This document shows, piece by piece, positions 1 through 64,000 of a stretch of DNA of 64,000 nucleotides. The translations under genes and the position numbers were made by a program. The notes below the pieces were generated by a model that had not been told where the DNA came from, ran no database searches, and saw only the letters and a program-made list of their open reading frames with translations. Positions within the stretch are counted from its first letter, which is position 1. Every line of letters starts with the position of its first letter. The DNA is from Escherichia phage FL31: the sequence record PP400782, one strand, 5' to 3'.

Positions 1-354
<354 letters not shown>

Positions 355-355
<1 letters not shown>

Positions 356-654
356 TATTTTATTCCTAAGAAAGTTTCAAGAATACGAATGTTATGCTCG
401 CGCCGGTCTTTATTAATTTCAGCAACGTTTTTATTAATTGACGTACTTCTAACGTTTGAAGAAATAAATTTAATCATATGACTTTTGAGTTGTTGCAAAT
501 CCAACCCTTTTTCTTTAGCAGCTTTACGAAGAGCTTTACCTGCTTCATCTAGTGCCTTTGCTGCATCTTTGTCATAATTGACAAGTGACATTCCACGGCA
601 GATATCAATATACTCATCAGACCGTTTGATGTAATTCTCTAGTAATGTTTTCAT
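355..654 (-). CDS. hypothetical protein (99 aa)
   Basis: ORF with GAGGAAA SD; preceded by early-promoter-like element. Confidence 0.4.
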
Positions 655-683
655 CTAGATTTCCTCAATTATCCATAGGAGCA

Positions 684-712
684 TTATACTCTGCTCCCGA
701 GAGTTTGTAAAC
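684..712 (-). promoter_or_regulatory. early promoter-like element (-35 GTTTAC, 17 bp spacer, -10 TATAAT)
   Basis: Minus strand reads GTTTACaaactctcgggagcagagTATAAT; near-identical cassette at 29846-29874. Confidence 0.45.
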
Positions 713-936
713 TATTTTACTAAAGATTCAATATACTCATGAAGAGCTTTAGTAGCTACTGCCCACTTATTCTGATATTCATTTTTCAGATTAGCACGAG
801 ACTGAACTAACAAGCTGTCATTAGTCGGAGGCAAAGATTCTAATCGTTGAATCTGGCGCCCATAAATCATAGCCGCCATTTCAGATTCATAGATAAGCCC
901 TTTAATGTGTTCAAGCTGTTCTTTAGTCATTGGCAT
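712..936 (-). CDS. hypothetical protein (74 aa)
   Basis: ORF with AAGAGGAAAA SD. Confidence 0.4.
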   Translation of the reverse strand: MPMTKEQLEHIKGLIYESEMAAMIYGRQIQRLESLPPTNDSLLVQSRANLKNEYQNKWAVATKALHEYIESLVK

Positions 937-1217
937 TTTTCCTCTTTTAAACCACTACGATAATAACATAACATAGTCTTCTGGTCATGTACATATCTTT
1001 TTACGTCGTTTAACCAGATACGAAATTCTTGAGAGTCTTCAAATGGCATTCCAACCCACGGATTACCATCAATAACCTTTACTTGCCATTTCTGGTTGTA
1101 TTCGGAAATAGGCGTAGGCCATGAAGGATGTAAAGTTTCTTTAGGGCTTACTGGCACATCCTGGGTACATCCAACTAGGAGACCAATAGATAATACAACT
1201 GCGGTTAATTTAATCAT
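927..1217 (-). CDS. o-spanin, outer-membrane lipoprotein (T4 PseT.2-like)
   Basis: N-terminal signal with lipobox LLVGC; C-terminal Cys; directly follows i-spanin-like gene with ATGA overlap. Confidence 0.6.
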   Translation of the reverse strand: MIKLTAVVLSIGLLVGCTQDVPVSPKETLHPSWPTPISEYNQKWQVKVIDGNPWVGMPFEDSQEFRIWLNDVKRYVHDQKTMLCYYRSGLKEEKCQ

Positions 1218-1570
1218 TCTGAGAGCTTCCTGAGGTCTTCTGCAAAGGAATCGAAGGACCTGTTGATTTGTTTTTCGACCAATCCTGGTTTACTTGCCAC
1301 CACGTTCTTCTTCTTCGAATCCTTACGGAGCTTTTCATTTTCAGCCTTAAGTTGGTCAACTAAAACACGGTTCTTATAAGTCATTTCTTCGATTGACTGA
1401 TATTGAACCTTGAAGTCGTCTAATACTTTAGCATTGTTTTTAGCAGTCTCTTTTACTGTAGCCAATTCAGTATTCAGCGAATCGACTTTATGGTTCAGAA
1501 ATGCTATTGTTACAGTAGCAACAACCGCAAAAGCTGCCACTACAATATATGATGCATTTACTTTAAGCAT
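1214..1570 (-). CDS. i-spanin (T4 PseT.3-like), N-terminal TM helix plus coiled coil
   Basis: Hydrophobic N-terminus then charged heptad-like region (ELATVKETAKNNAKVLDDFK...KLRKDSKKK). Confidence 0.6.
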   Translation of the reverse strand: MLKVNASYIVVAAFAVVATVTIAFLNHKVDSLNTELATVKETAKNNAKVLDDFKVQYQSIEEMTYKNRVLVDQLKAENEKLRKDSKKKNVVASKPGLVEKQINRSFDSFAEDLRKLSE

Positions 1571-2058
1571 GTTTGAATAATCTCAATGATTTCGTCTCGG
1601 GATAATCCATTGATAAGAACTGTTTTAGGCCCGTCAGTTTGGATTTTGTATGATTCAAACAATACACACAACTCTTCTGCTGTATGATATGGGCTTGAGA
1701 TTCCGAGACGGTTGAATTTGTCGGTAAGAGGGTCGCAAATGATGTAGAATTTGATACCTGCGATATGTACGTTTGGTTGACTAATATTAATGAACACATT
1801 AGCGTCATATTTAGTCAAATTGTTTTGAAGAAATTCTACCATAGCATTAACTGCTTCCGGCATCGCTTCGCGTTTCTCTTCAGCGTATCGGGTGGAATAC
1901 TCTTTTTGTTTTACTTTCTTTTTAAGATTTTTGGCCAGTGTAACACGTAGGTCAGTAAGATAACCAACTGGACGTCCTTTCTTAAAGACCCGGATTCCGT
2001 CAGTTGTGTCTCCAAAAGCGGTTACGACCATATCGTTAGTAATCAATTGCATATTCAT
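1558..2058 (-). CDS. hypothetical protein (~166 aa; start taken at MNMQ with GAGGAG SD)
   Basis: ORF; first ATG of the track ORF lies in the upstream promoter region. Confidence 0.45.
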   Translation of the reverse strand: MNMQLITNDMVVTAFGDTTDGIRVFKKGRPVGYLTDLRVTLAKNLKKKVKQKEYSTRYAEEKREAMPEAVNAMVEFLQNNLTKYDANVFINISQPNVHIAGIKFYIICDPLTDKFNRLGISSPYHTAEELCVLFESYKIQTDGPKTVLINGLSRDEIIEIIQTCLK

Positions 2059-2088
2059 AATTTTCTCCTCGTATTGTTGATAAAAGCC

Positions 2089-2118
2089 ATAGTAACACCT
2101 TCCTTGGTGTTTGTAAAC
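2089..2118 (-). promoter_or_regulatory. early promoter-like element (-35 GTTTAC, -10 TACTAT)
   Basis: Minus strand GTTTAC-N18-TACTAT upstream of 1558..2058. Confidence 0.4.
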
Positions 2119-2120
2119 CA

Positions 2121-3254
<1,134 letters not shown>

Positions 3255-3270
3255 TCAGTTAGTTTTTTAA

Positions 3271-3300
3271 ATTGTACCACAATCCTTGTGGTATGTAAAC
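3271..3300 (-). promoter_or_regulatory. early promoter-like element (-35 GTTTAC, -10 TACAAT)
   Basis: Minus strand GTTTACataccacaaggattgtgGTACAAT upstream of the RNA ligase start. Confidence 0.45.
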
Positions 3301-3710
3301 TACTTTTTCTTATGTTGGATATTCCAAGGCGGGTTGAACTTTTTGATAAAAAGCGGTTCTTCAAGGTCCATTGTTGCGATGGTCATTGAACCAAGTTCGT
3401 TGGTGACTGAAAGGTCAAAACATTGGCGGGCCCAGAATTCAACCTTTTTGCCTTGCATTAAGGCATCCAAAATCATAAGTGATTTTCTTGAATCTGAAGT
3501 CTGGTCTTTTCGATTTATGGCTGTTCGATAATAGTTAATGCGTTTCTTTAAATTCTTGGTTTTACCAATATACACAAGTTCGTCATCTATAGCAATAGCA
3601 TATATGACATTTTTCTTATTAGGGACATCAACTGTTTTAATTGTTGCATCTTCTAATAGCTCCAATTCTGTATATTTAATAAAGGAATATTCGGCGGCGA
3701 TATCTTTCAT
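3300..3710 (-). CDS. denA: endonuclease II (DenA), GIY-YIG-like nuclease
   Basis: 136 aa; VYIGKTKNLKKRINYY motif; position downstream of nrdB as in T4. Confidence 0.85.
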   Translation of the reverse strand: MKDIAAEYSFIKYTELELLEDATIKTVDVPNKKNVIYAIAIDDELVYIGKTKNLKKRINYYRTAINRKDQTSDSRKSLMILDALMQGKKVEFWARQCFDLSVTNELGSMTIATMDLEEPLFIKKFNPPWNIQHKKK

Positions 3711-3716
3711 AATAAA

Positions 3717-3734
3717 GTGGGACCGAAGTCCCGT
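3717..3734 (-). terminator. UUCG-tetraloop hairpin at the nrdB 3' end (weak terminator or stability element)
   Basis: gggac-ttcg-gtccc stem-loop on the minus strand overlapping the nrdB stop; poor U tract. Confidence 0.3.
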
Positions 3735-3736
3735 CC

Positions 3737-4258
3737 TTAGAAATATTTTTTGTATGAATTGATTACATTTTGGTCTACATCATTATCAATTTGTGCGACA
3801 AGATAAGAACTGATTTCAACTTCCTGAGGAGCTGCTTGAACTAAATCAGAGTTCAGATATTCACGAATCCAAGGATACGGATGCTTGGTCGGAGCATCAG
3901 TAATTGGACATGGCAAACCACACTGTTTCATACGAGACACAGTCAAGTAATCAACAAAAGCACACATACTCTGCGTATTGATACCTGGACATGTACCATC
4001 TTTAAAGAGGTGTGCAGCCCATTCCTTCTCTTGACTATTTACTTCCATAAAAATGTCAACTGCTTCTTGTTCACATTCTTTAGCAATTTGAACCCACTCA
4101 TCACCGTCAGTACCAGATTGAAGTTGACGGATAATGTACTGAGTACCCTTGAGATGGAGTTGTTCGTCACGAGCAATGAACTTCATAATCTTTGCATTAC
4201 CTTCCATAATTTCCATGTTCTTATGGAAGTTAAAGGTACCGTTATGTTCGATTGAGCT
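3737..4258 (-). CDS. nrdB: ribonucleotide reductase small subunit NrdB, exon 2 (5' boundary approximate)
   Basis: MEGNAKI...ARDEQLHL and C-terminal region match NrdB; reading frame open upstream to the predicted 3' splice site. Confidence 0.75.
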   Translation of the reverse strand, partial: SSIEHNGTFNFHKNMEIMEGNAKIMKFIARDEQLHLKGTQYIIRQLQSGTDGDEWVQIAKECEQEAVDIFMEVNSQEKEWAAHLFKDGTCPGINTQSMCAFVDYLTVSRMKQCGLPCPITDAPTKHPYPWIREYLNSDLVQAAPQEVEISSYLVAQIDNDVDQNVINSYKKYF

Positions 4259-4375
4259 CGCTAATTCTCAACCCGTTCTCTTATGAACTGCTACATATTA
4301 CTATGCAGACCAGACTATATCACAATCCCAGAGGGATTCTCCCCATTTCGAGTCGCTTGACCCTACGTCCGAAGA

Positions 4376-5185
4376 CTAGTCGTTGAACCTTGCTTTGCAA
4401 TTGTCGCCGTGCCATCGTTTATATGTTGATGGTGATAAATCTTTCTTATCACAATATGGACAATTCAATTGAATTCTATTTGGATTTAATTTACATCTAT
4501 CATTATGTTTTAGATAAAATCCAGGACCTTTACCAATGTGACCGCAGAAATCACATGTGATTTCTTTTTGTGCAGGATGGGTTCCGTTCTTAACCATTTC
4601 TAATGTTTTTGCTGATGTTCTTTTCTTATGGTCTTCTGACAAGAAATGATGTGAACCGTCATTTACCCGTTTTGATTGAGTTTCTGACTGCATTTTACCA
4701 CCGCAAAATACATGAGTACCTTCTTTTATAGCTGCAATATTGCGTTCTTTAACTTTTGCAATATGCTCAGCTTGTTGAAAATTATGTATACCTAATGCAA
4801 CTCTATTTAAATTAGATTTACGCTGTATTTCACCGTCTAAAAGATGAAATGTACCATTTTCTATCTTAGATTTAATAGAGGCAATATTTTTAGCTCGTAC
4901 TTCAGGGATATTAAAAATCTGGATTTCTCTAGATTTTGCGGCTTTAGAAGCTAATTCAGAAATTTCTTCAGGAGAATATTTCATTCTAAGCTTTATAGCG
5001 TGACAAGCCTGGTAATCTTTTTGAGCTAAATGTATATCATAATGTTCCTGTATAGAAAGGCACATCAAATTATCTAAATCATTATTTTCACGGTTACCGT
5101 CTTTATGATGGATTTCGTATGTTCTTCCATCAGAATCTTTAGGTATAGGTCCGTTAGCATCTATCCAAATTTTTCTATAGTTCAA
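4376..5185 (-). CDS. intron-encoded HNH homing endonuclease (I-TevIII-like, full length 269 aa)
   Basis: HNH motif EIHHKDGNRENNDLDNLMCLSIQEH; repeated NIAAIK..GTH modules; C-terminal Cys-rich zinc finger; apparent TTG start with AAGAGG SD. Confidence 0.8.
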   Translation of the reverse strand: MNYRKIWIDANGPIPKDSDGRTYEIHHKDGNRENNDLDNLMCLSIQEHYDIHLAQKDYQACHAIKLRMKYSPEEISELASKAAKSREIQIFNIPEVRAKNIASIKSKIENGTFHLLDGEIQRKSNLNRVALGIHNFQQAEHIAKVKERNIAAIKEGTHVFCGGKMQSETQSKRVNDGSHHFLSEDHKKRTSAKTLEMVKNGTHPAQKEITCDFCGHIGKGPGFYLKHNDRCKLNPNRIQLNCPYCDKKDLSPSTYKRWHGDNCKARFND

Positions 5186-5212
5186 TTGTGCATCCTCTTA
5201 AAAGTATAATCA

Positions 5213-5220
5213 TATTTATA
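5213..5220 (-). promoter_or_regulatory. late promoter TATAAATA inside the intron, upstream of the endonuclease ORF
   Basis: Exact TATAAATA on the minus strand about 28 nt upstream of the ORF start. Confidence 0.5.
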
Positions 5221-5334
5221 TTATACTAATTAAAGGTGCAAGCAAAACCTTGGCTGCTAGTTTTCCTATAAAGGACTTTCCAGCAATTAAAGGAGTTTTC
5301 GATAAACGTTACCGTTTAAAGGCGCATTTTACGC

Positions 5335-6018
5335 AAAAGATACATAAAAACGAATAGCTTCTAAGGCATTAATAACGTGTAAACAGAGGTAAAGAGATTT
5401 CATTAAAGCACGTTTAGCTTCGGCTTCTTGTTTAATAGCTCGGTTTAAACGAAAATCAGCATCAGGAGATTCTTTAGCTAGTTCTACAAATTCTTTAGCA
5501 TTTTCCCAATAACGAGTTTTAACCAGAACATCATCGTAATATTTACCTATTGATTCAGCTCGTTTCATGATTGCTTCGTCTAATACAATCTCATCAAATA
5601 CCTTAGATGGATCGGTATAAAGATTTCGCATAATATGAGTGTACGAACGAGAGTGAATAGTTTCACTGAATGTCCATGTTGCAACCCACGTATCTAATGA
5701 AGGGTCGGAAATCAGTGCCATAAGTACCGCAGATGGGGCCCTGCCTTGGATAGAATCTAATAATGATTGATACTTAAGATTGTTTGTAAAGATGTCCTGT
5801 TGGAACTGAGGAAGCTTATTGAACTGCGCAGAGTCCAACATCAAGTTTACCTCTTCTGGGCGCCAGAAAAACGACAATTGCTTTTCAATAAGTTCTTCAA
5901 AAACTTTATGTCGCTGAATATCATAACGTGCGAGGCCAAGACCAGAACCAAAGAACATTGGTTCATTCAAAACATCGACTTGTTGTGTGTTAAAAACTGT
6001 ACTCATTATATTTCTCAC
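5335..6018 (-). CDS. nrdB: ribonucleotide reductase small subunit NrdB, exon 1 (3' boundary approximate)
   Basis: Class Ia R2 N-terminal region ending ...LHVINALEAIRFYVSF; track ORF stops just inside the intron. Confidence 0.8.
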
Positions 6019-6060
6019 TTAGTTATTAACTCATCCATGAGTAAATTATAATCAAAAGTC

Positions 6061-8343
6061 TTAAAGCTTACAAGCAGAACAATCTTCAGCTTTAGGTGTT
6101 TCTAATTCATAGTCATCTGTACCTGACCCATCACGGGTGTTATGATAGTAGAGGTTTTTTCCGCCAAAGTACCAGAAGTAAAGCAGATCGTCAAGCATTA
6201 CTGACATTGGCACTTTACCTTTCTCAAATACTGCAGGGTCATAGTAAGTATTAGCAGAAGCAGATTGGCACACCCATTTCAACATGATAGCAACTTGGGT
6301 CAAATAAGGTTTATTACCTTTCTTAGCAAGTTTCCACGCGTAGTCGTAAAGACTCATGTTATGTTCTATATTAGGAACAACCTGTCGGAAGTTGCCTTCT
6401 TTAGATTCTTTAATACTTACTGGACCACGTGGGGGCTCAATCCCGTTTGTAGAGTTCGATACTTGACTGCTTGACTCACAAGGCATGAGTGCAGACAACG
6501 TTGAGTTACGAATTCCATGTTCTTTGAGTTCAGCTCGAAGTTCTTCCCAGTCACAGACATAGTTCGGGGCTGCGATTTGGTCAATCTTTTTATTGTACCA
6601 GTCGATAGGTAATTCGCCTCTAGACCATTTAGTGTCTGAATAATACTCACAAGGTCCTTTTTCTTTGGCGAGTTTGATTGATGCTTTGATAAGGCCATAT
6701 TGCAATCTCTCGAACAATTCATGGGTCAAATCGTTAGCGTCTTCATATGAAGCAAAGTTAGAAGCTAACCATGCAGCATAGTTCGTCACACCAACACCAA
6801 GATTACGACGCTTTTTAGCTTTTAAAGCTTCTGGAACCGGATAATCTTGATAGTCTAACAGGTTATCAAGTGCACGTACTTGTACTTCAGCAAGTTCATT
6901 AATTTTATCTTGGTCTTGCCAATCAAATTTATCTAATACAAAAGCAGATAATGTGCATAAACCAATTTCAGCATCAGGACCATTCACATCATTAGTTGGA
7001 ATAGCGATTTCACAACATAAGTTACTCTGACGAATTGGAGCTTTTTCACGAATAAACGGAGTGTAGTTATTCGTGTTATCAACAAACTGTGGATAAATTC
7101 GAGCAGTGCCAGAACGTTCAGTCATGAACAATTCAAAGAGTTCTAGTGCTTTGATTCTTTTCTTTCTGATTGTTGGGTCTTTTTCAGCTTTCTCATAAAG
7201 CTCACGGAATTTATCTTGATCTTCAAAGAACGAGTAGTATAGTTCGCCTGACATTTCGTGAGGGCTAAATAAAGTAATATAATCATTTTTACCAAGGCGT
7301 TCCATCATAAGGTCATTAATCTGAATTCCGTAGTCCATATGTCGAATACGGTTTTCATCCACGCCTTTGTTATTTTTCAGAACTAATAGGTTCTCTACTT
7401 CTAAGTGCCACATCGGATAATACGCTGTAGCAGCACCACCACGAATACCGCCTTGAGAACAAGATTTTACTGCAGTTTGGAAATGTTTCCAGAATGGAAT
7501 AACACCTGTATGTCGAACTTCACCCATACCGATCTTAGAACCTTCTGCACGAAGCATACCAACGTTGATACCAATACCAGCTCGTTTAGAAATATATTCA
7601 ATAATTGATGCTGAAGTTTTGTTAATAGATTTTAACGAATCACCGGCTTCAATAACTACACAACTAGAGAACTGGCGAGTCGGAGTACGAGCACCTGCCA
7701 TAATTGGAGTTGGCAATGAAACTTGATGAGTAGAAACGGCATCATAAAAACGAATAATATGTTTCAAACGGTCATGAGTTTCGTCTTGGTGTAAGGCCAT
7801 ACCAATAGCCATGATAGCAAACTGCGGAGTTTCATAAATCTTACCAGTTGTTTTATCTTTAACCAGGTATTTTTCTTTAAGCTGCATAGCACCAGCATAA
7901 GTCAGGTCAAAGTCTCGTTCATGTTTAATCTGTGAATCGAGATAAATGATTTCTTCTGCTGAATATTGAGACAACAGCTCAGGGTCATATTTGCCTTCAT
8001 TAACACAGTAAGAAATATGGTCGATAAAAGCAGGTGGTTCAAACTGCTCATATACATCTTTACGAAGTGCAAACATTAGACCTTTGGCGGCGACATACTG
8101 ATAATCAGGTTCTTCGACAGAAATCGAGTTAGCTGCAACTTTAATACAAATCTTCTGAATATCTTTGGTGCTCATCCCATCAACCAGATGAGTCTTAATT
8201 TCTTCATACAATTCGTATGGGTCAATTTGTGTTCCTTCACATTGCCAAGTTAAGACTTGAATAATTTTCTGTGCATCAAAATTTTGTGATACACCACTGC
8301 TCTTAGTTACTTGCATATATTCCTCGGATAGATTGATAGACAT
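6061..8343 (-). CDS. nrdA: ribonucleotide reductase large subunit NrdA (class Ia)
   Basis: 760 aa; catalytic Cys region NLCCEIAIP and C-terminal tail consistent with NrdA. Confidence 0.95.
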   Translation of the reverse strand: MSINLSEEYMQVTKSSGVSQNFDAQKIIQVLTWQCEGTQIDPYELYEEIKTHLVDGMSTKDIQKICIKVAANSISVEEPDYQYVAAKGLMFALRKDVYEQFEPPAFIDHISYCVNEGKYDPELLSQYSAEEIIYLDSQIKHERDFDLTYAGAMQLKEKYLVKDKTTGKIYETPQFAIMAIGMALHQDETHDRLKHIIRFYDAVSTHQVSLPTPIMAGARTPTRQFSSCVVIEAGDSLKSINKTSASIIEYISKRAGIGINVGMLRAEGSKIGMGEVRHTGVIPFWKHFQTAVKSCSQGGIRGGAATAYYPMWHLEVENLLVLKNNKGVDENRIRHMDYGIQINDLMMERLGKNDYITLFSPHEMSGELYYSFFEDQDKFRELYEKAEKDPTIRKKRIKALELFELFMTERSGTARIYPQFVDNTNNYTPFIREKAPIRQSNLCCEIAIPTNDVNGPDAEIGLCTLSAFVLDKFDWQDQDKINELAEVQVRALDNLLDYQDYPVPEALKAKKRRNLGVGVTNYAAWLASNFASYEDANDLTHELFERLQYGLIKASIKLAKEKGPCEYYSDTKWSRGELPIDWYNKKIDQIAAPNYVCDWEELRAELKEHGIRNSTLSALMPCESSSQVSNSTNGIEPPRGPVSIKESKEGNFRQVVPNIEHNMSLYDYAWKLAKKGNKPYLTQVAIMLKWVCQSASANTYYDPAVFEKGKVPMSVMLDDLLYFWYFGGKNLYYHNTRDGSGTDDYELETPKAEDCSACKL

Positions 8344-8402
8344 TACTCCAAACGGGATAGTATTTATCCCGTTAATTTATTATACACTTTTAAACTGAAG
8401 CG

Positions 8403-8657
8403 TTAATTATTCTTAGCAATAATTTCTTTGTATTCTTTAGGAGTCAAGACCGTAATATCGAAATAAACCAATGGTTCTTTTTCCATACCGTAACCACCAC
8501 AAAATTCGCGATATTCATAAATTCGTTCGTGTGAATGGCAAATGAATCGTTCACCTTTAACTGTGATTTCACTATTTGGTGAAGGGATATCCAGTTCACT
8601 TGGATTTTTCATTTCAAAAATTGTGGTGCCATATGAATTAATAAAACGTAAAATCAT
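8403..8657 (-). CDS. hypothetical protein (84 aa)
   Basis: ORF between td and nrdA. Confidence 0.4.
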   Translation of the reverse strand: MILRFINSYGTTIFEMKNPSELDIPSPNSEITVKGERFICHSHERIYEYREFCGGYGMEKEPLVYFDITVLTPKEYKEIIAKNN

Positions 8658-8658
8658 T

Positions 8659-10354
<1,696 letters not shown>

Positions 10355-10416
10355 TTTATTCTCCTTCACTTTTGATTTGATAGGGCTACTATAACATAAC
10401 CCTATCTGATTATACA

Positions 10417-10809
10417 CTACTTTTTAAAAGTTTTTTGCAAAAGTTTGATGATTTCGTCGACGTTGGTTTCATCTACGATACAATGGATTTTTGTTACACC
10501 TAAAGTTATACCTTCGTTAGTAGGTTGAGGCTTTACTAAATCTACCTCAGTAAAGTATTTGAACTCGTCATGATAAATCTCAAAATAAGTTTCAATTTCA
10601 CCACCGGCAGAACATACCGTACCGTCTTCCATAGTTACACTTACTACGTTTGACGTATCGCTATCATAATCAGGTTCCATTCCGTTTACAACAAAACTAG
10701 GCCCGTGGAGTTCAATCAATTTTAACATCTTAGCGTTATTGTGTGGTGCTTCTTGAACAAAGTCGTCTTTAAATAAAGGGTTAATGATATAAGATTTTCC
10801 GATTTTCAT
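10417..10809 (-). CDS. hypothetical protein (130 aa)
   Basis: ORF with GAGGAAAT SD. Confidence 0.45.
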   Translation of the reverse strand: MKIGKSYIINPLFKDDFVQEAPHNNAKMLKLIELHGPSFVVNGMEPDYDSDTSNVVSVTMEDGTVCSAGGEIETYFEIYHDEFKYFTEVDLVKPQPTNEGITLGVTKIHCIVDETNVDEIIKLLQKTFKK

Positions 10810-10838
10810 TTTGATTTCCTCATGTTGTTGATAGGTCT

Positions 10839-10867
10839 ATACTAACACATCCAGGTAAGAAGTAAAC
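10839..10867 (-). promoter_or_regulatory. early promoter-like element (-35 GTTTAC, -10 TAGTAT) with AGACCTATCAA box
   Basis: Minus strand GTTTACttcttacctggatgtgtTAGTATagacctatcaa. Confidence 0.4.
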
Positions 10868-10892
10868 AACTTTTTCGGCAATTTACAGATAC

Positions 10893-10916
10893 TCAAAAGG
10901 GAGACCGAAGTCTCCC
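10893..10916 (-). terminator. rho-independent terminator after gene 32
   Basis: Minus strand gggagac-UUCG-gtctccc followed by a U run, 7 nt past the gene 32 stop. Confidence 0.65.
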
Positions 10917-10922
10917 AATTTA

Positions 10923-11822
10923 TTATAGACCAGCTAACAGGTCATCGAGGTCGCCATCGTCAGAAGACGAGGAACTCATGAAGTCATCTTCAGTTTTTGC
11001 AGAACCAAAGGCTTCCATGTCTTTATCAAAATCGTCAAGGTCAGAAGCAACTTTATCTGCAACAGAAGCTGCTGCGGCTGCTGCACCACCAAGAGCGGCA
11101 GTACCAAGAACTTGATTAAATTTAGTATTCAATTCTTCAAACGATTTGAACTTATCTTTAGAAGTCATTTCAGAAAGGTCAACCATTTGTTCGAACAATT
11201 CTTTCTGGAAAGATTCATCATCAATGTTTGGAATCGCAGATTGATTCAGGAATTTAGATTCGTCGTAGTTACTGAAACCAGAAACCTGTTTAACTTTCAG
11301 CACAAAGTTAGCACCTTCCCATGGGCAAGTTACATCAACAGGAGTTTCACCCATTTCAGTATCGACTGCAATCATTGCATTGATTTTGTCCCAAATCTTT
11401 TTACCGAAACGATATTTGAATACTTTACCTTCATTATCTGGAGCTTGAGGGTCTTTAACAACCAGAATATTAGCCCAATAAGAAGTTTTACGTTTCAGTT
11501 GAGAATATTCAGTTTTGTTGGTATTGTACAGGTCATTTTTACTAATGTACTGACATACAGGACAAGAGTCATAATCGCCGTGTGTAGATGAACAGGTTTC
11601 AATATACCATTTACCATTTTTCTTGAACCCGTGGTTAACAAGAATTGTAAACGGAAGTGCGTCATCTGTTTTTGCCGGCAGGAAACGAATTACCGCTTGA
11701 CCATTACCGGATGCATCGAGTTTCAGCTTCCATTCACCTTTATCTTCTGAAGAGAAACCTTTGTTACCATTCAGTTTAGCCATCTGAGCTGCGAGGTCTG
11801 CGGTACTTTTACGTTTAAACAT
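10923..11822 (-). CDS. 32: single-stranded DNA-binding protein gp32
   Basis: 299 aa; zinc-binding region [11 protein letters not shown]; acidic C-terminus; matches recalled T4 gp32. Confidence 0.95.
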
Positions 11823-11902
11823 TTTATTTGCCTTTATTTAGATTATTAATTAAATTTTACAGTTGGTTGCTACGACACTTATACCTCGTAGCTGGTATGT
11901 TT
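11823..11902 (-). promoter_or_regulatory. gene 32 5' leader: AU-rich unstructured tract next to the start codon plus upstream hairpin (translational operator-like)
   Basis: mRNA-sense leader aaccaactgtaaaatttaattaataatctaaataaaggcaaataaaATG; 7-bp stem gctacga/tcgtagc upstream. Confidence 0.45.
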
Positions 11903-11910
11903 TATTTATA
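11903..11910 (-). promoter_or_regulatory. late promoter TATAAATA upstream of gene 32
   Basis: Exact TATAAATA on the minus strand; T4 gene 32 is known to have a late promoter. Confidence 0.5.
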
Positions 11911-11939
11911 CGGTAATTCTAACACAGATAAAATAAAGC

Positions 11940-12593
11940 TTAATACTTACATGATTTGATTGTTTCTATGAACAATTTCTTAGCAGCATTTCCATCGATT
12001 TGAAGTATTTTTCGATATGCCTTTAATTTGATAGAATAATTTTGCCAGACTAAGTTATCGGTGAGTTCGTCGTGCTTATCTATAATATTCAAAAATGAGT
12101 CCAACAATAAGAAAGTCTCAAATGAAATTATATTGCTTTGTAGCAATTTGAATATGTAGCTCGACTGAACGTTGTTATTATAATCAAATATCTCTTGAAG
12201 CGCACTAACTTCAACTTTCTTACTGAAATAGTAGATGTTACGTACGTCTTCAGCAAACGTCTCTTTAGCTTGTTTGAGACGTCCAATATATTCCCTATAG
12301 AAAACTAATGCATCAGCGTCTGATATCTCACCAATCCATGCGTCTTGGTTAGCAACTAAGTTGCTTATGAATATCAAGGTGAGTTCCTTCAATTTATATT
12401 TCTCTGCTAGTTTTTCAAAGAAATATTTATCTCGGCGTTTTTGATACGCATTATCCGAAACACGCATGCACCAGTTATATTTGATTACGTCATACCGACC
12501 ATTAAAATGTTGTTTGCACATCAAGTATAGTTTGTATACCGATTTTCCGTTAATATAACGTTCTCCATCAGGAGGCATGCGTATTTTAATCAT
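11940..12593 (-). CDS. 59: helicase loader gp59
   Basis: 217 aa; synteny between 33 and 32. Confidence 0.85.
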   Translation of the reverse strand: MIKIRMPPDGERYINGKSVYKLYLMCKQHFNGRYDVIKYNWCMRVSDNAYQKRRDKYFFEKLAEKYKLKELTLIFISNLVANQDAWIGEISDADALVFYREYIGRLKQAKETFAEDVRNIYYFSKKVEVSALQEIFDYNNNVQSSYIFKLLQSNIISFETFLLLDSFLNIIDKHDELTDNLVWQNYSIKLKAYRKILQIDGNAAKKLFIETIKSCKY

Positions 12594-12928
12594 AATAAGA
12601 AATCTAACGTATTAGTTTTTTCACCACGAGCAACTGACGGGCGAAGCATGTTTTCGTCAATTGCTTCGCTTGTAATTTTTTCAACAATTCCTGTAGGAAT
12701 AAATTTAGCAAATTGTGTTTCCGGAATAGAATTTTCTTCCAAGAAAGCAGTTGTTGCTTCTAAATAAGACATACCAAATTGTTCAACCATAGATTCGATA
12801 ATGAATCCGTTTTCTTGCCGGTCAAGCAATTTAGCGATATCATCTTTATCGTGTTTTACTGCTAATTCTTGTTCAGATAAACCGGCCTCATCAACCGGTT
12901 TAATATCACTTAGTGAAAACTGTGTCAT
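12590..12928 (-). CDS. 33: late transcription co-activator gp33
   Basis: 112 aa acidic protein; synteny. Confidence 0.8.
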   Translation of the reverse strand: MTQFSLSDIKPVDEAGLSEQELAVKHDKDDIAKLLDRQENGFIIESMVEQFGMSYLEATTAFLEENSIPETQFAKFIPTGIVEKITSEAIDENMLRPSVARGEKTNTLDFLL

Positions 12929-13175
12929 AAAGCTCGACTACCTCTTCGTTTTCAGCTTCAAATTGGTCACGAGCGTCTTTATGATAAAGAGCTAACAAAC
13001 GATTAAACATTTTTCCATCGACACCAAGCTCTTCTTTAGCACGAGTACGAATGTCTTTAATCAGTTCATTATAACCAGAAATTTTAAGTTTGTTATCGGA
13101 AGCTTCCTTGACTAGTTTAGCCAGTTCTTCACCGTGCACATCTTGATTAAATTCAACTGCTTCTTTCTTAGCCAT
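12906..13175 (-). CDS. dsbA: double-stranded DNA-binding protein DsbA (start taken at MAKKE)
   Basis: About 89 aa basic protein between rnh and 33, as in T4. Confidence 0.6.
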   Translation of the reverse strand: MAKKEAVEFNQDVHGEELAKLVKEASDNKLKISGYNELIKDIRTRAKEELGVDGKMFNRLLALYHKDARDQFEAENEEVVELYDTVFTK

Positions 13176-13182
13176 GTTTACC

Positions 13183-14100
13183 TCAGAATTCATTAATTAC
13201 ACTTGTTAATTTAGAAAGACCAGATTTTACAAAATATGAATAAATCTTGCCTTTAGGTTGTTGTTTATATGAGTTATAATACTCTATAATGGTTGAAGCA
13301 ATATTATCAGGGATATAATCAAAATCAATGAGAACCAAATTTTCTTGATACCGTTTATATTCTTCTGCACTTAATAATACTTCAGCTTGAGAACGATCGT
13401 TGGCAATTGCTTCAATAATCGTTGTTTTCATGCTCGGAGTTCGTTCACCATCAACTCTGGTAAACCAGAAATCGCCACGAACTCGAACAGATGCAACACC
13501 ATCCTTACGGTCGCCTTTAAGAATTTTAGTCATGCAATCAATTTCAGCAGAACCGTTCTTAATTTTAACCCATTTTTTCTGTGGTGGCGACCACTGTTTA
13601 ACGTTAGGATATTTGTGTAATTGTGTAAAGTCACCATCTGATGCAACAATACATACCTTATGACCAGCTAATGACAAATATTTAGTTAATACACCGATAT
13701 GGTCGTCCGCTTCATACTTGTCAATATCCATTACAACGTATGGCATGTATTTCTTAATCTCATCAACAACTTGATGGAGTGCAGTAAAATATCCTTCCCA
13801 ATCCCACTTTGAAGCTTCACGATCGGTTTTACGATTTTTCTTATAATAGTAAGCAAAGTCACGACGCCAATAACCTGAAGTAGCATTATCCATACACAAT
13901 ACAAATTTTGTATAGCCTTGCTTACGGAACATCACTACGTTTTTACGAATTGAATTCAAGATTACATGTCGAACCATTGGAACAGTAATTTTATCACCGT
14001 CTTCAAAGTTGTTTAATGCGGCTGCTAATGCAATGTTACTAAAGTCAGCAAGTGCAATACCTTCTTTGTAATCTTCATCCAACATCATTTCTAAATCCAT
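13183..14100 (-). CDS. rnh: RNase H (FEN-1 family 5'-3' exonuclease)
   Basis: 305 aa; acidic active-site clusters (DGDF...); synteny next to gene 34. Confidence 0.9.
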   Translation of the reverse strand: MDLEMMLDEDYKEGIALADFSNIALAAALNNFEDGDKITVPMVRHVILNSIRKNVVMFRKQGYTKFVLCMDNATSGYWRRDFAYYYKKNRKTDREASKWDWEGYFTALHQVVDEIKKYMPYVVMDIDKYEADDHIGVLTKYLSLAGHKVCIVASDGDFTQLHKYPNVKQWSPPQKKWVKIKNGSAEIDCMTKILKGDRKDGVASVRVRGDFWFTRVDGERTPSMKTTIIEAIANDRSQAEVLLSAEEYKRYQENLVLIDFDYIPDNIASTIIEYYNSYKQQPKGKIYSYFVKSGLSKLTSVINEF

Positions 14101-14133
14101 ATGAACCTCTTGTTCAGTTAGTCAACTTGGACT

Positions 14134-14163
14134 ATAGTAACATACTAGTTCGAAAGCGTAAAT
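14134..14163 (-). promoter_or_regulatory. early promoter-like element upstream of rnh (-35 TTTACG, -10 TACTAT)
   Basis: Minus-strand hexamers with 18 bp spacer; divergent from the gene 34 late promoter. Confidence 0.35.
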
Positions 14164-14178
14164 AGTCTTTTACTCATT

Positions 14179-14186
14179 TATAAATA
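14179..14186 (+). promoter_or_regulatory. late promoter TATAAATA for gene 34
   Basis: Exact TATAAATA 34 nt upstream of the gene 34 ATG; AAGAGGA SD follows. Confidence 0.7.
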
Positions 14187-14220
14187 GTAAAATAGAACAC
14201 ATAATGATAAGAGGACTACC

Positions 14221-17200
14221 ATGGTTGACATCAAACGTAAGTTCAGGGCCGAAGATGGTCTTGACGCAGGCGGTGATAAGATAGTTAACGTTGCGCTTGC
14301 TGACCGCACAGTTGGCACCGATGGCGTGAACGTTGACTTTTTGGTGCAAGAAAACACCGTACAGAATTATGACGATACGCGCGCGTATACAAAAGATTTT
14401 ATTGTTCTTTATGATAATCGTTTTTATCAAGCTTTAAGCGATATTCCAGCTCCGGCAGGCCCTTTCTCTTTGGGTAAATGGAAGGCAACTCGTACAGATG
14501 CAGATTGGATTACAGTTCAAGGCGGAGATTTCCAATTATCAGTAGGTAACTCTATTGCGGTTGATACTTCAGCTGGCACTGATATTAATTTCACTTTGCC
14601 TCAAAATCCTTTAGATGGCGATACAGTTATTTTGTCTGATATTGGCGGTAGAGTAGGCTATGTAAAAGTTCAAATTACTGCAGCGGCTCAAAGTATTGTA
14701 AACTTTAGAGGACAACAGGTTCGTTCAGTTTTAATGACGCACCCAAAATCTAAAATGGTCTTCATTTTTAGCAACCGCCTATGGCAAATGTATATTTCTG
14801 ATTATGAACGTAATGCAGTCACAGTAACTCCTGCTAAGCCGTATCAGGCGCAACCTAACGATTTTATCATTCGTCGTTTTACATCAGCCGCTCCTATTAA
14901 TATTACATTGCCTCGCAATGCTAATAATGGCGATATTATTAATTTAGTTGATTTAGACAAATTAAACCCGTTATATCACACAATTGTCAAAACTTACGAT
15001 GATACAACTTCTATACGAGAAGCTGGTGTTCATGTAGCAGAAGGACGTAATACTGCGGAAGCGTTCTTTGTTTATGATTCTGCTAATAGCTTATGGCGTG
15101 TTTGGGAAGGTGACCAGAAATCTCGTTTACGTATAGTTCGTAATGATACTGATTTACGCCCTAATGAAGAAGTTCTTGTGTTTGGAACTAATAATGATAC
15201 AATCTCGACGGTAAATCTTACTTTGCCTACAGATATTTTGTCTGGCGATACTGTTAAAATATCGTTGAATTATATGCGTAAAGGGCAAACTGTAAAAATT
15301 AAAGCTGCTGAAGGCGATACAATTGCTACCAGTATTTCTTTATTACAGTTCCCAAAACGTTCAGAGTATCCACCTGATGCACAATGGGTTTCTGTTAGTG
15401 AGCTGGAATTTAATGGCGATACTTCGTATGTACCTGTACTTGAGTTAGCTTATATAGAAGATTATTCATCTGAAACAAAATATTGGGTAGTTCAACAAAA
15501 CACTGTAACCGTCGAACGAGTCGATGCATCGAGCAATACAACTCGAGCTCGTTTAGGTGTTATTGCTCTTGCTTCTCAAGAGCAAGCAAATGTTGATTTA
15601 GAAAATGCTCCTGGTAAAGAACTGGCTATTACTCCGGAAACATTAGCAAATCGTACAGCAACTGAAACTCGTCGTGGTATTGCTCGTATTGCAACAACTG
15701 CACAAGTTAACCAGAATACCGATTTTGCATTCCAGGATGATTTGATTATTTCTCCTAAGAAATTGAACGAACGTACAGCAACTGAAACCCGTAGAGGTGT
15801 TGCTGAAGTTGCAACTCAGGCTGAAACTAATGCTGGCACAGATGATACCACTATTATTACTCCTAAGAAATTGGATGCCCGTCAAGGTTCTGAAGTTTTA
15901 TCCGGTATTGTAAAATACACATCTACGACTGGTACTACAGCTGCTACTATTCGTGGTAATGCTGGGACTAACGTTTATAACAAATCCGTAGATAATTTAA
16001 CTATTTCTCCAAAGGCTCTTGACCAGTATAAAGCTACCCCTACTCAACAGGGCTCAGTAATTCTTGCTATTGAAAGCGAAGTTATCGCTGGCGAATCACA
16101 AGCTGGTTGGGCTAATGCTGTAGTGACCCCTGAAACTCTGCATAAGAAAACTTCTACTGATGGACGTATTGGTTTAATTGAAATTGCTACGCAAGCAGAA
16201 ACTAACACTGGAACTGATTATACTAGAGCAGTAACGCCTAAGACGTTAAATGATAGGAAAGCTACGGAAGGATTATCTGGTATAGCCGAAATTGCTACGC
16301 AAGTTGAATTTGATACTGGAACTGATGATACTCGTATCTCAACTCCACTGAAAATTAAAACTCATTTTGATTCTTCTGACCGTACCAGTGTTAATTCTGA
16401 TTCCGGACTTATTGAAGAAGGAACCTTGTGGAACCATTATACTCTTGATATTTCTAAAGCAAATGAAACACAACGTGGTACACTTCGTGTAGCGACCCAA
16501 GCTGAATCTAATGCAGGAACTTTAGATGACGTTCTTATTACTCCTAAAAAGCTTTTAGGGACTAAGTCCACTGAAACATCTGAAGGTGTAATTAAGGTTG
16601 CTACTCAAGATGAAACTGTAACGGGAACTTCCACTAATACTGCTGTATCACCTAAGAATTTAAAATGGATTGTTCAATCAGAACCATCATGGACTGCTAC
16701 TACAGCAATTCGTGGATTCGTTAAAACTTCGTCTGGTTCTATTACATTCGTTGGTAATGATACAGTTGGTTCAACACAACCTTTAGAATCATATGAAAAA
16801 AATAGCTATGCTATATCTCCATATGAATTAAACCGTGTACTTGCTAACTATTTGCCATTAAAAGCAAAAGCAGCTGATAGTAATTTGTTAGATGGTCTAG
16901 ATTCTCTTCAGTTCATCCGTAGAGACATCGACCAGACGGTTAATGGTTCTTTAAGTCTTACTAAACAGACCAACCTGAGTGCCCCTTTGGTATCTACAAG
17001 CACCGCTTCTTTTGGTTCCGAAGCATCTGTTACTCGTAGATTAACTCTTAATGACTCTAGCGGTTCCGAAATAGTTTTCACTAAAGGAACCCAATCTCTT
17101 AGTAATAAAGAGAATTTCGTTGTTAGAGTATGGGGTAATAGCGCTACAGATGGTGCCCGCGATACAGTATTTGAAGCGGGTGACGAAACCGGATACCATT

Positions 17201-18054
17201 TCTATTCTCAGCGCGCTGCTGATAATAAAGTATCATTTAATATTAATGGAACACTTTATTCAACAGGTATTGTTTCTACAAATGGATTAAATGTTACAGG
17301 TGTTTCTACCTTTACCGGGTCTATTAGTGCTACAGGCGAAATTGTTTCTAGTTCTCCTATTGCATTCAGAGCTATTAACGGTAACTATGGTGTTATGCTT
17401 TATAACGCTGGTAACAGTTCTTATATTGCATTAACTAACTCAGGTGACCAGACCGGGACGTTTAATAACTTACGCCCGATCACGATTAACAACGCCACAG
17501 GCTTAGTTCGTCTTGACAATGGTGTTCAAATCACAAGTGGTGCAACAATAACTACCGGCGGGTTAACTGTAAATAACAGAATTATTTCTAACGGCGTTAA
17601 AACTGCCACGGTTTATACCGATAAACCAACAGCTTCTACTGTAGGTTTTTGGTCTATTGACATTAACGATTCTGCTGTATATAGCCAATTCCCTGGATAC
17701 TGGACGCGTGATAACAAAGGTAACCGTGACCAAGAAATTAAATATCCTGGTACTTTGACTCAATTCGGCAATAGCTTAGATTCGCTTTATCAGGATTGGA
17801 TTTGTTATCCTACGGGTGCAAATGGTGGTAGTATTCGTTATACTCGTACCTGGCAGAAAAATAAAGATGCTTGGACTTCATTTGCAATGGTATTTGATAG
17901 TGGCAACCCACCTTCACCTAGCGATGTCGGTGCTATCCCATCTGATAATGCTGTTATTGGAAACCTTACTGTTCGAGACTTCTTACAATTAGGAAATGTG
18001 AGAATTGTTCCAGACCCGGTTAACAAAACAGTTAAATTTATATGGGTTGAATAA
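14221..18054 (+). CDS. 34: long tail fibre proximal subunit gp34
   Basis: 1277 aa; N-terminus MVDIKRKFRAEDGLDAGGDKIVNVALADRTVGTDGVN matches recalled T4 gp34. Confidence 0.9.
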   Translation: MVDIKRKFRAEDGLDAGGDKIVNVALADRTVGTDGVNVDFLVQENTVQNYDDTRAYTKDFIVLYDNRFYQALSDIPAPAGPFSLGKWKATRTDADWITVQGGDFQLSVGNSIAVDTSAGTDINFTLPQNPLDGDTVILSDIGGRVGYVKVQITAAAQSIVNFRGQQVRSVLMTHPKSKMVFIFSNRLWQMYISDYERNAVTVTPAKPYQAQPNDFIIRRFTSAAPINITLPRNANNGDIINLVDLDKLNPLYHTIVKTYDDTTSIREAGVHVAEGRNTAEAFFVYDSANSLWRVWEGDQKSRLRIVRNDTDLRPNEEVLVFGTNNDTISTVNLTLPTDILSGDTVKISLNYMRKGQTVKIKAAEGDTIATSISLLQFPKRSEYPPDAQWVSVSELEFNGDTSYVPVLELAYIEDYSSETKYWVVQQNTVTVERVDASSNTTRARLGVIALASQEQANVDLENAPGKELAITPETLANRTATETRRGIARIATTAQVNQNTDFAFQDDLIISPKKLNERTATETRRGVAEVATQAETNAGTDDTTIITPKKLDARQGSEVLSGIVKYTSTTGTTAATIRGNAGTNVYNKSVDNLTISPKALDQYKATPTQQGSVILAIESEVIAGESQAGWANAVVTPETLHKKTSTDGRIGLIEIATQAETNTGTDYTRAVTPKTLNDRKATEGLSGIAEIATQVEFDTGTDDTRISTPLKIKTHFDSSDRTSVNSDSGLIEEGTLWNHYTLDISKANETQRGTLRVATQAESNAGTLDDVLITPKKLLGTKSTETSEGVIKVATQDETVTGTSTNTAVSPKNLKWIVQSEPSWTATTAIRGFVKTSSGSITFVGNDTVGSTQPLESYEKNSYAISPYELNRVLANYLPLKAKAADSNLLDGLDSLQFIRRDIDQTVNGSLSLTKQTNLSAPLVSTSTASFGSEASVTRRLTLNDSSGSEIVFTKGTQSLSNKENFVVRVWGNSATDGARDTVFEAGDETGYHFYSQRAADNKVSFNINGTLYSTGIVSTNGLNVTGVSTFTGSISATGEIVSSSPIAFRAINGNYGVMLYNAGNSSYIALTNSGDQTGTFNNLRPITINNATGLVRLDNGVQITSGATITTGGLTVNNRIISNGVKTATVYTDKPTASTVGFWSIDINDSAVYSQFPGYWTRDNKGNRDQEIKYPGTLTQFGNSLDSLYQDWICYPTGANGGSIRYTRTWQKNKDAWTSFAMVFDSGNPPSPSDVGAIPSDNAVIGNLTVRDFLQLGNVRIVPDPVNKTVKFIWVE

Positions 18055-18062
18055 GAGGTTAT

Positions 18063-19187
18063 ATGGAAAAATTTATGGCAAGGTTTGGACATGGATACGT
18101 CCAAACGCCGTTTTTATCGGAAAGCAATTCAGTTAGATTTAAGCTAAGTATAGCGGGTTCATGCCCGCTTTCAACAACTAATCCGTATATTTTGTTCCAA
18201 AACGAGCCTTTAGGGTTGCAGTCTTTTGGTATTGGACTAAATGTTAGGGTGATAAATCCTGAAAATGGAACTATAGTTGATAGTAAATTATACAATTTTG
18301 CGCCTACAAATAATGCAACTTCGGCAGCGTTTATTTCGTTTGTTAATACATACGCGGATAATTTCATTTTCGCATTTATTTCTAATAACAAATTTAATTT
18401 GCCACCAGAAATAATTGAATGGTTTAAAGCTGCTGGGAGTTCAGTTATACCGTCAATTGAAGTTGCTAGTCTTGTTGATATTTCATATTCAGCGTTTTAT
18501 GTTTCAGGTAAAAATACTATTGCATTAGAACACATAAAATACAGTAATAAGAAAACAATTTCTGATTACGCAACTCCATTAGATATTGTATATGACTCTA
18601 TTGCTGATATAGGTGCTACCGGCTATCCTAGACGCACATATGAAGCTCTAGAAACGTTTTTATCTCCTGTTGGAGGAACTAACAATGAAATAAAAAGGAT
18701 GCCTACATCATCCCTTGTTACTCCTATCGCAAACTATGGATTAAAGCCTACAGATTTTCTTTATTTGAAATTTCAATTAATGGCTGATGAAGAATTATTA
18801 GAGGAAGGAACCACAAGACTTTCAATTCGTTTCTTTAAGTCTCCATCTAGCTCTCCTATATCATCTAAAGATATAAACTTTGATGGAACTGCTGGTGAAT
18901 GGAAGTTATACGAAGAATATGTTGAAATACCAGCCGAAGCTGATGGCTTTACGGTATATTGTTACCGTACGGCCCCAGTCGGTCAAGGTGGACTAAGAAA
19001 TGTTATTTTCACTGAAGTATCATGTAACGGAAGTATAGCAAAACCTGCCGAGTTTGGTATAAACGGTATTCGTGTTAATTACATTGATGAATCATTAACC
19101 GGTAATGATATAATGGACTTGCCTACTCAGTTATCTAACGACACAGGTAAGGTATTTGGGCAGGAATTTAAAGAGTACACAGAATAA
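18063..19187 (+). CDS. 35: long tail fibre hinge protein gp35
   Basis: 374 aa; synteny between 34 and 36. Confidence 0.8.
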   Translation: MEKFMARFGHGYVQTPFLSESNSVRFKLSIAGSCPLSTTNPYILFQNEPLGLQSFGIGLNVRVINPENGTIVDSKLYNFAPTNNATSAAFISFVNTYADNFIFAFISNNKFNLPPEIIEWFKAAGSSVIPSIEVASLVDISYSAFYVSGKNTIALEHIKYSNKKTISDYATPLDIVYDSIADIGATGYPRRTYEALETFLSPVGGTNNEIKRMPTSSLVTPIANYGLKPTDFLYLKFQLMADEELLEEGTTRLSIRFFKSPSSSPISSKDINFDGTAGEWKLYEEYVEIPAEADGFTVYCYRTAPVGQGGLRNVIFTEVSCNGSIAKPAEFGINGIRVNYIDESLTGNDIMDLPTQLSNDTGKVFGQEFKEYTE

Positions 19188-19209
19188 AGGAGACTTCGGT
19201 CTCCTTTTC
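19188..19209 (+). terminator. rho-independent terminator after gene 35
   Basis: ggagac-UUCG-gtctcc hairpin then TTTT directly after the gene 35 stop. Confidence 0.65.
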
Positions 19210-19212
19210 GCG

Positions 19213-19220
19213 TATAAATA
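19213..19220 (+). promoter_or_regulatory. late promoter TATAAATA for genes 36-37
   Basis: Exact TATAAATA about 27 nt upstream of the gene 36 ATG. Confidence 0.7.
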
Positions 19221-19246
19221 CTTTAATATTAATAAGGAGACACGAA

Positions 19247-19903
19247 ATGGCCGATTTAAAAGCCGGAAGTACAGTTGGTGGTTCCGTCATATGGCATCAA
19301 GGCAATTTTCCTTTAATGCCAGCTGGCGATGACATCCTATATAAAACATTTAAATTATACACCGAATATAACAAGCCAAAAGCGGCTGATAACGATTTCG
19401 TATCTAAAGCAAATGGTGGGACATATCTCAAAAAGGTAATCTTTAACGAAGGTGTTGCAGTCAAAACAGCAGATGACCAAACGAATGGCATTTTTTCTGG
19501 CGGTGGTGACGCCGCGACATTCGACCAAACAAACATGGATATTGTTTCGTGGTATGGTATTGGGTTTAAATCATCTCAAGGTACAGGTGAAAGAACTGTT
19601 GTAATTGATACTCGCACCGGTAATATAAGTTCTAAAGGCGTTATTGAAGCATCTCAATTCAGAGCCACAACGTTAGCACCTTTAAATAATTACGACCTTA
19701 CTCGCAAAGATTATGTTGATAGTCAAATAAATACAGTTAATGCTAATGCAAACAGTCGTGTACTCCGTTCAGGAGATACGATGACCGGCGCGCTAACCGC
19801 CCCAAACTTTTTCTCACAGAATCCTGCATCTCAACCCTCGCATGTTCCACGATTTGACCAAATTGTTATTAAGGATTCTGTTCAAGATTTCGGCTATTAT
19901 TAA
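19247..19903 (+). CDS. 36: long tail fibre distal connector gp36
   Basis: 218 aa; N-terminus MADLKAGSTVGGSVIWHQGNF. Confidence 0.85.
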   Translation: MADLKAGSTVGGSVIWHQGNFPLMPAGDDILYKTFKLYTEYNKPKAADNDFVSKANGGTYLKKVIFNEGVAVKTADDQTNGIFSGGGDAATFDQTNMDIVSWYGIGFKSSQGTGERTVVIDTRTGNISSKGVIEASQFRATTLAPLNNYDLTRKDYVDSQINTVNANANSRVLRSGDTMTGALTAPNFFSQNPASQPSHVPRFDQIVIKDSVQDFGYY

Positions 19904-19911
19904 GAGGACTT

Positions 19912-22900
19912 ATGGCTACTTTAAAACAAATACAATTTAAAAGAAGCAAAACTGCAGGAGCACGTCCTGCCGCTTCAGTATTAGCCGAAGGTGAATTGGC
20001 TATAAACTTAAAAGACCGTGTACTTTTTACTAAAGATGACCAAGGAAATATTATTGATCTGGGTTTTGCTAAAGGTGGTAGTATTGACGGGAATGTTATT
20101 CATACTGGCAATTATAACCAAACTGGCGATTATACTTTAAATGGCACCTTCACTCAGACAGGTAATTTTAATTTAACCGGTATTGCTCGAGTAACTCGTG
20201 ATATTATTGCCGCTGGGCAGATTATGACTGAAGGCGGAGAACTTATTACAAAAAGTTCAGGTACAGCGCATGTTCGTTTTCATGATTCAGCTAATCGTGA
20301 ACGTGGAATCATTTATGCCCCGGCTAATGATGGATTAACTACGCAAGTAGTTAATATCCGCGTTCAAGACTACGCCGCCGGTGATGAAAGCACCTATGCA
20401 TTTTCAGGCAGTGGCCTATTTACTTCACCTGAAGTATCAGCATGGAAATCTATGTCAACTCCTCAGATTTTGACAAATAGAGTTATTACTAATAATAAAT
20501 CTACGAGCGATTATGATATTTATTCTATGGCAGACAACGTTCCATTGTCTGAAAGCACTACTGCTATTAATCATCTCCGTGTTATGCGCAATGCTGTAGA
20601 CGCTGGTGTATTCCATGAAGTTAAAGATAATGATGGAATAACTTGGTATACCGGAGATGGCTTAGACACTTATCTTTGGTCGTTTACCTGGTCCGGCGGA
20701 TTGAAAGCAGGCCATTCTATTTCTGTTGGTACTCCTGGTGGCAATAAAGGATACTCTGAATTAGGGACTGCTTCAATTTCTCTTGGCGATAATGATACCG
20801 GGCTAAAATGGCATCAGGATGGATATTATTTCAGCGTCAATAATGGAACGAAAACATTTTTATTTAGCCCTAGCGAAACAACTAGCCTAAGAAAATTTGT
20901 AGCTGGATATTCTACTAATGGAACAGATTTAACTACTCCTCCGACTGAAAACTATGCATTAGCCACTGTTGTTACTTACCATGATAATAACGCGTATGGT
21001 GACGGTCAAACTCTTTTAGGTTATTATCAGGGCGGTAATTATCACCACTATTTCCGCGGTAAGGGTACTACAAACATTAATACTCATGGCGGTTTGTTAG
21101 TTACTCCTGGTAATATTGACGTTATTGGTGGTTCTGTTAATATCGATGGTAGAAATAATTCTTCTACACTGATGTTTAGAGGTAACACAACTGGTGCTAG
21201 TTCAGTTGATAATATGACAATTTCTGTATGGGGTAATACGTTTACTAATCCTAGTGTAGGTAATCGTAAAAACGTTATGGAAATTTCTGACGCAACTAGT
21301 TGGATGAGCTATATTCAAAGACTTACTACTGGTGAAGTAGAAATGAACGTCAATGGTTCATTTGAATCATCTGGTGTTACTGCTGGAAATAGAGGAGTTC
21401 ACACAACAGGCGAAATTTCATCCGGAGCAGTGAATGCGCTTCGCATTTGGAATGCAGATTATGGAGCTATTTTTAGACGTTCAGAAGGCAGTCTTCATAT
21501 TATTCCAACTGCTTATGGTGAAGGTAAACATGGTGATATCGGTCCACTTCGCCCGTTTAGTATGGCTTTAGATACCGGTAAAGTTACTATTCCAGATTTA
21601 CAATCAAGTTACAATACGTTTGCTGCTAACGGTTATATTAAATTTGTTGGTCATGGAGCGGGTGCCGGCGGTTATGACATTCAATATGCTCAAGCGGCCC
21701 CTATTTTCCAGGAAATTGATGATGATGCTATAAGCAAATATTATCCTATTGTTAAACAGAAGTTTTTAAACGGCAAAGCTGTTTGGTCTTTAGGTACTGA
21801 AATTAATTCGGGTACATTCGTTATTCATCATCTGAAAGAAGATGGTTCACAAGGCCATACGTCTCGTTTTAATCAGGACGGTACTGTTAACTTCCCGGGT
21901 AACGTTCAAGTTGGTGGTGGCAGAGCTATTATTGCTGAAAATGGTAACATTTTCTCTGATATCTGGGAAACATTTACTTCAGCTGGAGACACTACAAATA
22001 TTCGTGATGCGATAGCTACTCGTGTTTCTAAAGAAGGTGACACGATGACTGGTAAATTGACTTTATCTGCTGGAAATGATGCCCTTGTTTTAACTGCAGG
22101 CGTGGGTGCTTCATCGCACATCCGTAGCGATGTAGGTGGTACAGGTAACTGGTATATAGGCAAAGGCGGCGGCGATAATGGTCTAGGTTTTTACAGTTAC
22201 ATTACACAAGGCGGTGTATACATAACAAATAATGGCGAAATATCGCTTTCTCCTCAAGGTCAAGGAACATTTAATTTTAATAGAGACCGCCTTCATATAA
22301 ACGGTACACAATGGGTTGCGCATAAATCTGGCGCCTGGGGTGACCAATGGGGTTTAGAAGCTCCTATATTTGTAGATTTTGGATCCGTCAGCAATGACTG
22401 CTATTATCCTATTATTAAAGGAAAATCTGGTATTACTAACGAAGGATATTTTTCCGGCGTAGATTTTGGTATGCGACGCATTACTAATACCTGGGCGCAA
22501 GGTATTATTCGTGTAGGTAACCAGGAAAATGGCCATGACCCACAGGCTGTCTATGAATTCAATCATAACGGCACTTTTTATTCTCCTAACATGGTTCAAA
22601 CCGGCGCAAAACTATCAGCTGGTGGTGGTGACCCGGTATGGACTGGACCGTGTCTTGTTATTGGTGATAATGACACTGGGTTAGTTCATGGCGGTGACGG
22701 CCGAATCAATATGGTTGCCAATGGTATACATATTGCAAACTGGGGAGCAGGCTATCAATCTCATCCTGGGCTTTGGGATTCAACCGGTGCTTTTTGGACA
22801 GAAGTTGGAAGAGCTATCGTTTCTCATGGGCATCTCGTTCAGGCAAATGATAGTTATTCAACGTTTGTCCGTGATGTTTATGTCCGTTCTGATATTCGTG

Positions 22901-23223
22901 TTAAAAAAGACCTTGTTAAATTTGAAAATGCTTCTGAGAAGCTTTCTAAAATTAACGGTTACACTTATATGCAGAAGCGAGGCCTAGATGAAGAAGGTAA
23001 TCAGAAATGGGAACCTAACGCCGGTTTGATAGCTCAAGAAGTTCAAGCTATTTTGCCTGAATTAGTTGAAGGTGACCCTGATGGCGAAGCTTTACTTCGT
23101 TTGAACTATAACGGTGTAATTGGTTTAAATACAGCTGCAATCAATGAGCATACTGCAGAAATTGCGGAACTTAAATCAGAAATTGAAGAACTTAAAGCAT
23201 TAGTTAAATCATTGTTAAAATAA
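19912..23223 (+). CDS. 37: long tail fibre distal subunit gp37 with C-terminal intramolecular-chaperone (peptidase S74-like) domain
   Basis: 1103 aa; N-terminus [22 protein letters not shown]; C-terminal ...SDIRVKKDL...[15 protein letters not shown]... coiled-coil tail. Confidence 0.9.
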
Positions 23224-23228
23224 TAAGA

Positions 23229-23242
23229 GGGGCTTCGGCCCC
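23229..23242 (+). promoter_or_regulatory. UUCG hairpin between genes 37 and 38, next to the gene 38 SD
   Basis: ggggc-UUCG-gcccc followed by ttGGAGGtttatATG; no U run, so not a typical terminator. Confidence 0.4.
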
Positions 23243-23254
23243 TTGGAGGTTTAT

Positions 23255-24028
23255 ATGGCAGTAACAGGACCATGGGTAGGATCGTCTGCAGTAGTTAATA
23301 CAGGACAAAATTGGATGGGTGGCGCGGCCCAACGATTAAGAATGGGCATTCCGTTTTGGATGAGTAATATGATAGGTCGATCTGTTGAAATAATTCACAC
23401 GCTTGGAGCAGACCATAACTTCAATGGCCAATGGTTCCGAGATAGATGTTTTGAGGCAGGTAGTGCACCTATAGTGTTTAATATCACTGGAGATTTAGTA
23501 TCATATTCTAAAGATGTTCCTTTATTCTTCATGTACGGAGATACACCAAATGAATATGTTACTTTGAATATTCATGGTGGAGTTCATATGTGGGGACGAG
23601 GTGGTAACGGTACTGTAAACGGAAACCCAGGTACAAATGGCGGCGATGTAATCCAAAATGATATCGGCGGAAGACTTCGTATTTGGAACTATGGCGTTAT
23701 TGCATCAGGCGGCGGTGGTGGTGGTGCAGTGTCATTACAGAATAGCTGGGCGCCAAATGCTACAGCAGGTGGCGGTGGTGGTAGACCATTTGGCCTCGGC
23801 GGCGGTGGCGTTAATTGGCCGGGTGGTAATGCTAGTTATGACGCCCCGGGCGGTGCCGGTTACACTTCCCAATTCGGCGGAGGCAATGGTGGTGATGCTG
23901 GAGGTCGGGGCGGAGATGGATGGGGTAATCACTTATCTAGATCTGGCGGTGGTGCTCCTGGCAGAGCAGTATTCGGAAGTTCACCGTCATGGGGTGCTAC
24001 AGGCACAATCTACGGCTCCTGGATTTAA
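23255..24028 (+). CDS. 38: receptor-recognising adhesin gp38 (T2/T6 type, glycine-rich motifs)
   Basis: N-terminus [21 protein letters not shown]; several poly-Gly GRM blocks; C-terminal TGTIYGSWI. Confidence 0.85.
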
Positions 24029-24046
24029 ACGATAATACCTCTCAAT

Positions 24047-24054
24047 TATAAATA
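24047..24054 (+). promoter_or_regulatory. late promoter TATAAATA for holin t
   Basis: Exact TATAAATA 19 nt upstream of the t ATG; GGGAGG SD. Confidence 0.7.
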
Positions 24055-24073
24055 TTGATAAATGGGAGGTAAT

Positions 24074-24733
24074 ATGGCAGCACCAAAAGTATCATTTTCG
24101 CCTAGTGATATTTTATTTGGGTTGCTAGACCGCATTTTCAAAGATAACGCCTCTGGAAATATTCTTATTTCCAGAGTTGCTGTTGTAGTTCTTTTGTTCC
24201 TAATGGCACTAATATGGTACAAAGGGAATATTTTTATGGATTATTACGTGAGGTCGAAATATGATACTTACACAGAAGTAATTCAAAAAGAAAGAAATAC
24301 ACGATTTGAATCTGCGGCTTTAGAACAACTACAAATAGTCCACGTCACATCAAGGGCGGATTTTAGTTCGGTGTATTCTTTCAGACCTAAAAATCTAAAT
24401 TATTTCGTCGACCTTATTGCGTATGAAGGTAAGTTACCTAGCACAGTAACTGAAAAATCTATGGGAGGATTTCCTGTCGATAAAACGACAGCAGAATATT
24501 CGGTCCATTTAAGTGGACTTCACTTTACTTCTAAAACAGATTTTGCTTTCTTACCTACCAAATCAAAAACTCCGGAACTGGCATATATGTATAGTTGTCC
24601 TTACTTCAATTTGGATAACATATATGCTGGAACTGTTTCTATGTATTGGTATAAGGGGTCAGATGTGTTAAATGAAGAACGCTTGGCCGCAATATGCAAC
24701 CAAGCTGCAAGGATATTAGGGCGGGCTAAATAA
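24074..24733 (+). CDS. t: holin T
   Basis: MAAPKVSFSPSDILFGLLDRIFKDN...AARILGRAK matches recalled T4 holin along its length. Confidence 0.9.
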   Translation: MAAPKVSFSPSDILFGLLDRIFKDNASGNILISRVAVVVLLFLMALIWYKGNIFMDYYVRSKYDTYTEVIQKERNTRFESAALEQLQIVHVTSRADFSSVYSFRPKNLNYFVDLIAYEGKLPSTVTEKSMGGFPVDKTTAEYSVHLSGLHFTSKTDFAFLPTKSKTPELAYMYSCPYFNLDNIYAGTVSMYWYKGSDVLNEERLAAICNQAARILGRAK

Positions 24734-25006
24734 TTAGTTGTTAGAATACATCGTCAAATGGCGATAAATATTTTCAAAACCTTCATTGAATTCACTAATC
24801 AGTGTTTTCTTTTCTTCGGCAGTTAAATTTGTAATTAGTTTTCTGAACGAATTCTGATTTAGCTGCCGACCATCTTTTTTAATTCCAATCTCATTCAAGA
24901 ATCCGATGAAATTTGCTCGGTCTTCAACAATATCTTCCCTCGAGAATTTAATCAAAATAGAAGCAACCGTAATAATTTCACGTACAATTTCAATATCTTT
25001 ATTCAT
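24734..25006 (-). CDS. asiA: anti-sigma-70 factor AsiA
   Basis: 90 aa; MNKDIEIVREIITVASILIKFSREDIVEDRANFIGFLNEIG near-identical to recalled T4 AsiA. Confidence 0.9.
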   Translation of the reverse strand: MNKDIEIVREIITVASILIKFSREDIVEDRANFIGFLNEIGIKKDGRQLNQNSFRKLITNLTAEEKKTLISEFNEGFENIYRHLTMYSNN

Positions 25007-25052
25007 AACGTTTTATTCATTCCATTTGGTTGATATGAGTATAGTACCATTA

Positions 25053-25214
25053 TCAGTGTTGATTGTAAACAGCTTTTTCTACACTTTTAACGTAATCAGT
25101 GTAGTCTTCCTGTTCATACGAGTGTAAGGCCAAGAACGTGGCTAATAGTTCATTATAGACTAAAGCCTCACGCTCACGTTCTGCCTCTACTACGTTCTGA
25201 AGATTATGGCTCAT
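25053..25214 (-). CDS. hypothetical protein (~53 aa; start at MSHN with AAGGAA SD)
   Basis: ORF; stop/start overlap TGAtATG with upstream gene. Confidence 0.3.
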   Translation of the reverse strand: MSHNLQNVVEAEREREALVYNELLATFLALHSYEQEDYTDYVKSVEKAVYNQH

Positions 25215-25215
25215 A

Positions 25216-25503
25216 TCATTCCTTATAACTATCAATGTAGTCCTGTATGTCAAAGAATGACATTTCATATTCTAGGACATTAAGAGCCCGTTCTTCAGTA
25301 TAGTCAGAACCAAATACGATAGTGATTTCACCAGGCTTCATATGATTGAAATCGACACTAAAAGGAATACGAGAACATACTTCGTCTGCCATATCTGCAA
25401 CAACACTACGATATACTTCTCGGTTAACCTGATAAAGCTCTGCAAGTTCTTCGCAACGAATAACAAGTTCAGTGGCAGGATTTTCTTTTATTTTAGTAAG
25501 CAT
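25216..25503 (-). CDS. hypothetical protein (95 aa)
   Basis: ORF with AAGGG SD. Confidence 0.4.
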   Translation of the reverse strand: MLTKIKENPATELVIRCEELAELYQVNREVYRSVVADMADEVCSRIPFSVDFNHMKPGEITIVFGSDYTEERALNVLEYEMSFFDIQDYIDSYKE

Positions 25504-25577
25504 AGTCTTTACCCTTATGTTTTTGTTTACGTTTAGATTGAAGTTCTGATTTCTTCTTGTCCTTATGGACAGAAGCC

Positions 25578-25805
25578 TTATTGAAATCGTGTTTTGCTAC
25601 AAGATTGTTCATAATGATTTATAACCTCATTTAAACATTTATCGGTAAAAGAAAACTTTTTAGCCACAGAACATTCGATGATGTGTTCTTTCAAATCTTT
25701 AGAGTCAGTATAACCCATCTCAGTAATAAAGTGGCGAATTAAAGCTTTATTCTTATCATTAACAGAATTAAAATAATCTGCTTTAGAATCAATTATTCTC
25801 ATCAT
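25578..25805 (-). CDS. hypothetical protein (75 aa)
   Basis: ORF with AAGGAAA SD. Confidence 0.35.
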   Translation of the reverse strand: MMRIIDSKADYFNSVNDKNKALIRHFITEMGYTDSKDLKEHIIECSVAKKFSFTDKCLNEVINHYEQSCSKTRFQ

Positions 25806-26070
25806 CTAATTTCCTTAATTGATATTGCAACGAGCTAATAATTTCTTCGTTCATTTTAATATACATGTCGCGCAAGAAAGGTTTTAACCCATCACGAATA
25901 ATTGCCAACGTATCACCTTTACATAAATTAACCAAATAAGGATGATCTAAAGCATCCCAACCCGGCTGATTAGCATACATACCATAGTTTTCTTCCATCA
26001 TATGATTAAGACGTTTGATATCTTGGATACGTGATTCAATAGCATCTTTCTGGAGTTGTTTAATATTCAT
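25789..26070 (-). CDS. hypothetical protein (93 aa)
   Basis: ORF in operon. Confidence 0.4.
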   Translation of the reverse strand: MNIKQLQKDAIESRIQDIKRLNHMMEENYGMYANQPGWDALDHPYLVNLCKGDTLAIIRDGLKPFLRDMYIKMNEEIISSLQYQLRKLDDENN

Positions 26071-26531
26071 TAATAAAGGTCCTCTGAATAAAGTTCTTTC
26101 TCACTTCCACCACGTTCAATATGTACCTGTCCAGCATACGTTGCAATAATCATTGCTTCTTCACGAGTCCAGTAATTAGAGTATTGGTCGATAAAGCCTT
26201 GGTCATCGCCACAAACTTGTTGCGAGACTAATTGAGGACCAACTATATCAAGTACTTCAGCCATATCTTTAGAGTAATGACGAACTCCAGGAATAACCAG
26301 AGTTCCACCGCTCTTCAATTTAAACCTATTAGCTGCACATACTATAACACGTTGAACTTTTTGGTCATTATTCCAATAGCACGTTTGCCAACAGATTTCA
26401 GGAACTTCATTCATTATATCATCAGCAGAATAATTATAACCGTAGGACTGGAATTTTTCTGCTAGACTTTCAGGAGTCTCACGAGACAAGGCCAAATCTA
26501 ATAGCTCTAAACGTTCTTTAAATGATTTCAT
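26070..26531 (-). CDS. hypothetical protein (153 aa)
   Basis: ORF in operon. Confidence 0.45.
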
Positions 26532-26857
26532 TTAAACCATTCCTTAATACGTTGCCAAATAGATTTTTGTGCTTGTTTATTTACACCAATCGAACGAATA
26601 ACCGGTTGTGACTGCTGGTATTCTTTGTAATCTTCTTTATAGATTTCGTAAGGTGCATCAACAAATGAACTGATCGCTGCCATGTAGTTTTTACGAAGGC
26701 CAAATGGCGCGTCATTATTTTCACGAATAACCGTATATTGGCCTGCTTTAATCTTTACAATTGTCCCTAAATAAGCCCCGTGGTACCAAATATCCCATCC
26801 TTCCTGAGTAGGTTCTGCACATTTACGAAGTTCGTTAATAATATTCAGCTTATTCAT
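26528..26857 (-). CDS. hypothetical protein (109 aa)
   Basis: ORF in operon. Confidence 0.45.
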
Positions 26858-26867
26858 TATGTATTCC

Positions 26868-27500
26868 TCACAGTACGTTAGTTACAAGGGTAATGATTTC
26901 TTTGGACACATTAGGGAAGTCAATGTAAGTATATTTACCACCGATCTTAATCTTAACATCATTTTCAAGAGAAGTAAACAGCTTTGATTCAGTTTCTGAC
27001 ATGTTGTATGCAAAGATTCTAAGAGCGCCATCTCGACGAATTTCGATCTGACGAATACCTAGAACTCGTTTTGCAAATCGAACTTCCAAGTTACTACGGT
27101 TTTCACCAATTTCCTTAACTTCAACTTTATCTTTAATATTTTCAAAAACAAAGTTTGCTAGTTCATGCATTTCAGGAGTAACTCCACGTGCTTTTCTAGT
27201 GTTACGTTTCTGAAGAAGTTCTGGAGCATTTTCTTGAGCAAATAGGTCTGCAGCTTTTTGGATAATATTCATTGCTTCGCCTGTTGCTACAAGTCCATCA
27301 CCAGATTTTTCGACTAAACCTTTCTTAATCAATACACCAATGTTAGAGTTAACAACCGATGCATTGTATTCTGCTTCCAGAGCTTCACGGACATTGGCAG
27401 CAGTGGTGAAGTTGTTCTTAATGATATAAACCATTATTGCAGCAGTTTTTTCATTCAGAACGTTTTCAGAAGCTTTGATGATGTAAGTAACTTTAGACAT
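26868..27500 (-). CDS. motA: middle-promoter transcription activator MotA
   Basis: 210 aa; MSKVTYIIKASENVLNEKTAAI...NSNIGVLIKKGLVEKSGDGL matches recalled T4 MotA. Confidence 0.9.
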   Translation of the reverse strand: MSKVTYIIKASENVLNEKTAAIMVYIIKNNFTTAANVREALEAEYNASVVNSNIGVLIKKGLVEKSGDGLVATGEAMNIIQKAADLFAQENAPELLQKRNTRKARGVTPEMHELANFVFENIKDKVEVKEIGENRSNLEVRFAKRVLGIRQIEIRRDGALRIFAYNMSETESKLFTSLENDVKIKIGGKYTYIDFPNVSKEIITLVTNVL

Positions 27501-27539
27501 TTTATTTCTCCAATTTGGTTGTTTTGTTTTGATAGGTCT

Positions 27540-27568
27540 ATAATATCATGTTTGAAGCACATGTAAAC
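27540..27568 (-). promoter_or_regulatory. early promoter-like element for motA (-35 GTTTAC, -10 TATTAT) with AGACCTATCAA box
   Basis: Minus strand GTTTACatgtgcttcaaacatgaTATTATagacctatcaaaac. Confidence 0.45.
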
Positions 27569-27577
27569 TGTTTTGTG

Positions 27578-27609
27578 AGAAAAATGCACAAAAGGGAGCC
27601 GAAGCTCCC
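27578..27609 (-). terminator. rho-independent terminator after gene 52
   Basis: Minus strand gggagc-UUCG-gctccc followed by UUUUGUGCAUUUUU. Confidence 0.6.
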
Positions 27610-27685
27610 TAATCATGTTTGTCCAACCAATACAGCCAAATCACTAGTGCAGCTATTGCACCGAGAAATCCTAAGGCTAGGGCAC

Positions 27686-29011
27686 TCAAAGTGCCTCCAA
27701 GTCTTTAGTGTACTCTGTCACAACATCAGTAGACTTCCAATACTCATTTTCTTCTTTCTTAGCTTTAGCTTCTTCTGCCAGTTTACGTGCTTCATCGGAA
27801 GTGATATGGAAGATATTAAGACCTACCAGTTTATCGACATGTTCTTTATACATTTCGATTTGTGCTAGCTCTTCAGTCAAAGCTTTACGGGTCTTGCCTT
27901 GAATCACAATTTCACCGTTGATAACTTTTTTGATGAAGTGTGCCTTAGCAAAAGCCAGTTTAAATGCTTTTTCAGATTCAAGGATTTTGTTATCAATACG
28001 TTTCTGAACGTAAGTCTTACGGACTTCAACAAAATCTTTGATTAAGTCCACTACGTTATCGTAGACCGCTAATTTACCCTTTTCATTAATCACTGTGATG
28101 TTTTGTGAACGACGTTCGATGAGACTAAAATCTTTCATGATTTTTTCATGACGTAGCTCTTCATCATCAGGAAGCGAGTACTCTTTACGGAACTTCACCT
28201 TAAACCCAAAGCCGTGTTCACCGCAATCATCTTCCCATGAGATTAGACCTTTGTCTTCCAACGGGTCAAGAACCTTACTCACATACGTTTCACGGTCGAA
28301 TTTATATGGGATTTCAGTTATCTGCATTTGAGTGCGAGATGTGAACTTATATGTTCCGTGAATCTCATAACGCCCATCAACTTCATGTACTTCGCCATGG
28401 AATTCCGGGAATTCAACTTTTGGCTTAGTGACATTTTTACCTTGAAGAGCTTGTAATACAGCCTTTTTGACTGATTTAAAACTATGAGGCAGAATATTTG
28501 TTGCGTAACCGGTTGCAATACCAGATACACCATTCAAAAGAACTGTCGGAATAATAGGAAGATAGAATTTTGGCGGAATGTGTTCTTTATCTTCATGAGC
28601 TGGAGCATATTCAGTATCTTTATATACGTTATAGAAATTTTTACTTACACGAGCAAAAATATAACGAGATGCTGCAGCCTTTTGGACTGTTCTAGAACCA
28701 AAGTTGCCTTGGCCATCTAACAGTGGATAGTTGTTATTCCATGTGTTAGCCATCAATGCACCTGCATCTTGTGCAGAAGATTCACCATGGTGATAACCTA
28801 AATCTGCAACACCTCCTGCAATTGACGCAAGTTTATGAAATTTTTCTTTATTACCACGAGCCAAATCTAATGCACGATGAACCACAAAACGTTGAACCGG
28901 CTTAAATCCATCAATCATGTTCGGGATTGCACGGTTTTCAACGGTGTACATCGCATATGCTAAGGCTTCGTTATCAATAATACTTTTTAGATTACGAGAA
29001 TTCAATTGCAT
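27686..29011 (-). CDS. 52: DNA topoisomerase II medium subunit gp52 (GyrA-like)
   Basis: 441 aa; MIDGFKPVQRFVV and catalytic-Tyr region typical of type II topoisomerase A subunit. Confidence 0.9.
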   Translation of the reverse strand: MQLNSRNLKSIIDNEALAYAMYTVENRAIPNMIDGFKPVQRFVVHRALDLARGNKEKFHKLASIAGGVADLGYHHGESSAQDAGALMANTWNNNYPLLDGQGNFGSRTVQKAAASRYIFARVSKNFYNVYKDTEYAPAHEDKEHIPPKFYLPIIPTVLLNGVSGIATGYATNILPHSFKSVKKAVLQALQGKNVTKPKVEFPEFHGEVHEVDGRYEIHGTYKFTSRTQMQITEIPYKFDRETYVSKVLDPLEDKGLISWEDDCGEHGFGFKVKFRKEYSLPDDEELRHEKIMKDFSLIERRSQNITVINEKGKLAVYDNVVDLIKDFVEVRKTYVQKRIDNKILESEKAFKLAFAKAHFIKKVINGEIVIQGKTRKALTEELAQIEMYKEHVDKLVGLNIFHITSDEARKLAEEAKAKKEENEYWKSTDVVTEYTKDLEAL

Positions 29012-29015
29012 ATTT

Positions 29016-29156
29016 TCACCATATTAATGAATGAATAACCATTATAACATCTGAAATGAAAAGCACTACTTGGACTAGTCCAAACATCACACCATAGTAC
29101 AGAACCGTAAGCAACAACAAGAGCCCGAAGGCTCCTGCTAAGATTTTCTTAATCAT
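29016..29156 (-). CDS. small hydrophobic peptide (46 aa), not in supplied track
   Basis: Manual translation MIKKILAGAFGLLLLLTVLYYGVMFGLVQVVLFISDVIMVIHSLIW. Confidence 0.3.
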   Translation of the reverse strand: MIKKILAGAFGLLLLLTVLYYGVMFGLVQVVLFISDVIMVIHSLIW

Positions 29157-29302
29157 TACTCGCCTTTTAACACGTTAAGAAGAGCTAAGACCGCTAAGGT
29201 ACCTTGTGATATGGCCTGTTGAAATACTGTTGTTTCGCCTGTAACTAAAGTGTTAACGAATAAAAACGACCAACACAGCAATGCAATAATCCATGCTACC
29301 AT
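29156..29302 (-). CDS. small hydrophobic peptide (48 aa), not in supplied track
   Basis: Manual translation MVAWIIALLCWSFLFVNTLVTGETTVFQQAISQGTLAVLALLNVLKGE; T4 carries small membrane genes (ac, stp) at this locus. Confidence 0.3.
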   Translation of the reverse strand: MVAWIIALLCWSFLFVNTLVTGETTVFQQAISQGTLAVLALLNVLKGE

Positions 29303-29354
29303 TTTAATTACCTCAAAAATAAATTAAAGGCCTAACTTAATAGGCCTGTATAAA

Positions 29355-29801
29355 TTAATAACTCTGCAGAATGAATTTGAAATTATCTGCCAGAAGACGG
29401 TTCATTTCAGTGAGTGTTTGATATTCTGATGTATGGTTGCGAGTGAATGCCAGAGCCAATTGACCTTTACCATAACCAGTGGTCAGTGGTTTCATGTTCT
29501 TAGCTGCAACAAAGATTACATCATATTCAATATTGTTAGTGCCCATGGTACGGGCTAGTTGCGAACGGCCTTGACGAATGTGAGAAAGAATTGCATCCAA
29601 CCCTTGTTTAGAACGTTGACGTCCTACAAAGAACCGTGCTGCTACTTGTCGCCAATCGGATGAACCTTTAACAAAGAAGTAAAAACCTTCACGAGAACGA
29701 AACTCTTTAGAAACTTCGGAACCGTATTCGCCATTACGAACTACTGCAACAACTTCACCGCCAACTGCCAGAAGGTCTTTACGAGTTAAATATTTGGACA
29801 T
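29355..29801 (-). CDS. ndd: nucleoid disruption protein Ndd
   Basis: 148 aa; [13 protein letters not shown]...[14 protein letters not shown]...[22 protein letters not shown] matches recalled T4 Ndd. Confidence 0.85.
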
Positions 29802-29845
29802 GCTAATTTCCTCAATTGATTAATGTTTTTGTAATCCATGAGAGC

Positions 29846-29874
29846 ATTATACTCTGCTCTCAAGAGTTTGTACA
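29846..29874 (-). promoter_or_regulatory. early promoter-like element for ndd (-35 TGTACA, -10 TATAAT)
   Basis: Minus strand TGTACAaactcttgagagcagagTATAAT; paralogous to cassette at 684-712. Confidence 0.45.
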
Positions 29875-29877
29875 ATT

Positions 29878-30078
29878 TTATTCGGCCATATCAGAACGTT
29901 CAAAAAGCTCTTCAACAGTTAAACATTCAGTGTCATCTTCAATAAAGAATCGAGTCCAACACGTTGGGGCGATACAGTTATGAGTTTGTCCGGCGATAGA
30001 AGCTACACGAATAAGCTGCTGACCATTATTCAGAACAAATTTTTCACCAATTTCAACATCTTTAAAAAGCTTAGCCAT
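29878..30078 (-). CDS. hypothetical protein (66 aa)
   Basis: ORF. Confidence 0.4.
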   Translation of the reverse strand: MAKLFKDVEIGEKFVLNNGQQLIRVASIAGQTHNCIAPTCWTRFFIEDDTECLTVEELFERSDMAE

Positions 30079-30328
30079 TTTGTGTTCCTCATGTTTCAGT
30101 AAGACTACTATACCATAATCCTACCGTGATGTAAACAATTAAATTACATTAAAATATGTTAAAGCCAACCATGTTCCAGTGAACGAACATGCAATGTAAA
30201 AAACCGTATCACAAATTGTTCTTAGTACAATAAGAAGTGCATTTTTCATAAGTACCTCAACACAATTGAAAATATTATACAAATCATTGGGATACTAAGC
30301 AACCATATTCCTATCCACATTTTAGAGC

Positions 30329-30592
30329 TCATATCTCAACTTCCGCGAGTTCCATATATCCTTTGTTGATAACCTCTTTAAGGTCTTTAGAAAGGATAAC
30401 ACTAAAATGGTCGTTCATATGTCCGTTAACTAAACGAGTTATTTCGGCTTCAGATGACATATAAGGCACGTCTGAGTCCCAGTGAGATAGTCCCAAATGG
30501 GTATAAATCATCCCTTCGTCATCTGCGGTGTTGTACATTGAAACAAATTCGCCTGTTACTTTATGTTTTGCGTAGAAAAATTTAAATTTCAT
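30329..30592 (-). CDS. hypothetical protein (87 aa)
   Basis: ORF with AAGAGGA SD. Confidence 0.4.
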   Translation of the reverse strand: MKFKFFYAKHKVTGEFVSMYNTADDEGMIYTHLGLSHWDSDVPYMSSEAEITRLVNGHMNDHFSVILSKDLKEVINKGYMELAEVEI

Positions 30593-30618
30593 GATGTTAT
30601 CCTCTTTTAGATAGGACT

Positions 30619-30648
30619 ACTATATCATAGTCCTACTTAGTTGTAAAC
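30619..30648 (-). promoter_or_regulatory. early promoter-like element (-35 GTTTAC, -10 TATAGT) with AGTCCTATC box
   Basis: Minus strand GTTTACaactaagtaggactatgaTATAGTagtcctatc. Confidence 0.4.
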
Positions 30649-30660
30649 ACTTTTATGAAA

Positions 30661-31218
30661 TTAAAGATGAAGATACCACCCGTTGTAGTTGCTCTTGCGG
30701 ACGATTTTCTTTAGGTCTTCATGGTCTCCCACGAACTTTATAGAATAAGAGAAGACGTCAGGTGAGGTTTCTTTGACATCTAATATAATAATACAATCTG
30801 CGACTCGATGATTCAAGAAGGGCCCTATGTTGATTCCGTTGCCACCCGGATAATCACCACCGTATCCTGTGGTAACCGAAATCCATTTCGAATCCATCTG
30901 ATGGGTCTTTACTTCTACGCGTAGACCACAGTACTTAGGATGAGCTAAAACGTCCCATGCATACGTGTACGGGTCTTCTACGTCTTCATTACCTTTATTA
31001 ACATATCCGTCTAGCCAATTTGCTACTACATACTCTGCAAAGACTGCAACCTTACAACGTCGAACAACGTCTTCTTTTATTTGACCTGGATCTTGTTTCA
31101 ACGAGTACCGAGCAGTATCAGCAATCTTAACCTTCATTTCGCTAGTCAAAAACTCATTCGACAGGATAAATGTCGGAAGACTCTTCAGCCTCAACAGTCC
31201 CAAGTTCGTCTTTACCAT
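30661..31218 (-). CDS. hypothetical protein; possible endonuclease IV (DenB) by position and length (start uncertain)
   Basis: ORF between ndd and rIIB where T4 has denB; 185 aa if started at the second Met; no motif-level confirmation. Confidence 0.35.
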   Translation of the reverse strand: MVKTNLGLLRLKSLPTFILSNEFLTSEMKVKIADTARYSLKQDPGQIKEDVVRRCKVAVFAEYVVANWLDGYVNKGNEDVEDPYTYAWDVLAHPKYCGLRVEVKTHQMDSKWISVTTGYGGDYPGGNGINIGPFLNHRVADCIIILDVKETSPDVFSYSIKFVGDHEDLKKIVRKSNYNGWYLHL

Positions 31219-31441
31219 AGATACCTCTGATGTGTAGTTCGCCAAAATAAATGCGGTCACCTTCTTCAAGATATTCAGCATCTACCGGTGGGATTTCAAT
31301 AACAACTTCGTCGCATTCTAACCAGCCGTAGTGTGCATCACCAGGATGTTTTACCAATTTAGCACAATAAACTGATTTACACTTATGATGACCACGAAGA
31401 TTAGCAATTTTGGATTCTGATACGTCAAATGGATGAATCAT
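31154..31441 (-). CDS. hypothetical protein (95 aa); overlaps the upstream alternative start of the neighbouring ORF
   Basis: ORF directly downstream of rIIB. Confidence 0.3.
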   Translation of the reverse strand: MIHPFDVSESKIANLRGHHKCKSVYCAKLVKHPGDAHYGWLECDEVVIEIPPVDAEYLEEGDRIYFGELHIRGIYGKDELGTVEAEESSDIYPVE

Positions 31442-31452
31442 AATTACCCCTA

Positions 31453-31477
31453 AAGAAAAAAGGGGACCGAAGTCCCC
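31453..31477 (-). terminator. rho-independent terminator after rIIB
   Basis: Minus strand gggga-cUUCGg-tcccc followed by UUUUUUU. Confidence 0.65.
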
Positions 31478-31482
31478 AATTA

Positions 31483-32409
31483 TTATTCTGCAAATAATTC
31501 AGTAACGTCTGAAATTACTTCGTAACGACAAGTACGCATCTTAGCATCGCCATAGTCAACTGGGATAGATACAACATCACGTGGATGAACTTTAACTTTC
31601 ACAACTTTATCTGAGCTTGAACCAAAGTGGCGAATATAAGATTTAGCACAAACGTGGAGACCGCGAGAACAGGTTTGAGTATCATCGTCGTTAACTCGAG
31701 TACGAGGCATTGAAACAACTTTACCTGGGGAGTTATCAAATGTACCACTATAGCAGTCTAAATAGTCCTTACGAACTACTTTCCACGCATAGAAATGACC
31801 ATCTTCAGTGATTTCAATATCGTTTGCAACCAAGAAGTCGAATAAACGTTGTACAGCTTTTTCGCTTGGGTTTTCTAACAGGTTTTCAAGGAATGGCAGA
31901 TAGAATTTAAAGTCTTCGCCTTTTTCCATAGAATCAATAATACGATTAACCAGGCCAGAACGAATCTCTATACCTTGATAAAATAAACTACCACCTTCAA
32001 TAACAACATTACCGTCAACAAACTTACTAATAGCTTTCTTGATGTTAATAAGTTCGACAGCTTTACTAAGGTTTCCTGCGACCAGATTAGCTTTAATTTC
32101 TTCAAAATTTGCATGACTTGATGGAGTCGCATTGTATGCTACGCGTCCTTCAATAATTGAAATAAATTTAGATGACGCATTCCATACGATTTCAGGACGA
32201 TGGCCGCCGATAATAGGTTCATCATTTTCTGGAACTTCTTCAACTTTCGAAGTCTCATCTTCGGCTTTAAAATTCTTAACAATCTTACGAAGAGTATCTG
32301 TTGAAATGTCAAAGTAATCGGCAATTTCTTTACGGGTCCATTTGCCTGATTCAACCAGGCCGTAAGCTTCTAACTGTTCTTCTTGGGACAAGCATTTGAT
32401 ATTGTACAT
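31483..32409 (-). CDS. rIIB: rIIB membrane-associated protein
   Basis: 308 aa; synteny next to rIIA. Confidence 0.85.
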   Translation of the reverse strand: MYNIKCLSQEEQLEAYGLVESGKWTRKEIADYFDISTDTLRKIVKNFKAEDETSKVEEVPENDEPIIGGHRPEIVWNASSKFISIIEGRVAYNATPSSHANFEEIKANLVAGNLSKAVELINIKKAISKFVDGNVVIEGGSLFYQGIEIRSGLVNRIIDSMEKGEDFKFYLPFLENLLENPSEKAVQRLFDFLVANDIEITEDGHFYAWKVVRKDYLDCYSGTFDNSPGKVVSMPRTRVNDDDTQTCSRGLHVCAKSYIRHFGSSSDKVVKVKVHPRDVVSIPVDYGDAKMRTCRYEVISDVTELFAE

Positions 32410-32418
32410 AATGTTTCC

Positions 32419-34632
32419 TTATTTGGCCGCTTCCACGGCCTTCATGAATTTAACGATTTGAGCGACCTGTTCTTTTGAAAGAGTACCACGTCGTCCCATG
32501 TATTCTGACACAATATGATAATTGGTTTCGAATTCGATAACCATTTTATCATCATTATCGTAAGCATTATCTTTAAGCTTATCGAAAATTTTAGCACACA
32601 ATTCTAACTTCTTATTCAGGTCTCTGTTATCAGCACCTGCGAATCGATTCCATCCCCAACGATTATTTACTGTTGAGAGTTTTGCAAAGTCTTTACTGAT
32701 TTCTTTGTTCTTAGAGCTAAAATACTTACTAAGGAAGTTAAGCTCTTCATTACGAGTAATATGATTCAAATAAGGCTGTGCTCTACGACTTGGTGATACA
32801 TACTCATCATAATCCACTTTATCGATTAGCGTAATATAGTCATTAATTGATTTTTCGAACAAGCATTCTACTTCACCAAGTTTACGAACTTTCTTAGCAA
32901 TCTGTGGACGAACTACAGTGAACTCTTTAATACCTGACAAATCAGCAATACGGGTCAAGAAATTGGAGTCATAGTTCAACCAACCTTTATCTGAGTCAAG
33001 ACATTCAGCATTAGAACGATTACGAACTATAGCATAACCTTGGATTTCATCTGCTTCACTTGCCGGAATAAAGAGGTCTTCTGATACCCAAACATCGTTT
33101 TCATTCTTAAAGAATCGATGAGCACTTGGGGATTTAGGACGAGGCTCATTAGTCCGTTTCCTGACTTCAATCCATGGCTTAACGATTTGTAAAAGCTCTG
33201 AAGTCTTGTACATGTTAATGTTGTCGCCATCAAAGATACCTTTAAGGCGTTCCAGAAGTTTCATTGCATCTTCGTCTGTAGGGTCAACGAATAGTACGCT
33301 TTTACCAAAACCGCGTGGAACTTTACCAGTTAATTTAACCTCGTCTTTAGACATTTCAATTGAATTAAGAGCTCGCATTAATGGAACGCGTCCCTTAACG
33401 TCGTCAATAACAATTTCAACGTTTTTAATGTTAATGCCAATCAGGCTGTTAATTGAAATGGTTGATGATGAGCTACCACTTTCACGAATACGACGAAGAC
33501 GAGGGGATTCAACGATATCGTATACGACGCCAAGATTACACCACTCAGGCCCCATTTTAAAACGTTTGTACAACTCGGAATAAGTTAGTTGTTCTTTAGA
33601 GTATTTCAGTGATTCAATATTAGACCCAGCCTTTTCCATGTATTTACGAGCGGTATAGCCAAGAGAATCAATTTCACGGAACACACGACGTGGGTATTTA
33701 CAATCAATCCATTTCTTAGAATCTTCAGCGAACAATTTAGCATCGATTTCTGCAACGCGTTTATGGATATTTGCTACTGTACGTTTATCAAATGACAACG
33801 CTTCACGAGACGGGGCTACATCTAGTTCACCCATAGGGAATTTAATATAAGCTGTAGTGCATCGCGTCATCATCCATGTTTGTTCTTTAATAACACTTCC
33901 GATTGGATATACAATACCACCATAAACAGCCATGATATTACCACGTTCACCCCATGGAGCTTCCTTGGCCAAATAAACGTCATCGAATTCCGGGAAGTAT
34001 TTGATATCTTTAACACCGCGAACTTCTGCAATATCACCTAGAGGACGCATAACATATGCAATTTCGGATGCGAACTTTTCAAAATCTTCTGGATTAACCG
34101 GTACAACTACTTCTACACCCGTACGGTCATCAGGGCCCATCTTATCTACAAAGGTTGGCTTAATTTGTGGACCTGTGTCATCTTGGTAGATTACGTAACC
34201 ACGAACTTCACCATTATGATAAGAAGTAATGTTAAACGTATCGGTATATGCTAGTGGAGCTTTAGAGCCGAGTCCGAAACCACCAATGAAATCGTTACTC
34301 GATGTTTTAGTTGAAGCAAAATATGAGTTATAGATTCCTGGCTCTTCATCATTACCACGAATAGTGAAATCACTCATACCAGGACCAAAGTCTCGAACTA
34401 CAAAACGTGGGTCTAAACGACCTGGAGCCTGAACAATAAACTTATCAGTGCAACCATTAAGAATTTGTCCATCGATACAGTTTGTGATTAATTCACGTAC
34501 ACAAGCCAATTCTTTGTTTGTATAAAGGTCATTAGACAAAATCTTATAAACTTTACTATTGCCTTGAATAGTAAATGCTGTGCTTTTACCACCAGAACCA
34601 ATAATCGTTTCTTTAGCCGTTTCAATAATCAT
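32419..34632 (-). CDS. rIIA: rIIA protein (N-terminal GHKL-type ATPase-like fold)
   Basis: 737 aa; N-terminal ELITNCIDG...DFGPGM motifs; synteny with rIIB. Confidence 0.9.
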   Translation of the reverse strand: MIIETAKETIIGSGGKSTAFTIQGNSKVYKILSNDLYTNKELACVRELITNCIDGQILNGCTDKFIVQAPGRLDPRFVVRDFGPGMSDFTIRGNDEEPGIYNSYFASTKTSSNDFIGGFGLGSKAPLAYTDTFNITSYHNGEVRGYVIYQDDTGPQIKPTFVDKMGPDDRTGVEVVVPVNPEDFEKFASEIAYVMRPLGDIAEVRGVKDIKYFPEFDDVYLAKEAPWGERGNIMAVYGGIVYPIGSVIKEQTWMMTRCTTAYIKFPMGELDVAPSREALSFDKRTVANIHKRVAEIDAKLFAEDSKKWIDCKYPRRVFREIDSLGYTARKYMEKAGSNIESLKYSKEQLTYSELYKRFKMGPEWCNLGVVYDIVESPRLRRIRESGSSSSTISINSLIGINIKNVEIVIDDVKGRVPLMRALNSIEMSKDEVKLTGKVPRGFGKSVLFVDPTDEDAMKLLERLKGIFDGDNINMYKTSELLQIVKPWIEVRKRTNEPRPKSPSAHRFFKNENDVWVSEDLFIPASEADEIQGYAIVRNRSNAECLDSDKGWLNYDSNFLTRIADLSGIKEFTVVRPQIAKKVRKLGEVECLFEKSINDYITLIDKVDYDEYVSPSRRAQPYLNHITRNEELNFLSKYFSSKNKEISKDFAKLSTVNNRWGWNRFAGADNRDLNKKLELCAKIFDKLKDNAYDNDDKMVIEFETNYHIVSEYMGRRGTLSKEQVAQIVKFMKAVEAAK

Positions 34633-34644
34633 ATTTTTCTCTCA

Positions 34645-34845
34645 TCACAAGTTACGTTTAAAAATTTCTGCCACTTCGAGAAGTTCTTCTTTAGTAGCTG
34701 TATCGGTTTGTATTTTATATCGAATTTCTTTAAAGCGTTCTTTAAAGGACTCTGCTGACTCGATATCAAAAAATCTTTGGATAAGCCGGAATTCCCGGAG
34801 CACTGCTTTATCAAAAAGTTCCAAGTCCACATTATATGTTCTCAT
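34645..34845 (-). CDS. hypothetical protein (66 aa)
   Basis: ORF immediately upstream of rIIA. Confidence 0.4.
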   Translation of the reverse strand: MRTYNVDLELFDKAVLREFRLIQRFFDIESAESFKERFKEIRYKIQTDTATKEELLEVAEIFKRNL

Positions 34846-34937
34846 AATATTCTCTTCAGTAGATTCCTAGGGCACTATTACTAAAGACCATATAATCTAT
34901 CATCTTATGTGTAATAGTGCCTCAGGCGATTCAGGAT

Positions 34938-36038
34938 TTACGCTGTGAAGATTTTATCCCACATCGCAACAACCGCATCTCGGTTATACTTCTTCCATAC
35001 TGCTTCAGCACGTTTAACTCGAGCTTCGTATGTGTCAGTGAATTCTAATACAGCTTTTGTGTAAAGCGCAACTACTTCTTTCTTAGGAGTAGAGGAATCA
35101 ATTTCTACACGCACAGTATCTGGGTCATATTCGAATGTCGCGTGCGGATAATCCTTAAAAACTAACTGGATTACAGGGACACCTTTAGAGATGGCTTCAA
35201 TAGAACTATTCTCTACCGTACCTGTGTCAGGACACGTATTAATAAGTGCTTTAGCTGTTTTAAGACGTTCCATGATTTCACTGTGTGGAGCATCAATAAT
35301 AACAGGATATTTAGCTGGTGGCGCCCATTTGCTTGGACAGTATCCTGCACCATTTTCGCCTAGTGCTTTAATCGCTTCAAGAGCAACATCAGTACGACGC
35401 ATTTTAGTGTCATAACGTTGTGCACTAATAATCAGATCCGTCGCCGGAAGAACTTCAGGTTTCTCATTCAAACAAATAACCGGATAATCTTCGGCTTCAA
35501 ACAACGGATTTGCTCGCCAATAATCATAATCAATTTTGTCAGTCAGACCTGAAGTCATATAACAATATTTGCGTTCAAATTCACGGAAGGCTTTAGTAGG
35601 AGCATAACTCTTACCACCGTTCTTATGAATTTGAATAGTCTGGTCCCAAATTTGAACAATGCCACGAGATACCGGTTCAAATGGTGTTGCCATAAAATTC
35701 TTATGAACTTTAGAGAGACCCGCGTCTTTAATTGCCTGAACGGTTAGTTTGGTCGGTTCCATTGTAACAACGAAATCATACTCATTAATGCCGGCTAGTT
35801 CAACAATCTTACGAGCCATAGTATAACTCATACCTAGACTGAATTTAGTCAGATGACCAACAGGATGATGATTAACCTTCCAGTCACCAAACGTGTCATT
35901 ATCAAAGCCGATATAATCAATATCAGCACCGATGGACACAAGATATTTCAACACATTTAAATGTACTGCTTCAAGACCACCTTGTACACGTTCTGGGTTA
36001 AATGGGACTGCGCGAGATGGGATAAACATAACTTTCAT
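34938..36038 (-). CDS. GT-B fold glycosyltransferase (GT4-like); candidate DNA sugar transferase
   Basis: N-terminal GGLE motif (PERVQGGLEAVHLN) and C-terminal E-x7-E / G-x-P-V-I signature (TVENSSIEAISKGVPVIQL); lies between gene 39 and rIIA where T4 has no such gene. Confidence 0.65.
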   Translation of the reverse strand: MKVMFIPSRAVPFNPERVQGGLEAVHLNVLKYLVSIGADIDYIGFDNDTFGDWKVNHHPVGHLTKFSLGMSYTMARKIVELAGINEYDFVVTMEPTKLTVQAIKDAGLSKVHKNFMATPFEPVSRGIVQIWDQTIQIHKNGGKSYAPTKAFREFERKYCYMTSGLTDKIDYDYWRANPLFEAEDYPVICLNEKPEVLPATDLIISAQRYDTKMRRTDVALEAIKALGENGAGYCPSKWAPPAKYPVIIDAPHSEIMERLKTAKALINTCPDTGTVENSSIEAISKGVPVIQLVFKDYPHATFEYDPDTVRVEIDSSTPKKEVVALYTKAVLEFTDTYEARVKRAEAVWKKYNRDAVVAMWDKIFTA

Positions 36039-36044
36039 AATTAA

Positions 36045-36082
36045 GCCTTATTAAAATTAAAATGAAGCTCCCGAAGGAGCTT
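36045..36082 (-). terminator. terminator-like hairpin after gene 39
   Basis: Minus strand agctcc-UUCG-ggagcu overlapping the gene 39 stop, followed by a U-rich tract. Confidence 0.5.
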
Positions 36083-37898
36083 AGGACATCCATTCTTTAC
36101 GAAGTTCTGAATCATCACCCAACAACATTTCAAAGAGTTCTTTCCAATTTTCAGGAAGTTTAACTACGTCGTACACAGGGTTCTGAATCATTTCACGATA
36201 CTCTGACTTTTCAAGGGAGCCTAATCCCTTGATGTATCGAATACTATGCTTAGGCAGTGTATCTTTAACTTCTTCATACTCAGCTACAGTATAAAACCAT
36301 TTTTGAGTTTTGCCAATTTGTGCAATAATTACAGGTGTTTTAACAAAGCGAATACGTCCTTGTTCAAACAATTCAGGCCAATTACTAAAGAAAGCAAGCA
36401 AAGCAGGATAAATACTTCCAAGACCGTCATGATCGGCATCGGTCATAATTGCAATATTACGATAGTTCGTATTCTCTGCCTTTTCACCAAGAATAAGACC
36501 TGTGATAGCACAGATATCGAAGAGCTCTTTGTTCTTCATCATATCAGCATATGACATACCCCAGCTATTCATCACCTTACCACGTAGTGGGAATCCGCCG
36601 TGTAGTTCACGGTCACGAACATCAATGAGATAACCAATTGCAGAATCACCTTCTGTTAAAAACAATGTCGTATCTGCATCTTTACCACATTGGTTAGCTT
36701 TAATATGCTTATGAACCTTAGCTTTAGTTGCCTTTTTAGCTGCTTTAGTTTCTGCAGCCTTTTCTGCCGCCAATTTACGAGCTAATGCTGCTTCAACAAT
36801 AGGCATAATCAAGGCTTCGTTTTTAAGAAGTGCTTGAGCAATTTTCTTAGCATCTAATTGGATATGATTACGAATATCACCATACGTTGACGTTAAACGT
36901 TCTTTAGTCTGAGAATCAAAACGCATGTTGCTCATGTCTCTAATAAACATCAACATTGTGAGACATTCTTTAACACGAGCTTTAGTGACTTCAATACCCT
37001 TATATTTCTTTTTAATACCCGGCAAAAGATGTTCGCAGATATCGTCCATTACACATTCAACATGATGTCCACCATTTTTAGTATGGATATTATTCACATA
37101 AGTTAAATGACGGAAGCCATCTGGTGATGTTGTGAATGCTATAGAGACTTTATCATTTTCTTGAATGATGTTATCTTCACCAAATTGTTTAGCAAATCGT
37201 TTAAAATTACCGTCAACCTTTTTACCATTAAATGTGAACTTGATATCAGGATAAACGACTGCCAATGTTTGAAGTCGGTCTAAAGTAATATCTAAATAAA
37301 TTTGAGATAAATTATGCTCTTCAAATGAAGAGAAATCAGGAGTGAAGATTACTTTAGTGCCTTTATCTTTAGATTTCTTAGAAGACCATGATTTGTTTTC
37401 CATTCCGTTTGAACAGTTAACAGTGATTTCGTTTTCGCCATCTGACGTGATGCCTGTAAACAACGTAGAGAAGATATTAGTTAAACTACTTCCGACGCCG
37501 TTCATACCACCAGTCTTGCGTTCAGAATCATCACCAAAGTTACCACCAGCCTTTGGAATAGTCCAGGCTGCTACAGGCCCAGGAATTTGTTCACCTGTTT
37601 GGTCGGTAACTAAACCTTGAGGAATACCACGTCCGTTATCTTCCACCGAAACTTGATTATTTTTAATTTGCACATCAATTTTATTTGCAAACTTAAATGA
37701 TGTACGAATAGCTTCATCAACCGAGTTGTCAATAATCTCATCGATTAATTTAACCAGACCAGGAACATATTCAACTTGTTGATATTTACCAAACAAAAAA
37801 CGCTCATGTGCTTCTTTAGCAGAAGAACCAATATACATACCACTACGTTTCTTAATATGTTCTACATCTGACAATACCTTAATTTCATTTTTAATCAT
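36081..37898 (-). CDS. 39: DNA topoisomerase II large subunit, 39 and 60 equivalents fused in one ORF (GyrB-like ATPase + TOPRIM)
   Basis: 605 aa; ATPase motifs IDNSVDEA...DNGRGIP; TOPRIM LTEGDSA and IMTDADHDG; continuous frame. Confidence 0.9.
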   Translation of the reverse strand: MIKNEIKVLSDVEHIKKRSGMYIGSSAKEAHERFLFGKYQQVEYVPGLVKLIDEIIDNSVDEAIRTSFKFANKIDVQIKNNQVSVEDNGRGIPQGLVTDQTGEQIPGPVAAWTIPKAGGNFGDDSERKTGGMNGVGSSLTNIFSTLFTGITSDGENEITVNCSNGMENKSWSSKKSKDKGTKVIFTPDFSSFEEHNLSQIYLDITLDRLQTLAVVYPDIKFTFNGKKVDGNFKRFAKQFGEDNIIQENDKVSIAFTTSPDGFRHLTYVNNIHTKNGGHHVECVMDDICEHLLPGIKKKYKGIEVTKARVKECLTMLMFIRDMSNMRFDSQTKERLTSTYGDIRNHIQLDAKKIAQALLKNEALIMPIVEAALARKLAAEKAAETKAAKKATKAKVHKHIKANQCGKDADTTLFLTEGDSAIGYLIDVRDRELHGGFPLRGKVMNSWGMSYADMMKNKELFDICAITGLILGEKAENTNYRNIAIMTDADHDGLGSIYPALLAFFSNWPELFEQGRIRFVKTPVIIAQIGKTQKWFYTVAEYEEVKDTLPKHSIRYIKGLGSLEKSEYREMIQNPVYDVVKLPENWKELFEMLLGDDSELRKEWMS

Positions 37899-37940
37899 GT
37901 TGTCTCCTCGTTATGAAGGTATTCTATCATCCGAAATCTA

Positions 37941-37962
37941 AAGCAAAAAGGGCCGAAGCCCT
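37941..37962 (-). terminator. rho-independent terminator
   Basis: Minus strand agggc-UUCG-gcccu followed by UUUUUUGC, directly after the 37962..38384 ORF. Confidence 0.6.
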
Positions 37963-38384
37963 TATTTAAATTTAATTTTCTGAAGTGCATCAATTGCAGC
38001 CAAACGTCCTTGTTCACTTTTAACTGTAATGACCACATCGCCTGATACGATCACCGAACCATCAACAAATTCTATAGAGCCTTTTTTGAAATCGACAGCT
38101 GTATCTGGTTCCGGAACTTCTTCAAAGAATTTAAATTCTGCACCATAAATTAGAATATCACCTTGCATACTAATGATTGTACGTCCAGGTCCATCGGTTT
38201 CAGCGGCAATCATTGAAACACCGTAACCAATCATCTCTTCTACAATAAAATCTCTTGATAATAAAACTGTATGCAGAGTAGTGTTAAGACGTTTACCAGT
38301 CGTATTAAGAATTCTCAAGAAATTATCTTCCTGTCCTTTGATAATACGATATTTCTTACCAACTTCAAAACCTTTAAAAGCCAT
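37962..38384 (-). CDS. hypothetical protein (140 aa)
   Basis: ORF upstream of gene 39. Confidence 0.45.
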   Translation of the reverse strand: MAFKGFEVGKKYRIIKGQEDNFLRILNTTGKRLNTTLHTVLLSRDFIVEEMIGYGVSMIAAETDGPGRTIISMQGDILIYGAEFKFFEEVPEPDTAVDFKKGSIEFVDGSVIVSGDVVITVKSEQGRLAAIDALQKIKFK

Positions 38385-38386
38385 AA

Positions 38387-38566
38387 TTAACCCTTCTTAA
38401 GTAAGTCGTAAAAACCACCGTTCACATGTTTAGGAGCAGAAACCCGACGAGTAGACAGACGATGACATTCAGGGCAAACATCGTTTTCTCGTTCAGAAAT
38501 CCTTTTAATTTTTTCATATTCATGTCCGCAATCTTCAGATTGGCATTTATAGTCGTATAACGGCAT
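38387..38566 (-). CDS. small zinc-ribbon protein (59 aa, CxxC...CxxC), not in supplied track
   Basis: Manual translation MPLYDYKCQSEDCGHEYEKIKRISERENDVCPECHRLSTRRVSAPKHVNGGFYDLLKKG. Confidence 0.4.
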   Translation of the reverse strand: MPLYDYKCQSEDCGHEYEKIKRISERENDVCPECHRLSTRRVSAPKHVNGGFYDLLKKG

Positions 38567-38568
38567 TA

Positions 38569-38979
38569 TTATTCCTTAAAATGTGCTTTCAACATTTGAT
38601 ACAAAGACCATGCCTGGTCGTTATTTTCGATAGTAATCGTCATCACCGGAAATTCAGACAATTCGTCAAGTTCACTAGAATCTTGCTCTTCGGACGCTTG
38701 ATACGGATTTCCAACTTCGTCAAAGAACTCTGCTTCATTCGTGGAAAGCCAGATAAAGTTTTCATCAAGAATATCACCGCCTGTTGCGTATCCAACCATG
38801 CCGGTAGATGTCACAATTTTAGTAGGACGACCAAGATGGTCAACATCTAATACTTTAAATGGTTCCATGCCAAGACGTCGTGCATAAATCCCATTATCAG
38901 TATGGTCTTTAATAAACTCTTCTTGGGCACGTTTATCTTTAAATTGGTACCACGAGTTAACGCGGAATTTATTAGCCAT
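38569..38979 (-). CDS. hypothetical protein (start at MANKF; track start is TTG)
   Basis: ORF; start overlaps upstream stop (TAATG). Confidence 0.45.
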
Positions 38980-39206
38980 TAGTAAGTTTCCTTCCAATAA
39001 GTTGTACCGTTTTCAGTGATTTCACGGAAGATACCATAGATAGGCATTTCATCACCAAGTTTTTCGTAAACGTAAACCACTTCGGTGTAGCATAAAAATC
39101 CGGTCCAGCTTTTCTGTACAACAACTAAATCAGGATTAAACAGAACATCTTCAAACTCATCGATGTTTGAATCAGTAGTTACGTTTTTAATGATTTGACG
39201 TTTCAT
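38979..39206 (-). CDS. hypothetical protein (75 aa)
   Basis: ORF with AGAGGAG SD. Confidence 0.4.
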
Positions 39207-39234
39207 AATATTCTCCTCTTGTTTTGATAGGTCT

Positions 39235-39263
39235 ATAGTATCATAGACTATAGTTGTTGTACA
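39235..39263 (-). promoter_or_regulatory. early promoter-like element (-35 TGTACA, -10 TACTAT) with AGACCTATCAA box
   Basis: Minus strand TGTACAacaactatagtctatgaTACTATagacctatcaaaac. Confidence 0.4.
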
Positions 39264-39788
39264 TCATTTTAGCAAAATAAAATCAACTTGTTCTGCCAAT
39301 GAACGTCTAAACATTAATTGACAACTTCCGAGGATGAAATCAGGTGCTTCATAGACCGCGATGTAGTATCCTTTAGCTTTCAAGAGTTCAACATCTACCT
39401 GGTCATCAAACCATGCATAAACCGCGTCAACGCTTTCAAATCCAAAATAGAACCCTTGAGCCCAATCTTCACTCAATTCAAATGTGTACTCAATTCTATG
39501 GTATCTTAAGATATTTTGTTCAAGAAGTTTGTCTTCATTTACTGTAGGACGATTAGGGACATTATAGTTGTCGCCGTGATGGTAGAAGTTACCTGAGAGT
39601 ATTCCATGCTTATCAAGGAACTCCCATGTTTCTTCAGAGTTGTCAGTGCCGGACCAACCATAAGGTGAGCGAGGTTCTTTATTCCAAGAGGTTTCCCAAA
39701 TTCTGACGGCTTTACCGTCTTCGATAGCAATTCCTGGTAATGATTCACGTTGAGTACAAAAACTACGTTCTACGCGGTAAACTAACAT
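39264..39788 (-). CDS. hypothetical protein (174 aa)
   Basis: ORF with GAGGAG SD. Confidence 0.45.
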   Translation of the reverse strand: MLVYRVERSFCTQRESLPGIAIEDGKAVRIWETSWNKEPRSPYGWSGTDNSEETWEFLDKHGILSGNFYHHGDNYNVPNRPTVNEDKLLEQNILRYHRIEYTFELSEDWAQGFYFGFESVDAVYAWFDDQVDVELLKAKGYYIAVYEAPDFILGSCQLMFRRSLAEQVDFILLK

Positions 39789-39814
39789 ATTATTCTCCTC
39801 TGGTTGATATGGTT

Positions 39815-39843
39815 ATAATATCAAAACCAGAGGAGAAGTAAAC
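39815..39843 (-). promoter_or_regulatory. early promoter-like element (-35 GTTTAC, -10 TATTAT) nested in a 12-bp inverted repeat that includes the downstream SD
   Basis: Minus strand GTTTACttctcctctggttttgaTATTATaaccatatcaaccagaggagaataatATG. Confidence 0.45.
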
Positions 39844-39847
39844 AACT

Positions 39848-40267
39848 TTATGCGAAAGCAGCTGGGCTATATTTTTTAATTTGGAATTCAGGAACTACCA
39901 TGAACTGACCAGCGAAAACGATGTTATAAAGCTTAACACCATCTTCTACCCAACGGTCGCTAATAAATCCGGCGATTTGCTTAGTTTTCCATGGCGTTCC
40001 ATCAGTTGCCGCAGCAATAGTGAATTCATGGTCTTTTTCAACAGAAACTGATCTGCATAGTCCCCATTTGAACGCTTTTTCTTCTGGCTCAATGAACTGG
40101 CTTGAGACGTAGCCAATATTACCATTAGCATCACGAACTTTAACTTGGTTACGACCAAAAACCGGATCACTCACAGAAAGAACTTCAACCAACTTCCCGG
40201 CAACTTTAGAGCGAGAAGCAACAGATACATATACGTAATCACCTGTAGAGAGATTTACAATATTCAT
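39848..40267 (-). CDS. hypothetical protein, member C of a triplicated paralog family
   Basis: Shares VSVASRSKVAGKLVEV and RWVEDGVKLYNIVFAGQF with the two adjacent ORFs. Confidence 0.5.
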   Translation of the reverse strand: MNIVNLSTGDYVYVSVASRSKVAGKLVEVLSVSDPVFGRNQVKVRDANGNIGYVSSQFIEPEEKAFKWGLCRSVSVEKDHEFTIAAATDGTPWKTKQIAGFISDRWVEDGVKLYNIVFAGQFMVVPEFQIKKYSPAAFA

Positions 40268-40276
40268 AATAATTCC

Positions 40277-40732
40277 TTAAGCTTTACGAGGAGACACGTA
40301 GCGAGTGATTTCAGATTCTTTAACAACTCGGAAGTCACCTAAGAATACGATATTGTATAACTTTTCACCATCTTCAACCCATTGGTCACTGATGAAGCCG
40401 CACATAATATCAGTTTTGTTTGGATAACCATATTCGTCGATGAAATCAAATTCTTTATCAGTCCGGAATTCAACGCCTTTGCAAAGGGCCCATTTGAACT
40501 GTACATTAGGTTCAGTAGAAGCAAAATGAGCGCTCACATGAGTTTCCAAGAATTTAGGACTTACGTAAGCGTACTGAGTTTCAGTTTTTCCAGAACTAGG
40601 AATGATTCGAACTTTAACTTCTTTAACACGACCAGTACCATTAGTACGAAGTCCTACCACTTCAACTAGACGACCTGCAGCTTTAGAACGAGATGCAGAC
40701 GATACACGCTTAATTTCACCAATAGTAATCAT
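40277..40732 (-). CDS. hypothetical protein, member B of a triplicated paralog family (start at MITIG with GAGAGAGA SD)
   Basis: VSSASRSKAAGRLVEV and DQWVEDGEKLYNIVFLGDF. Confidence 0.5.
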   Translation of the reverse strand: MITIGEIKRVSSASRSKAAGRLVEVVGLRTNGTGRVKEVKVRIIPSSGKTETQYAYVSPKFLETHVSAHFASTEPNVQFKWALCKGVEFRTDKEFDFIDEYGYPNKTDIMCGFISDQWVEDGEKLYNIVFLGDFRVVKESEITRYVSPRKA

Positions 40733-40794
40733 AATTTCTCTCTCTTTGTTTAAGTTGAATTCATTATACTCCATCCGTCCTTGGATGTACAACA

Positions 40795-41289
40795 TTAATT
40801 AAGGATATTAACCACAGCACTACGTGGAACTACACTAAAATCACCTGCATGAACTACGTTCAGAAGTTCAACACCGTCTTCAATCCACTGATCAGTTACC
40901 CATCCATTTACTGGACCAGCGAATGGGCGTCGAATTGAAACATATTTACACAACAAATCAGTAGGCTCAATAGGCTTAATCAGAGTACCGTACATACAAG
41001 CGATATCCATATCAATACAGATATCTTTAACGGGTTCTACTTCTTCAATCAACAGTTCAAAGTCGGTGCTTGGAATGGCGGTAGTAGAAATTGTACCATA
41101 TGAATTTTTAATTTCTAAGAATAACCAAGGGCCTTCGGCTTGTTTGATGAAGTTAACAATAGTGAAACTATTACCTTGAGTGGCGCCTAAAATTTCACAA
41201 AACTTTTCATAAGCTCGCACTGAAGCACCGTACCAGTTAATTTGTTTTTCGTCTTTCAGGATGTAAGTAGCCGTAGTATTGATATTCAT
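40795..41289 (-). CDS. hypothetical protein, member A of a triplicated paralog family
   Basis: C-terminal DQWIEDGVELLNVVHAGDFSVVP shared with the two downstream ORFs. Confidence 0.5.
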   Translation of the reverse strand: MNINTTATYILKDEKQINWYGASVRAYEKFCEILGATQGNSFTIVNFIKQAEGPWLFLEIKNSYGTISTTAIPSTDFELLIEEVEPVKDICIDMDIACMYGTLIKPIEPTDLLCKYVSIRRPFAGPVNGWVTDQWIEDGVELLNVVHAGDFSVVPRSAVVNILN

Positions 41290-41355
41290 AATGTTTTTCC
41301 TGTTTGGTTAGGATAGAAAGATTATACTCCAACCGTCCTTGGTTGTAAACTGGTT

Positions 41356-42033
41356 TTATCGCTGTTTTACACTTAACGGGTCAGGATTCTCAGGGACATC
41401 TTCAAGGCCAAGCGCATAACGCTGAGCATATTTTAACATCAAAATATCTTTAGCACAATCATGAATACTATCATGGGCAACGAATCCTTTTAGCGCACCC
41501 ATCGGTAATGGACACATACTTAATCCTCGTGTCAACGAGTAAGCTTCGATTGCCGTACGAATATCGCGTTGAGCCCAGAATTTAACAGGTTCTAATTTAT
41601 CGGTATCAATATCTGGTTCAAGAACACCTTCATCACGATAGAGGTCACGAATCAAATCGACCAAGATCGGGAAGTCAAAGCTCATACCACGGCACCACAT
41701 CTGTGATTTCCATTGGTCAACTTTATTAGCTCGACAATAATCTAAAAAGATTTTAATGCCTTCAAGCGTAGTGACATCGTCTTCAGACGGGGCCAAGTTT
41801 TTACGCGCTTCCGCCGATTGTTCTTTCCACCATTTCATAGTGGATTTAGCGAAAACTCGCTTCCCTTTCTGAGAAGCTAAATTAAATTTAATTCGCTTAC
41901 CTCGTTGAACAAGTTCTTCAAATGATTCAACAACTTCAGGGTCGGAATTATATGCAATAACCGCAAGATCAATAACAGCCGCTTTTGATGTATTGCCGAA
42001 TGTTTCAAAATCTATAATAACATCAGTGCTCAT
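41356..42033 (-). CDS. dexA: exonuclease A (DexA), DnaQ-like 3'-5' exonuclease
   Basis: 225 aa; N-terminal IIDFETFG exonuclease motif; synteny next to dda. Confidence 0.85.
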   Translation of the reverse strand: MSTDVIIDFETFGNTSKAAVIDLAVIAYNSDPEVVESFEELVQRGKRIKFNLASQKGKRVFAKSTMKWWKEQSAEARKNLAPSEDDVTTLEGIKIFLDYCRANKVDQWKSQMWCRGMSFDFPILVDLIRDLYRDEGVLEPDIDTDKLEPVKFWAQRDIRTAIEAYSLTRGLSMCPLPMGALKGFVAHDSIHDCAKDILMLKYAQRYALGLEDVPENPDPLSVKQR

Positions 42034-42042
42034 AATTTTCTC

Positions 42043-43356
42043 TCAAATAAAATGGACGTCAAAACGACCACGAGTTGTGCCGACATACAATAACTGTTTA
42101 GCTAGTTCTGAATCGGCATAATGGATACACGGTGTATAAACAAAGGCAGTGTCAACAGACATACCCTGGGCCTTATGGAAGGTTGATACTGGTAGTGCCT
42201 TCACCTTAGTGAACATACGTTTAGCATCCCAGAATTCGCTCCATGGAGCTTTACCACCTTTATTCCAGAATTTGTATGTTTCTGCGGTCTTAGCCAAAAA
42301 CAAATTGAATTTATAAAGCTCTTCTTCAGAAGAAATAACCTTTATATCTTCGCGGATGTATTCTTCATCATCCCCATATGTTTCTACTGTAAGATTCCAG
42401 TATCGTATCATATATTCGCCTGAAACACCACGCGCTTTAACGAATGTAGACGTTTCTACAGCATCTCGAATACGAACGAATTGCCCGTTATTGAAAAGCA
42501 TTTCGGTCATATTTTTACCGTCTAGCTTATATGTCTTAGTAAATGGCTCTTGTAGAACAATGACTTCATCTTTAATAAATGGTTTTTCTGTTTCAAGAAG
42601 TTTTCGGCGAATAATTGAATTTAACTTGTCCACCGACTTATTTGTGAATGCCATCATTCGATTTTCGAAAAGGTCTTCAGGAGTTTTAACAACGTTAAAA
42701 TAGTTCATCATATACGATTTAAGGTCTGTATATCCATGAACACCGTGCCCATCAACTACTTTATCGTAAATCCATTTGCCATTACGAATATCAGTCGCAA
42801 CATCAATAATTGGTGCATTGCTACGTTTAACTTCTGTAAGGTTGCATTGCACGAAGTCTTTGTGAGTGAAGAAAGGACTTAGATACGCAGTTGATTCGCC
42901 TGGGTCTACCGGACGGATCTGGCATCGGTCGCCGATTCCAATTACTGTACACCATTTAGGGATACTAGCTAACATTATTTTAAACAGAGAACGGTCGCAC
43001 ATTGACGCTTCATCAAATAACAGTACACGACACAAGGCTAAGTCGGGAACCTTTTTCTGTTCAAACAATACGTTTTCTTCGTATGTAGTTGGGTTGATTT
43101 TAAGAATGCTATGAATAGTCGATGCTTCTTGACCCGCAAGTTTGCTTAGAACCTTTTTAGCAGCATGTGTAGGGGCTGCTAAAATAATACCTGATTCTCC
43201 AGAAGAAATAAGGGCTTCAACGATGAATCTAGTAAGGGTTGTTTTACCTGTACCAGCAGGCCCGTTAATAGTTACGTGATGTTTCTTTTCTTTAATAGCG
43301 TTCATAACAACGTTGAAGGCGTTTTTCTGGCCTTCAGTCAAATCATCAAATGTCAT
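42043..43356 (-). CDS. dda: Dda DNA helicase (SF1B)
   Basis: 437 aa; MTFDDLTEGQKNAFNVVMNAIKEKKHHVTINGPAGTGKTT near-identical to recalled T4 Dda. Confidence 0.95.
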   Translation of the reverse strand: MTFDDLTEGQKNAFNVVMNAIKEKKHHVTINGPAGTGKTTLTRFIVEALISSGESGIILAAPTHAAKKVLSKLAGQEASTIHSILKINPTTYEENVLFEQKKVPDLALCRVLLFDEASMCDRSLFKIMLASIPKWCTVIGIGDRCQIRPVDPGESTAYLSPFFTHKDFVQCNLTEVKRSNAPIIDVATDIRNGKWIYDKVVDGHGVHGYTDLKSYMMNYFNVVKTPEDLFENRMMAFTNKSVDKLNSIIRRKLLETEKPFIKDEVIVLQEPFTKTYKLDGKNMTEMLFNNGQFVRIRDAVETSTFVKARGVSGEYMIRYWNLTVETYGDDEEYIREDIKVISSEEELYKFNLFLAKTAETYKFWNKGGKAPWSEFWDAKRMFTKVKALPVSTFHKAQGMSVDTAFVYTPCIHYADSELAKQLLYVGTTRGRFDVHFI

Positions 43357-43664
43357 CGTAAAGTCCCTGCAATTGGAATACTAACAATATGGCCTGTGTC
43401 CAGAATTCGTTGATACAATCTTTGCGTCTCCGCATCTAGTTTAACGTGTTTCATTTCAAGCTTATTAAACCAGAACTTACGCGGAGTTTCGACCATTCTT
43501 AGAACTCCCATTTTTAAATCTGTTTTATACTGTGTTTTCAAAGTATCGAAAACTTTATCTGCAATATCCTTTCTAAAAAATACTGCAGGACGATGCTCAT
43601 CAAGTGGAACCGGGACAGTAAATCCTTCCATATCTCGATAAACTATTGCATATACATAAACCAT
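43353..43664 (-). CDS. hypothetical protein (103 aa; dda.1 position)
   Basis: ORF overlapping the dda start. Confidence 0.45.
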   Translation of the reverse strand: MVYVYAIVYRDMEGFTVPVPLDEHRPAVFFRKDIADKVFDTLKTQYKTDLKMGVLRMVETPRKFWFNKLEMKHVKLDAETQRLYQRILDTGHIVSIPIAGTLR

Positions 43665-43666
43665 AA

Positions 43667-44413
43667 TTAACCTTTAATCAGTTGGAATAATGATGCGCTA
43701 AGTGGTAAGCCACGTTTCAATTTTAATTTACCAATGAAACCAATCTTTTCAAAACGTTGCAGACCTTGGATAACTTTATCATATGTATCGAAAAGCGATT
43801 CAGCGTCAGTTAATTTAGTTTTAGTTTTCCAGTCAGAGCCTTTAAGAAGAACGTTGAGTTTAGTAAGTTCATGGCCTTCTGCTTGATGTGAGCCATTAAT
43901 GCGTGCTTTCAAAGCAACAATTCTAAGTTTAGATTCGTTAGATAAATGTTGATTTTTCATCATGTTCGCCATATGCTTAACACGATTTTCACGTTTTGCT
44001 CGGATTTTTAAAATAGTATCATAAACCTTTTTAATTTGGGTCCATTTCTTCTCGTCGAGATTAAGTTTCTCTACTTTACGGACAGAAGGATTAGCAATAC
44101 GTCTTGCAACAGCGTCACGTTTCTCAATAAGTTCTTCTAATGTTAAATCAGAACGAGCCGTGTTATATTTTTTCTTAACTGGGATAACATTACCTTTAAT
44201 GTAGCCTATATCGTTATTAAAACGTTCTAAGGATAATTTCTCACCTTCAACAGAGTTATTAAAAGATTCACCTGAGTAAGCGCAGACCTTTTGATCAAGA
44301 ATGTTTTTAAGGTAATTAAAGTCTAAGTTAAAATCCTTAGAGCGTCTCTTCGCAGAAGCTCTGGTGTGGTCAAGACGACGATTGATTTTGTTAATTTTAT
44401 TATTTGATAACAT
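43667..44413 (-). CDS. hypothetical basic protein (248 aa); possible Srd by position and size
   Basis: Synteny between the mod-like genes and dda; no motif-level confirmation. Confidence 0.45.
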   Translation of the reverse strand: MLSNNKINKINRRLDHTRASAKRRSKDFNLDFNYLKNILDQKVCAYSGESFNNSVEGEKLSLERFNNDIGYIKGNVIPVKKKYNTARSDLTLEELIEKRDAVARRIANPSVRKVEKLNLDEKKWTQIKKVYDTILKIRAKRENRVKHMANMMKNQHLSNESKLRIVALKARINGSHQAEGHELTKLNVLLKGSDWKTKTKLTDAESLFDTYDKVIQGLQRFEKIGFIGKLKLKRGLPLSASLFQLIKG

Positions 44414-44462
44414 AATATTTTCCTCTGTCTTACGGACGTTAGGTCATTTAGCTGATAAGTTT

Positions 44463-44491
44463 ATAATATCATGCCCTCAGGTAGTGTACAC
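44463..44491 (-). promoter_or_regulatory. early promoter-like element (-35 GTGTAC, -10 TATTAT)
   Basis: Minus-strand hexamers with 17 bp spacer upstream of 43667..44413. Confidence 0.4.
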
Positions 44492-44565
44492 TCCTTTTTC
44501 ATAAAATGCTTTAATTTTTTATGTGTTATAATGGTTCTGAGTTCCATCCGGTTATTCCAATCCAG

Positions 44566-45174
44566 TCAGTAACTGACAATAGTCAGATTCCAGATTGTAT
44601 AATTTCCATCTTGAATAATAGAATCTACACGCAGTGTAGTCCCTATAGGGAGCATAAATTCACATTCGTCAGATATAAGTCTAGCATTAGACCGTCTTGT
44701 CGCTTCAGGGAAAGCTCCATTGAACTCACAAGATGGCGCAGCCAGAATCATGTTAAGCATATGTTCACGGAAGTTGAAAGCAAATGGTGCATCTTTGATG
44801 CAGAACATATTAAATGTTCCGTAAAAATTATACGAAGCAAAGTTACGTGCTACACCGAACACTGGGCTGAAGCTCATTACTCTGTCAAATTTAATAATAC
44901 TACCAATGCCTTTATCATCGAGTGTGGCCATAGTTTTCTTAGAGATTCCACGATACATTGTCTCAGGAACAGAAGACGTCCAATTTCTACGAACGATTGA
45001 ACTTAACTCCTGTTGAATACAATCTGGCTTGTTTTCCATACACTGCCACAATACACTTTGTTCAATGTCGCTGAATTGACTATCAATTTCGTACTGCAAT
45101 ACATCTTGATATTCGGGGTTTTGAGCACGACGAACCATTTCTTCAATTTCACACTCGTTATACGGCATAAACAT
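44566..45174 (-). CDS. modA: ADP-ribosyltransferase, ModA/ModB family (modA position)
   Basis: R-S-E triad-like motifs: TMYRG, SFSPVF, ECEFMLP; about 200 aa; tandem with a paralog. Confidence 0.6.
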   Translation of the reverse strand: MFMPYNECEIEEMVRRAQNPEYQDVLQYEIDSQFSDIEQSVLWQCMENKPDCIQQELSSIVRRNWTSSVPETMYRGISKKTMATLDDKGIGSIIKFDRVMSFSPVFGVARNFASYNFYGTFNMFCIKDAPFAFNFREHMLNMILAAPSCEFNGAFPEATRRSNARLISDECEFMLPIGTTLRVDSIIQDGNYTIWNLTIVSY

Positions 45175-45202
45175 TTAGGTTTCTCCTGTGGTTGATAAAG
45201 GT

Positions 45203-45231
45203 ATAGTATCATCATCGGAAGAGTTTGTACA
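45203..45231 (-). promoter_or_regulatory. early promoter-like element (-35 TGTACA, -10 TACTAT)
   Basis: Minus strand TGTACAaactcttccgatgatgaTACTAT; shares the AACTCT box with cassettes at 684 and 29846. Confidence 0.4.
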
Positions 45232-45813
45232 CTAAAAATTCAACATTTTCAAATGAATGATTTTGTATAATCTAGATAAAGGGTCATATTCTAAGTCTTC
45301 AATTTCCACAATCTCAAATCTAGAGATACCTGAGACCATGTACTCTTGTTCAGATTCAATCATATCTAGGACGTCAACACGCTTTTCTTCCATAACATGC
45401 TTAGGGTTCTTTCCGGCGAGTACAATGTTAATCATGTTTTGGTAGTAATCAAAAATGAATGGAGCATTCCTGAGACTAAGAATAGTGTACGTCTGATATT
45501 CCCATCTCCCAGAGAATTGACGAGCTGTACTGAAATCAGTTGTGAACGATGTTACTCGTCCAGGAGACCAATGGCATCCAACAGAAAGAAGAGAAAGACG
45601 TTCTACTTCTTCTGGAGTTACACCACGGTAGAGTTCTACTGGTACTGTAGAAGTCATATGCTTACGAACAAGATGGTCTAATTCATAGTGGAAATCCGGG
45701 TCTTCCTTAGAATCAGTGCAAGCCCAGAGAATGTTTTGTTCTTGGCGGGTGAATTTGCTATCAATAAGATTTGTTAGGTATTCACGTTCTTGAAGTTCAG
45801 ATTGACATGTCAT
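45232..45813 (-). CDS. modB: ADP-ribosyltransferase, ModA/ModB family (modB position)
   Basis: Motifs ELYRG, SFTTDFSTA, EQEYMVSG; 193 aa. Confidence 0.6.
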   Translation of the reverse strand: MTCQSELQEREYLTNLIDSKFTRQEQNILWACTDSKEDPDFHYELDHLVRKHMTSTVPVELYRGVTPEEVERLSLLSVGCHWSPGRVTSFTTDFSTARQFSGRWEYQTYTILSLRNAPFIFDYYQNMINIVLAGKNPKHVMEEKRVDVLDMIESEQEYMVSGISRFEIVEIEDLEYDPLSRLYKIIHLKMLNF

Positions 45814-45840
45814 GATAGACCTCCATTTAAAGATAAGCCT

Positions 45841-45869
45841 ATCATAACATGAGAGGAGGGAATGTAAAC
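45841..45869 (-). promoter_or_regulatory. early promoter-like element (-35 GTTTAC, -10 TATGAT)
   Basis: Minus strand GTTTACattccctcctctcatgtTATGAT. Confidence 0.4.
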
Positions 45870-46029
45870 TACTTTTTAAGCTTTCCTACTAAAGGTCCAT
45901 CAGGGCCAGGTTGTTCTAACATGAATAACGATGCTTTAAAAAGCAATGTCAACCCTTTCACCATTCGATACCATGTCTCAAAGTCTTTTTCCTTGATTTC
46001 TAGTAAGAATTTCTCTTTCAATTTCTCTT

Positions 46030-46218
46030 TCATTTCCAAGGACTCCATGGCGGAGGGTCGTCATAATAAGAGGCAAGGTCTTTCAGGGCTTCAACAGGTA
46101 AACTAAAGCCATGACGCTGTATAATACTATCTAGTTCATCAACAAGTTCACTACGATGCACTTTAGGAGCCTCAACTTCAGGCTCGTCAAACATACTCAT
46201 AAGGTCCATATTACTCAC
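46030..46218 (-). CDS. hypothetical protein (62 aa)
   Basis: ORF. Confidence 0.3.
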   Translation of the reverse strand: MSNMDLMSMFDEPEVEAPKVHRSELVDELDSIIQRHGFSLPVEALKDLASYYDDPPPWSPWK

Positions 46219-46675
46219 CTAAATAAAAACTAGGCTGCTCGGAGAATGTTTCTAGCGCTACACCTTTTGTCTTAAAAAATTTCCAAATAGCTCGTTGCAA
46301 ATGGATTAAATCTGCTAATGATGTAATAAAGTATTTTTTGGCAAAATACTTATGGTCTCGCTTTTCAAACAAGTCTAAACGCTTTTCAGGATTCACATAA
46401 ACGGCATTTTCCGTAGATTCATAACCTAAGTCCTTTATGCCTTCTTCAAGACTAAACGGAGAATTTTTAGAACGAGTAATAGCTCCAACTCGCTCTACAC
46501 GAATTTTGTAACCTTTAGGAATCTGCAATTTGCAGAATTCTTCTACGATATATTGCGGATTATTTAGACTTTTGTTAATGAGAATAGCTATTTCTAGTGG
46601 AGTCTTATCTTCCACTGGTATATGTTTAAATGACTTGGCTTCAAGCAAATACATTTTAAATAGCATAGCATCCAT
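46211..46675 (-). CDS. hypothetical protein (154 aa; mrh position)
   Basis: ORF; synteny only. Confidence 0.45.
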   Translation of the reverse strand: MDAMLFKMYLLEAKSFKHIPVEDKTPLEIAILINKSLNNPQYIVEEFCKLQIPKGYKIRVERVGAITRSKNSPFSLEEGIKDLGYESTENAVYVNPEKRLDLFEKRDHKYFAKKYFITSLADLIHLQRAIWKFFKTKGVALETFSEQPSFYLGE

Positions 46676-46881
46676 TATAATTTCCTCGATGGTTCACCCA
46701 TATAAAGTTTTACAATACGTTCGCCTTCATCTTCGACGAGCTTTTCTTCATGTTTCTGGAATTCTTTAGCCATATTCTCTTCAAGAACATCCAGCCAATC
46801 TTCTGGACCGACACCATCGTCCCAGCTTTTAAACCATTTAACTATCTTGTTCATTCGCAGCTCCCTGAGCTTGAACCACAA
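46675..46881 (-). CDS. hypothetical protein (68 aa)
   Basis: ORF. Confidence 0.3.
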   Translation of the reverse strand: MWFKLRELRMNKIVKWFKSWDDGVGPEDWLDVLEENMAKEFQKHEEKLVEDEGERIVKLYMGEPSRKL

Positions 46882-47099
46882 TCAGAATAACTTGACCCAG
46901 AATCACCAGGCCAAGACGATACGTATGAATGATTATAACTTGAAGAGCTTGAAGCATTAACCTGTTTTGTTTTTGGACGAACAACTTCTTCCATCATTCC
47001 ATCACCGATATATTCCCAACTTTTTTCGTGTGTATCAGGAATAGGCATCATACCTTCGCCTGGTTTAACAGCAAACAACTTCTTCAGTATCGTAAGCAT
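46851..47099 (-). CDS. hypothetical Ser-rich protein (start taken at an internal Met)
   Basis: ORF; upstream part overlaps the neighbouring ORF in another frame. Confidence 0.35.
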   Translation of the reverse strand: MLTILKKLFAVKPGEGMMPIPDTHEKSWEYIGDGMMEEVVRPKTKQVNASSSSSYNHSYVSSWPGDSGSSYSDCGSSSGSCE

Positions 47100-47292
47100 T
47101 AATTGTTCCTCGAACAAAACGAACACCACCATCATCCCAACGGATTTCGGCATTAAATTTGACGTCTTCACCATCCATCATGAATGAGTGTACGACTACA
47201 TCATCGTAATATCCAAGACCGTACTTTAATGAAACTTCTTGAGCAATCAAAGCACCTAATGTGTTATTAGGTTTAATCCAACGATTTAACAT
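47065..47292 (-). CDS. hypothetical protein (~75 aa; start at MLNRW with AAGAGGAG SD)
   Basis: ORF with strong SD. Confidence 0.4.
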   Translation of the reverse strand: MLNRWIKPNNTLGALIAQEVSLKYGLGYYDDVVVHSFMMDGEDVKFNAEIRWDDGGVRFVRGTINAYDTEEVVCC

Positions 47293-47356
47293 ATTGTTCT
47301 CCTCTTGAGTAAGTAAGAATATCTTAACACAGTTTTTAGCGGTTGTAAACTGTAGA

Positions 47357-47386
47357 AACAAAAAAAGGAATCCCGAAGGATTCCTT
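47357..47386 (-). terminator. rho-independent terminator after soc
   Basis: Minus strand aaggaaucc-UUCG-ggauuccuu followed by UUUUUUU. Confidence 0.7.
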
Positions 47387-47393
47387 AAATTAT

Positions 47394-47630
47394 TTAACCA
47401 CTTACTGGTGTAGGGGTAAACATTGCAGCGTTCTTAGTTTTCCAGTCAGCTGCATCAGAAACTACAGTAGAATAAGCTGCCTTTTCTGATGGAAAGATTT
47501 GGTAATGAGAATCTGCAATCCGATGTTCGTTTGAATAAATCTCAAACGGTACAGAAACTTCCATACCTTTAACTTCTTTGCCTTCACCAGCAGGATGCGT
47601 AAAGGTTTTGATATTAACGTAACCACCCAT
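47394..47630 (-). CDS. soc: small outer capsid protein Soc
   Basis: 78 aa; GYVNIKTF and HYQIFPSEKAAYSTV match recalled T4 Soc. Confidence 0.85.
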   Translation of the reverse strand: MGGYVNIKTFTHPAGEGKEVKGMEVSVPFEIYSNEHRIADSHYQIFPSEKAAYSTVVSDAADWKTKNAAMFTPTPVSG

Positions 47631-47632
47631 AA

Positions 47633-47971
47633 TTAACTCCTTTGTTGTTTAATTACAGGTGTATTTATAATGAATTTCTTCGGGACAATAAAATATCCGA
47701 ATTTAGCTAATATAACAACATCACCGTTAATTATTACCGGAGAATAATCATCTGGAGTATTAAATTTCCAGTGGAGTCTAGTATTATATCCATCAGAGCC
47801 GAATGCTTTATTAGCCGGTCTCCCGGCTTTTTGCCATGCATAAAAATCAAGTTTCATTTGCAACCCAATCAACCACATGTAGATGGTCTGATAATTGACT
47901 AACATGCTGAAGCTGATTAGACAGGAGCTTACAAATAAGCTCACTGTTATCATTTTTAAATAGTTGGTCAA
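47633..47971 (-). CDS. hypothetical membrane-anchored protein (112 aa)
   Basis: N-terminal hydrophobic segment. Confidence 0.4.
   Translation of the reverse strand: MTNYLKMITVSLFVSSCLISFSMLVNYQTIYMWLIGLQMKLDFYAWQKAGRPANKAFGSDGYNTRLHWKFNTPDDYSPVIINGDVVILAKFGYFIVPKKFIINTPVIKQQRS
47662..47669 (-). promoter_or_regulatory. late promoter TATAAATA for soc
   Basis: Exact TATAAATA on the minus strand about 32 nt upstream of the soc ATG. Confidence 0.65.
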
Positions 47972-48019
47972 TACGTTTCTTATGAGCTTTCTTAAGCTGA
48001 CGTTTATTTAAACGAGCCA

Positions 48020-48541
48020 TTAATAACCTCGGTCTTGACGAGCAAAGTTTTCAGCATTCTTCAGATAATACAGTTTAAAGATTTCTTCGGCAGAAAGACC
48101 CAGACCTTGGAACATGTTCAGAACGAAGTGCAGAATATCAATCATTTCGAATTTAATTTCGAGCTGGTCTTCAGGAGACAGTTCATCAATACGACGATTA
48201 CGATATTCAGCATGTTGTGCTTTCCATGGCTTCCACACAGAGCTGGCAGCTTTTTCACCGTTGGACATACCACCAAGTGAAGTCAGCAGTTCACGAAATT
48301 CATCATCAATATAATCTTTCTGATTACGCAGCCAATCAACAACATCGCCAGCAGTGGCCAATTCATCAGGATGTTTGTTATGTTCAGGCTTGTCATTTGC
48401 CAAACGAACCTGTAAAGATTTCTGCATATCAAGCATTACCTGCAGTGGGTCTTTATCTTCGTGAATCAGAGCATTAAAATAAGCTTCTTCTGCTTTATCA
48501 ACACCAGAAATAAGTTGTGAACATTCGTTAAAGTGTGCCAT
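48020..48541 (-). CDS. 56: dCTP pyrophosphatase gp56 (MazG-like)
   Basis: MAHFNEC...DPLQVMLDMQ...IDDEFRELLTSLG...EIFKLYYLKNAENFARQDRGY matches recalled T4 gp56. Confidence 0.9.
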   Translation of the reverse strand: MAHFNECSQLISGVDKAEEAYFNALIHEDKDPLQVMLDMQKSLQVRLANDKPEHNKHPDELATAGDVVDWLRNQKDYIDDEFRELLTSLGGMSNGEKAASSVWKPWKAQHAEYRNRRIDELSPEDQLEIKFEMIDILHFVLNMFQGLGLSAEEIFKLYYLKNAENFARQDRGY

Positions 48542-48629
48542 TATTTTTCCTTTCAATTCAGTATAAGAGAGTTAATTCTAACATTAATTTTATAAAGCGT
48601 AATAAATAATAGGTAACTAAGGAGATATC

Positions 48630-48827
48630 ATGTTTAAACTTCCATCGTTAATCAACGCTATTAAAGGCAATAAAAAGAAAACTGCTATCGCTGCAATAGT
48701 TGTAGGTGGCATTATTTCATGGAACTTCGGGATTGCACCATTGCTAGTTGCCCATGGTGTTATGGTTCCTTCTGTTCCATTGGATACTGTAGTTGATTTG
48801 GCCTTTGCTATTATAGGGCTTGTTTAA
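48630..48827 (+). CDS. small membrane protein (65 aa), lone plus-strand gene in the early region
   Basis: Strong SD TAAGGAGAT before the ATG; hydrophobic sequence; convergent with gene 61. Confidence 0.4.
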   Translation: MFKLPSLINAIKGNKKKTAIAAIVVGGIISWNFGIAPLLVAHGVMVPSVPLDTVVDLAFAIIGLV

Positions 48828-49846
48828 ATCTTCGAATAACGAGATAATCTCATTTTAGCATGCAACCCACTTGAAATATTCTGTTTCATATATTCTAAAA
48901 TTTCTTGTGGTGTTGCATTTTCTTTCATTACCATATCATTCACATCCTTTGATCTCCATGGAGCTCGATCCCAGAACATGACACGTTCGCCTGCATCAAC
49001 TAATCGCTTCATGCGAGCTATAGTATCCGGATGCCTAGGTTCATTATCCATTACCCATACCCGACGTTCTTTAAACGGTACCACATCTAAATCTATTGAG
49101 CCGCCTGTAATAGCGATTGCATTGGGTATGAATAAACTATCAATAGGGCCTTCCATTACCCAGACGTCCCCTTCCTTAACACGTTCAACACCATAAATTT
49201 TTGTTGCAGACTCAAACGCTTTAATAGTGATATATTTCTGAGGAGCATCTTTACGAAGTGCACGTCCTTGGAATGACTCGGCCTTCCCATCTTTATTAAA
49301 AATAGGAATCACTAAACGTGGTTCGGGGATCTCTTTCTTATACGTACCAGGTTGAATCTTGTTGACCAATTTGGGCCATTCTAATGTGAACCATAATCTG
49401 TTCCACGATTCTTTAGGAATACACCGAGACTTAACATATTTCACAATAGGATGCTCTTCAGGCAACTTGTCCAGACGAGAACAAGACGGCAAAGAATTTA
49501 TAGTCTTTTTCTCTGGCTCTGGCTTAGCTTCAGGAACCTTTTCAATCTTTGGTTCCATTCTAGCTTTTTCTTTACGAACTTCCATTAGATATTCGCGATA
49601 AAGCTCTTCATCATACTCCTTTAAGTATCCGGAAATTGTATTGTGGTATTGACAGTTATAGCAATGTACATTACCAGGAGTACCGCCATAATACCAACCG
49701 CGAGCTTTCATTGCATCTGTCTGAGAGTCGCCACAAACTGGACATCGAAATGTTAATTTAAATGTGCTTGAATTATTGATTTGTCTAAAACGAGGTAGGT
49801 GAGAAAACGCACGATAAGCAAATTCATTATCTATCCATTCAGCCAT
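48824..49846 (-). CDS. 61: DNA primase gp61
   Basis: 340 aa; zinc ribbon FRCPVCGDS...CYNC; TOPRIM region; matches recalled T4 gp61. Confidence 0.95.
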   Translation of the reverse strand: MAEWIDNEFAYRAFSHLPRFRQINNSSTFKLTFRCPVCGDSQTDAMKARGWYYGGTPGNVHCYNCQYHNTISGYLKEYDEELYREYLMEVRKEKARMEPKIEKVPEAKPEPEKKTINSLPSCSRLDKLPEEHPIVKYVKSRCIPKESWNRLWFTLEWPKLVNKIQPGTYKKEIPEPRLVIPIFNKDGKAESFQGRALRKDAPQKYITIKAFESATKIYGVERVKEGDVWVMEGPIDSLFIPNAIAITGGSIDLDVVPFKERRVWVMDNEPRHPDTIARMKRLVDAGERVMFWDRAPWRSKDVNDMVMKENATPQEILEYMKQNISSGLHAKMRLSRYSKI

Positions 49847-49885
49847 AGTATTCTCCAGAGGCCTTAAATTAATAAGGCCATCTTA

Positions 49886-50380
49886 TCACAACTTATTAAT
49901 ATTTACTTTAATTCGCTTTCTTTTCTTGGAAGGAATTTGTTCGGGACCTTTATTTACGACTGCACCTGTAGTAGTTCCTGATGCAATAGCTTGAGGACTG
50001 CCACCTGAATCACCAGCAACCATATCCTCAAATAAAGGGAGTTCTTTAAATATTTCTTTCTGCTGTTCTTCGGTAATGTTATAGCGTGAAGCTACAGCAC
50101 TCCAAGCAGACATCATTGAGGCCATTCCATTAAGACCTGGAACAGTGCTCATCATTCGCTTCATTGAACGAACTGAAGCATGAAAAGGTGTATAAGCCGC
50201 TTTCTCTTCAGGAGTGGAAGGGCGTTTAAGAACACTTCCACGTTCATCGATGATTTTGGCTTCGTATGCTTTCCATTCGGTAAAAGGTTTTTGCATTAGT
50301 CGAATAAACTTATATGCATAAACAGAATCTATTGCAGTGTTAATAATACCCATAGGTACCTCCTGAGTATATTTAATCAA
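49886..50380 (-). CDS. hypothetical protein (164 aa)
   Basis: ORF. Confidence 0.45.
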   Translation of the reverse strand: MIKYTQEVPMGIINTAIDSVYAYKFIRLMQKPFTEWKAYEAKIIDERGSVLKRPSTPEEKAAYTPFHASVRSMKRMMSTVPGLNGMASMMSAWSAVASRYNITEEQQKEIFKELPLFEDMVAGDSGGSPQAIASGTTTGAVVNKGPEQIPSKKRKRIKVNINKL

Positions 50381-50570
50381 TTACAAAGATTGCTTTGTCA
50401 CCATTTATATCTGTGACTTCATATGTAGTGCCTTCATACTGTGGAATATTCCAAATTACACCATCATTAGCTTTTACGCTAATATGGCATTGGTGTTTTG
50501 AAACAACTTCATAATCTTCAAAACTTGTAAAAACACTAATTTTAGAACCAGTGCAAATTGCAGTAGTCAT
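50373..50570 (-). CDS. hypothetical protein (65 aa)
   Basis: ORF. Confidence 0.3.
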   Translation of the reverse strand: MTTAICTGSKISVFTSFEDYEVVSKHQCHISVKANDGVIWNIPQYEGTTYEVTDINGDKAIFVID

Positions 50571-50571
50571 T

Positions 50572-51231
50572 TTAACCTCGATTCATAAATGCATTAAATA
50601 TTTGGTCATCAACAGAAATTTCTAATTCGACTTCAATTGCTTCAGCCTTTTCTTCAGGTGGTAATTCGTATCCACACACTACAATTTTTTCATCGATATC
50701 AAAATATACAGAAGCAATACGATTAATGTTATTTTCAGTTAAGTCCAAATCAACATCAACATCTTTTTGGCCTACACTTAGAGGATAACTAATACGGGTT
50801 ATTTTATTATCTTTAACAAAGAGTCCACCAACATACTCTGTACTGCGTTTGAAGTTTACACGTTTCCGAATTGAAAGATATGATACATCTTTACCGTGAG
50901 CTCGGCTCATAGGACATAATGAATAGCTAGAATAAGAGATGTCAAATCCTACACCTTCAATATGAGCCAACGCGTCATGATTAAACCAATTATAATCATA
51001 TGCCAAATCCATTATATTGTAATATGTGAAAGGCACTGGATTAACATCATATGTTGTACCTTTAAAATCAGCCCAGGCAACGATTTCGTTATCTTTAACA
51101 ATTACAAAAATTACACCAATATGGTATCCGTTATTATTTTCATTCGGCGTTATATTATAACATTGTGCATTAGGAAATTTACCATATTTAAATGGTGCGT
51201 TTTTGTGCATGTAATAAATCATATTATTCAC
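50572..51231 (-). CDS. hypothetical protein (219 aa)
   Basis: ORF. Confidence 0.45.
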   Translation of the reverse strand: MNNMIYYMHKNAPFKYGKFPNAQCYNITPNENNNGYHIGVIFVIVKDNEIVAWADFKGTTYDVNPVPFTYYNIMDLAYDYNWFNHDALAHIEGVGFDISYSSYSLCPMSRAHGKDVSYLSIRKRVNFKRSTEYVGGLFVKDNKITRISYPLSVGQKDVDVDLDLTENNINRIASVYFDIDEKIVVCGYELPPEEKAEAIEVELEISVDDQIFNAFMNRG

Positions 51232-51517
51232 CTGTGATTTCGGTTACGATATCTTTGTTATCGAAATTAGGGTCACAATACAAAACATAGTTGTACTGCA
51301 TAATACCGCCAGACTTAAGTTGTTCAACAACTTTATTAACCATGTTAGGACGGTCTCGTTTAGTGATGTTCATGATATCAGAGAAGATTTGTTGTTCAAC
51401 CTCTTCTTGATTTGCAGTCATTGACCACTCACAGAGGTCTTTATCATAACCTGCCGTAACTGGAGCCGGTGCACATGATACTGCAAGTAAGATTGCTGCC
51501 AATGATAACTTTTTCAT
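51224..51517 (-). CDS. hypothetical secreted/periplasmic protein (97 aa)
   Basis: N-terminal signal peptide MKKLSLAAILLAVSCAPAPVTA. Confidence 0.45.
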   Translation of the reverse strand: MKKLSLAAILLAVSCAPAPVTAGYDKDLCEWSMTANQEEVEQQIFSDIMNITKRDRPNMVNKVVEQLKSGGIMQYNYVLYCDPNFDNKDIVTEITGE

Positions 51518-51546
51518 TTTAACTCCTTAGTTGATTTGATAGGACT

Positions 51547-51576
51547 ACTATACTATAGTCCATCTATAATGTAAAC
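51547..51576 (-). promoter_or_regulatory. early promoter-like element (-35 GTTTAC, -10 TATAGT) with AGTCCTATCAAA box
   Basis: Minus strand GTTTACattatagatggactatagTATAGTagtcctatcaaatc. Confidence 0.4.
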
Positions 51577-51580
51577 AAGT

Positions 51581-51829
51581 TTATTCTTTTTCGCGAATAA
51601 TAATTACTTGTTGAGGCTGCTGAGCCGATTTCTTTTCGGCAACGATAGACCAAATTAAAGTTCCAATCCAACCAACCATCGTCCAGTTAAAGAGTAAAGA
51701 TACAAAGAAGATTGCTGTTGTGCTTTTTGTGCCACGAATAAGTGCGATTACCCAAGGCAACATGTAAATGATGATTGAACCAATACCTGCGATTAAAACT
51801 GCTACTGAACTAGCTACGAATAATTCCAT
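51581..51829 (-). CDS. superinfection immunity protein (Imm family) homolog
   Basis: 82 aa two-TM protein with LPWVIALIRG...AIFFVSLLFNWTMVGWIGTLIWSI, resembling the Imm-superinfection family motif. Confidence 0.55.
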   Translation of the reverse strand: MELFVASSVAVLIAGIGSIIIYMLPWVIALIRGTKSTTAIFFVSLLFNWTMVGWIGTLIWSIVAEKKSAQQPQQVIIIREKE

Positions 51830-51890
51830 GTTAATTTCCTCTTGATTTGTTATGTTTATAGTATCTTGTTTTAACTTTGGTGTAAACCAA

Positions 51891-52259
51891 TTAATTAAAT
51901 TTGTTTAAACGTTCAATACACTGGACGTAGTTATTCGCGATTTGTTTCTGGGTAGGCTCTTTACCAGTTGTTTCAACATAGCGAATGAATGCGATTTCAG
52001 TGGCCTGTAGACAATGTTCTTTAACGCGTTGTTCTTTTGACAATGCTACAGTATCAGAGTCACGATAACGTTGAGCATGGGCATCAGCTTGAATCATTCG
52101 ATTACCTACAGTAACCGGGTCTTCCACTTCAACTTTAGGTTGGTCATACTGTTTAACATTCGGATTGTAAATTAATTGGCCAACGTTATTAGGGATAAAG
52201 CCATGGGCACCACATCCGGTTAATCCAAATACCATTGCTAAAGCGATTAATTTTTTCAT
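51891..52259 (-). CDS. putative lipoprotein (122 aa)
   Basis: Signal peptide with lipobox LTGC. Confidence 0.5.
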   Translation of the reverse strand: MKKLIALAMVFGLTGCGAHGFIPNNVGQLIYNPNVKQYDQPKVEVEDPVTVGNRMIQADAHAQRYRDSDTVALSKEQRVKEHCLQATEIAFIRYVETTGKEPTQKQIANNYVQCIERLNKFN

Positions 52260-52287
52260 TTCAATTTCCTCTGTAGTTGATAGAAAG

Positions 52288-52317
52288 ATAGTAACACAGT
52301 ATGTGGTGCTTGTAAAC
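52288..52317 (-). promoter_or_regulatory. early promoter-like element (-35 GTTTAC, -10 TACTAT)
   Basis: Minus strand GTTTACaagcaccacatactgtgtTACTAT. Confidence 0.4.
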
Positions 52318-52330
52318 AGTTATTTTAAAA

Positions 52331-52540
52331 TTATTGAAAACCTGCTTCGAAAACTTTCTCGTCATTAATAAATGCTTTAACTAATGCTTTGTTCACTTCA
52401 GCAAGTTGTACCGTAACCCACTCGATTTCTTCGCGATCACCTGATAACATGATATCTTTAGTGAACATCTCACCGCTTTTAAACCAACCGATAAAAGTAA
52501 CTTTAGTTAATTTGCTCATATTTCCTCGCAAAATGCCCAT
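52331..52540 (-). CDS. hypothetical protein (69 aa); overlaps the end of the upstream ORF
   Basis: ORF only. Confidence 0.25.
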   Translation of the reverse strand: MGILRGNMSKLTKVTFIGWFKSGEMFTKDIMLSGDREEIEWVTVQLAEVNKALVKAFINDEKVFEAGFQ

Positions 52541-52833
52541 TCAGCGTGATAAACTGTAGCGCCTTTAGTATCATTCATTTGAACTACATCTACCGGAGAA
52601 ATTACTCGATAGAGACGTGGTTCACCTCCATAAGAGCGTGCTGCTCGTCCTGCATAAATCTTTGCTAAACCGATATCTTCAGTAAAGAATACACGATCCA
52701 AGTTTTTCTTACGTCCAGTTTCAGACAGAACTCCTGTTTCTTCAGGAGGACAAAGCATGTTTTCGATGTTAGCTGAACTACTTGAACCGTGATAAAAAAT
52801 CTTAAATTCTGCTTTACAATCGATGGTTTTCAT
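52516..52833 (-). CDS. small Arr-like (rifampin ADP-ribosyltransferase-like) domain protein
   Basis: FYHGSSS...RVFFTEDIGLAKIYAGRA...RLYRVISPVDV aligns by eye with recalled Arr motifs (FYHGT...IYFSALMEPAVWGAELA...YIYIVEP); from memory, not searched. Confidence 0.4.
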   Translation of the reverse strand: MKTIDCKAEFKIFYHGSSSSANIENMLCPPEETGVLSETGRKKNLDRVFFTEDIGLAKIYAGRAARSYGGEPRLYRVISPVDVVQMNDTKGATVYHAEWAFCEEI

Positions 52834-52859
52834 TTTGTTCTCCAGTAGTTGATAGGTCT

Positions 52860-52888
52860 ATAATAACACAACTACTGGAGAAGTAAAC
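52860..52888 (-). promoter_or_regulatory. early promoter-like element (-35 GTTTAC, -10 TATTAT) nested in an inverted repeat that includes the downstream SD
   Basis: Minus strand GTTTACttctccagtagttgtgtTATTATagacctatcaactactggagaacaaaATG. Confidence 0.45.
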
Positions 52889-53263
52889 TTAAAAACGTAA
52901 TTTAGATACATCTGCGTTGATTTCGGTTTGGTTTGCGTCGTATGCAATTAAACGAACCGCTTTAGATGGGTCATTCAATGCATAGAAATGATGGAACATT
53001 GCTCGAACGATATCACCATTTACGAGTTCTACCTGGATAGGAGAACCTTTTTCGAGTTGGAAATGTTCATAAGCTTTGATGGTTCGCAGATAATCAAGTT
53101 TTTGATTTCCGGCTCCAACAATTTGTACGATACGTTTGCCCATGTTTTCCATACGAGATACAATAGTTTTAGGAGCAAGAATAACGTAGGTTGCCAGCGG
53201 AGAAACTACTTCAACAGTTGTGTTTTCGGTGATTGCAGTAAAAATTGCTTGAGACATATTCAT
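52889..53263 (-). CDS. hypothetical protein (124 aa)
   Basis: ORF with AAGAGGAAAA SD. Confidence 0.45.
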   Translation of the reverse strand: MNMSQAIFTAITENTTVEVVSPLATYVILAPKTIVSRMENMGKRIVQIVGAGNQKLDYLRTIKAYEHFQLEKGSPIQVELVNGDIVRAMFHHFYALNDPSKAVRLIAYDANQTEINADVSKLRF

Positions 53264-53292
53264 AATGTTTTCCTCTTGGTTTGTGTAAGTAC

Positions 53293-53322
53293 ATCATATC
53301 ATGCCTAGAGGAAGATGTAAAC
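53293..53322 (-). promoter_or_regulatory. early promoter-like element (-35 GTTTAC, -10 TATGAT)
   Basis: Minus strand GTTTACatcttcctctaggcatgaTATGAT. Confidence 0.4.
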
Positions 53323-53345
53323 CCCGAAAGGAGACCGAAGTCTCC
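53320..53345 (-). terminator. UUCG hairpin/terminator after gene 41
   Basis: Minus strand ggagac-UUCG-gucucc followed by UUUCGGGGUUUAC (moderate U tract). Confidence 0.45.
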
Positions 53346-53351
53346 TTTTTA

Positions 53352-54794
53352 TTAAAATTTTAACTCATTGGCTAAGCTATCTAGGTCAGCACGTGTTGCT
53401 TTGGCTTTACCTACGCGTTCCGTACGATTCACCTCTGCCTGACGCATCTGAGCACCTGCGTTTTCATTTACTGTGTTAGGTGTGTTCATGCCTTCTTGCT
53501 CAATCTCAACCCATTTCTGGTTGCCTTTACGTACACCCATCAGGAATTTATTCCACTTATTCTTATCACCATATCGTGATTTGATTTGTTTGATAAGTTG
53601 TTGTTCAGCTTGTGCAAGTTCTTCGGTTTCAATTACAGCCAACATGAAATCTGCCGTTGCTGGTAAACCTGCTGATTCTGCGATATCACTCATGTTCATG
53701 TCTGAAGCATCCCATGCTGCACGTCCTACTTGAGCTGCAGTCCATAGAACTGTTTCAGATTCTACTGCTAATGCACGAAGTTCTTCTGCGATAGCTTTAA
53801 CTAATGTGTAGCTATTTTCAGTGTAAACTCTGATACGACAAGACCCACAAATACCTAAGTAATCAACCATGATTACAGATGGCACAAAGTTCTTCTTAAG
53901 TTTTAACTCATTAAGCAATGCACGAAATGTATTAGCGTTAGCTCCACCAGTAGGATACTGTTTAACTACTAAACGTCCTAATGTTGTTTTTGAACGCCAT
54001 TTTTCCATCTTGGCTTTATATTCAGCATAAGATACGTTACCATCATCGATATCATCGAGTGATACGTCAAGCATGTTTGCATCTATACGCTTAGCACAAA
54101 CTTCTTCAGCCATTTCCATGGAAATATAAAGAACATTATGACCTGTTTGAAGATAATCTGCAGCAAGTGAACAAAGGCCTAAAGATTTACCGACGTTAAC
54201 ACCGGCCATTAAAACGTTTAGTGTACCTGTTTCAGCACCACCTTTAGTGATTTTATTCAAAATGTTTAATTTGAACGGGACCTTACGTGCTTTATTTAGA
54301 TAAGAAAGCCAGCGTGCTTCGTAGTCTTCCATCCAGTCATGTCCAACATAACTATCGAACGAAATTGAAAGTGCTTGACGCATAATATCAGGAATAGCTC
54401 CTACGTCAGGCATTTTCTTGTTACGTTGTTCTGGAGGTAGTTCAGCATTAGACTGAATCTCAATGATTTTGGACGTAGCATTATACATCGCTTTTTGCTG
54501 GACATATTTCTCAGTTTCTTTAACCAACCATTCGTGGTCTTCAGGAGTATCAGCCAATTTTTCAATTAGGTCTGAAGTTCCTTTATATTCGGCTTCAGTT
54601 AAAGAACTGTTATCTAAAGCCACCTTTAACGCATTGATAGATGGCATTGCATTATATTCGTTAACGTGGCTCTTTATAATTTTAAAGACATTTTTTGCCG
54701 GTCCACGCTCAAAATACTCAGAATCCATATAAGGCCAGACCTTAGAAAAATAAGCCTGGTCATATACTAGATGAGACAAAATAATTTCTACCAC
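53352..54794 (-). CDS. 41: replicative DNA helicase gp41 (DnaB-like)
   Basis: 480 aa; Walker A GVNVGKS; DnaB-family helicase motifs; synteny. Confidence 0.95.
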   Translation of the reverse strand: MVEIILSHLVYDQAYFSKVWPYMDSEYFERGPAKNVFKIIKSHVNEYNAMPSINALKVALDNSSLTEAEYKGTSDLIEKLADTPEDHEWLVKETEKYVQQKAMYNATSKIIEIQSNAELPPEQRNKKMPDVGAIPDIMRQALSISFDSYVGHDWMEDYEARWLSYLNKARKVPFKLNILNKITKGGAETGTLNVLMAGVNVGKSLGLCSLAADYLQTGHNVLYISMEMAEEVCAKRIDANMLDVSLDDIDDGNVSYAEYKAKMEKWRSKTTLGRLVVKQYPTGGANANTFRALLNELKLKKNFVPSVIMVDYLGICGSCRIRVYTENSYTLVKAIAEELRALAVESETVLWTAAQVGRAAWDASDMNMSDIAESAGLPATADFMLAVIETEELAQAEQQLIKQIKSRYGDKNKWNKFLMGVRKGNQKWVEIEQEGMNTPNTVNENAGAQMRQAEVNRTERVGKAKATRADLDSLANELKF

Positions 54795-54803
54795 GATAAC
54801 TCC

Positions 54804-55166
54804 TTAAAAGAATTTAAATTTTTTCTTGGTCCGTTCATTAAAAGCTTGTTGTACTTGCATTGTAACACATTTTTCAACATGTGGTGCAAGTTCTGCTTTT
54901 CTGTCCTGGTCAAGAACTGCAAAGTCCATTACGATTTTACCATCAACCCAGTCTAGTTTTGTAATATAGACTATATGATGAGAACCATCTTCAAGCGTAA
55001 TCAGAATCTCTTGAATGACATTTTCCATTGCTGAACGGACAATTTTAAGAGATTCATTAAACACTCGTTCTTTGCGAATGTCTTCCCCTTCCGAAGAAGG
55101 GGATTCATCAACGATTTCTAGATTTAAATCATCGAGATTATTCATCGAAATCTTCCATTTCGTCAA
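54804..55166 (-). CDS. 40: gp40 (head vertex assembly protein) by position
   Basis: 120 aa ORF between uvsX and 41, as in T4; no motif-level confirmation. Confidence 0.5.
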   Translation of the reverse strand: MTKWKISMNNLDDLNLEIVDESPSSEGEDIRKERVFNESLKIVRSAMENVIQEILITLEDGSHHIVYITKLDWVDGKIVMDFAVLDQDRKAELAPHVEKCVTMQVQQAFNERTKKKFKFF

Positions 55167-56310
55167 GGTCGTTTTCTATATCTGCTGCAGACGGAGCATC
55201 AGAAGTTTTAACCGGAACTTTAGTTGTTGCTTTGCAATTAATAAGGTCGTTAACAGCGTCATCAACTTCTTTAATAGAAGAGATAGCACCTAGTTTATAT
55301 TTAGTTTCAATTGCATCTCGGAAAGGTTTGTGTTTAAACAACGGTCCCCAGAATTCTACACAATCAGTAGCTTTAGCACGCCATGATTTTTCTTCACGAA
55401 TCATTTCGCCTGTTTCTTCGTCAAGGAATTCACGAGCATACCACCCGGCTTTAGGCTTAACTACAAAACCAATTTCAGTTGCCATTTCTAACAAGCCACT
55501 GAATGGGTCAATACCGCCATCAAAATTAACCGTGATCGGGAAAGTAGATTTCTCTTTAACTGTACGAGATTTTTCTGCTTTCAACGTGAAGTCATAACCG
55601 GTCAATTCAGTGCCATCTTTAACCTGACGTTTAGAGATAAAGAATACAGTGTTAGCCGAGTAAAGAATACCTGTACCGCCGCCCATAATCTCTTTAGGAT
55701 ACAATCCGCCAATTTCCATTGCTGTATGGTTGATTGCAACACATGGAATATCTTTAATAGTCAGATAAGGAGTCACAATGCGGAACAGAGATTTAAGTGC
55801 CTTAGCACGAGACATATCACCTACGACTTTCTCGTTCAACGCATCTTCGGTTTCTTTCTTAGATGCAGTATTACCGATTGAATCGATAAAGATAATAACT
55901 TTATCACCGCGTTCAATCGCGTCAAGCTGATTAGTCATATCAACTTTAAGTTGTTCGACAGATTGAATAGGAGTATGAACTACACGGTCTAAATCAACAC
56001 CCATTGAACGAAAATAAGATTCCGAAGCACCAAATTCTGAATCATAGAACAAACAAATTGCATCTTTATATTTCTTCATATATGCTGCAACCATGGTCAG
56101 TCCAAACAATGTTTTAAAATGTTTAGAAGGTGCAGCAAAAATAGTCAAGCCTGATTGCAATCCTGCATTCAGTGCACCACCTAGTGCAATATTCAACATT
56201 GGAATACGAGTAGGGACTTCATCACGATTATTAAACAACTTAGACTTAGTCAAGTCTGCAGTCATTTTAGAAGTAGAAGCTTTAATCAGACGAGATTTTA
56301 GATCAGACAT
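55138..56310 (-). CDS. uvsX: UvsX recombinase (RecA-like)
   Basis: 390 aa; MSDLKSRLIKASTSK...GLTIFAAPSKHFKT...REFLDEETGEMIREEKSWRAK matches recalled T4 UvsX. Confidence 0.95.
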   Translation of the reverse strand: MSDLKSRLIKASTSKMTADLTKSKLFNNRDEVPTRIPMLNIALGGALNAGLQSGLTIFAAPSKHFKTLFGLTMVAAYMKKYKDAICLFYDSEFGASESYFRSMGVDLDRVVHTPIQSVEQLKVDMTNQLDAIERGDKVIIFIDSIGNTASKKETEDALNEKVVGDMSRAKALKSLFRIVTPYLTIKDIPCVAINHTAMEIGGLYPKEIMGGGTGILYSANTVFFISKRQVKDGTELTGYDFTLKAEKSRTVKEKSTFPITVNFDGGIDPFSGLLEMATEIGFVVKPKAGWYAREFLDEETGEMIREEKSWRAKATDCVEFWGPLFKHKPFRDAIETKYKLGAISSIKEVDDAVNDLINCKATTKVPVKTSDAPSAADIENDLDEMEDFDE

Positions 56311-56363
56311 TGTATTTTTCCATAGGCATCATTATATTTTACTCATGTTTAAAAGATAAGATG

Positions 56364-56388
56364 ATTATATACTAAGGGTTATACAGCA
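56364..56388 (-). promoter_or_regulatory. possible middle promoter upstream of uvsX (imperfect MotA box + -10 TATAAT)
   Basis: Minus strand aaaTGCTGTA-N12-TATAAT; one mismatch to the TGCTT core. Confidence 0.3.
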
Positions 56389-56408
56389 TTTAAAACTTTA
56401 AATGGCTC

Positions 56409-56957
56409 TTAACGAGCCCATTTGATGATTTCTGTAATCAAACCATTACGTTCGCTTGCATTAAATCCTATAACTTTGTTAGCACCATCATGATTAAGTA
56501 ATTGATACGTTTGGATTTTGTTATGAATTGCAAACTCTTCAAAATATGAAATGACTGTATTAAAACCGAATGAAGACAAAGTAATAAGGTCGTCTTCAAA
56601 ACTTTCAGTCATTTCGTTACGTGTTAAAATAATTGTGAACACATCATGGTTTTGGCAAAGACGAACATAGTCCTGTTCATAAACGTCAAGAATCGAGTCC
56701 GCATCTTGTCGAATACGTCCATAAACCCAGTTACTAATATATCCACGGTCTAACAGATAAATCTTAGTAGGGTCTAAATAATTCAACATCGTTTCGAAAC
56801 AGCCGACTTCATTTCGAGACTTAACATCGAAACGCCCATCAACTGTTCGTTTAGGGAAATCAATCTTTACATATCTTTCACTAATTTCCATTATGTCATT
56901 AATGAAAGTTGTTTTACCAGCATTATCTGGGCCATCTACTAAAATAATTTTAGCCAT
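56409..56957 (-). CDS. P-loop NTPase, nucleoside/nucleotide kinase-like (182 aa)
   Basis: Walker A ILVDGPDNAGKTT at the N-terminus, dNK/thymidylate-kinase-like layout; between 42 and uvsX. Confidence 0.55.
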   Translation of the reverse strand: MAKIILVDGPDNAGKTTFINDIMEISERYVKIDFPKRTVDGRFDVKSRNEVGCFETMLNYLDPTKIYLLDRGYISNWVYGRIRQDADSILDVYEQDYVRLCQNHDVFTIILTRNEMTESFEDDLITLSSFGFNTVISYFEEFAIHNKIQTYQLLNHDGANKVIGFNASERNGLITEIIKWAR

Positions 56958-56958
56958 T

Positions 56959-57858
56959 TTATTCCTCGATTACGACATCTTCATATTTAGGTATATTATA
57001 CGGCGAAGAAATTAAAGCGTTAAAGTAGATGAACTCACCAAGACCTGGATGGAATACTTCTTCAGGATTTTCGAAATATTGAATCTTCGGACGTCCTTTA
57101 AGAATTTGATAGTACTCAGTTTTAGTTGGTTTAAAAATTCGAATCAACGCTTCTTCAGGATACTTATTTCTGTCGAAGCTATTATTTGGATCAGTTATAT
57201 AAAGCGGTTGACCTAATTGAATTGCGCATTCAACAACTTGTTCAAAACGATAACACGGGTCACTAATTCGAAATGGATGAAAAATACCATCTAGATGAAT
57301 AGGAGCCAAATCACCTACAAGACGCTGCATGATGGAAGGACGTATAACTTTCTGCGTTACGATAATCTTATTACCATCTGCACCAGCGTTAACCAGCACT
57401 TCTTTTTGACGTTCATTCAACACAGTAGTTTGAAGTGAACGATTAACCGACAACATATCAGTTTTTAAGAATTCATCAATATAAAAACGTGGTTTATTAG
57501 GGTCTGCAGTGATATTGAAATTGAATTCCACATCAAAAGCGCCGTCATATCCAGTGATATCTGTGATTAGAAAATCACAGTCATAATAAGCAATTAATGA
57601 ATCAACCACAAATTCATTTTCAGACCAGAAATATTTACGAGTGTTATACGCGTTATCTTTATACCATAATGGAACAAACTTAAATTCTGGAAAAAGACGT
57701 TCGCATTCTTTAATATCAGATGCATTACGTGGATATGTAATCACATCACCCGGATTAGCACGGTGCAAATGAAGTTGGAAGTTGCCATCCTTAAGGATAG
57801 CATACTGTCCAGTTTCATAAGACCGCATACTCAAAATAGGTACGCGGAAAATAGCCAT
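56959..57858 (-). CDS. hypothetical protein (299 aa) at the locus where T4 encodes beta-glucosyltransferase
   Basis: ORF translationally coupled to gene 42 (TAATG); no recognisable beta-gt similarity. Confidence 0.5.
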   Translation of the reverse strand: MAIFRVPILSMRSYETGQYAILKDGNFQLHLHRANPGDVITYPRNASDIKECERLFPEFKFVPLWYKDNAYNTRKYFWSENEFVVDSLIAYYDCDFLITDITGYDGAFDVEFNFNITADPNKPRFYIDEFLKTDMLSVNRSLQTTVLNERQKEVLVNAGADGNKIIVTQKVIRPSIMQRLVGDLAPIHLDGIFHPFRISDPCYRFEQVVECAIQLGQPLYITDPNNSFDRNKYPEEALIRIFKPTKTEYYQILKGRPKIQYFENPEEVFHPGLGEFIYFNALISSPYNIPKYEDVVIEE

Positions 57859-58574
57859 TAGTCAAGGAATCCTTTAACATAATCAAAATCACGTTCAAAC
57901 ACATGGGCACTTACCATGGTATGAGTATAATCACCAACTTCTACATCACATTCGTTAGCGATATAATGAAGTAATTTTCCTTGGAGATAAAAATCCAACT
58001 GCATAACAACAGCACAGTTCTGAGAACGCATATGACAGTGGGTATAAAGCTTACCATCACGAATATAATAAGTCACTGAGTCAGTACATGGATATTCAAG
58101 CGTTTCGTCTGAATCAAGCAAAGCCTGATCAGAACTTTCTAGAATTTGGAACACAACTCTTCGGGAGTTAGGCTTCTCTTTAAGTTCTTTTAGAAGAGCT
58201 GGTAATTGGGCCGCAATGCGAGGACCATAGAAAGTGTTGAAGTTCGCCGGCAAAACATCTGATTTTGGTTTAGAAATAAATTTAGCGACATTAGGATATG
58301 CCTTAAACGCTTCTTCTGCGTTGGTACCACCAGAAATCATAAACTTCCAGAAGTCTTCAGCATATTCATAAGAGATGCGGTTAATACGTGGGTCGGTCAT
58401 TTTGAATGATGATGGAGTGTCAACAACTACTGTCATAGACCCAATTTCATTACAACGTCCAATACGAGAATCAGTTACGAATTCCGGGTTTTCTAAAATT
58501 TCACGATTGACTGCTTTAAATGCGGTTTGAAAATCTGCGGCTTTGATATATTTCATTGTGTTATGTTTTCCCAT
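57858..58574 (-). CDS. 42: dCMP hydroxymethylase-like enzyme (thymidylate-synthase fold; gene 42 equivalent)
   Basis: TS-family core YPCTDSVTYYIRDGKLYTHCHMRSQNCAVVMQLDFY with Asp at the position that is Asn in thymidylate synthases (cytosine-type); synteny after gene 43. Confidence 0.75.
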   Translation of the reverse strand: MGKHNTMKYIKAADFQTAFKAVNREILENPEFVTDSRIGRCNEIGSMTVVVDTPSSFKMTDPRINRISYEYAEDFWKFMISGGTNAEEAFKAYPNVAKFISKPKSDVLPANFNTFYGPRIAAQLPALLKELKEKPNSRRVVFQILESSDQALLDSDETLEYPCTDSVTYYIRDGKLYTHCHMRSQNCAVVMQLDFYLQGKLLHYIANECDVEVGDYTHTMVSAHVFERDFDYVKGFLD

Positions 58575-58593
58575 GTTTACCTCAATACAATTT

Positions 58594-58618
58594 ATTATAT
58601 ACTCAATTCGTAAAGCTT
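58594..58618 (-). promoter_or_regulatory. middle promoter candidate for gene 42 (MotA box-like GCTTTA + 11 bp + TATAAT)
   Basis: Minus strand aaGCTTTAcgaattgagtaTATAATaaattgtattGAGGtaaacATG. Confidence 0.4.
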
Positions 58619-58856
58619 ATTTGAATTTCTTGGCAATGTTGATATAACGTAAAGCTTCACCATCAATACTTCCAAGAACACTATGAAGAAATGCATCGGC
58701 GTAGTATTCCAATTGAACAGGTTCTTTAATCACTTTAGCCGCTTTAGTTTCAAACAGGCCCATCAGGGCCTTTTTAAGAATTTGTTCATTAGTGTTCAGA
58801 TTCATAGTCAAAATCTCTTCATTAAGTTGGTGGTTAAAAGTTTTTCTAGAAATCAT
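58617..58856 (-). CDS. hypothetical protein (79 aa)
   Basis: ORF overlapping the end of the upstream gene. Confidence 0.35.
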   Translation of the reverse strand: MISRKTFNHQLNEEILTMNLNTNEQILKKALMGLFETKAAKVIKEPVQLEYYADAFLHSVLGSIDGEALRYINIAKKFK

Positions 58857-60013
58857 TCCGGGTACCTCAAAGCGTCATCAGAGTTAGTTATATCAATAAT
58901 AGATATAGAGTTTTCTGCTAACCCGTTTTTAGATAATTGACGTTTATAATATCTTTCACAATATGTACACGTCGTCCCGCAGATTTCATTAGCACAATCG
59001 AAATCTGGATGTCTGAACCACCTTTTTTCTAAAAAGCCATCTAACAAAGAGGTTTCAATATTTACTGTATGTGAAAACTCAGTTTCGTTTTCAAGAGTGA
59101 AAATAGTCTCTAAAGGCTTCCACAGTTCTAACAAATTACCTTCAAACTTTTCAGAAGCGTATGCTTCAAGAACTTTCAAAATGTAGTCTGTGCTACCTGT
59201 ACGTCCTGAAACTTTGAATTGAGTGATACCAATATCATTATAAAGTTTCAAATCTTGAGGACGAACAAAACGAGTTCTCAACCAGTTAAATGGGTCTGTA
59301 TCACGAGCTTTAATACAGTGCTGCATAGGATATCCGTTTAAGGATTTAGCATCATCGGCTGTAACATCAGTACTATGGAAAATATAGCAAGAGTCACGAT
59401 AGCTACAATGTGTTGTATACCCTTTACCAGCATTAGAACAGAACTCATTTACAAGAACTTCAAATATTATATTGTTCTTATTGCAAAACTCTGCTGCACG
59501 CTTCAGGAAAGAAACTGAACGGTTCTTATGAATTCCACAGCAGACCTTTTTGATATTATACTGGTCATGCAAGTATTTGATTTGAGTTACAGCATCGACA
59601 TGTAGAATTGTTGAAACTTCAATCTCAATGTCTTTATTGACTTCACGAACAATTTCCATAACAACAGGGTTAGCGATAGTAATACGCCATACGCCTATTG
59701 ACCAAAGATACTGAACATAATCCTGAATAGCTTTCTTCTTCCACTCAACTAGTTCTCTTTTTGAACCAGGATTTATCGTGTTGAGTGTATAGTTAAAGCA
59801 AATACCTAATTCGTTACAACGTTTAACGTAATCTTCTAACATCTTTTTGTCAACGTCAGGAAGCCTAAAATCAGGTCTGGCTGCTACAAAAGCCATTTCT
59901 CTTGTAGAGCCGTATACTTCATTTATCAAGCTATTAGGATAAGTTTTATTGAGCTCTACGATTTTATCAAGAAGAGCTAAATCAAAATTCGTTCCGATTT
60001 TAAAAGTATTCAT
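58853..60013 (-). CDS. hypothetical Cys-rich protein (386 aa), possible metal/Fe-S binding; part of the sugar cluster
   Basis: Cys clusters CCGIHKN, FCSNAGKGYTTHCSYRDSC, C-terminal CANEICGTTCTYC; no confident family assignment. Confidence 0.5.
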   Translation of the reverse strand: MNTFKIGTNFDLALLDKIVELNKTYPNSLINEVYGSTREMAFVAARPDFRLPDVDKKMLEDYVKRCNELGICFNYTLNTINPGSKRELVEWKKKAIQDYVQYLWSIGVWRITIANPVVMEIVREVNKDIEIEVSTILHVDAVTQIKYLHDQYNIKKVCCGIHKNRSVSFLKRAAEFCNKNNIIFEVLVNEFCSNAGKGYTTHCSYRDSCYIFHSTDVTADDAKSLNGYPMQHCIKARDTDPFNWLRTRFVRPQDLKLYNDIGITQFKVSGRTGSTDYILKVLEAYASEKFEGNLLELWKPLETIFTLENETEFSHTVNIETSLLDGFLEKRWFRHPDFDCANEICGTTCTYCERYYKRQLSKNGLAENSISIIDITNSDDALRYPE

Positions 60014-60069
60014 TTTTTTGCATCTCGCGTTAATTAATGCGATGGTTTTTGCAGGTCTTACTTAAATTA

Positions 60070-60471
60070 TTATAGATTCGGTTTATATGATTTAAATGTT
60101 TCGAATTCGCCTTTATTCATAAGAGCTTTGAATTCGTCAGGACGCATAGCTTTGTCGTCGATAATCCAATCATATACTGGTTTATGTGTTAGCAAATTAT
60201 GGTACTTCAAGCCAATGTTCGCCAAGTTCTGAATCAGACTTGGGAGAATGTCAATTGCTATACGACCAGGACCTACTGACTTCATACCGCGAGCAGTGTA
60301 AAGCGTTATGGTATGCCCTGCATCATACAGGGCATTAATGGCAGTCACCATTTCGACGTCTGGTTTGAAGTTCACGTAATCACGATTGTTATTCCACTCT
60401 GTTATACAATCATCGACATCAAAACAAAGATTAAGCATGTTTTCTACACGGTGCATTAGATTCGTTCCCAT
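60070..60471 (-). CDS. HAD-superfamily phosphatase (small, sugar-phosphate phosphatase-like)
   Basis: HAD motif I FDVDDCIT; motif II ITLYTAR; motif III/IV K...WIIDDK. Confidence 0.6.
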   Translation of the reverse strand: MGTNLMHRVENMLNLCFDVDDCITEWNNNRDYVNFKPDVEMVTAINALYDAGHTITLYTARGMKSVGPGRIAIDILPSLIQNLANIGLKYHNLLTHKPVYDWIIDDKAMRPDEFKALMNKGEFETFKSYKPNL

Positions 60472-62141
60472 TGATGAGTGATATCGCCACCGATTGGACG
60501 ATAGGAAACACCAGTTTCTTTATCAGTTAGTACCCATTTACCAGGATTTTTTGTAATCAGAGTAGCCGTTACAGGTTCTGCTACGTCATAACTAATAGAG
60601 CCGTCTTGAAGTACACGGCCCATGTTACGTAATTGCTTAGTCAGAAGTTCCATACCTTTATAATATGCGGCTACCGCTTTAAGTGGATTATTCTTGAAAT
60701 AACCACCTAATGCAATCCAGATAATTGCTACAGCCAAATGATGATATTCATTAAACGAACTCAGCTTTCCATATTTGTAAACTAATGGATTGATGTTAAT
60801 AGTCACATTACAAGTTGTTTCATCAATAGTAAACTGTCCCCAGGTCGGATTAGCATTGAATTCATCATAACCTGAAACAGCATAAAGCACTTTAGCTTCA
60901 TCATACAATTTTGGCCCGTAAATCTTGGTTTCGCCAAAATATCCACGAGGGTCGATAAACTTGACTTCGCCGTTATCAGTAATCATAGTATTACTGAAGT
61001 TCGGGTCACCATGAATAACAGAGTACTGTCCCTGAGAACGGTTATGATAACGAATAAGGTGTTCTAAAGCTTGTTTCAGCATTGGCTTCAGACGTCTAAT
61101 CTTAGTGTAGTTCACATGTGTGATTTTACCAAATGAATCAATCAATGGTTGAATGCTTTCACAACGATCAATAACTTTCGTATAGAATTCTTTAGTGAAA
61201 TCACGACGAACAGTTTCAGGACTTACAAAATAAGTGTCTGTGCTGAATTTCAGTGCATCTAAAATTGCATCAACAATTTGTGGACGAGCAAGACTTGATT
61301 TGGATTTAATATATTCAAATGCCGGCTTACCTTTAATGCGTTCCATTTCAAAGTTATTTTCATTAACAGAAACTAACTGAGGAACTGAATCTGATTTCAC
61401 TTTCAAATACCACGAAATCTCATCTTTCTGAAGAGCTCGTCCCTGTTCGGTTAATGCGAATTTAGTTACAGTTTCTTCACCAATTTCAACTGCATTAAAA
61501 CTACGATTAAGTTCACGAACTTCATGGGCCTTTTCAAGTTTAGGCATATCACCTAAATCAATTAGATTCATAAGCTCTGATTTATTGAATGCGCTGCCGT
61601 AAAGGAATTCTACGAAATCACGTCCTTTGCAGTATTCATGAATTTCCTCATCAGTAGAACCCATATAGAATTCCCAGTCTTTGAACTGATAAATTCCTAC
61701 AACATTACCACCTGTTGAACCTACGTTAGTGATATTTTCACCGTCGAAATTATACCGACATTCATCACCCTTAACATAGATTGCGTTAACATTCCAAGAC
61801 CATGAACCAAAATCAGGAATAATATCACACCAGTTAACAATTACGTTATGGCCGTCTAAATCTTTGTGTAATTTAGCAAGAGCATAAGCAGAACCATACG
61901 CTTCATCAACTGTACGAATAGTCACATTGAACCCTTCTTGCTCACAATAAGCTCGAACAGTTTCAGCAAATTTTGAATGAACTACTACAATAATTTCATC
62001 TGCGCCAAGGTCAGAATAAATTGTATACAAATTGCTCAGAATAGTGTCTTGTTTATAGTTAACAAGCACCTTAGGAATATGATGCGTTATTGGATACAAA
62101 CGAGTTGCCAGTCCAGCACCAAGAATAACAGCTTTTTTCAT
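60456..62141 (-). CDS. bifunctional sugar-1-phosphate nucleotidyltransferase (N-terminal) / sugar kinase (C-terminal, APH/ChoK-like fold)
   Basis: N-terminal GAGLATRL nucleotidyltransferase signature; C-terminal Brenner-type IHGDPNFSNTMI and VKFIDPRG kinase motifs. Confidence 0.7.
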   Translation of the reverse strand: MKKAVILGAGLATRLYPITHHIPKVLVNYKQDTILSNLYTIYSDLGADEIIVVVHSKFAETVRAYCEQEGFNVTIRTVDEAYGSAYALAKLHKDLDGHNVIVNWCDIIPDFGSWSWNVNAIYVKGDECRYNFDGENITNVGSTGGNVVGIYQFKDWEFYMGSTDEEIHEYCKGRDFVEFLYGSAFNKSELMNLIDLGDMPKLEKAHEVRELNRSFNAVEIGEETVTKFALTEQGRALQKDEISWYLKVKSDSVPQLVSVNENNFEMERIKGKPAFEYIKSKSSLARPQIVDAILDALKFSTDTYFVSPETVRRDFTKEFYTKVIDRCESIQPLIDSFGKITHVNYTKIRRLKPMLKQALEHLIRYHNRSQGQYSVIHGDPNFSNTMITDNGEVKFIDPRGYFGETKIYGPKLYDEAKVLYAVSGYDEFNANPTWGQFTIDETTCNVTININPLVYKYGKLSSFNEYHHLAVAIIWIALGGYFKNNPLKAVAAYYKGMELLTKQLRNMGRVLQDGSISYDVAEPVTATLITKNPGKWVLTDKETGVSYRPIGGDITHQWERI

Positions 62142-62182
62142 GTTGAAGTCCTCATTGGTAAGTAGGAGTATTGTACACTATT

Positions 62183-62316
62183 CTAGTTAAAGCATTCATA
62201 CTTTGCTTGTAGTCCAATCATAATCCATCCAATTACAAGTGTTGGAATCATTACCGGAGCCGTTAAGCTCCAGTAGATAGTCATGACAAGCATCAATAGT
62301 AAAAGTCCTATTGTTA
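62183..62316 (-). CDS. small hydrophobic peptide (about 47 aa), not in supplied track
   Basis: Manual translation MKAITIGLLLLMLVMTIYWSLTAPVMIPTLVIGWIMIGLQAKYECFN; GAGG SD. Confidence 0.25.
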
Positions 62317-62322
62317 TTGCTT

Positions 62323-62958
62323 TCATTGTTCGCCTCGTAACATGGCACCTAGTGCACCGCCTGGATGGAACTTAAGGAAATCATTAGAGGTAAATCCACG
62401 TTCAGACGAAAGGTTGATAGCAAACGTATCGATAAGCGCTAACAATAATGTAGTGGACATTGTCGGAGCTAAAGAGTTCTCGTCAACTTCTACCGCGATA
62501 CCGGTACAGAACGTATAATCAAAAAGAGCTTCGTATTCTTGTGGAATGTCAGGGTTACAATGTAACAGAATCTGTTTAACCTGAGGACGAATCATACGAA
62601 GATGTTTAGCAACACCTATCATTTCTTCAGTCTTACCAGAACGACTGATGTGAACTAATACATCATTAGGTGCAATAAATCCTGCGTCACCATGAGAATA
62701 ATGCCCAGTGTTCAAGTACATACTTGGGATACCGAGTGAAGCAAAAGTCTCGGAAGCTTTAGTTGCGATATTAGCGTTCTTACCAACACCTGTAATAATT
62801 ACTCGGCTTTCATAATTACTAAGTCCCGGGCGTCGAAGAGTTTCTAGAATAGCATTATAACGAGCAGGGTTTTGACTAATTACTTTGGCCATAGCGGCCA
62901 AAGAAGAAGCTTGTTTTATGATTGCGTCAATAGCGATAGTAATAGGAGTAGTTTTCAT
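62323..62958 (-). CDS. SIS-domain sugar-phosphate isomerase (KdsD/KpsF arabinose-5-phosphate isomerase-like, lacking CBS domains)
   Basis: VIITGVGKNANIATKASETFASLGIPSMYLNTGHYSHGDAGFIAPNDVLVHISRSGKTEE parallels the recalled KdsD SIS core (GKSGHIG...ATFASTGTPS...HGDLGMV...AISNSGES). Confidence 0.7.
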   Translation of the reverse strand: MKTTPITIAIDAIIKQASSLAAMAKVISQNPARYNAILETLRRPGLSNYESRVIITGVGKNANIATKASETFASLGIPSMYLNTGHYSHGDAGFIAPNDVLVHISRSGKTEEMIGVAKHLRMIRPQVKQILLHCNPDIPQEYEALFDYTFCTGIAVEVDENSLAPTMSTTLLLALIDTFAINLSSERGFTSNDFLKFHPGGALGAMLRGEQ

Positions 62959-62998
62959 ATTTCTCTCATTTAATTAGTTTACCGTCCATGACATTATA

Positions 62999-64000
62999 TC
63001 AAAAATCGAACATATCGAACAGAGATGCTTTCTTCTCGTAATCGAGTTTCGCTGCTGATGTGAATCCTTCAAGTGGTTTAATAAATGTCTTCTCAAGGAG
63101 AACAGTGTAGTCCATCCAATGAAGTACATCGTCTTTAATTAAATCTGTGATTTCAGTACCAGAAGGCCATGCGATACATTTATCACCGAATGGGTTTCCT
63201 TCACGTAAAGGCAGAACATATACTTTTTCACCTTCTACAACTTGTGGTGCATCAATATTACCTTTGATAGCTCGGTTATATGTCAGAATTCCACGAATAT
63301 GGAACGGGCATTTGGGACCAGGGAATCCACCTACGTCATATTTAGCAATGTTATTCGCAGAAGATACCGACGCGATGCTAATATAATTCAATTGACGGAA
63401 TTCTTTTTCAAACTCTTTAAAATATTCTTGTAATGATTCTTCACCTTCTTGAAGCATACGACGAATACATTCTTTAAGAGCTTTCTGTACTGCTTTAGGA
63501 GTCGAAGATTTCTGAGTCTCTAGACCCATGATTTTGAGTTTAGGCTCGGCGTAACGAGTACCTTCCATATCCCACACGTTTAATGCATAACGTTTCTTAC
63601 CAGTCCAAAATCCACCAATACCTTTAGAACCGAGCGGAGGGCCAGCGATAGCTTCTCGGTCCATGAACATTAAGTGTTGTTTATTGTTCATGTATTCGCA
63701 CATTTCACGGAAACCTTTATCAATAGCAGGTTCCATACGTTCACGAGCGAACTTATCTAAGAAGTCTACCCAATGGTTAGTATCACGGAATTTAGATTCA
63801 CCAACCTTATCGATAATTTTATCAGCAGATACGTAAATAGAGTCTGTATCACCATATAGAACGAAAGCTTCACCTTCTGTACCACAAACTTCATTCAGAT
63901 ATTCATTAACTTTACGTTCAATCCACTGTAAAGCCATTTGACCAAATGTTGTGATTGCAGTAGCATTACGCAAATCATAATAACGGAACCAAACGTTGCC
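62999..64000 (-). CDS. 43: DNA polymerase gp43, C-terminal part (gene continues beyond the window end)
   Basis: Family B polymerase YGDTDS motif; frame stays open to the window edge (…GNVWFRYYDLRNATAITTFGQ…). Confidence 0.95.
   Translation of the reverse strand, partial: GNVWFRYYDLRNATAITTFGQMALQWIERKVNEYLNEVCGTEGEAFVLYGDTDSIYVSADKIIDKVGESKFRDTNHWVDFLDKFARERMEPAIDKGFREMCEYMNNKQHLMFMDREAIAGPPLGSKGIGGFWTGKKRYALNVWDMEGTRYAEPKLKIMGLETQKSSTPKAVQKALKECIRRMLQEGEESLQEYFKEFEKEFRQLNYISIASVSSANNIAKYDVGGFPGPKCPFHIRGILTYNRAIKGNIDAPQVVEGEKVYVLPLREGNPFGDKCIAWPSGTEITDLIKDDVLHWMDYTVLLEKTFIKPLEGFTSAAKLDYEKKASLFDMFDF

Follow-up and report, generated by a model that had tools for sequence, protein, structure and literature searches.

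Two intergenic gaps in the genome of Escherichia phage FL31 hold copies of one repeat. We consider it probable that both are homologous immediate-early cassettes of the PeSL (promoter-early stem-loop) type, each fitted with a hairpin that would form in read-through RNA, and that the cassette was copied between loci. The window, that is, the whole stretch of DNA analysed (64,000 nucleotides of record PP400782), is 96–99% identical to Mosigvirus (RB69-like) genomes. Copy 1 consists of the repeat at 671–716 plus its leader, and copy 2 of the repeat at 29834–29879 plus its leader (window coordinates); the genes around both run on the minus strand.

The repeat and its two copies

Self-comparison of the window confirmed the repeat. 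The two 46-nt segments align without gaps at 39 of 46 positions (85%; family D7 of the repeat search, recounted), share the same orientation and are spaced 29,163 nt apart. The initial annotation had reported the repeat about 29 kb apart in one orientation, with coordinates that proved right to within 1–5 nt; it had also called the repeat a near-identical cassette of 50–60 bp, and here the repeat stands but the wording does not, the identity being 85% and not 95% or more. An exact 18-mer, GAGCAGAGTATAATGCTC on the minus strand, occurs in the window at 679–696 and 29842–29859 only, even when up to three mismatches are allowed; these two matches compare with 0.04 expected, and none of 100 shuffles reached two. 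Beyond the repeat, copy 2 contains 16 nt (29818–29833) that are absent from copy 1, and past this indel the copies are again identical over 12 nt, AATTGAGGAAAT, at 659–670 and 29806–29817. This second block spans the Shine-Dalgarno region, and the plus-strand string ttcctcaatt, given in the initial annotation, makes up most of it.

The copies were also set against a promoter background formed by copies 1 and 2 and the 17 other definable early promoters of the window (19 in total). Anchored at the -10, the 171 possible pairs have a mean identity of 49% (sd 9.5). The closest pair is copies 1 and 2, with 78% over 54 nt (z of about 3.2), followed by pairs at 74%, 72% and 72%. Because other promoter sub-families attain 70–74%, the two copies occupy the upper end of a continuum of similarity. 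Apart from each other, neither copy has a match in the window that exceeds 28/46.

Anatomy of the cassettes

Both copies fill the entire intergenic gap with the same series of elements: a stop codon, a -35 of the form T(T/G)TACA, a 17-nt spacer, the -10 TATAAT, a leader, GAGGAAA and ATG. As each extends from the upstream stop to the Shine-Dalgarno sequence and ATG of the next gene, each is a complete intergenic module. Read on the minus strand, copy 1 is TAG(stop)-TTTACA-AACTCTC-GGGAGCA-GAG-TATAAT-GCTCCT-ATGGATAATT-GAGGAAA-TCTAG-ATG, and copy 2 is TAA(stop)-AAT-TGTACA-AACTCT-TGAGAGCA-GAG-TATAAT-GCTCTCA-TGGAT-(16 nt)-AATT-GAGGAAA-TTAGC-ATG. The features are as follows.

Copy 1
712–714, minus: stop TAG of the pseT.1-like ORF (712–936), adjoining the -35 (ORF list; pseT.1 is named in a related Mosigvirus record)
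706–711, minus: -35 hexamer TTTACA (11/12 to the sigma-70 consensus, 17-nt spacer)
700–705, minus: AACTCT box in the spacer, just after the -35; part of the signature TACAAACTCT
692–698, minus: hairpin 5' arm GGGAGCA (pairing, fold)
683–688, minus: -10 TATAAT, lying in the 8-nt loop GAGTATAA (684–691) plus the first base of the 3' arm
677–683, minus: hairpin 3' arm TGCTCCT, in the discriminator region (pairing, fold)
676, minus: putative transcription start A676, from the usual 7-nt distance after the -10
652–666, minus: Shine-Dalgarno GAGGAAA (660–666) and ATG (652–654) of the 99-aa ORF (355–654)

Copy 2
29878–29880, minus: stop TAA of the ndd.1-like ORF (29878–30078), 3 nt upstream of the -35 (ORF list)
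29869–29874, minus: -35 hexamer TGTACA (promoter score 10/12)
29863–29868, minus: AACTCT box (signature match)
29855–29862, minus: hairpin 5' arm TGAGAGCA (pairing, fold)
29846–29851, minus: -10 TATAAT, in the loop GAGTATAA (29847–29854)
29839–29846, minus: hairpin 3' arm TGCTCTCA (pairing, fold)
29839, minus: putative transcription start A29839
29818–29833, minus: 16-nt leader segment TACAAAAACATTAATC, without counterpart in copy 1
29799–29813, minus: Shine-Dalgarno GAGGAAA (29807–29813) and ATG (29799–29801) of ndd (29355–29801)

Third promoter
45203–45231, minus: early promoter TGTACA, 17 nt, TACTAT, outside the close family of copies 1 and 2

Copy 1 separates the pseT.1-like ORF from the 99-aa ORF, and polynucleotide kinase (pseT) follows two genes downstream. 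Copy 2 lies directly upstream of ndd, as initially proposed: the product matches Pfam Phage_T4_Ndd (E = 4e-89) and is 59% identical to T4 Ndd, and the ndd.1-like ORF on the other side is 45% identical to T4 Ndd.1. A Pfam search gave no match for the 99-aa, 63-aa or 66-aa ORFs. Paralogy of the downstream genes was considered as a cause of the likeness and rejected, as the translations of the 99-aa ORF and ndd show no evident similarity by inspection.

T4 early promoters (Pe) are characterised by a GTTTAC-like -35, an A-rich upstream region and a strong -10 (PMC2988021), and 57 early promoters were predicted in RB69 by Nolan et al. 2006 (PMC1524935). Copies 1 and 2 are the top-scoring promoter-like sites of their regions against sigma-70 (11/12 and 10/12), placed between an upstream stop and a downstream Shine-Dalgarno sequence and ATG. 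They have -10-to-ATG leaders of 28 nt (copy 1) and 44 nt (copy 2), and their genes lie on the minus strand, which is the early strand. Directly upstream of the -35 stand TAGTAAAATAG in copy 1 and GAATAAAAT in copy 2, both short and overlapping the end of the upstream ORF. From the -35, spacer, -10 and Shine-Dalgarno-ATG arrangement we infer that both are T4-type sigma-70 early promoters, which agrees with the promoter/leader cassette of the initial annotation. One detail of that description has to be reversed: the AACTCT box, described as preceding the -35, follows it on the functional minus strand, inside the spacer. In the predicted scheme, host sigma-70 RNA polymerase would recognise T(T/G)TACA, the 17-nt spacer and TATAAT, transcription would start about 7 nt past the -10 (A676 and A29839), and the short leader would carry GAGGAAA and the ATG. 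Copy 1 would then express the 99-aa ORF and the following genes down to pseT, and copy 2 would express ndd.

The promoter at 45203–45231 had been listed as bearing a related box. The shared decamer TACAAACTCT, which occurs three times in the window against 0.27 expected, bears this out and is its sole link to copies 1 and 2; a wider cassette likeness fails, as the promoter otherwise matches at 26/46, no nearer than any other early promoter. Elsewhere in the window, a second similar pair of early promoters (40742–40791 and 41300–41349, minus strand) is 77% identical over 48 nt and has the spacer CCAAGGACGG(A/T)TGG. By position these two match two adjacent 'MotB-like' genes annotated in NC_041863, and the same promoter type is found at the left end of a 300-bp insertion at locus L020. 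GAGGAA-type Shine-Dalgarno sequences are frequent in the window.

Relation to published PeSL cassettes

The PeSL cassette was defined by Arbiol et al. 2010 (PMC2839356) as a stop codon, an AT-rich region, a -35, a -10, a stem-loop with G-T pairs, a Shine-Dalgarno sequence and an ATG, the stem-loop lying 'most commonly between the -35 and -10 or overlapping the -10'. PeSLs cluster in hyperplastic regions and act as recombination linkers that yield indels and mini-circles, and one RB49 PeSL stem-loop lowered expression of a downstream reporter to an extent similar to that seen with the rrnB T1 terminator (PMC2839356). Comeau et al. 2014 extended the class to T4/PST with the promoter TTTACW-N17-TAYWAT, giving the ndd.4/.5 exchange as an example (PMC4122927).

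Every PeSL feature that a sequence can reveal is found in copies 1 and 2, and at this level they are PeSL-type cassettes. The stop lies 0 and 3 nt from the -35, GAGGAAA and ATG follow, and a stem-loop with G-T pairs overlaps the -10 of a sigma-70-type early promoter fitting TTTACW-N17-TAYWAT. As with PeSLs, there are many copies per genome, mainly among non-essential early genes, including four close copies in NC_041863, and cassettes of this family sit at insertion, deletion and replacement junctions of relatives, the ndd region being a published example. Three differences should be kept in view. First, the published PeSLs are from RB49/phi1, T4/PST and nt-1/KVP40, whereas these are from an RB69-like Mosigvirus. 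Second, terminator activity and mini-circles were shown for RB49/phi1 cassettes only, whose stems are of the form G4...C4, while the stem here has no U-tail. Third, T4/PST stems stand 'just upstream of the promoter' according to the legend in PMC4122927; here the stem encloses the -10. The kind of element is already published; what is new is the Mosigvirus member, with a sub-family of four copies to which the T4 motB promoter also belongs.

A hairpin around the -10

Because the spacer is complementary to the discriminator region, the cassette encodes, in addition to the promoter, a hairpin of 7–8 bp, with most of the -10 held in the 8-nt loop GAGTATAA. The arms are GGGAGCA/TGCTCCT in copy 1 and TGAGAGCA/TGCTCTCA in copy 2, and the copies differ by a compensatory exchange of G-C for A-T. 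The inverted repeat first noticed around TATAAT is thus real and is kept by compensatory changes.

The same holds across the family. We assembled 21 distinct variants from three IMG/VR pattern scans, T4 and a complete Mosigvirus genome. Among these related sequences, which were collected by a pattern fixing the loop and the -35 side, 98.2% of the cells in the stem are paired, compared with 36–47% when the 3' partner is slid by 1–3 columns. Double-sided changes occur in four of the eight pairs (16 cells), and none of 500 shuffles reached the observed pairing or covariation score. Compensated arm pairs include GGGACCA/TGGTCCC (T4 motB), GGGGTCA/TGACCCC and GAGAGCA/TGCTCTC, a variety that shows the pairing, and not the sequence, to be conserved. 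The hairpin is the centroid structure in copy 1, copy 2 and T4 motB; in the last it extends to 13 bp because ACUCU, from the AACTCT box, finds a partner in GGAGU beyond the 3' arm.

Non-Watson-Crick cells on the sense strand comprise 20 G.T and 3 A.C, or about six kinds of G.T and two kinds of A.C when counted as independent kinds of change; this excess faintly hints at structure at the RNA level, where G.T would be G.U. One of the NC_041863 copies has an inner A.C mismatch in the stem. Whole-region fold energies of copies 1 and 2 are not better than those of shuffles (z = -0.4 and -0.3), and the local hairpin alone stands out. Taken over the full set of 19 early promoters, folds of the sense strand do not differ significantly in energy from those of the antisense strand (p = 0.31), and a search of the whole window against Rfam gave no covariance-model match at the gathering threshold.

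The arrangement reaches beyond this family. The 19 early promoters of the window lie on the minus strand between 683 and 53321, and 15 of them have a -10 enclosed by at least 5 bp in the minimum-energy fold (mean z -2.2), so the architecture is general, with arm sequences that vary between sub-families. One such sub-family, with arms AGGACTA/TAGTCCT (30647, 51575, 30135 and 10425), contains G.U pairs and has much weaker antisense folds.

Possible roles of the hairpin in read-through RNA

The 3' arm ends at about the putative +1. A transcript from the cassette's own promoter would therefore lack the 5' arm, and the hairpin could fold only in RNA that reads through from upstream. We infer that it attenuates such read-through transcripts, or defines and protects their 3' ends, which would insulate neighbouring early units from one another.

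A precedent for a promoter inside a hairpin is the translational gating of T4 e, soc, 49 and I-TevI (PMC3014915). Copies 1 and 2 resemble these genes in that the 5' arm of the helix lies upstream of an internal promoter, which limits folding to read-through transcripts. They differ in where the 3' arm falls: in e, soc, 49 and I-TevI it covers the Shine-Dalgarno sequence or AUG, while here it ends near +1 and leaves the accessibility of the Shine-Dalgarno sequence unchanged. Masking of that sequence in read-through RNA was modelled and rejected (accessibility 0.65 vs 0.59 in copy 1 and 0.48 vs 0.56 in copy 2), and by these folding predictions the gene behind each of copies 1 and 2 is free of translational gating by the hairpin. 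A different layout is found at further early promoters, at 52831–52888 and 39786–39843 and more weakly at 53265–53321 (all minus strand), in which a 13–14 nt spacer arm (TTCTCCAGTAGTTG, TTCTCCTCTGGTT) is complementary to a leader with the Shine-Dalgarno sequence GGAGAA. For the promoters at 52887 and 39842 the predicted unpaired probability of the Shine-Dalgarno sequence is 0.02–0.04 in read-through RNA vs 0.53–0.68 in the promoter's own transcript, a design that would amount to translational gating as in T4 e, soc, 49 and I-TevI, but around early promoters.

The hairpin might instead act as an intrinsic terminator proper, at which the upstream transcription unit would stop in front of each cassette's gene. 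The reporter result with the RB49 stem-loop speaks for this, as does the GenBank record of Mosigvirus SA79RD, in which a promoter and an overlapping rho-independent terminator are annotated at the copy-1 orthologue, the latter a software prediction (WebGeSTer/TransTermHP). However, the stems of copies 1 and 2 are not followed by a U-run (AUGGAUAAUUGAGG and AUGGAUUACAAAAAC), the tails being ATGGATAATT and ATGGATTACA. A terminator scan made no call at either copy, though it does call the GGGGACTTCGGTCCCC-T8 terminators nearby. The missing U-tract and the silent scan make classical intrinsic termination unlikely at both sites. The same UUCG-tetraloop hairpin, GGGGACTTCGGTCCCC or GGGACTTCGGTCCC, is found at two distant sites, 31462–31477 and 3719–3732, and looks like a repeated terminator module. 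At 31462–31477 it is called by the scan on both strands and has a T-run after it on the minus strand.

Distribution among T-even-like phages

A search for the cassette in other T-even genomes, suggested at the outset, was productive. By blastn it is found at 1252 places in 729 phage records; T4 has a single copy, and genomes closely related to the window have three or four. The complete Mosigvirus genome NC_041863 has four close copies, every one on the early strand, at 13.7, 79.3, 109.0 and 154.1 kb, and two of the four copies of this type fall in the present window. The signature TACAAACTCT-N7-AGAGTATAAT-N8 stands upstream of at least eight non-homologous genes, a count drawn from 11 distinct N-termini, some of them orthologues. 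The genes behind the cassette are ndd (in two lineages), motB (in T4 and others), the 99-aa ORF on the pseT side and further ORFs of 160, 153, 109–110, 197 and 114 aa. Eight IMG/VR matches to the 18-mer were dismissed as chance, since they fall within coding sequence of an unrelated phage.

The only T4 copy is the motB cassette (NC_000866, about 7175–7219, minus strand), which reads TTTACAAACTCT-tgggacc-AGAGTATAAT-ggtcccgtGGAG; between 135 and 169 kb, T4 has no cassette relative within 12 mismatches of 39. The T4 motB early promoter shares the signature and the hairpin position, with compensated arms, but at a different locus, and unlike T4 motB the two MotB-like genes of the window use the promoter type with the CCAAGGACGG(A/T)TGG spacer (40791 and 41349).

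Cassettes at genome junctions

Among relatives that are 93–97% identical, three comparisons place the cassette at a structural difference. Locus L020 differs from L011 and L017 by the 300-bp insertion, which carries another early promoter and a 101-aa ORF, with the crossover point within the -35 region common to both, aaaaaataat(t/g)(t/c)ACAAAC. L019 has a 480-bp ORF right after the cassette; L022 lacks exactly this ORF and has the next gene directly behind the same cassette. In L019 compared with L008, the replaced segment begins at the cassette end. The indel between L019 (about 4480–4960) and L022 (about 10445) comprises exactly a 160-aa ORF, between two ATGs (an ATG...ATGA overlap) in genomes that are 95–96% identical, and this ORF-exact indel is bounded by microhomology and not by two cassettes. 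A candidate junction at the ATG between L152 and L169 was rejected: both loci are collinear (94%), and the apparent break reflects simple divergence of the motB N-terminus. Close relatives of the window are collinear with it, and the junctions are seen in other relatives and between T4 and the window at ndd.

These borders could also be read at the DNA level, with the inverted repeat folding into a cruciform or hairpin to which a nuclease or recombinase, such as endonuclease VII, would be directed, so that the cassette would be a site-specific recombination hotspot and not an RNA element. Arbiol et al. speculated that the PeSL stem-loop is a target for recombination proteins, and some mini-circle crossovers lie in the loop (PMC2839356); cassettes bordering indels would fit as well. 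We nevertheless find the idea improbable. Crossovers in relatives fall in the -35 region or at the ATG and not in the stem, and a stem of 7–8 bp with an 8-nt loop makes a poor cruciform. By cell count, G.T is tolerated far above A.C on the sense strand, while a cruciform needs pairing in both strands. Short homology, moreover, suffices for T4 recombination (Singer 1982, as cited in PMC2839356).

Homologous exchange through the cassette remains our preferred reading, and the suggestion that such repeats are regulatory modules and recombination substrates, an idea already contained in the PeSL papers (PMC2839356, PMC4122927), gains comparative support from the many different genes served, the indel and replacement borders, and a similarity that goes by genome.

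Probable copying between loci

Over 46 nt, the window's ndd cassette agrees with its counterpart at ndd of another lineage at only 32/46, with copy 1 at 38/46 in this comparison and with other GAGCA-type cassettes at 39–40/46; within the second lineage, the cassettes of ndd and motB agree at 44/46. On this comparison of 46-nt sequences in a few genomes, cassette similarity tracks the genome and not the locus, as expected from inter-locus copying or gene conversion. We take the likeness of copies 1 and 2 to have arisen in this way, by homologous (ectopic) recombination or gene conversion. After copying, selection on promoter and hairpin together would hold the cassette, and the same short homologies would serve as junctions for exchange of gene cassettes between related phages.

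Within one genome, direct recombination between the two copies would be unproductive, since it would delete the approximately 29 kb between them, which by synteny contain the essential genes 32, 33, 34–37 and 52, and leave no viable phage. The relevant exchanges would therefore be inter-genome or non-reciprocal. The same interval also contains coding repeats of another kind at 15625–16658 (plus strand), which recur every 108 or 120 nt (families D2, D8 and D9; 63–76% identity) and by synteny lie within the proximal long-tail-fibre gene (gene 34 region).

T4 offers a view of the ndd locus without a working cassette. Its ndd.1 and ndd are orthologous to those of the window, but there is no promoter between them: in the ndd.1-ndd spacer (L163, 31041–31100) no sigma-70 promoter is found, the -35 is lost and the -10 is represented by a degenerate TATTCA. 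A GGCCGU/GCGGCC hairpin nevertheless occupies the same position, with a leader that can be aligned to the ndd leader of the window. The spacer looks like a decayed cassette in which the hairpin has outlived the promoter.

Convergence would explain the likeness without any copying between loci, if both stretches had been selected toward one optimal T4-type early promoter and ribosome-binding site. The general resemblance of the early promoters in the window (about 49% over 54 nt, with other pairs at 70–74%) and the abundance of GAGGAA-type Shine-Dalgarno sequences lend it something, but the copies are also identical at positions that RNA polymerase does not read, namely AACTCT and GAGCAGAG in the spacer and GCTC in the discriminator, and they share the exact 18-mer. 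The same non-consensus signature recurs at many loci and at T4 motB, and similarity tracks the genome. Convergence thus appears quite improbable. Least probable of all is an operator, a palindrome through which a dimeric phage or host protein would shut off or modulate these early promoters: the inverted repeat is centred on the -10, a classical operator position, and the shut-off of T4 early transcription is not fully explained (PMC2988021), but a sequence-specific site would not allow arms that change freely with pairing kept (GAGAGCA/TGCTCTC, GGGACCA/TGGTCCC, GGGGTCA/TGACCCC) and tolerate G.T intermediates, and most other early promoters have unrelated arm sequences at that position.

Implications for T-even-like phages

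The PeSL-type cassette may be seen as a portable unit of about 60–80 bp in which a strong promoter is packed together with an RNA hairpin and a ribosome-binding site, and which could be placed before almost any early gene. From its presence we predict that ndd and the ORFs close to pseT are each served by an immediate-early promoter of their own, while T4 ndd is without one. The covariation provides independent support for the stem-loop half of the PeSL concept; in other respects the findings are confirmatory and incremental. We also put forward, tentatively and at somewhat less than even confidence, that the hairpin is an RNA element selected for itself and no by-product of the promoter, which at each early promoter marks read-through RNA for attenuation, or defines its 3' ends, and is able to outlive its promoter, and that the cassettes are homogenised or re-seeded within a genome by ectopic gene conversion over tens of kilobases. 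If this is true, early-promoter identity would evolve in concert within each phage lineage and not locus by locus. Recognition of the cassette aids the annotation of early transcription units and partly explains the mosaic boundaries in variable regions of these genomes.

Follow-up and report, generated by a model that had tools for sequence, protein, structure and literature searches.

We asked what divides nrdB in Escherichia phage FL31 (sequence record PP400782), and how the dividing sequence came to be there. The window analyzed here is a 64,000-nucleotide stretch of this genome, and every feature described below lies on its minus strand. We found that nrdB is split by a 1,091-nt intervening sequence at 5330..4240. 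The evidence makes it nearly certain that this sequence is a full-length RB3-type nrdB group I intron with a functional I-TevIII gene in its P6a loop, residing in an RB69-like (Mosigvirus) host.

The element is already known: it is the textbook mobile nrdB intron, and dozens of phage genomes carry annotated, near-identical copies. Work on the nrdB intron of T-even phages, on the enzyme it encodes, and on how it is regulated and patchily distributed goes back to the late 1980s, and Eddy and Gold reportedly described the RB3 element in 1991, in Genes Dev 5:1032. The FL31 copy adds little beyond this known element, and its modest value lies in two points. It is a clear example of how ORF-bearing phage introns escape covariance-model scans run at curated thresholds, which also illustrates why nrdB appears as two separate genes in many records. 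It probably also provides a tidy natural case of inter-genus phage homing with exon co-conversion.

Splice sites and group I fold

Exon 1 of nrdB (5331..6006, minus strand, 676 nt) can be aligned with the nrdB genes of T4, RB3, RB69, and ZQ3, and ends in ...UUUGCGU, with U at position -1. Exon 2 (3737..4239, minus strand, 503 nt including the stop codon) begins with GUACCUUUAAC. The intron between them (4240..5330, minus strand) begins with AAAAUGCGCC and ends in ...ACAUAACG, its last base being G4240. The splice sites are U(5331)/A(5330) and G(4240)/G(4239). Removal of the intron yields a 1,179-nt coding sequence for a 392-aa NrdB that is colinear, without gaps, with the intronless nrdB of ZQ3. 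The spliced junction reads ...FYVSFA-C-TFNFHKNMEIMEGN... (FYVSFAC joined to TFNF) and is identical in the NrdB proteins of T4 and RB3. The identical boundary rule applied to T4 returns exactly the annotated 598-nt T4 intron. Neither the exon 1 ORF nor the exon 2 ORF has a proper start or end of its own at the junction.

A first-pass annotation of this DNA had described an NrdB frame interrupted by about 1.08 kb, and the 1,091-nt intron on the minus strand agrees with that description. The annotation placed the limits at 4259-5334; the location of the split stands, and the ends do not, the interval being 4 nt too long at the 5′ end and 19 nt too short at the 3′ end. Resumption of exon 2 at 4258 (...SSIEHNGTFNF) would add six residues found in no NrdB homologue and would have no preceding G. 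We rejected this boundary on both grounds; 4240/4239 reproduces both the 598-nt T4 intron and the ZQ3-colinear sequence. We also rejected an in-frame splice at GCG/.../GGT (A-G-T), which would eliminate the U-G pair as well as the conserved Cys.

A search of the whole window with Rfam at the gathering threshold gave no match. A permissive scan returned Intron_gpI at 35.4 bits (4291..4527). This alignment misplaces the 5′ helices into ORF sequence and was set aside as a description of the fold in favor of manual mapping, for which a natural intron lacking the ORF served as a check. The segment GACUA...GAUAUAGUC aligns to the Rfam Intron_gpI consensus. The window intron falls below the gathering score because of the 810-nt ORF that sits in L6a. 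A natural ORF-less intron, that of PD112, scores 68.6 bits on RF00028 (Intron_gpI; gathering score 50), and its core differs from the window core solely by a 2-nt deletion. The nrdB and td introns of T4, which are experimentally proven, likewise gave no gathering-level match in the same kind of search, and the Rfam miss therefore carries little weight.

The manually mapped intron is of the T4/RB3 nrdB type, with an IA2-like architecture that includes P7.1, P7.2, P9.1, and P9.2. P1 (5322..5334) pairs exon GCGU and an intron A with UGCGC and sets a U-G wobble at the 5′ splice site, where U5331, the last exon base, pairs with G5325. P2 is a hairpin (UAAACG-GUAA-CGUUUA, 5303..5318) with two compensatory pair changes (S16, HY03). 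The 5′ strand of P3 (5295..5290), P4 (5285..5280 with 5260..5255), and the 5′ strands of P6 and P6a (CC and GUUUUGC, 5242..5253) were assigned by fold mapping and by pairing in the variants. P5 (5275..5272 with 5267..5264) carries one compensatory change, from U-A to A-U in HY03. The 3′ strands of P6a and P6 (GCAAAGC and GG, 4388..4398) lie within the final ORF codons; at its 3′ end, the ORF extends with these codons and a UAG stop into P6a′, P6′, and P7.

The 3′ half of the catalytic core (4313..4381) contains the 5′ strand of P7 (4381..4377), P7.1 (4376..4367), P7.2 (4363..4350), the 3′ strand of P3 (4344..4339), P8 (4337..4325), and the 3′ strand of P7 (4317..4313), with P3 and P7 forming the usual pseudoknot. 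P9 (4308..4291), in which an A-U pair is replaced by G-C in T4, a20, and HY03 through compensatory change, is followed by P9.1 (4288..4275) and P9.2 (4273..4250).

An unconstrained minimum free energy fold of the ORF-deleted intron recovered P1, P3, P4, P5, P6, P6a, P7.1, P7.2, P8, P9, P9.1, and P9.2. Among six distinct variants, standard pairs occupy 539 of 539 pair cells, compared to 37-45% in slid controls. Compensatory double changes affect four pairs, in P2, P5, and P9, within a sample of six closely related sequences in which most pairs are invariant. With its conserved P1-P9 elements, P3/P7 pseudoknot, and J8/7-P7 core, the intervening sequence is a group I intron. The fold that had been anticipated at first pass could thus be mapped from P1 to P9.2, with all pairs holding in the six variants.

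The I-TevIII gene and its expression signals

The P6a loop contains an I-TevIII homing endonuclease gene (4376..5185, minus strand) that encodes 269 aa from a TTG start without interruption. The protein matches Pfam HNH_3 over residues 4-48 (48.7 bits, cut-off 24.8; 6e-13), and the H-N-H residues H26, H27, N39, and H48 are all present. Two C-terminal zinc fingers with the motif CX2CX12-13HX3C, as defined in PMC1865063, are intact (C211/C214/H227/C231 and C242/C245/H259/C263). The Pfam zinc-finger models left these fingers undetected (zf-H2C2_2, E = 0.8). In RB3 I-TevIII, mutagenesis has shown residues H26, H27, N39, H48, C211, C214, C242, and C245 to be important (PMC1865063).

The protein is identical to RB3 I-TevIII at 268 of 269 residues, and the RB3 gene has the same L6a position and the same annotated TTG start. 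The single difference is Y23 in place of D23, three residues ahead of H26. Y23 is the majority state (a20, PTE-Eco05, Bp7, S16, and HY03), and D23 of RB3 is the outlier. Sequence comparison identifies the ORF, encoded within the nrdB intron, as an I-TevIII ortholog of the characterized RB3 protein, and its dN/dS values (0.11 versus S16 and 0.07 versus HY03) indicate purifying selection. Pfam also matched residues 74-114 to FlgM (26.2 bits), a hit that we judged spurious for a linker or repeat region of the endonuclease. A PDB sequence search returned no solved relative of the ORF product.

The TTG at 5185..5183 is the first possible start codon past an in-frame TAA four codons upstream. The ATG in AAGAGGATG was rejected as a start; it opens a frame of only three codons (ATG CAC AAT TGA) and abuts the Shine-Dalgarno sequence. 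The next in-frame ATG (M41) was also rejected and would remove H26, H27, and N39. The Shine-Dalgarno sequence AAGAGG (5194..5199) lies 8 nt upstream of the TTG and is invariant in all aligned variants. An exact match to the T4-type late promoter consensus, TATAAATA (5213..5220), is found 27 nt upstream of the TTG. All ORF-bearing variants, RB3 included, retain the start codon, Shine-Dalgarno sequence, and promoter. The first pass had proposed a full-length I-TevIII-like HNH/zinc-finger ORF of 269 aa, an exact late promoter at 5213-5220, and a TTG start after an AAGAGG; each of these proposals proved correct, and translation gave an uninterrupted frame.

The window contains 6 copies of the promoter motif against 7.9 expected, so there is no enrichment and the count is no evidence. 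What gives this site weight is its position, its conservation in aligned introns, and transcript mapping published for T4. The motif is kept in seven other aligned ORF-bearing introns (six full-length introns and the deleted form in T4), and the ORF-less intron of PD112 has a degraded version, TATAAATG. According to PMC2988022 (its reference 48), primer extension has located both late and middle promoters for the intron ORFs of T4.

We also identified a predicted RNA hairpin in L6a (5189..5240, minus strand), which the first pass had missed. Its CCUUU pairs with the Shine-Dalgarno sequence (AGAGG), and the late promoter motif lies in its loop. The hairpin has a dG of -14.9 kcal/mol (z -3.43), a stability equaled by 0 of 200 shuffles, and 18 of 18 pairs hold in six variants. 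RNA beginning downstream of the late promoter is predicted to be unstructured (-0.7 kcal/mol). Folding predictions indicate that the hairpin forms only in transcripts begun upstream of the late promoter. T4 intron endonucleases are regulated by a late promoter combined with a hairpin that sequesters the ribosome-binding site, an arrangement experimentally established for I-TevI (PMC2988022); the regulatory model is also presented in PMC2790892.

Just upstream of the late promoter, a putative I-TevIII operator (5228..5247, minus strand) matches the homing site (-8..+12 across the exon junction) at 17 of 20 positions, a level that 0 of 500 shuffles reach. A homing-site-like operator has been proposed for I-TevIII (PMC2988022).

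These features are consistent with the following scheme. Transcription of nrdB through the intron would produce an RNA that adopts the P1-P9.2 fold and excises itself, restoring NrdB; the fold and the restored frame were obtained here, and GTP-dependent self-splicing is extrapolated from the T4 and RB3 introns, for which the literature documents it. In long early and middle transcripts, the Shine-Dalgarno sequence would be locked in the hairpin (5240..5189) and, following the published T4 model (PMC2988022), little endonuclease would be made. Late in infection, transcription from TATAAATA would generate RNAs that lack the 5′ arm of the hairpin, leaving the Shine-Dalgarno sequence free for translation from the weak TTG codon. 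The motif and structure come from the window sequence, and the late transcript start and the TTG effect are inferred. It is plausible that the TTG start itself lowers expression. Low and late expression, as suggested at first pass, would agree in outline with published T4 intron endonuclease regulation (PMC2988022). Finally, enzyme bound at the 17/20 copy of its homing site by the promoter may repress its own transcription, as proposed in the literature.

Probable homing into an RB69-like genome

The genome around nrdB is RB69-like (Mosigvirus). Over the neighboring 20 kb, identity to RB69 is 96-97%, and RB69 has no interruption in either nrdB or td. The td gene of the window (8659..9519, minus strand, 286 aa) is also uninterrupted, and the first-pass statement that it is intron-free holds. 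Within this background, a minimal imported block (4217..5500, minus strand; outer limits 5508 and 4209) comprises the intron flanked by some 170 nt from exon 1 and some 23 nt from exon 2. This block is RB3/PD112-like, and nrdB is otherwise Mosigvirus-type. Of the 65 exon mismatches to ZQ3, an intronless Mosigvirus, 64 lie inside -170..+23, and all exon positions but one are identical outside it. In comparison with RB3, only 4 of 198 exon mismatches lie inside the same interval. Judged from this pattern, the -170..+23 tract is a clear co-conversion scar of homing.

RB3 I-TevIII cuts intronless nrdB and drives homing (PMC1865063). The enzyme is predicted to combine an N-terminal H-N-H nuclease domain with a C-terminal, two-zinc-finger domain for DNA binding and dimerization. 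Based on the RB3 biochemistry (PMC1865063), it would bind intronless nrdB across the insertion site and cut 14 and 16 bp upstream. Double-strand-break repair off an intron-bearing genome would then copy in the intron together with adjacent exon sequence. We consider it likely that an RB3/PD112-like Tequatrovirus intron was copied in this way into an RB69/JS09-like Mosigvirus nrdB, leaving a natural record of cross-genus homing with both tract ends located within 9 nt (5500-5508 and 4209-4217). Between -14 and +8, five positions distinguish the Mosigvirus-type homing site from that of the RB3 type. If the cross-genus reading is right, I-TevIII tolerates such a recipient site in nature, and the tract provides a natural measure of co-conversion length and asymmetry (about 170 nt upstream and about 25 nt downstream).

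The intron could have arrived otherwise, through homologous recombination in a mixed infection or through trans-homing by a free-standing endonuclease (MobE), but we regard these routes as improbable. In T4, MobE nicks the 5′ region of nrdB, which mobilizes the nrdB intron in trans (PMC2790892). General recombination commonly makes the genomes of T4-like phages mosaic, and the intron variants are themselves mosaic, with a20 and the window differing at the intron 3′ end. However, the imported block is short, centered on the intron (-170..+23), and encloses the I-TevIII cut site at -14/-16, and the element carries an intact endonuclease gene. MobE-type trans-homing appears unlikely from the sequence: the 5′ 500 nt of nrdB, the MobE target, differ from intronless Mosigvirus only once, and the window has no mobE between nrdA and nrdB.

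There is a still smaller chance that the intron splices but its I-TevIII is inactive or unexpressed, making it a non-autonomous, passive passenger as in T4, where a defunct version is seen to persist (PMC2790892). D23Y is the sole change from the tested RB3 enzyme and falls three residues before catalytic H26, and a TTG start with a sequestered Shine-Dalgarno sequence predicts low expression. Yet each of the five other full-length variants examined has Y23, among them S16, with an ORF whose DNA has diverged by about 13%. Every mutationally defined residue is intact, and the dN/dS values are 0.07-0.11. Moreover, the same TTG, Shine-Dalgarno sequence, and promoter are found in RB3, whose intron homes experimentally (PMC1865063).

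We give practically no credence to a locus without an intron, in which a truly split nrdB would encode two polypeptides and have acquired a free-standing HNH gene, or in which the interruption would be an assembly artefact: many records do annotate two nrdB CDSs plus a separate endonuclease, and the window has no gathering-level Rfam match, but the locus has a complete group I architecture with covariation and an ORF-less homologue that passes RF00028, it is 99.6% identical to an intron with demonstrated splicing and homing (PMC1865063; cites Eddy & Gold 1991), the insertion recurs at the same nucleotide in at least 84 independent phage records, and the exon ORFs are improper alone.

Comparison with known intron systems

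An RB3-type intron with a functional I-TevIII gene is the reading that we carry into comparison with known systems. The window intron is identical to the RB3 nrdB intron (KM606994, AY262130) at 1087 of 1091 positions (99.6%); such identity to a characterized element over 1,091 nt places the intron and its ORF far beyond chance. The RB3 nrdB intron and I-TevIII were the subject of Robbins et al. 2007 (NAR 35:1589; PMC1865063). RB3 shares with the window the insertion site, the 1,091-nt length, the 269-aa ORF, the TTG, the Shine-Dalgarno sequence, the late promoter, and the hairpin. The two differ in backbone, which is Tequatrovirus in RB3 and RB69-like (Mosigvirus) in the window, and their exons are 80-85% identical outside the co-converted tract. 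Residue 23 is D in RB3 and Y in the window. Unlike RB3, the window phage has no mobE upstream of nrdB.

T4 (NC_000866) contains the same intron at the same site with the same core helices (99% identity over the 5′ 147 nt and 96% over the 3′ 164 nt) and has G-C variants in P9. The T4 intron is 598 nt long and lacks about 491 nt of ORF sequence. As the first pass had noted, the T4 endonuclease is truncated; its annotated 97-aa product is without the H-N-H domain and inactive. The T4 nrdB intron is mobile only with the help of MobE (PMC2790892).

In at least 84 phage records, 80% or more of the intron is present at the same insertion nucleotide; of the 128 records that match, 51 show at least 99% identity over the matching part. 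Carriers of the full-length intron include Escherichia phages a20, NRG-P0074, JM17, and vB_EcoM_PTE-Eco05, Shigella phage JK45, Yersinia phage phiD1, and Salmonella phage S16. PTE-Eco05 and a20 have Mosigvirus-type exons and the same co-converted tract as the window, although the 3′ end of the a20 intron is T4-like, unlike that of the window. Over the whole nrdB region, no record is identical to the window, the best reaching 98.5%.

The T4 td intron with I-TevI and the nrdD intron with I-TevII have the same layout, namely a group I intron in a nucleotide-metabolism gene with an ORF looped out from the core. The td gene of the window, unlike T4 td, is without this intron. The I-TevI and I-TevII introns likewise feature a late/middle promoter, a hairpin at the ribosome-binding site, distant cleavage, and exon co-conversion (PMC2988022). 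I-TevI and I-TevII are GIY-YIG enzymes, with I-TevI acting as a monomer (PMC2988022), whereas I-TevIII is an H-N-H enzyme that forms a dimer and has two zinc fingers.

The nrdB locus and its intron boundaries

Gene order in the window (alc-rnlA-denA-nrdB-nrdA-nrdA.2-td-frd) is that of RB69, and the 20 kb around the locus are 96–97% identical to RB69 and to PTE-Eco05. These similarities place the window in an RB69-like (Mosigvirus) phage. RB69 nrdB and td are both uninterrupted, whereas nrdB in the window is split and td (9519..8659, 286 aa) is a continuous ORF, bearing out the first-pass annotation of td as intron-free. Like td, the flanking genes denA (3710..3300) and rnlA (3245..2121) lie on the minus strand, as does nrdA (8343..6061, ORF-finder limits). 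The true nrdA start is probably the tenth codon of this 760-aa ORF, for a product of 751 aa, the RB69 length. The nrdA–td interval (8344–8660) contains a single small nrdA.2-like ORF (8403–8657), also as in RB69. T4 and RB3 carry free-standing endonuclease gene(s) between nrdA and nrdB; in the window, free-standing endonuclease genes, mobE and nrdB.1 included, are absent from this interval (6007–6060).

The ORF list places the N-terminal 225 residues of NrdB in an ORF ending at about 5331 and the C-terminal piece at 4216..3737, with a 269-aa I-TevIII ORF (5185..4376) between them, all on the minus strand. We aligned the window with RB3, T4, PD112, a20, PTE-Eco05, S16, HY03, and Bp7 and translated the spliced product. 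Together, alignment and translation define a 1,091-nt group I intron (5330..4240, minus strand). Exon 1 ends in UUUGCGU (final U, 5331), the intron ends in AUAACG (final G, 4240), and exon 2 begins with GUACCUUU. The spliced 1,179-nt CDS encodes a 392-aa NrdB that reads ...AIRFYVSFACTFNFHKNMEIMEGNAK... and is gap-free and colinear with the intronless nrdB of the Mosigvirus ZQ3. Applied to T4, the same boundary rule yields a 598-nt intron, exactly as in the T4 two-piece CDS annotation. The split in nrdB recognized in the first-pass annotation thus stands, but the proposed ends (4259–5334) were off by 19 nt and 4 nt.

GenBank records with the intron mostly divide nrdB into two or three CDSs without joining them. 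They also include small spurious intron ORFs, such as a 31-aa ‘hypothetical protein’ over the 3′ core.

Group I fold

No Rfam match in the window reaches the gathering threshold, and a permissive scan gave 35.4 bits (4291..4527) with the 5′ helices forced onto ORF sequence. The T4 nrdB and td introns, both proven, likewise have zero gathering-level matches. By contrast, a 2-nt deletion is the sole core difference between the window intron and the natural 304-nt ORF-less copy in PD112, which reaches 68.6 bits (gathering score, 50). The miss is thus a limitation of the model and not evidence against the fold.

Manual mapping placed P1 through P9.2. On the minus strand, the helices are P1 (5334–5330/5326–5322), P2 (5318–5303), P3 (5295–5290/4344–4339), P4 (5285–5280/5260–5255), P5 (5275–5264), P6 (5253–5252/4389–4388), P6a (5248–5242/4398–4392), P7 (4381–4377/4317–4313), P7.1 (4376–4367), P7.2 (4363–4350), P8 (4337–4325), P9 (4308–4291), P9.1 (4288–4275), and P9.2 (4273–4250). 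The ORF sits in the P6a loop; P6a′, P6′, and the P7 5′ strand share sequence with its final codons and UAG stop. When the ORF was deleted, unconstrained folding of the remaining RNA recovered every mapped helix except P2 and the pseudoknotted P7 (z −2.7). Across six distinct variants, 539/539 pair cells hold standard pairs (slid partners, 37–45%). All eight variable pairs remain paired, four through changes to both partners (P2, 2; P5, 1; P9, 1; slid controls, 0). Since the variants are few and closely related, this pairing and covariation supports the fold but is not proof alone.

For the P7–P9 part of the 3′ core (4240–4390), blastn finds 70–92% matches in the genomes of hundreds of unrelated phages, with hosts including Staphylococcus, Bacillus, Pseudomonas, Vibrio, Pectobacterium, and Campylobacter. 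Many of the matches listed have no underlying annotation or only a protein-coding one, which suggests that many phage group I introns are left unannotated as such.

I-TevIII and its expression signals

The intron is identical to that of the Tequatrovirus RB3 at 1087/1091 positions and the ORF product at 268/269, confirming the earlier interpretation of an I-TevIII-type nrdB intron. Full-length I-TevIII was first found in RB3, and it is the RB3 enzyme that has been characterised. The sole protein difference is Y23 (D23 in RB3); Y23 is the common state, found in a20, PTE-Eco05, Bp7, HY03, and the ~10% diverged S16. The window protein keeps H26, H27, N39, and H48, identified as catalytic by mutagenesis (PMC1865063). 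Two CX2CX12-13HX3C fingers are intact (C211/C214/H227/C231 and C242/C245/H259/C263), and C211, C214, C242, and C245 are required for zinc and DNA binding by mutagenesis (PMC1865063). With a Pfam HNH_3 match at residues 4–48 (48.7 bits), the 269-aa product is the intact HNH/zinc-finger endonuclease initially described. dN/dS values of 0.11 (versus S16) and 0.07 (versus HY03) indicate that selection maintains the ORF.

The T4 endonuclease is truncated, as previously stated: ~491 nt of the ORF are gone, and the 97-aa product lacks the H-N-H domain. This annotated T4 ‘I-TevIII’ (L002:3594-3887) begins at an ATG that is out of frame with the TTG start; it enters the C-terminal frame only past the deletion, whose ends fall in the near-repeat GAAGA(A/C)CATA.

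The linker between the H-N-H and zinc-finger regions (4568–4873, residues ~105–206) contains five ~23-aa repeats that share a G-x-H motif (ENGTFH, ALGIHN, KEGTHV, NDGSHH, KNGTHP). The only Pfam match to the linker region is a marginal FlgM match (residues 74–114, 26.2 bits; cut-off 25), which is probably spurious.

TTG (5185..5183, minus strand), also annotated as the start in RB3, is the first possible start because an in-frame TAA lies four codons upstream. The AAGAGG Shine-Dalgarno sequence (5199..5194, minus strand) is 8 nt 5′ of it. We rejected the next ATG downstream (M41), which would delete the catalytic histidines. An exact late promoter, TATAAATA (5220..5213, minus strand), lies in the loop of a predicted ribosome-binding-site hairpin (5240..5189, minus strand; −14.9 kcal/mol, z −3.43), in which the Shine-Dalgarno sequence is paired with the 5′ arm, CCUUU. 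RNA starting downstream of the promoter is predicted to be unstructured. With 6 late-promoter octamers observed and 7.9 expected, the window shows no enrichment, so the promoter takes its meaning from this hairpin context rather than from octamer counts. The late promoter and the TTG behind its AAGAGG, both noted at first pass, are kept with the hairpin in 7/7 other aligned ORF-bearing introns; in the ORF-less intron of PD112, the promoter is no longer exact and reads TATAAATG. We can reasonably infer that the TTG codon itself damps I-TevIII expression.

Directly upstream of the promoter, 5247..5228 (minus strand) matches the homing site (−8..+12, exon junction) at 17/20 positions (0/500 shuffles) and overlaps both P6a and the hairpin 5′ arm. 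This candidate autorepression operator is consistent with a published proposal for I-TevIII (PMC2988022).

Arrival of the intron and its known relatives

We compared spliced window nrdB with intronless ZQ3 nrdB and spliced RB3 nrdB. Of 65 exon mismatches to ZQ3, 64 fall within −170..+23 of the insertion site, whereas only 4 of 198 mismatches to RB3 do, the others lying from −179 and +32 outward. This pattern indicates that ~170 nt of upstream and ~25 nt of downstream exon arrived with the intron from an RB3/PD112-like donor. The co-conversion tract spans the published I-TevIII cut site at −14/−16 (PMC1865063). Arrival by MobE trans-homing is unlikely: MobE nicks within the first 500 nt of nrdB (PMC2790892), where the window and ZQ3 differ once, and the window has no mobE. 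Five positions (−14 to +8) distinguish the presumed ZQ3-type recipient site from the donor type. The sharply bounded co-conversion tract thus quite likely documents natural cross-genus homing and enzyme tolerance of a variant homing site, a reading of minor interest.

The ORF is flanked by a 7-nt direct repeat, ACAATTG (5183–5189, including the TTG start, and 4398–4404; minus strand). The 304-nt PD112 intron (L005:1501-1804) is exactly the window intron minus one repeat and the 785 nt between, and so has the appearance of a precise ORF deletion mediated by the repeat. The exons of a20 are Mosigvirus-type (~98.5% identical to those of the window), whereas its intron resembles that of T4 over the 3′ 160 nt, with G-C variants in P9 and an ACAT-ACG end; the RB3-like 3′ end of the window intron (4240–4404) differs from a20 at 7 positions. 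Intron variants appear to be mosaics or to have been re-converted following arrival.

Megablast with the intron matched 128 phage records, 84 with at least 80% of the intron covered and 51 with at least 99% identity over the matching part. Eddy and Gold reportedly described the RB3-type nrdB intron with I-TevIII in 1991, and Robbins et al. did so in 2007 (PMC1865063). It has since been reviewed (PMC2988022). All defining features checkable by sequence are present, identifying the element as this intron in a Mosigvirus backbone. The element is not new: the full-length intron in such a backbone is already known, having been deposited for a20 and PTE-Eco05 among others.

Follow-up and report, generated by a model that had tools for sequence, protein, structure and literature searches.

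The early promoters in the DNA analysed here, 64,000 nucleotides of Escherichia phage FL31 (record PP400782; hereafter the window), carry a conserved box, AG(A/T)CCTATCAA, at a fixed register just past the -10 hexamer. The comparisons of sequence set out below suggest that this box is probably the start-site module of the T4-type early promoter (Pe), acting via the host sigma-70 polymerase. It is an already described component of a known promoter class, and published promoter logos and the papers on PeSL cassettes cover the feature. The preliminary description of the box, which was drawn from at least seven promoter-like elements, did not recognise it as an established feature that T4-type early promoters and PeSL cassettes have throughout the family.

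The window is from a Mosigvirus (RB69-like T4-type coliphages), with 97-98% identity to genomes of this group over the 4-kb piece around the box that was compared. In the annotated neighbour AV116 the genes follow the order of the T4 early region on the minus strand: pseT, alc, rnlA, nrdAB, td, frd, 32, 59, 33, dsbA, rnh. The G+C content of the window is about 37-38%.

Seven promoters with the box

Seven promoters contain the box exactly or with a single mismatch. They are listed here with the box coordinates first; the start sites are predicted from homology, as described below.

10828..10838, minus strand: exact box AGACCTATCAA (-6 to +5) of the frd.2-homologue promoter; -35 GTTTAC at 10862-10867, -10 TAGTAT at 10839-10844, predicted start A at 10832, start codon at 10809.
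10377..10387, minus strand: one-mismatch variant AGCCCTATCAA, frd.1-homologue promoter; -35 GTGTAT at 10412-10417, -10 TATAGT at 10388-10393, predicted start 10381, start codon at 10354; an 11-bp stem-loop at 10379-10406 has the box as its 3' arm.
27529..27539, minus strand: exact box AGACCTATCAA, motA-homologue promoter; -35 GTTTAC at 27563-27568, -10 TATTAT at 27540-27545, predicted start 27533, start codon at 27500.
30608..30618, minus strand: one-mismatch variant AGTCCTATCTA, before an 87-aa ORF without T4 match; -35 GTTTAC at 30643-30648, -10 TATAGT at 30619-30624, predicted start 30612; a 10-bp stem-loop at 30611-30636 has the box as its 3' arm.
39224..39234, minus strand: exact box AGACCTATCAA, cef-homologue promoter; -35 ATGTAC at 39259-39264, adjoining the end of the upstream ORF (39264), -10 TACTAT at 39235-39240, predicted start 39228, start codon at 39206.
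51536..51546, minus strand: exact box AGTCCTATCAA, promoter of the sp (spackle) homologue; -35 GTTTAC at 51571-51576, -10 TATAGT at 51547-51552, predicted start 51540, start codon at 51517; a stem-loop at 51538-51564 has the box as its 3' arm.
52849..52859, minus strand: exact box AGACCTATCAA, before a 105-aa ORF without T4 match; -35 GTTTAC at 52883-52888, -10 TATTAT at 52860-52865, predicted start 52853; the spacer pairs with the Shine-Dalgarno region in a 14-bp stem at 52838-52882, whose loop contains the box.

The exact form AGWCCTATCAA was found five times in the window, always on the minus strand, compared with 0.08 copies expected from dinucleotide-preserving shuffles. None of 100 shuffles reached five copies, and no shuffle held more than one. 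Matches with one mismatch were also observed away from promoters, at 55933 (plus strand) and 57106 (minus strand). When up to two mismatches were allowed there was no enrichment genome-wide (45 copies, 38.6 expected). The 7-mer YTATCAA is common in the window (56 copies), so the specificity of the motif comes from its fixed register in promoters and not from the rarity of its short core.

All seven box promoters lie in gaps of approximately 55-113 bp between minus-strand ORFs. Five of them stand before homologues of T4 frd.2, frd.1, motA, cef and sp, and the other two before ORFs without a T4 match. The -10 hexamer directly abuts the box in every case and reads TAGTAT, TATTAT, TACTAT or TATAGT. 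It is preceded by TGn in six of the seven (the exception is at 51552), and a -35 element stands 17-18 nt above it in all of them, as GTTTAC in five and as ATGTAC and GTGTAT in the other two. The seven minus-strand elements of the preliminary description were thus all recovered, with coordinates right within 1 nt; the -10 sequence that was given for them, TA(n)TAT, was roughly right, but three of the seven have TATAGT.

Pairwise identity among the seven copies was 0.91 in the box, 0.39 upstream, 0.34 in the spacer and 0.39-0.40 downstream, and the longest run common to any of the copies was 19 nt. Because the flanks are so dissimilar and the shared runs so short, the conservation is position-specific. 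The low identity of the flanks (34-40%) also rules out a recent duplication of whole cassettes. An artefact of chance or composition might be suspected in an AT-rich window, where a generic sigma-70 scan returned 69 matches against 61.6 expected from shuffles, and therefore did not discriminate (a generic terminator scan was likewise not discriminating). However, the excess of exact copies and the fixed register rule out such an artefact, as does the recurrence of the box in other genera; its probability is negligible.

Consensus and register across the early promoters

Early promoters were located with a scan for a GTTTAC-type -35, a spacer of 16-18 nt, a TAnnnT hexamer, and a downstream Shine-Dalgarno sequence with a start codon. 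The scan yielded 18 promoters on the minus strand, which is the coding strand, and one spurious match on the plus strand. The 18 minus-strand promoters and the promoter at 25046 make up a set of 19 that is independent of the box; with two further promoters that were ascertained by the box the set comprises 21. The genes behind the early promoters of the window include homologues of frd.2, frd.1, motA, cef, sp, alc, rnlA, srd, modB and imm, among others. Weaker boxes were observed at the following positions.

25030..25040, minus strand: ACTCATATCAA (9/11), after GTTTAC-N18-TACTAT; no obvious Shine-Dalgarno sequence and start codon within 60 nt of this promoter (25030-25070, minus strand).
39804..39814, minus strand: AACCATATCAA (8/11), motB.2-homologue promoter; a 13-bp stem (39793-39837) sequesters the Shine-Dalgarno sequence.
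52277..52287, minus strand: CTTTCTATCAA (8/11), imm.1-homologue promoter.
51847..51857, minus strand: AAACATAACAA (8/11), imm-homologue promoter.
44452..44462, minus strand: AAACTTATCAG (8/11), srd-homologue promoter.
45192..45202, minus strand: ACCTTTATCAA (7/11), promoter of a modB-like gene.
45830..45840, minus strand: AGGCTTATCTT (7/11), promoter of a second modB-like (mod-family) gene.
30096..30106, minus strand: AGTCTTACTGA (7/11), ndd.1-homologue promoter.
672..682, minus strand: GCTCCTATGGA (7/11), before a 99-aa ORF.
41310..41320, minus strand: CTTTCTATCCT (6/11), motB.1-homologue promoter.
47310..47320, minus strand: ATTCTTACTTA (6/11), mrh.2-homologue promoter.
2077..2088, minus strand: alc-homologue promoter, in which the core TTATCAA is shifted 1 nt downstream (GGCTTTTATCAA).

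The consensus at the fixed register is A g w C y T A T C a A, from -6 to +5. Among the 19 box-independent promoters the mean match to the box was 7.7/11 at the exact register, and fell to 2.7-4.6 when the register was shifted by 1-4 nt. A score of at least 7/11 was reached by 14 of the 19, as compared with 1.6% of all window positions, and a score of at least 8/11 by 10 of the 19, as compared with 0.3%. The box is a general property of the early promoters of this phage and is broader than first described, extending to most of them and not only to the original seven. Used at its fixed register, it makes the prediction of early promoters more precise in T4-like genomes, in which a plain sigma-70 scan does no better than on shuffled sequence.

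Column counts for the set of 21 were A 15 at -6, G 10 at -5, C 16 at -3, C or T 17 at -2 and T 20 at -1 on the upstream side, and A 20 at +1, T 15 at +2, C 16 at +3 and A 18 at +5 on the transcribed side. The information at -3, -1, +1 and +3 amounts to 1.3-1.5 bits, comparable to the positions of the -35 element. Conservation continues beyond +5, with A or C at +6 and +8 and A at +10, and G is almost absent until the Shine-Dalgarno sequence at about +11: only 7 of the 189 positions from +2 to +10 are G (p = 1e-10). The start codon follows at +20 to +28 in most of the early promoters. Upstream of the box, T at -12, A at -11 and T at -7 occur in 21 of 21 promoters, since these bases of the TAnnnT hexamer were search criteria and are hence fixed. 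The extended -10 is represented by T at -15 and G at -14, each in 18 of 21, and an A-rich, UP-like region by A in 11-16 of the 21 at each position from -44 to -40.

These counts bear on what had been proposed for the box initially. A search for enrichment at promoters had been suggested as its test, and the box is strongly enriched there. It was also said to stand around the start site and to be tighter than a plain sigma-70 consensus needs, and both points hold. As a conserved initially transcribed sequence it was described correctly for the first five transcribed bases, but the box also covers the discriminator (-6 to -1).

The position of the transcription start was taken from T4. The T4 GenBank record names an early promoter Pe133295, and coordinate 133295 is the seventh base after the -10 TATTAT of a GTTTAC promoter between cd.3 and cd.2; this base corresponds to the A of ATCAA in the box. 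In a library of approximately 16,000 promoters, the modal start for E. coli RNA polymerase was likewise 7 bp after the -10. We infer by homology that +1 is the A of ATCAA, the seventh nucleotide after the -10, and that the box extends from -6 to +5. The box can then be used to predict the 5' ends of immediate-early mRNAs. A literature search found no genome-wide map of T4 start sites.

The box in other phages and promoter classes

The early promoters of T4, scanned outside the late genes at 77.5-120 kb, contain a looser form of the box. Many read TACTAT-ACAACTATCAACTAC or TACTAT-TACCCTATCAAC, and ACAACTATCAAC is also seen. T4 has CTATCAAC at the same register, together with one exact AGACCTATCAA in the denV promoter, which reads TACTAT-AGACCTATCAACTACAGGAG. 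The information at -3, -1, +1 and +3 is about 0.5-0.6 bits in T4, whereas it is 1.3-1.5 bits in this Mosigvirus. A scan of IMG/VR for GTTTAC-N17/18-TANNNT-AGWCCTATCAA returned 82 loci and 93 different promoter contexts; the T4-like genomes in question measure about 121-172 kb, and single genomes have many copies. The early promoters of RB49 (Krischvirus) have a TTGACA -35, and in several of them the start region reads CnCATCAAA. In Aeromonas phage 44RR (Biquartavirus), half of the 14 promoters have (A)GTCCCATCAAATC or a sequence very similar to it, with the start box AGTCCCATCAAATC. Related start boxes are present across several genera of T4-like phages.

Some strong coliphage promoters outside this family begin in a similar way. 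T7 A1, lambda PL and T5 N25 start with A after pyrimidines, with transcripts that begin AUC (T7 A1 and lambda PL) or AUA (T5 N25), and T5 N25 has AGA directly after TATAAT. These are single promoters, whereas the T4-like family has 20-60 promoters per genome with the same 8-11 nt.

The box was absent from 52 T4 middle promoters with published start sites. The mean best-register box score was 4.2 for T4 middle promoters and 6.4 for T4 early promoters (Mann-Whitney p = 1e-6). Conversely, the MotA box TGCTT at about -30, the mark of a T4 middle promoter, was absent from the seven promoters of the window, which have GTTTAC-type -35 elements. These comparisons show the box to be specific to early, as opposed to middle, promoters.

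The promoters of the window agree with the T4 Pe (Hinton 2010; Nolan et al. 2006) in GTTTAC at -36 to -31, the A-rich upstream region, TGn and the TAnnnT -10, in their place on the coding strand before early genes, and in a consensus that reaches past the sigma-70 elements and includes C at -3 to -1. T4 early promoters were described as a combination of UP, -35, TGn and -10 elements with additional consensus regions (Hinton 2010). Early-promoter logos numbered to the start site were published for RB69, RB49, 44RR and others, with C preferred at -3 to -1 in these three phages (Nolan et al. 2006). The parts of the published early-promoter text that were available mention this preference for C only, and not the ATCAA start. 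A second body of work concerns PeSL, a unit made up of an AT-rich tract, early promoter, stem-loop, Shine-Dalgarno sequence and start codon that is repeated in T4-like genomes (Arbiol et al. 2010; Comeau et al. 2014). PeSL units are compact intergenic cassettes, many per genome, like those of the window, and their stem-loop often lies over the -10 or in the spacer (G-T pairs allowed). The PeSL papers differ in their emphasis on the stem-loop and on recombination, and do not single out the -6 to +5 box.

Proposed role of the box

As a start-site module, the box would act in cis through unmodified host sigma-70 RNA polymerase. The module would run from the discriminator (-6) through the start site (+1) to +5, and would sit in compact promoter-leader cassettes that fill the 55-113 bp gaps before immediate-early genes. 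The A and G at -6 and -5 may make a favourable contact with sigma region 1.2, and the pyrimidines C-Y-T at -3 to -1, followed by A, would set a single purine start 7 nt past the -10. With one T, no G and a high share of A and C, the initial transcript AUCAAC(n)AC would avoid the T/G pause motifs that slow promoter escape. Because all four recognition elements (UP element, -35, TGn and -10) are combined in T4-type early promoters, escape, rather than binding, would be limiting there. A box tuned for escape would also explain why activator-dependent middle promoters lack it. The same bases would provide an unstructured 10-nt leader before the Shine-Dalgarno sequence. The most likely role of the box would be an ordinary promoter-strength effect.

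It was previously reported that the first 10 transcribed bases can alter promoter output over approximately three orders of magnitude, and that slow escape is linked to spaced T's and TG motifs near +5/+6 and to T-rich or TG motifs in +2 to +10 (Heyduk and Heyduk 2018). The same study counts against the proposal insofar as T at +2 went with slow escape in the lacUV5 context (Heyduk and Heyduk 2018). Three further points against it are that C at -3 and +3 and A at +5 answer to no obvious demand from generic RNA polymerase preferences, that conservation among phages that infect different hosts is compatible with a phage-encoded reader or a role of the RNA as well, and that the absence from middle promoters could be regulatory rather than kinetic. 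The core-recognition element of the polymerase also prefers G at +2, where the box has T.

An RNA-level role would mean that immediate-early mRNAs share a common, unstructured and G-free 5' end, AUCAAC(n)AC, with the DNA half of the box merely setting the start. Such an end would help ribosomes to load on very short leaders, stabilise the 5' end or keep NAD capping low. This fits the conservation that runs past +5, the near-absence of G up to the Shine-Dalgarno sequence, the closeness of the start codon in most promoters, and the occurrence of several T4 genes with one common long leader and differing spacers. It also fits the bases around the start, which depart from the NAD-capping consensus HRRASWW. 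The box has Y at -2 and -1, W at +2 and S at +3, and so follows the anti-consensus (GYYAWSS) at these four positions, from which A-start transcripts should be almost entirely triphosphate-ended. On the other hand, -3 and -1, which are among the most conserved positions apart from +1, are not transcribed; the leaders past +6 differ widely among the seven copies (identity 0.39); and such a 5' end has no known reader. We regard a primarily RNA-level role as unlikely.

Stem-loops at the early promoters

In many early promoters a segment of the spacer is the reverse complement of the sequence just past the -10. Spacer and downstream sequence can form Watson-Crick stems of 7 bp or more in 5 of 21 promoters of the window and in 13 of 40 promoters of T4; in a control that combined each spacer with the downstream regions of other promoters, the shares were 4.5% (window) and 2.1% (T4). 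The stem-loops occur in two registers. In the first, the 3' arm begins at -6 and the box itself is the arm (10379-10406, 30611-30636 and 51538-51564, minus strand); these stems have 10-11 bp, a loop that contains most of the -10, and energies of -11.5 to -16.3 kcal/mol. In the second, the 3' arm lies over the Shine-Dalgarno sequence and the box is in the loop, as at 52838-52882 (-21.7 kcal/mol, z = -5.5) and 39793-39837 (-23.9 kcal/mol, z = -7.3), both on the minus strand. The arms covary between promoters and phages, for example CTCCTGTAG / CTACAGGAG, CTCCAGTAG / CTACTGGAG and CTCCATTAG / CTAATGGAG, or GATAGGACT / AGTCCTATC in coliphages versus GATGGGACT / AGTCCCATC in 44RR. The arrangement in which the stem-loop overlaps the -10 is also found in T4, RB49 and 44RR, with compensatory changes.

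A clear stem-loop was present in only four of the seven box promoters, three with the box as an arm and one with the box in the loop. The other three showed no clear stem-loop around the box; the promoter at 27545 has only a short hairpin inside the spacer. Since the box is an arm in only three of the seven, the stem-loop does not explain the box. The stem-loops at the early promoters of the window are the PeSL stem-loops. They would form only in read-through transcripts from upstream, where they would attenuate transcription or conceal the ribosome site, as has been described for T4 e, soc, 49 and I-TevI.

Three spacers are complementary to their own Shine-Dalgarno region, at 52838-52882, 39793-39837 and 53263-53322 (minus strand), with stems of 14, 13 and 7 bp, respectively. 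The arms of these stems covary across IMG/VR relatives. In read-through transcripts from upstream such pairing may mask the ribosome site, which would stay exposed in transcripts from the proximal promoter.

The mirrored arms are also relevant to the idea that the box is an operator, bound by a phage or host protein that, for instance, shuts off the early promoters 2-3 min after infection. The box overlaps the start site, is early-specific and is deeply conserved, in some promoters it is mirrored in the spacer to give a palindrome around the -10, and reviews call the mechanism of early-promoter shut-off not completely understood. However, the mirrored arms covary freely (T4 ipII, ipI and mobD.2), which points to nucleic-acid structure and not to a sequence-specific dimer site, and the YTATCAA core is common outside promoters. 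The consensus for IHF (WATCAANNNNTTR) is matched by only half of its length: the TTR that should stand 4 nt past ATCAA is absent, with A at +10 in 16 of 21 promoters and G at +11 in 12 of 21. An operator is therefore highly improbable, and the separate factor-binding site that had been suggested at the outset found nothing in its support, the short core being common elsewhere and the IHF-like half-site lacking its TTR half. In a wider form, the C-Y-T-A-T-C-A-A box would be a cis target for selective action on early units, either as a shut-off operator or as a pppAUCAA 5' tag, which we consider very unlikely. A direct test is nevertheless worthwhile, given boxes in both coliphages and an Aeromonas phage, their absence from middle promoters and a shut-off that is not completely understood.

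Two other resemblances were considered and rejected. The second half of the DnaA-box consensus is not conserved (compared by eye). A -10-like, sigma-dependent pause element does not fit either, as TATCAA or CATCAA is without the final T and the first base is C in RB49 and 44RR.

Promoter cassettes and their surroundings

Another possible source of uniformity is recombination or gene conversion of PeSL cassettes, with the box as a crossover site or as its result. The PeSL papers place crossovers in the stretch that separates the -10 from the Shine-Dalgarno sequence or ATG, promoter-overlapping stem-loops are significantly enriched, and a cassette of the window, that of the ndd.1 homologue, resembles T4 cassettes before alt.-3 and alc. 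Yet identical runs reach at most 19 nt between dissimilar flanks, so that conservation is position-specific and not tract-like, related boxes (CATCAA, AGTCCCATCAAATC) persist in RB49 and 44RR, which are too diverged to recombine, and T4 cassettes with identical flanks have hypervariable spacers. We think such a homology patch quite improbable as an explanation of the box.

The ndd.1-homologue promoter and leader (30078-30136, minus strand), TATAGT AGTCTTACTGAAACATGAGGAACACAAAATG, is near-identical to the T4 cassettes at 123069 and 136312, which stand before two unrelated genes, alt.-3 and alc. This suggests that promoter cassettes may move between genes. Five T4 early promoters (27056, 55360, 70672, 163649 and 167062) have near-identical upstream flanks. 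Three of the five have the full common leader ACAACTATCAAC(TAC)TGATACGGATTTGGAGAAT(A/G)AAATG and the other two its first 21 nt or so; the centre of the spacer is completely different between the copies.

G+C-rich hairpins with T runs (e.g. gggagcttcggctccctttt) were observed just upstream of early promoters at approximately 27590-27625, 10890-10915 and 53320-53345 (minus strand) and at 47365-47386 (both strands). They look like intrinsic terminators that may insulate each cassette, and the element at 47365-47386 reads as a terminator on either strand. The 44RR record annotates a repeated intergenic sequence with six copies in the genome (2818-2888 and 30052-30163 of the record piece), which is unrelated to the box. 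The leader of the srd homologue is unusually long, with the start codon at +44, and contains the 13-nt stretch AACGTCCGTAAGA at about 44428-44440 (minus strand). The 11-nt core of this stretch, CGTCCGTAAGA, also occurs in the T4 srd leader and in IMG/VR relatives, within leaders that otherwise differ.

Follow-up and report, generated by a model that had tools for sequence, protein, structure and literature searches.

The operator of gene 32 is a textbook case of a protein that senses its own free concentration, its mRNA being repressed only once single-stranded DNA is saturated. The DNA analyzed here, a stretch of 64,000 nt from Escherichia phage FL31 (record PP400782; "the window" in what follows), carries a gene 32 directly preceded by a short intergenic region, and the question that this locus raises is whether the region is such an operator and, if so, of which type. 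The initial annotation, made from the sequence alone, had seen in it a late promoter, a 7-bp hairpin and an A/U-rich unstructured run, and had read these together as the leader through which gp32 represses its own translation. We conclude that the interval 11823–11939 is very probably the gp32 autogenous translational operator, of the RB69/T4 type, with repression in this phage expected from the near-identity to RB69, whose identical pseudoknot belongs to an operator that is known from earlier experimental work.

The gene 59–gene 32 leader and the gp32 protein

The source phage is an RB69-like T-even phage (Mosigvirus), as judged by a 401-nt query over the region, which matches Escherichia phage moha at 99.5% identity, the RB69 record AY301284 at 95% and the T4, T2 and T6 relatives at approximately 72–80%. 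The genes on the minus strand are arranged in the order rnh, dsbA, 33, 59, 32, frd.2, frd, td, and the features that delimit the leader are the following.

11940..12593, minus strand: gene 59 (helicase loader; PF08993 and PF08994)
11942–11940, minus strand: gene 59 stop codon TAA, the 5' boundary of the leader
11822–11820, minus strand: gene 32 start codon ATG, from the open reading frame and the sequence
10923..11822, minus strand: gene 32 (gp32, single-stranded DNA-binding protein, 299 aa), an open reading frame with a match to Pfam PF08804 (E = 4.7e-64)

Given the positions of the gene 59 TAA and the gene 32 ATG, 11823–11939 is exactly the 117-nt gene 59–gene 32 intergenic leader, and gp32 is both the repressor and the regulated gene product. 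The window gp32 differs from that of RB69 at 2 of 299 residues (99% identity) and is 88% identical to that of T4. To judge from its sequence, the protein retains the determinants of cooperative single-strand binding, namely KRKST at residues 3–7, the zinc site (ligands H64, C77, C87 and C90) and the Ser/Asp-rich acidic C-terminus; KRKTS at residues 110–114 is kept as well.

A compact pseudoknot in the leader

The perfect inverted repeat GCTACGA/TCGTAGC, from which the initial annotation had drawn its 7-bp hairpin, is indeed present (11892–11886 with 11875–11869); it does not form a simple hairpin but is stem 2 of a pseudoknot, the other stem of which (AUACC/GGUAU) had gone unseen. From 5' to 3' on the mRNA, the elements of the pseudoknot are as follows, with negative numbers counted from the start codon.

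11898–11894, minus strand: stem 1, 5' arm AUACC (-76 to -72), pairing with 11885–11881
11893, minus strand: loop 1, a single A, the same A in all 11 lineage types; geometry as in T4 and T2
11892–11886, minus strand: stem 2, 5' arm GCUACGA (-70 to -64), the 5' half of the hairpin first reported
11885–11881, minus strand: stem 1, 3' arm GGUAU (-63 to -59), sitting in the "loop" of that hairpin
11880–11876, minus strand: loop 2, AAGUG, the same sequence as in T4; 3–8 nt across lineages
11875–11869, minus strand: stem 2, 3' arm UCGUAGC (-53 to -47), the 3' half of that hairpin

The structure is thus a compact H-type pseudoknot with a stem 1 of 5 bp, a loop 1 of 1 nt, a stem 2 of 7 bp and a loop 2 of 5 nt; since stem 2 abuts stem 1 with zero junction nucleotides, coaxial stacking of the two is allowed. 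By itself, a perfect 7-bp stem is unremarkable, occurring 0.21 times per 117 nt in the window and in 13% of shuffled leaders. Compact pseudoknots of 12 bp with exclusively Watson-Crick pairs number only two in the 128 kb that make up both strands of the window. The other one, at about 29840–29872 on the minus strand, is probably a chance occurrence, situated between two small ORFs within an early-promoter-like TTGTAC-N17-TATAAT.

The minimum free energy (MFE) of the whole leader is no lower than that of shuffled sequences (z = +0.33), which is to be expected because MFE computation leaves out pseudoknots and because little of the leader is supposed to be structured; whole-leader MFE folding gives no independent thermodynamic support. 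An Rfam scan of positions 10800–12700 at E <= 10 returned no family on the mRNA strand of the leader. The sole overlap with the leader is an opposite-strand STnc410 match at chance level (E = 9.6; 13.1 bits, with the gathering score at 50), and the other hits are chance-level snoRNA-like and sRNA matches.

Conservation and covariation across lineages

The leaders compared were those of T4, RB69, nine further Mosigvirus genomes and approximately 60 IMG/VR contigs. Covariation was assessed on 11 lineage types, in an N-padded alignment kept in structural register, with the sequences picked by a pseudoknot finder; this alignment replaced a plain MAFFT alignment of the pseudoknot segments, in which the variable length of loop 2 had misaligned the 3' arm of stem 1. 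Standard pairs fill 94% of the cells, compared with 27–48% when the partners are slid by 1–3 columns, the former value being biased upward by the ascertainment through the pseudoknot finder and by the structure-guided alignment. This bias does not extend to compensatory changes at positions that the invariant CCAG...AGG anchors. Among the 11 lineage types, changes on both sides are found in 9 of 13 pairs, and the observed covariation score was reached by none of 500 shuffles. Stem 2 is paired in 100% of these lineage types with compensatory changes in five of its seven pairs, and RNAalifold returns it independently, likewise with 5/7 pairs compensatory. Within stem 1, covariation is seen at the three positions that vary among lineages, and both C-G pairs are constant. 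The initial annotation had suggested a comparison by covariance with the T4 operator, and this comparison finds conservation, both stems being kept with compensatory changes relative to T4 and T2. The stems vary among lineages as follows (5' arm/3' arm).

T4: stem 1 UGCC/GGUA, stem 2 GCUAUGA/UCAUAGC
T2-like: stem 1 UGACC/GGUCA, stem 2 as in T4
Marfa-like (L017): stem 1 GUCC/GGAC, stem 2 GGUGCAA/UUGCAUC
Serratia phage CHI14-like (L018): stem 1 AUGCC/GGCAU, stem 2 GGUGUGA/UCACAUC
L025, L092, L108 and L150: further variants of both stems, with the same geometry

L150 is a distant uncultured 151-kb phage with a gp32 that is only ~43% identical; its leader carries a compact pseudoknot, and megablast with this leader returned no close isolate, the only match being one of 48 nt in Campylobacter phage SSB genes. 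Leaders of the Acinetobacter phage AbTZA1 type (L140, L142, L114 and L119), together with L029 and L030, keep the stem 2 consensus and the H-type topology and have a longer stem 1 and longer loops. Many of the lineages lack a pseudoknot, among them the Enterobacter phage CC31 type (L008–L016) as well as L020–L028, L087–L091 and L133–L137; in the CC31 type, the end of gene 59 adjoins the Shine-Dalgarno sequence of gene 32. These pseudoknot-less lineages agree with the description of RB49 as a phage without the pseudoknot in a 2010 review (PMC3014915).

Within the genus, the 30-nt pseudoknot is invariant in 10 Mosigvirus genomes, and the substitutions, indels and one 9-nt duplication fall in the A/U tract, the length of which ranges from 43 to 55 nt. 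Read from these sequences, the variation is of the kind expected if a specific structure precedes a coating tract that tolerates sequence change.

The A/U-rich tract and the RB69 operator

Between the pseudoknot and the start codon lie two further features.

11868–11823, minus strand: A/U-rich operator tract AACCAACUGUAAAAUUUAAUUAAUAAUCUAAAUAAAGGCAAAUAAA, 46 nt (-46 to -1), with UAA, UUAA and UAAA repeats, ending at the ATG and containing the ribosome-binding site
11834–11831, minus strand: Shine-Dalgarno sequence AAGG (-12 to -9), with AGG at the same distance in all aligned leaders

The run of about 45 nt that had been described as A/U-rich and unstructured up to the start codon is well borne out. 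Its 46 nt lie within the about 35–50 nt expected of a T-even gene 32 operator and are 83% A+U, which places the tract in the top 0.1% of the 46-mers of the window, and their predicted mean unpaired probability is 0.68 (top 1%), compared with 0.45 +/- 0.08 in random contexts.

The corresponding leader of RB69 has been studied directly. Purified RB69 gp32 represses purified mRNA (PMC535899; Borjac-Natour, Petrov and Karam 2004, Virol J 1:4), and repression was observed in vivo as well as in vitro, with deletion of the leader or mutation of gp32 raising expression ~4-fold (PMC535899). In the same study, the pseudoknot was sensitive to RNase V1, residues A(-1) to A(-45) were hypersensitive to DMS and DEPC and were unstructured by DMS, DEPC and V1 probing, and gp32 footprints extended from U(-14) to G(-61). 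On the basis of its sequence, the window leader is an orthologue of this RB69 gene 32 translational operator.

Predicted promoters and 5' ends of the transcripts

The region upstream of the pseudoknot contains candidate signals from which gene 32 mRNA would be initiated.

11910–11903, minus strand: predicted late (gp55-type) promoter motif, of the T4 class that depends on gp55, gp33 and gp45; an exact match to TATAAATA
11941–11934, minus strand: MotA-box-like AAGCTTTA (a regex match), which extends into the gene 59 stop codon and would form the upstream part of a candidate middle promoter
11921–11916, minus strand: -10-like hexamer TAGAAT, 12 nt downstream of the MotA-like box

The exact late promoter motif is therefore where it had been annotated, at 11910–11903 on the minus strand. 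Its count in the window is at the chance level, with six occurrences against 7.9 expected and no enrichment; it is unchanged across 10 Mosigvirus genomes, and an exact copy lies 78–190 nt upstream of gene 32 in most of the lineages examined. What goes beyond chance in the leader is the full 12-bp pseudoknot, its covariation, its genus-wide invariance together with TATAAATA, and the positional recurrence of TATAAATA upstream of gene 32. As the late-promoter consensus spans positions -13 to -6 (PMC1524935), the placement of the motif predicts a late transcript start at 11897 +/- 1–2 nt. Such a start falls at the first nucleotides of stem 1 and would yield an RNA with essentially no single-stranded 5' extension.

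Just upstream of the late promoter there is probably a MotA-type middle promoter. Compared with the published middle-promoter consensus, (a/t)(a/t)(a/t)TGCTTtA-N11-13-TataAT (PMC1524935), the GCTT core of AAGCTTTA and the 12-nt spacing agree, and an A replaces the T before GCTT. In T4-type middle promoters, the box is centered near -30 and the -10 element has the form TAnnnT. The MotA-like box is unchanged in 10 Mosigvirus genomes, and the hexamer TAGAAT is TAAAAT in RB69 and most Mosigvirus genomes; by spacing only, a middle-mode start would be placed near 11909. Both sites have counterparts in RB69, for which Nolan et al. (2006) predicted two promoters in the 59–32 spacer, one of the late class (Pl:147067) and one of the middle class with a high score (Pm:147081, score 18.1) (PMC1524935). 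With the RB69 gene 32 ATG at 146956, these are orthologous to the late and middle sites of the window.

The close fit between the predicted late start and the pseudoknot edge, which would give the RNA a structured 5' end, lends itself to a different reading of the leader. In that reading, the pseudoknot would be mainly a 5'-end stabilizer or processing end that counters 5'-end-dependent RNase E and thereby makes gene 32 mRNA long-lived, the tract would be an efficient ribosome-loading region, and autorepression by gp32 would be minor or absent. A promoter adjoins the 5' edge of the pseudoknot also in the CHI14-like, L025, T2-like and L150 leaders, and in T4, by the account in the 2010 review, RNase E cleavage at -71 yields an unusually stable mRNA that has the pseudoknot (from -67) at its 5' end (PMC3014915). 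As the sole function of the leader, however, stabilization is improbable, with gp32 repression having been shown directly in RB69, a phage with an identical pseudoknot and a 99% identical protein. Because stabilization and repression are not mutually exclusive, the former is more likely an added role than an alternative to the latter, and the recurrent promoter placement, together with the similar end in T4, suggests that the pseudoknot may additionally act as a protective 5' structure.

A separate observation concerns RNase E, the consensus of which is RAUUW. A GAAUUA (AAUUA) string at 11918–11914, coinciding with the -10-like hexamer, was considered as a possible counterpart of the T4 -71 RNase E site.

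Probable autogenous control of gene 32

The leader architecture for self-repression by gp32 that the initial annotation had proposed is supported by the identity of gp32, by a pseudoknot identical to that of RB69, by the covariation of its stems and by the tract. For the phage itself, we infer repression, the transcription starts and nucleation at the pseudoknot. The sequence of events would be as follows. Messenger RNAs would arise from the late promoter TATAAATA, from the probable MotA-type middle promoter and, presumably, by read-through from gene 59. The 5' leader RNA would fold into the compact H-type pseudoknot, followed by the 46-nt single-stranded A/U-rich tract that runs through the Shine-Dalgarno sequence to the AUG. 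When in excess of the available single-stranded DNA, gp32 would bind at the pseudoknot and then, covering about 7 nt per monomer, polymerize cooperatively along the tract as roughly 6–7 monomers; the bound protein would block the ribosome-binding site and thereby turn off its own translation. The general model of gp32 action is set out in the 2010 review, which also presents an alignment of the RB69, T4 and T2 operators (PMC3014915). T4, like RB69, has published evidence of repression, of the probed structure and of gp32 footprints.

In a further reading, the operator would be of the RegA type, with the general translational repressor RegA, instead of or besides gp32, binding to the UAA-rich region by the ribosome-binding site. 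According to the review, RB69 RegA selects AAUAAUAAUAAnA as its SELEX ligands, and the SELEX consensus of T4 RegA is aaAAUUGUUAUGUAA (PMC3014915). The tract contains UUAAUAAUCUAAAUAAA, and aaAAUUGUUAUGUAA resembles the conserved leader motif AAAACUGUUAA. We nevertheless consider this reading very improbable: gene 32 is not among the RegA-repressed messages given as examples in that review (PMC3014915), RegA sites overlap or adjoin the AUG whereas the AACUGU of this leader lies at -42 to -37, and a likeness between short A/U-rich strings could be compositional. Stabilization of the 5' end and RegA binding could both be additional layers of control on top of gp32 autorepression. Finally, the hairpin might have arisen by chance as an inverted repeat in an AT-rich spacer, or might serve gene 59 as an intrinsic terminator, in either case without a role as regulatory RNA. 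This would be in keeping with the commonness of perfect 7-bp stems and the unenriched TATAAATA, but it is effectively refuted by the covariation of both stems across lineages and the published probing of RB69 (PMC535899), along with the genus-wide invariance of the element between varying flanks, the absence of a U-run after the stem and a terminator scan that gave no match at the leader.

The finding of an intact gp32 operator in another RB69-like phage confirms the annotation and introduces no new concept. The by-products of the comparison, namely compensatory support for both stems from ~11 lineages, the expanded-loop variants of Acinetobacter phages, a compact pseudoknot in a distant uncultured phage and the short direct repeats (AACUGU, AAUACA) conserved where the pseudoknot is lacking, are of modest value.

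A recurrent AACUGU motif in gene 32 leaders

A further element was recognized in the leaders by word enrichment.

11864–11859, minus strand: AACUGU motif (-42 to -37), in the 5'-terminal part of the tract

AACUGU is the most enriched word other than A/U-only words in gene 32 leaders and is conserved across those of the Tevenvirinae type. Of 33 lineages, 26 have it between -60 and -9, compared with ~4% of background windows; as the 33 lineages are related, these counts are not independent events. The consensus derived from 50 instances is A(A/C)AACUGU(U/A)AA, and ACUGU is invariant in 10 Mosigvirus genomes. Where a pseudoknot is present (the window, T4, T2 and RB69), the motif is located directly 3' of it. 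In leaders without a pseudoknot, the motif is directly repeated to give 2–4 copies, with a spacing that is often 10 or 13 nt. The three copies seen in the CC31 type lie within the 3' end of gene 59, each in a different reading frame, and the homologous gp59 codons of the window encode similar residues without the motif. Marine T4-like leaders repeat (A)AUACA instead, in an analogous manner.

The pattern AACTGT[TAC]AA has five matches in the 128 kb of both window strands, and the gene 32 leader copy is the only one upstream of an identified gene; one other match is followed 46 nt downstream by an SD-ATG pattern. The motif is not a general translation-initiation motif. In the papers searched, AACUGU is not mentioned in connection with gp32, and the observation may be new. 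One tentative interpretation, suggested by these sequence patterns and in our estimate rather unlikely, is that the pseudoknot is not the only specific element of these leaders and that the motif could serve gp32, RegA or an RNase as an undescribed unit of recognition or nucleation in place of the pseudoknot; an origin of the repeats by slippage, or leaders that are "unstructured by design", is a plausible and more ordinary explanation. According to the 2010 review, gp32 autocontrol in diverse T4-related phages needs more study (PMC3014915), and the AACUGU and AAUACA repeats are concrete candidates for how phages without the pseudoknot might gain specificity.

Comparison with known systems

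The closest known system is the RB69 operator (AY301284 / NC_004928), which occupies the same place between genes 59 and 32 and has an identical 30-nt pseudoknot, the same TATAAATA, the same MotA-like box and the same tract design. The two leaders differ by approximately eight substitutions and a 1-nt indel, all outside the pseudoknot, so that the tract measures 46 nt in the window and 45 nt in RB69, and the -10-like hexamer is TAGAAT in the former and TAAAAT in the latter. At position -8 the window has C where RB69 has U, with the loss of one pair from the small Shine-Dalgarno hairpin proposed for RB69, which is thereby weakened. Downstream of gene 32, RB69 has frd.3 (RB69ORF245c), which is missing at that place in the window.

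The operator model for T4 and T2 gene 32 is covered in the review (PMC3014915), and the NMR structure of the T2 pseudoknot is 2TPK. The window shares with T4 and T2 an H-type pseudoknot with a single A as loop 1, a 7-bp stem 2 and no junction nucleotide, followed by ACCAACUGU and then by an A/U-rich tract with UUAA(A) repeats that extends to the Shine-Dalgarno sequence and the AUG. Stem 1 is AUACC/GGUAU (5 bp) in the window, UGCC/GGUA (4 bp, one of them G.U) in T4 and UGACC/GGUCA in T2. In stem 2, a U-A pair of T4 and T2 is replaced in the window by C-G, a compensatory change. With its 46 nt, the tract of the window is longer than that of T4 (39 nt) or of the T2-like L006 (34 nt). T4 also has an upstream insertion, the homing-endonuclease gene segG, which overlaps the pseudoknot, and its TATAAATA comes no nearer to gene 32 than -158.

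Among more distant systems, the gene V protein of filamentous phages, which represses translation of gene II mRNA, is a comparable case of leader binding. The hairpin operator of T4 gene 43 and the pseudoknot operator of E. coli rpsO (S15), as presented in the review, likewise involve a protein that represses its own mRNA via a leader element near the ribosome-binding site, and the rpsO operator resembles the gene 32 leader also in being a pseudoknot (PMC3014915). The gene 43, rpsO and gene V systems employ other proteins and structures and have no sequence relationship to the gene 32 operator, and the gp32 mechanism is distinct from them in coupling a specific structure to cooperative, non-specific coating.

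Pseudoknot and A/U tract of the gene 32 leader

Within Mosigvirus, the alignment of ten gene 32 leaders (A3) shows an invariant pseudoknot followed by an A/U tract whose length ranges from 43 to 55 nt, the variation being documented there by Escherichia phage LF82-35 (L171), S143_2 (L166) and pEK20 (L168). The tract of LF82-35 contains a 9-nt tandem duplication, TAAATAATC, which points to replication slippage as one source of the repeats in this region. A compact pseudoknot is also present in an uncultured 151-kb phage with a gp32 that is only ~43% identical (leaders L150-L156 and L163), with TGATATAAT on its 5' side and a 40-nt A/U tract on its 3' side. Expanded-loop versions occur in L140/L142 (Acinetobacter phage AbTZA1 type), L114, L119 and L029/L030; these have a stem 1 of 5-8 bp and long loops, and retain the stem 2 consensus G(G/A)UNNNN...NNNNAUC.

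The window contains a single other compact, all-Watson-Crick pseudoknot-like pattern, ACTCT.GAGAGCA.GAGT..TGCTCTC (~29840-29872, minus strand). It falls within an early-promoter-like TTGTAC-N17-TATAAT sequence that has a small ORF on either side, and the resemblance is probably due to chance.

Candidate promoters and a terminator hairpin around gene 32

Two elements flank the gene:

11916-11941, minus strand: putative middle promoter of the MotA-dependent class, identified by its sequence pattern, AAGCTTTA, 12 nt, TAGAAT
10916-10899, minus strand: strong hairpin of the terminator type between gene 32 and frd.2, with the sequence GGGAGACTTCGGTCTCCC and TTTTG immediately after it

The candidate promoter, which does not appear in the initial annotation, overlaps the gene 59 stop codon, and its RB69 orthologue has been predicted as Pm:147081 (Nolan et al. 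2006, PMC1524935). Farther upstream, ~190-315 nt from gene 32 and inside gene 59, a MotA-type pattern, TGCTTGA-N12-TAT(A/T)AT, is well conserved in many lineages (leaders L006, L018-L020, L023, L031, L108, L114, L119, L133, L137, L140, L142 and L146). The homologous segment of the window (~12075-12110) reads TTGTTGGACTCATTTTTGAATATTAT and does not match the MotA-type search pattern, which requires a GCTT core.

Downstream, the gap between gene 32 and frd.2 is only 113 nt (10810-10922, minus strand); RB69 differs from FL31 in carrying an additional small ORF, frd.3 (RB69ORF245c), between the two genes.

A recurrent motif upstream of gene 32

Across the collected gene 32 leaders, the motif A(A/C)AACUGU(U/A)AA is found at positions -60 to -9 relative to the start of the gene in 26 of 33 lineages, compared with ~4% of background windows. 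In the FL31 leader it lies at the site given below, with other carriers among leaders L002, L006, L008-L028 and L087-L157:

11859-11864, minus strand: AACUGU-type motif

In leaders that have no pseudoknot, the motif forms 2-4 direct copies, often spaced by 10 or 13 nt, and in the CC31 type the copies at the 3' end of gene 59 are spread over three different reading frames. Marine-type T4-like contigs from IMG/VR (L033-L081), with distant gp32 genes (~40% identity), showed neither a pseudoknot nor ACUGU in the ~75 nt examined upstream of gene 32 start codons that are themselves only inferred. These leaders contain 2-4 copies of an (A)AUACA or AUAC direct repeat just 5' of the SD, as exemplified by L058, L067 and L081.

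Within the set of papers searched, none connects the A(A/C)AACUGU(U/A)AA motif to gp32; the motif, as it occurs in gene 32 leaders, is similar to the SELEX consensus of T4 RegA.
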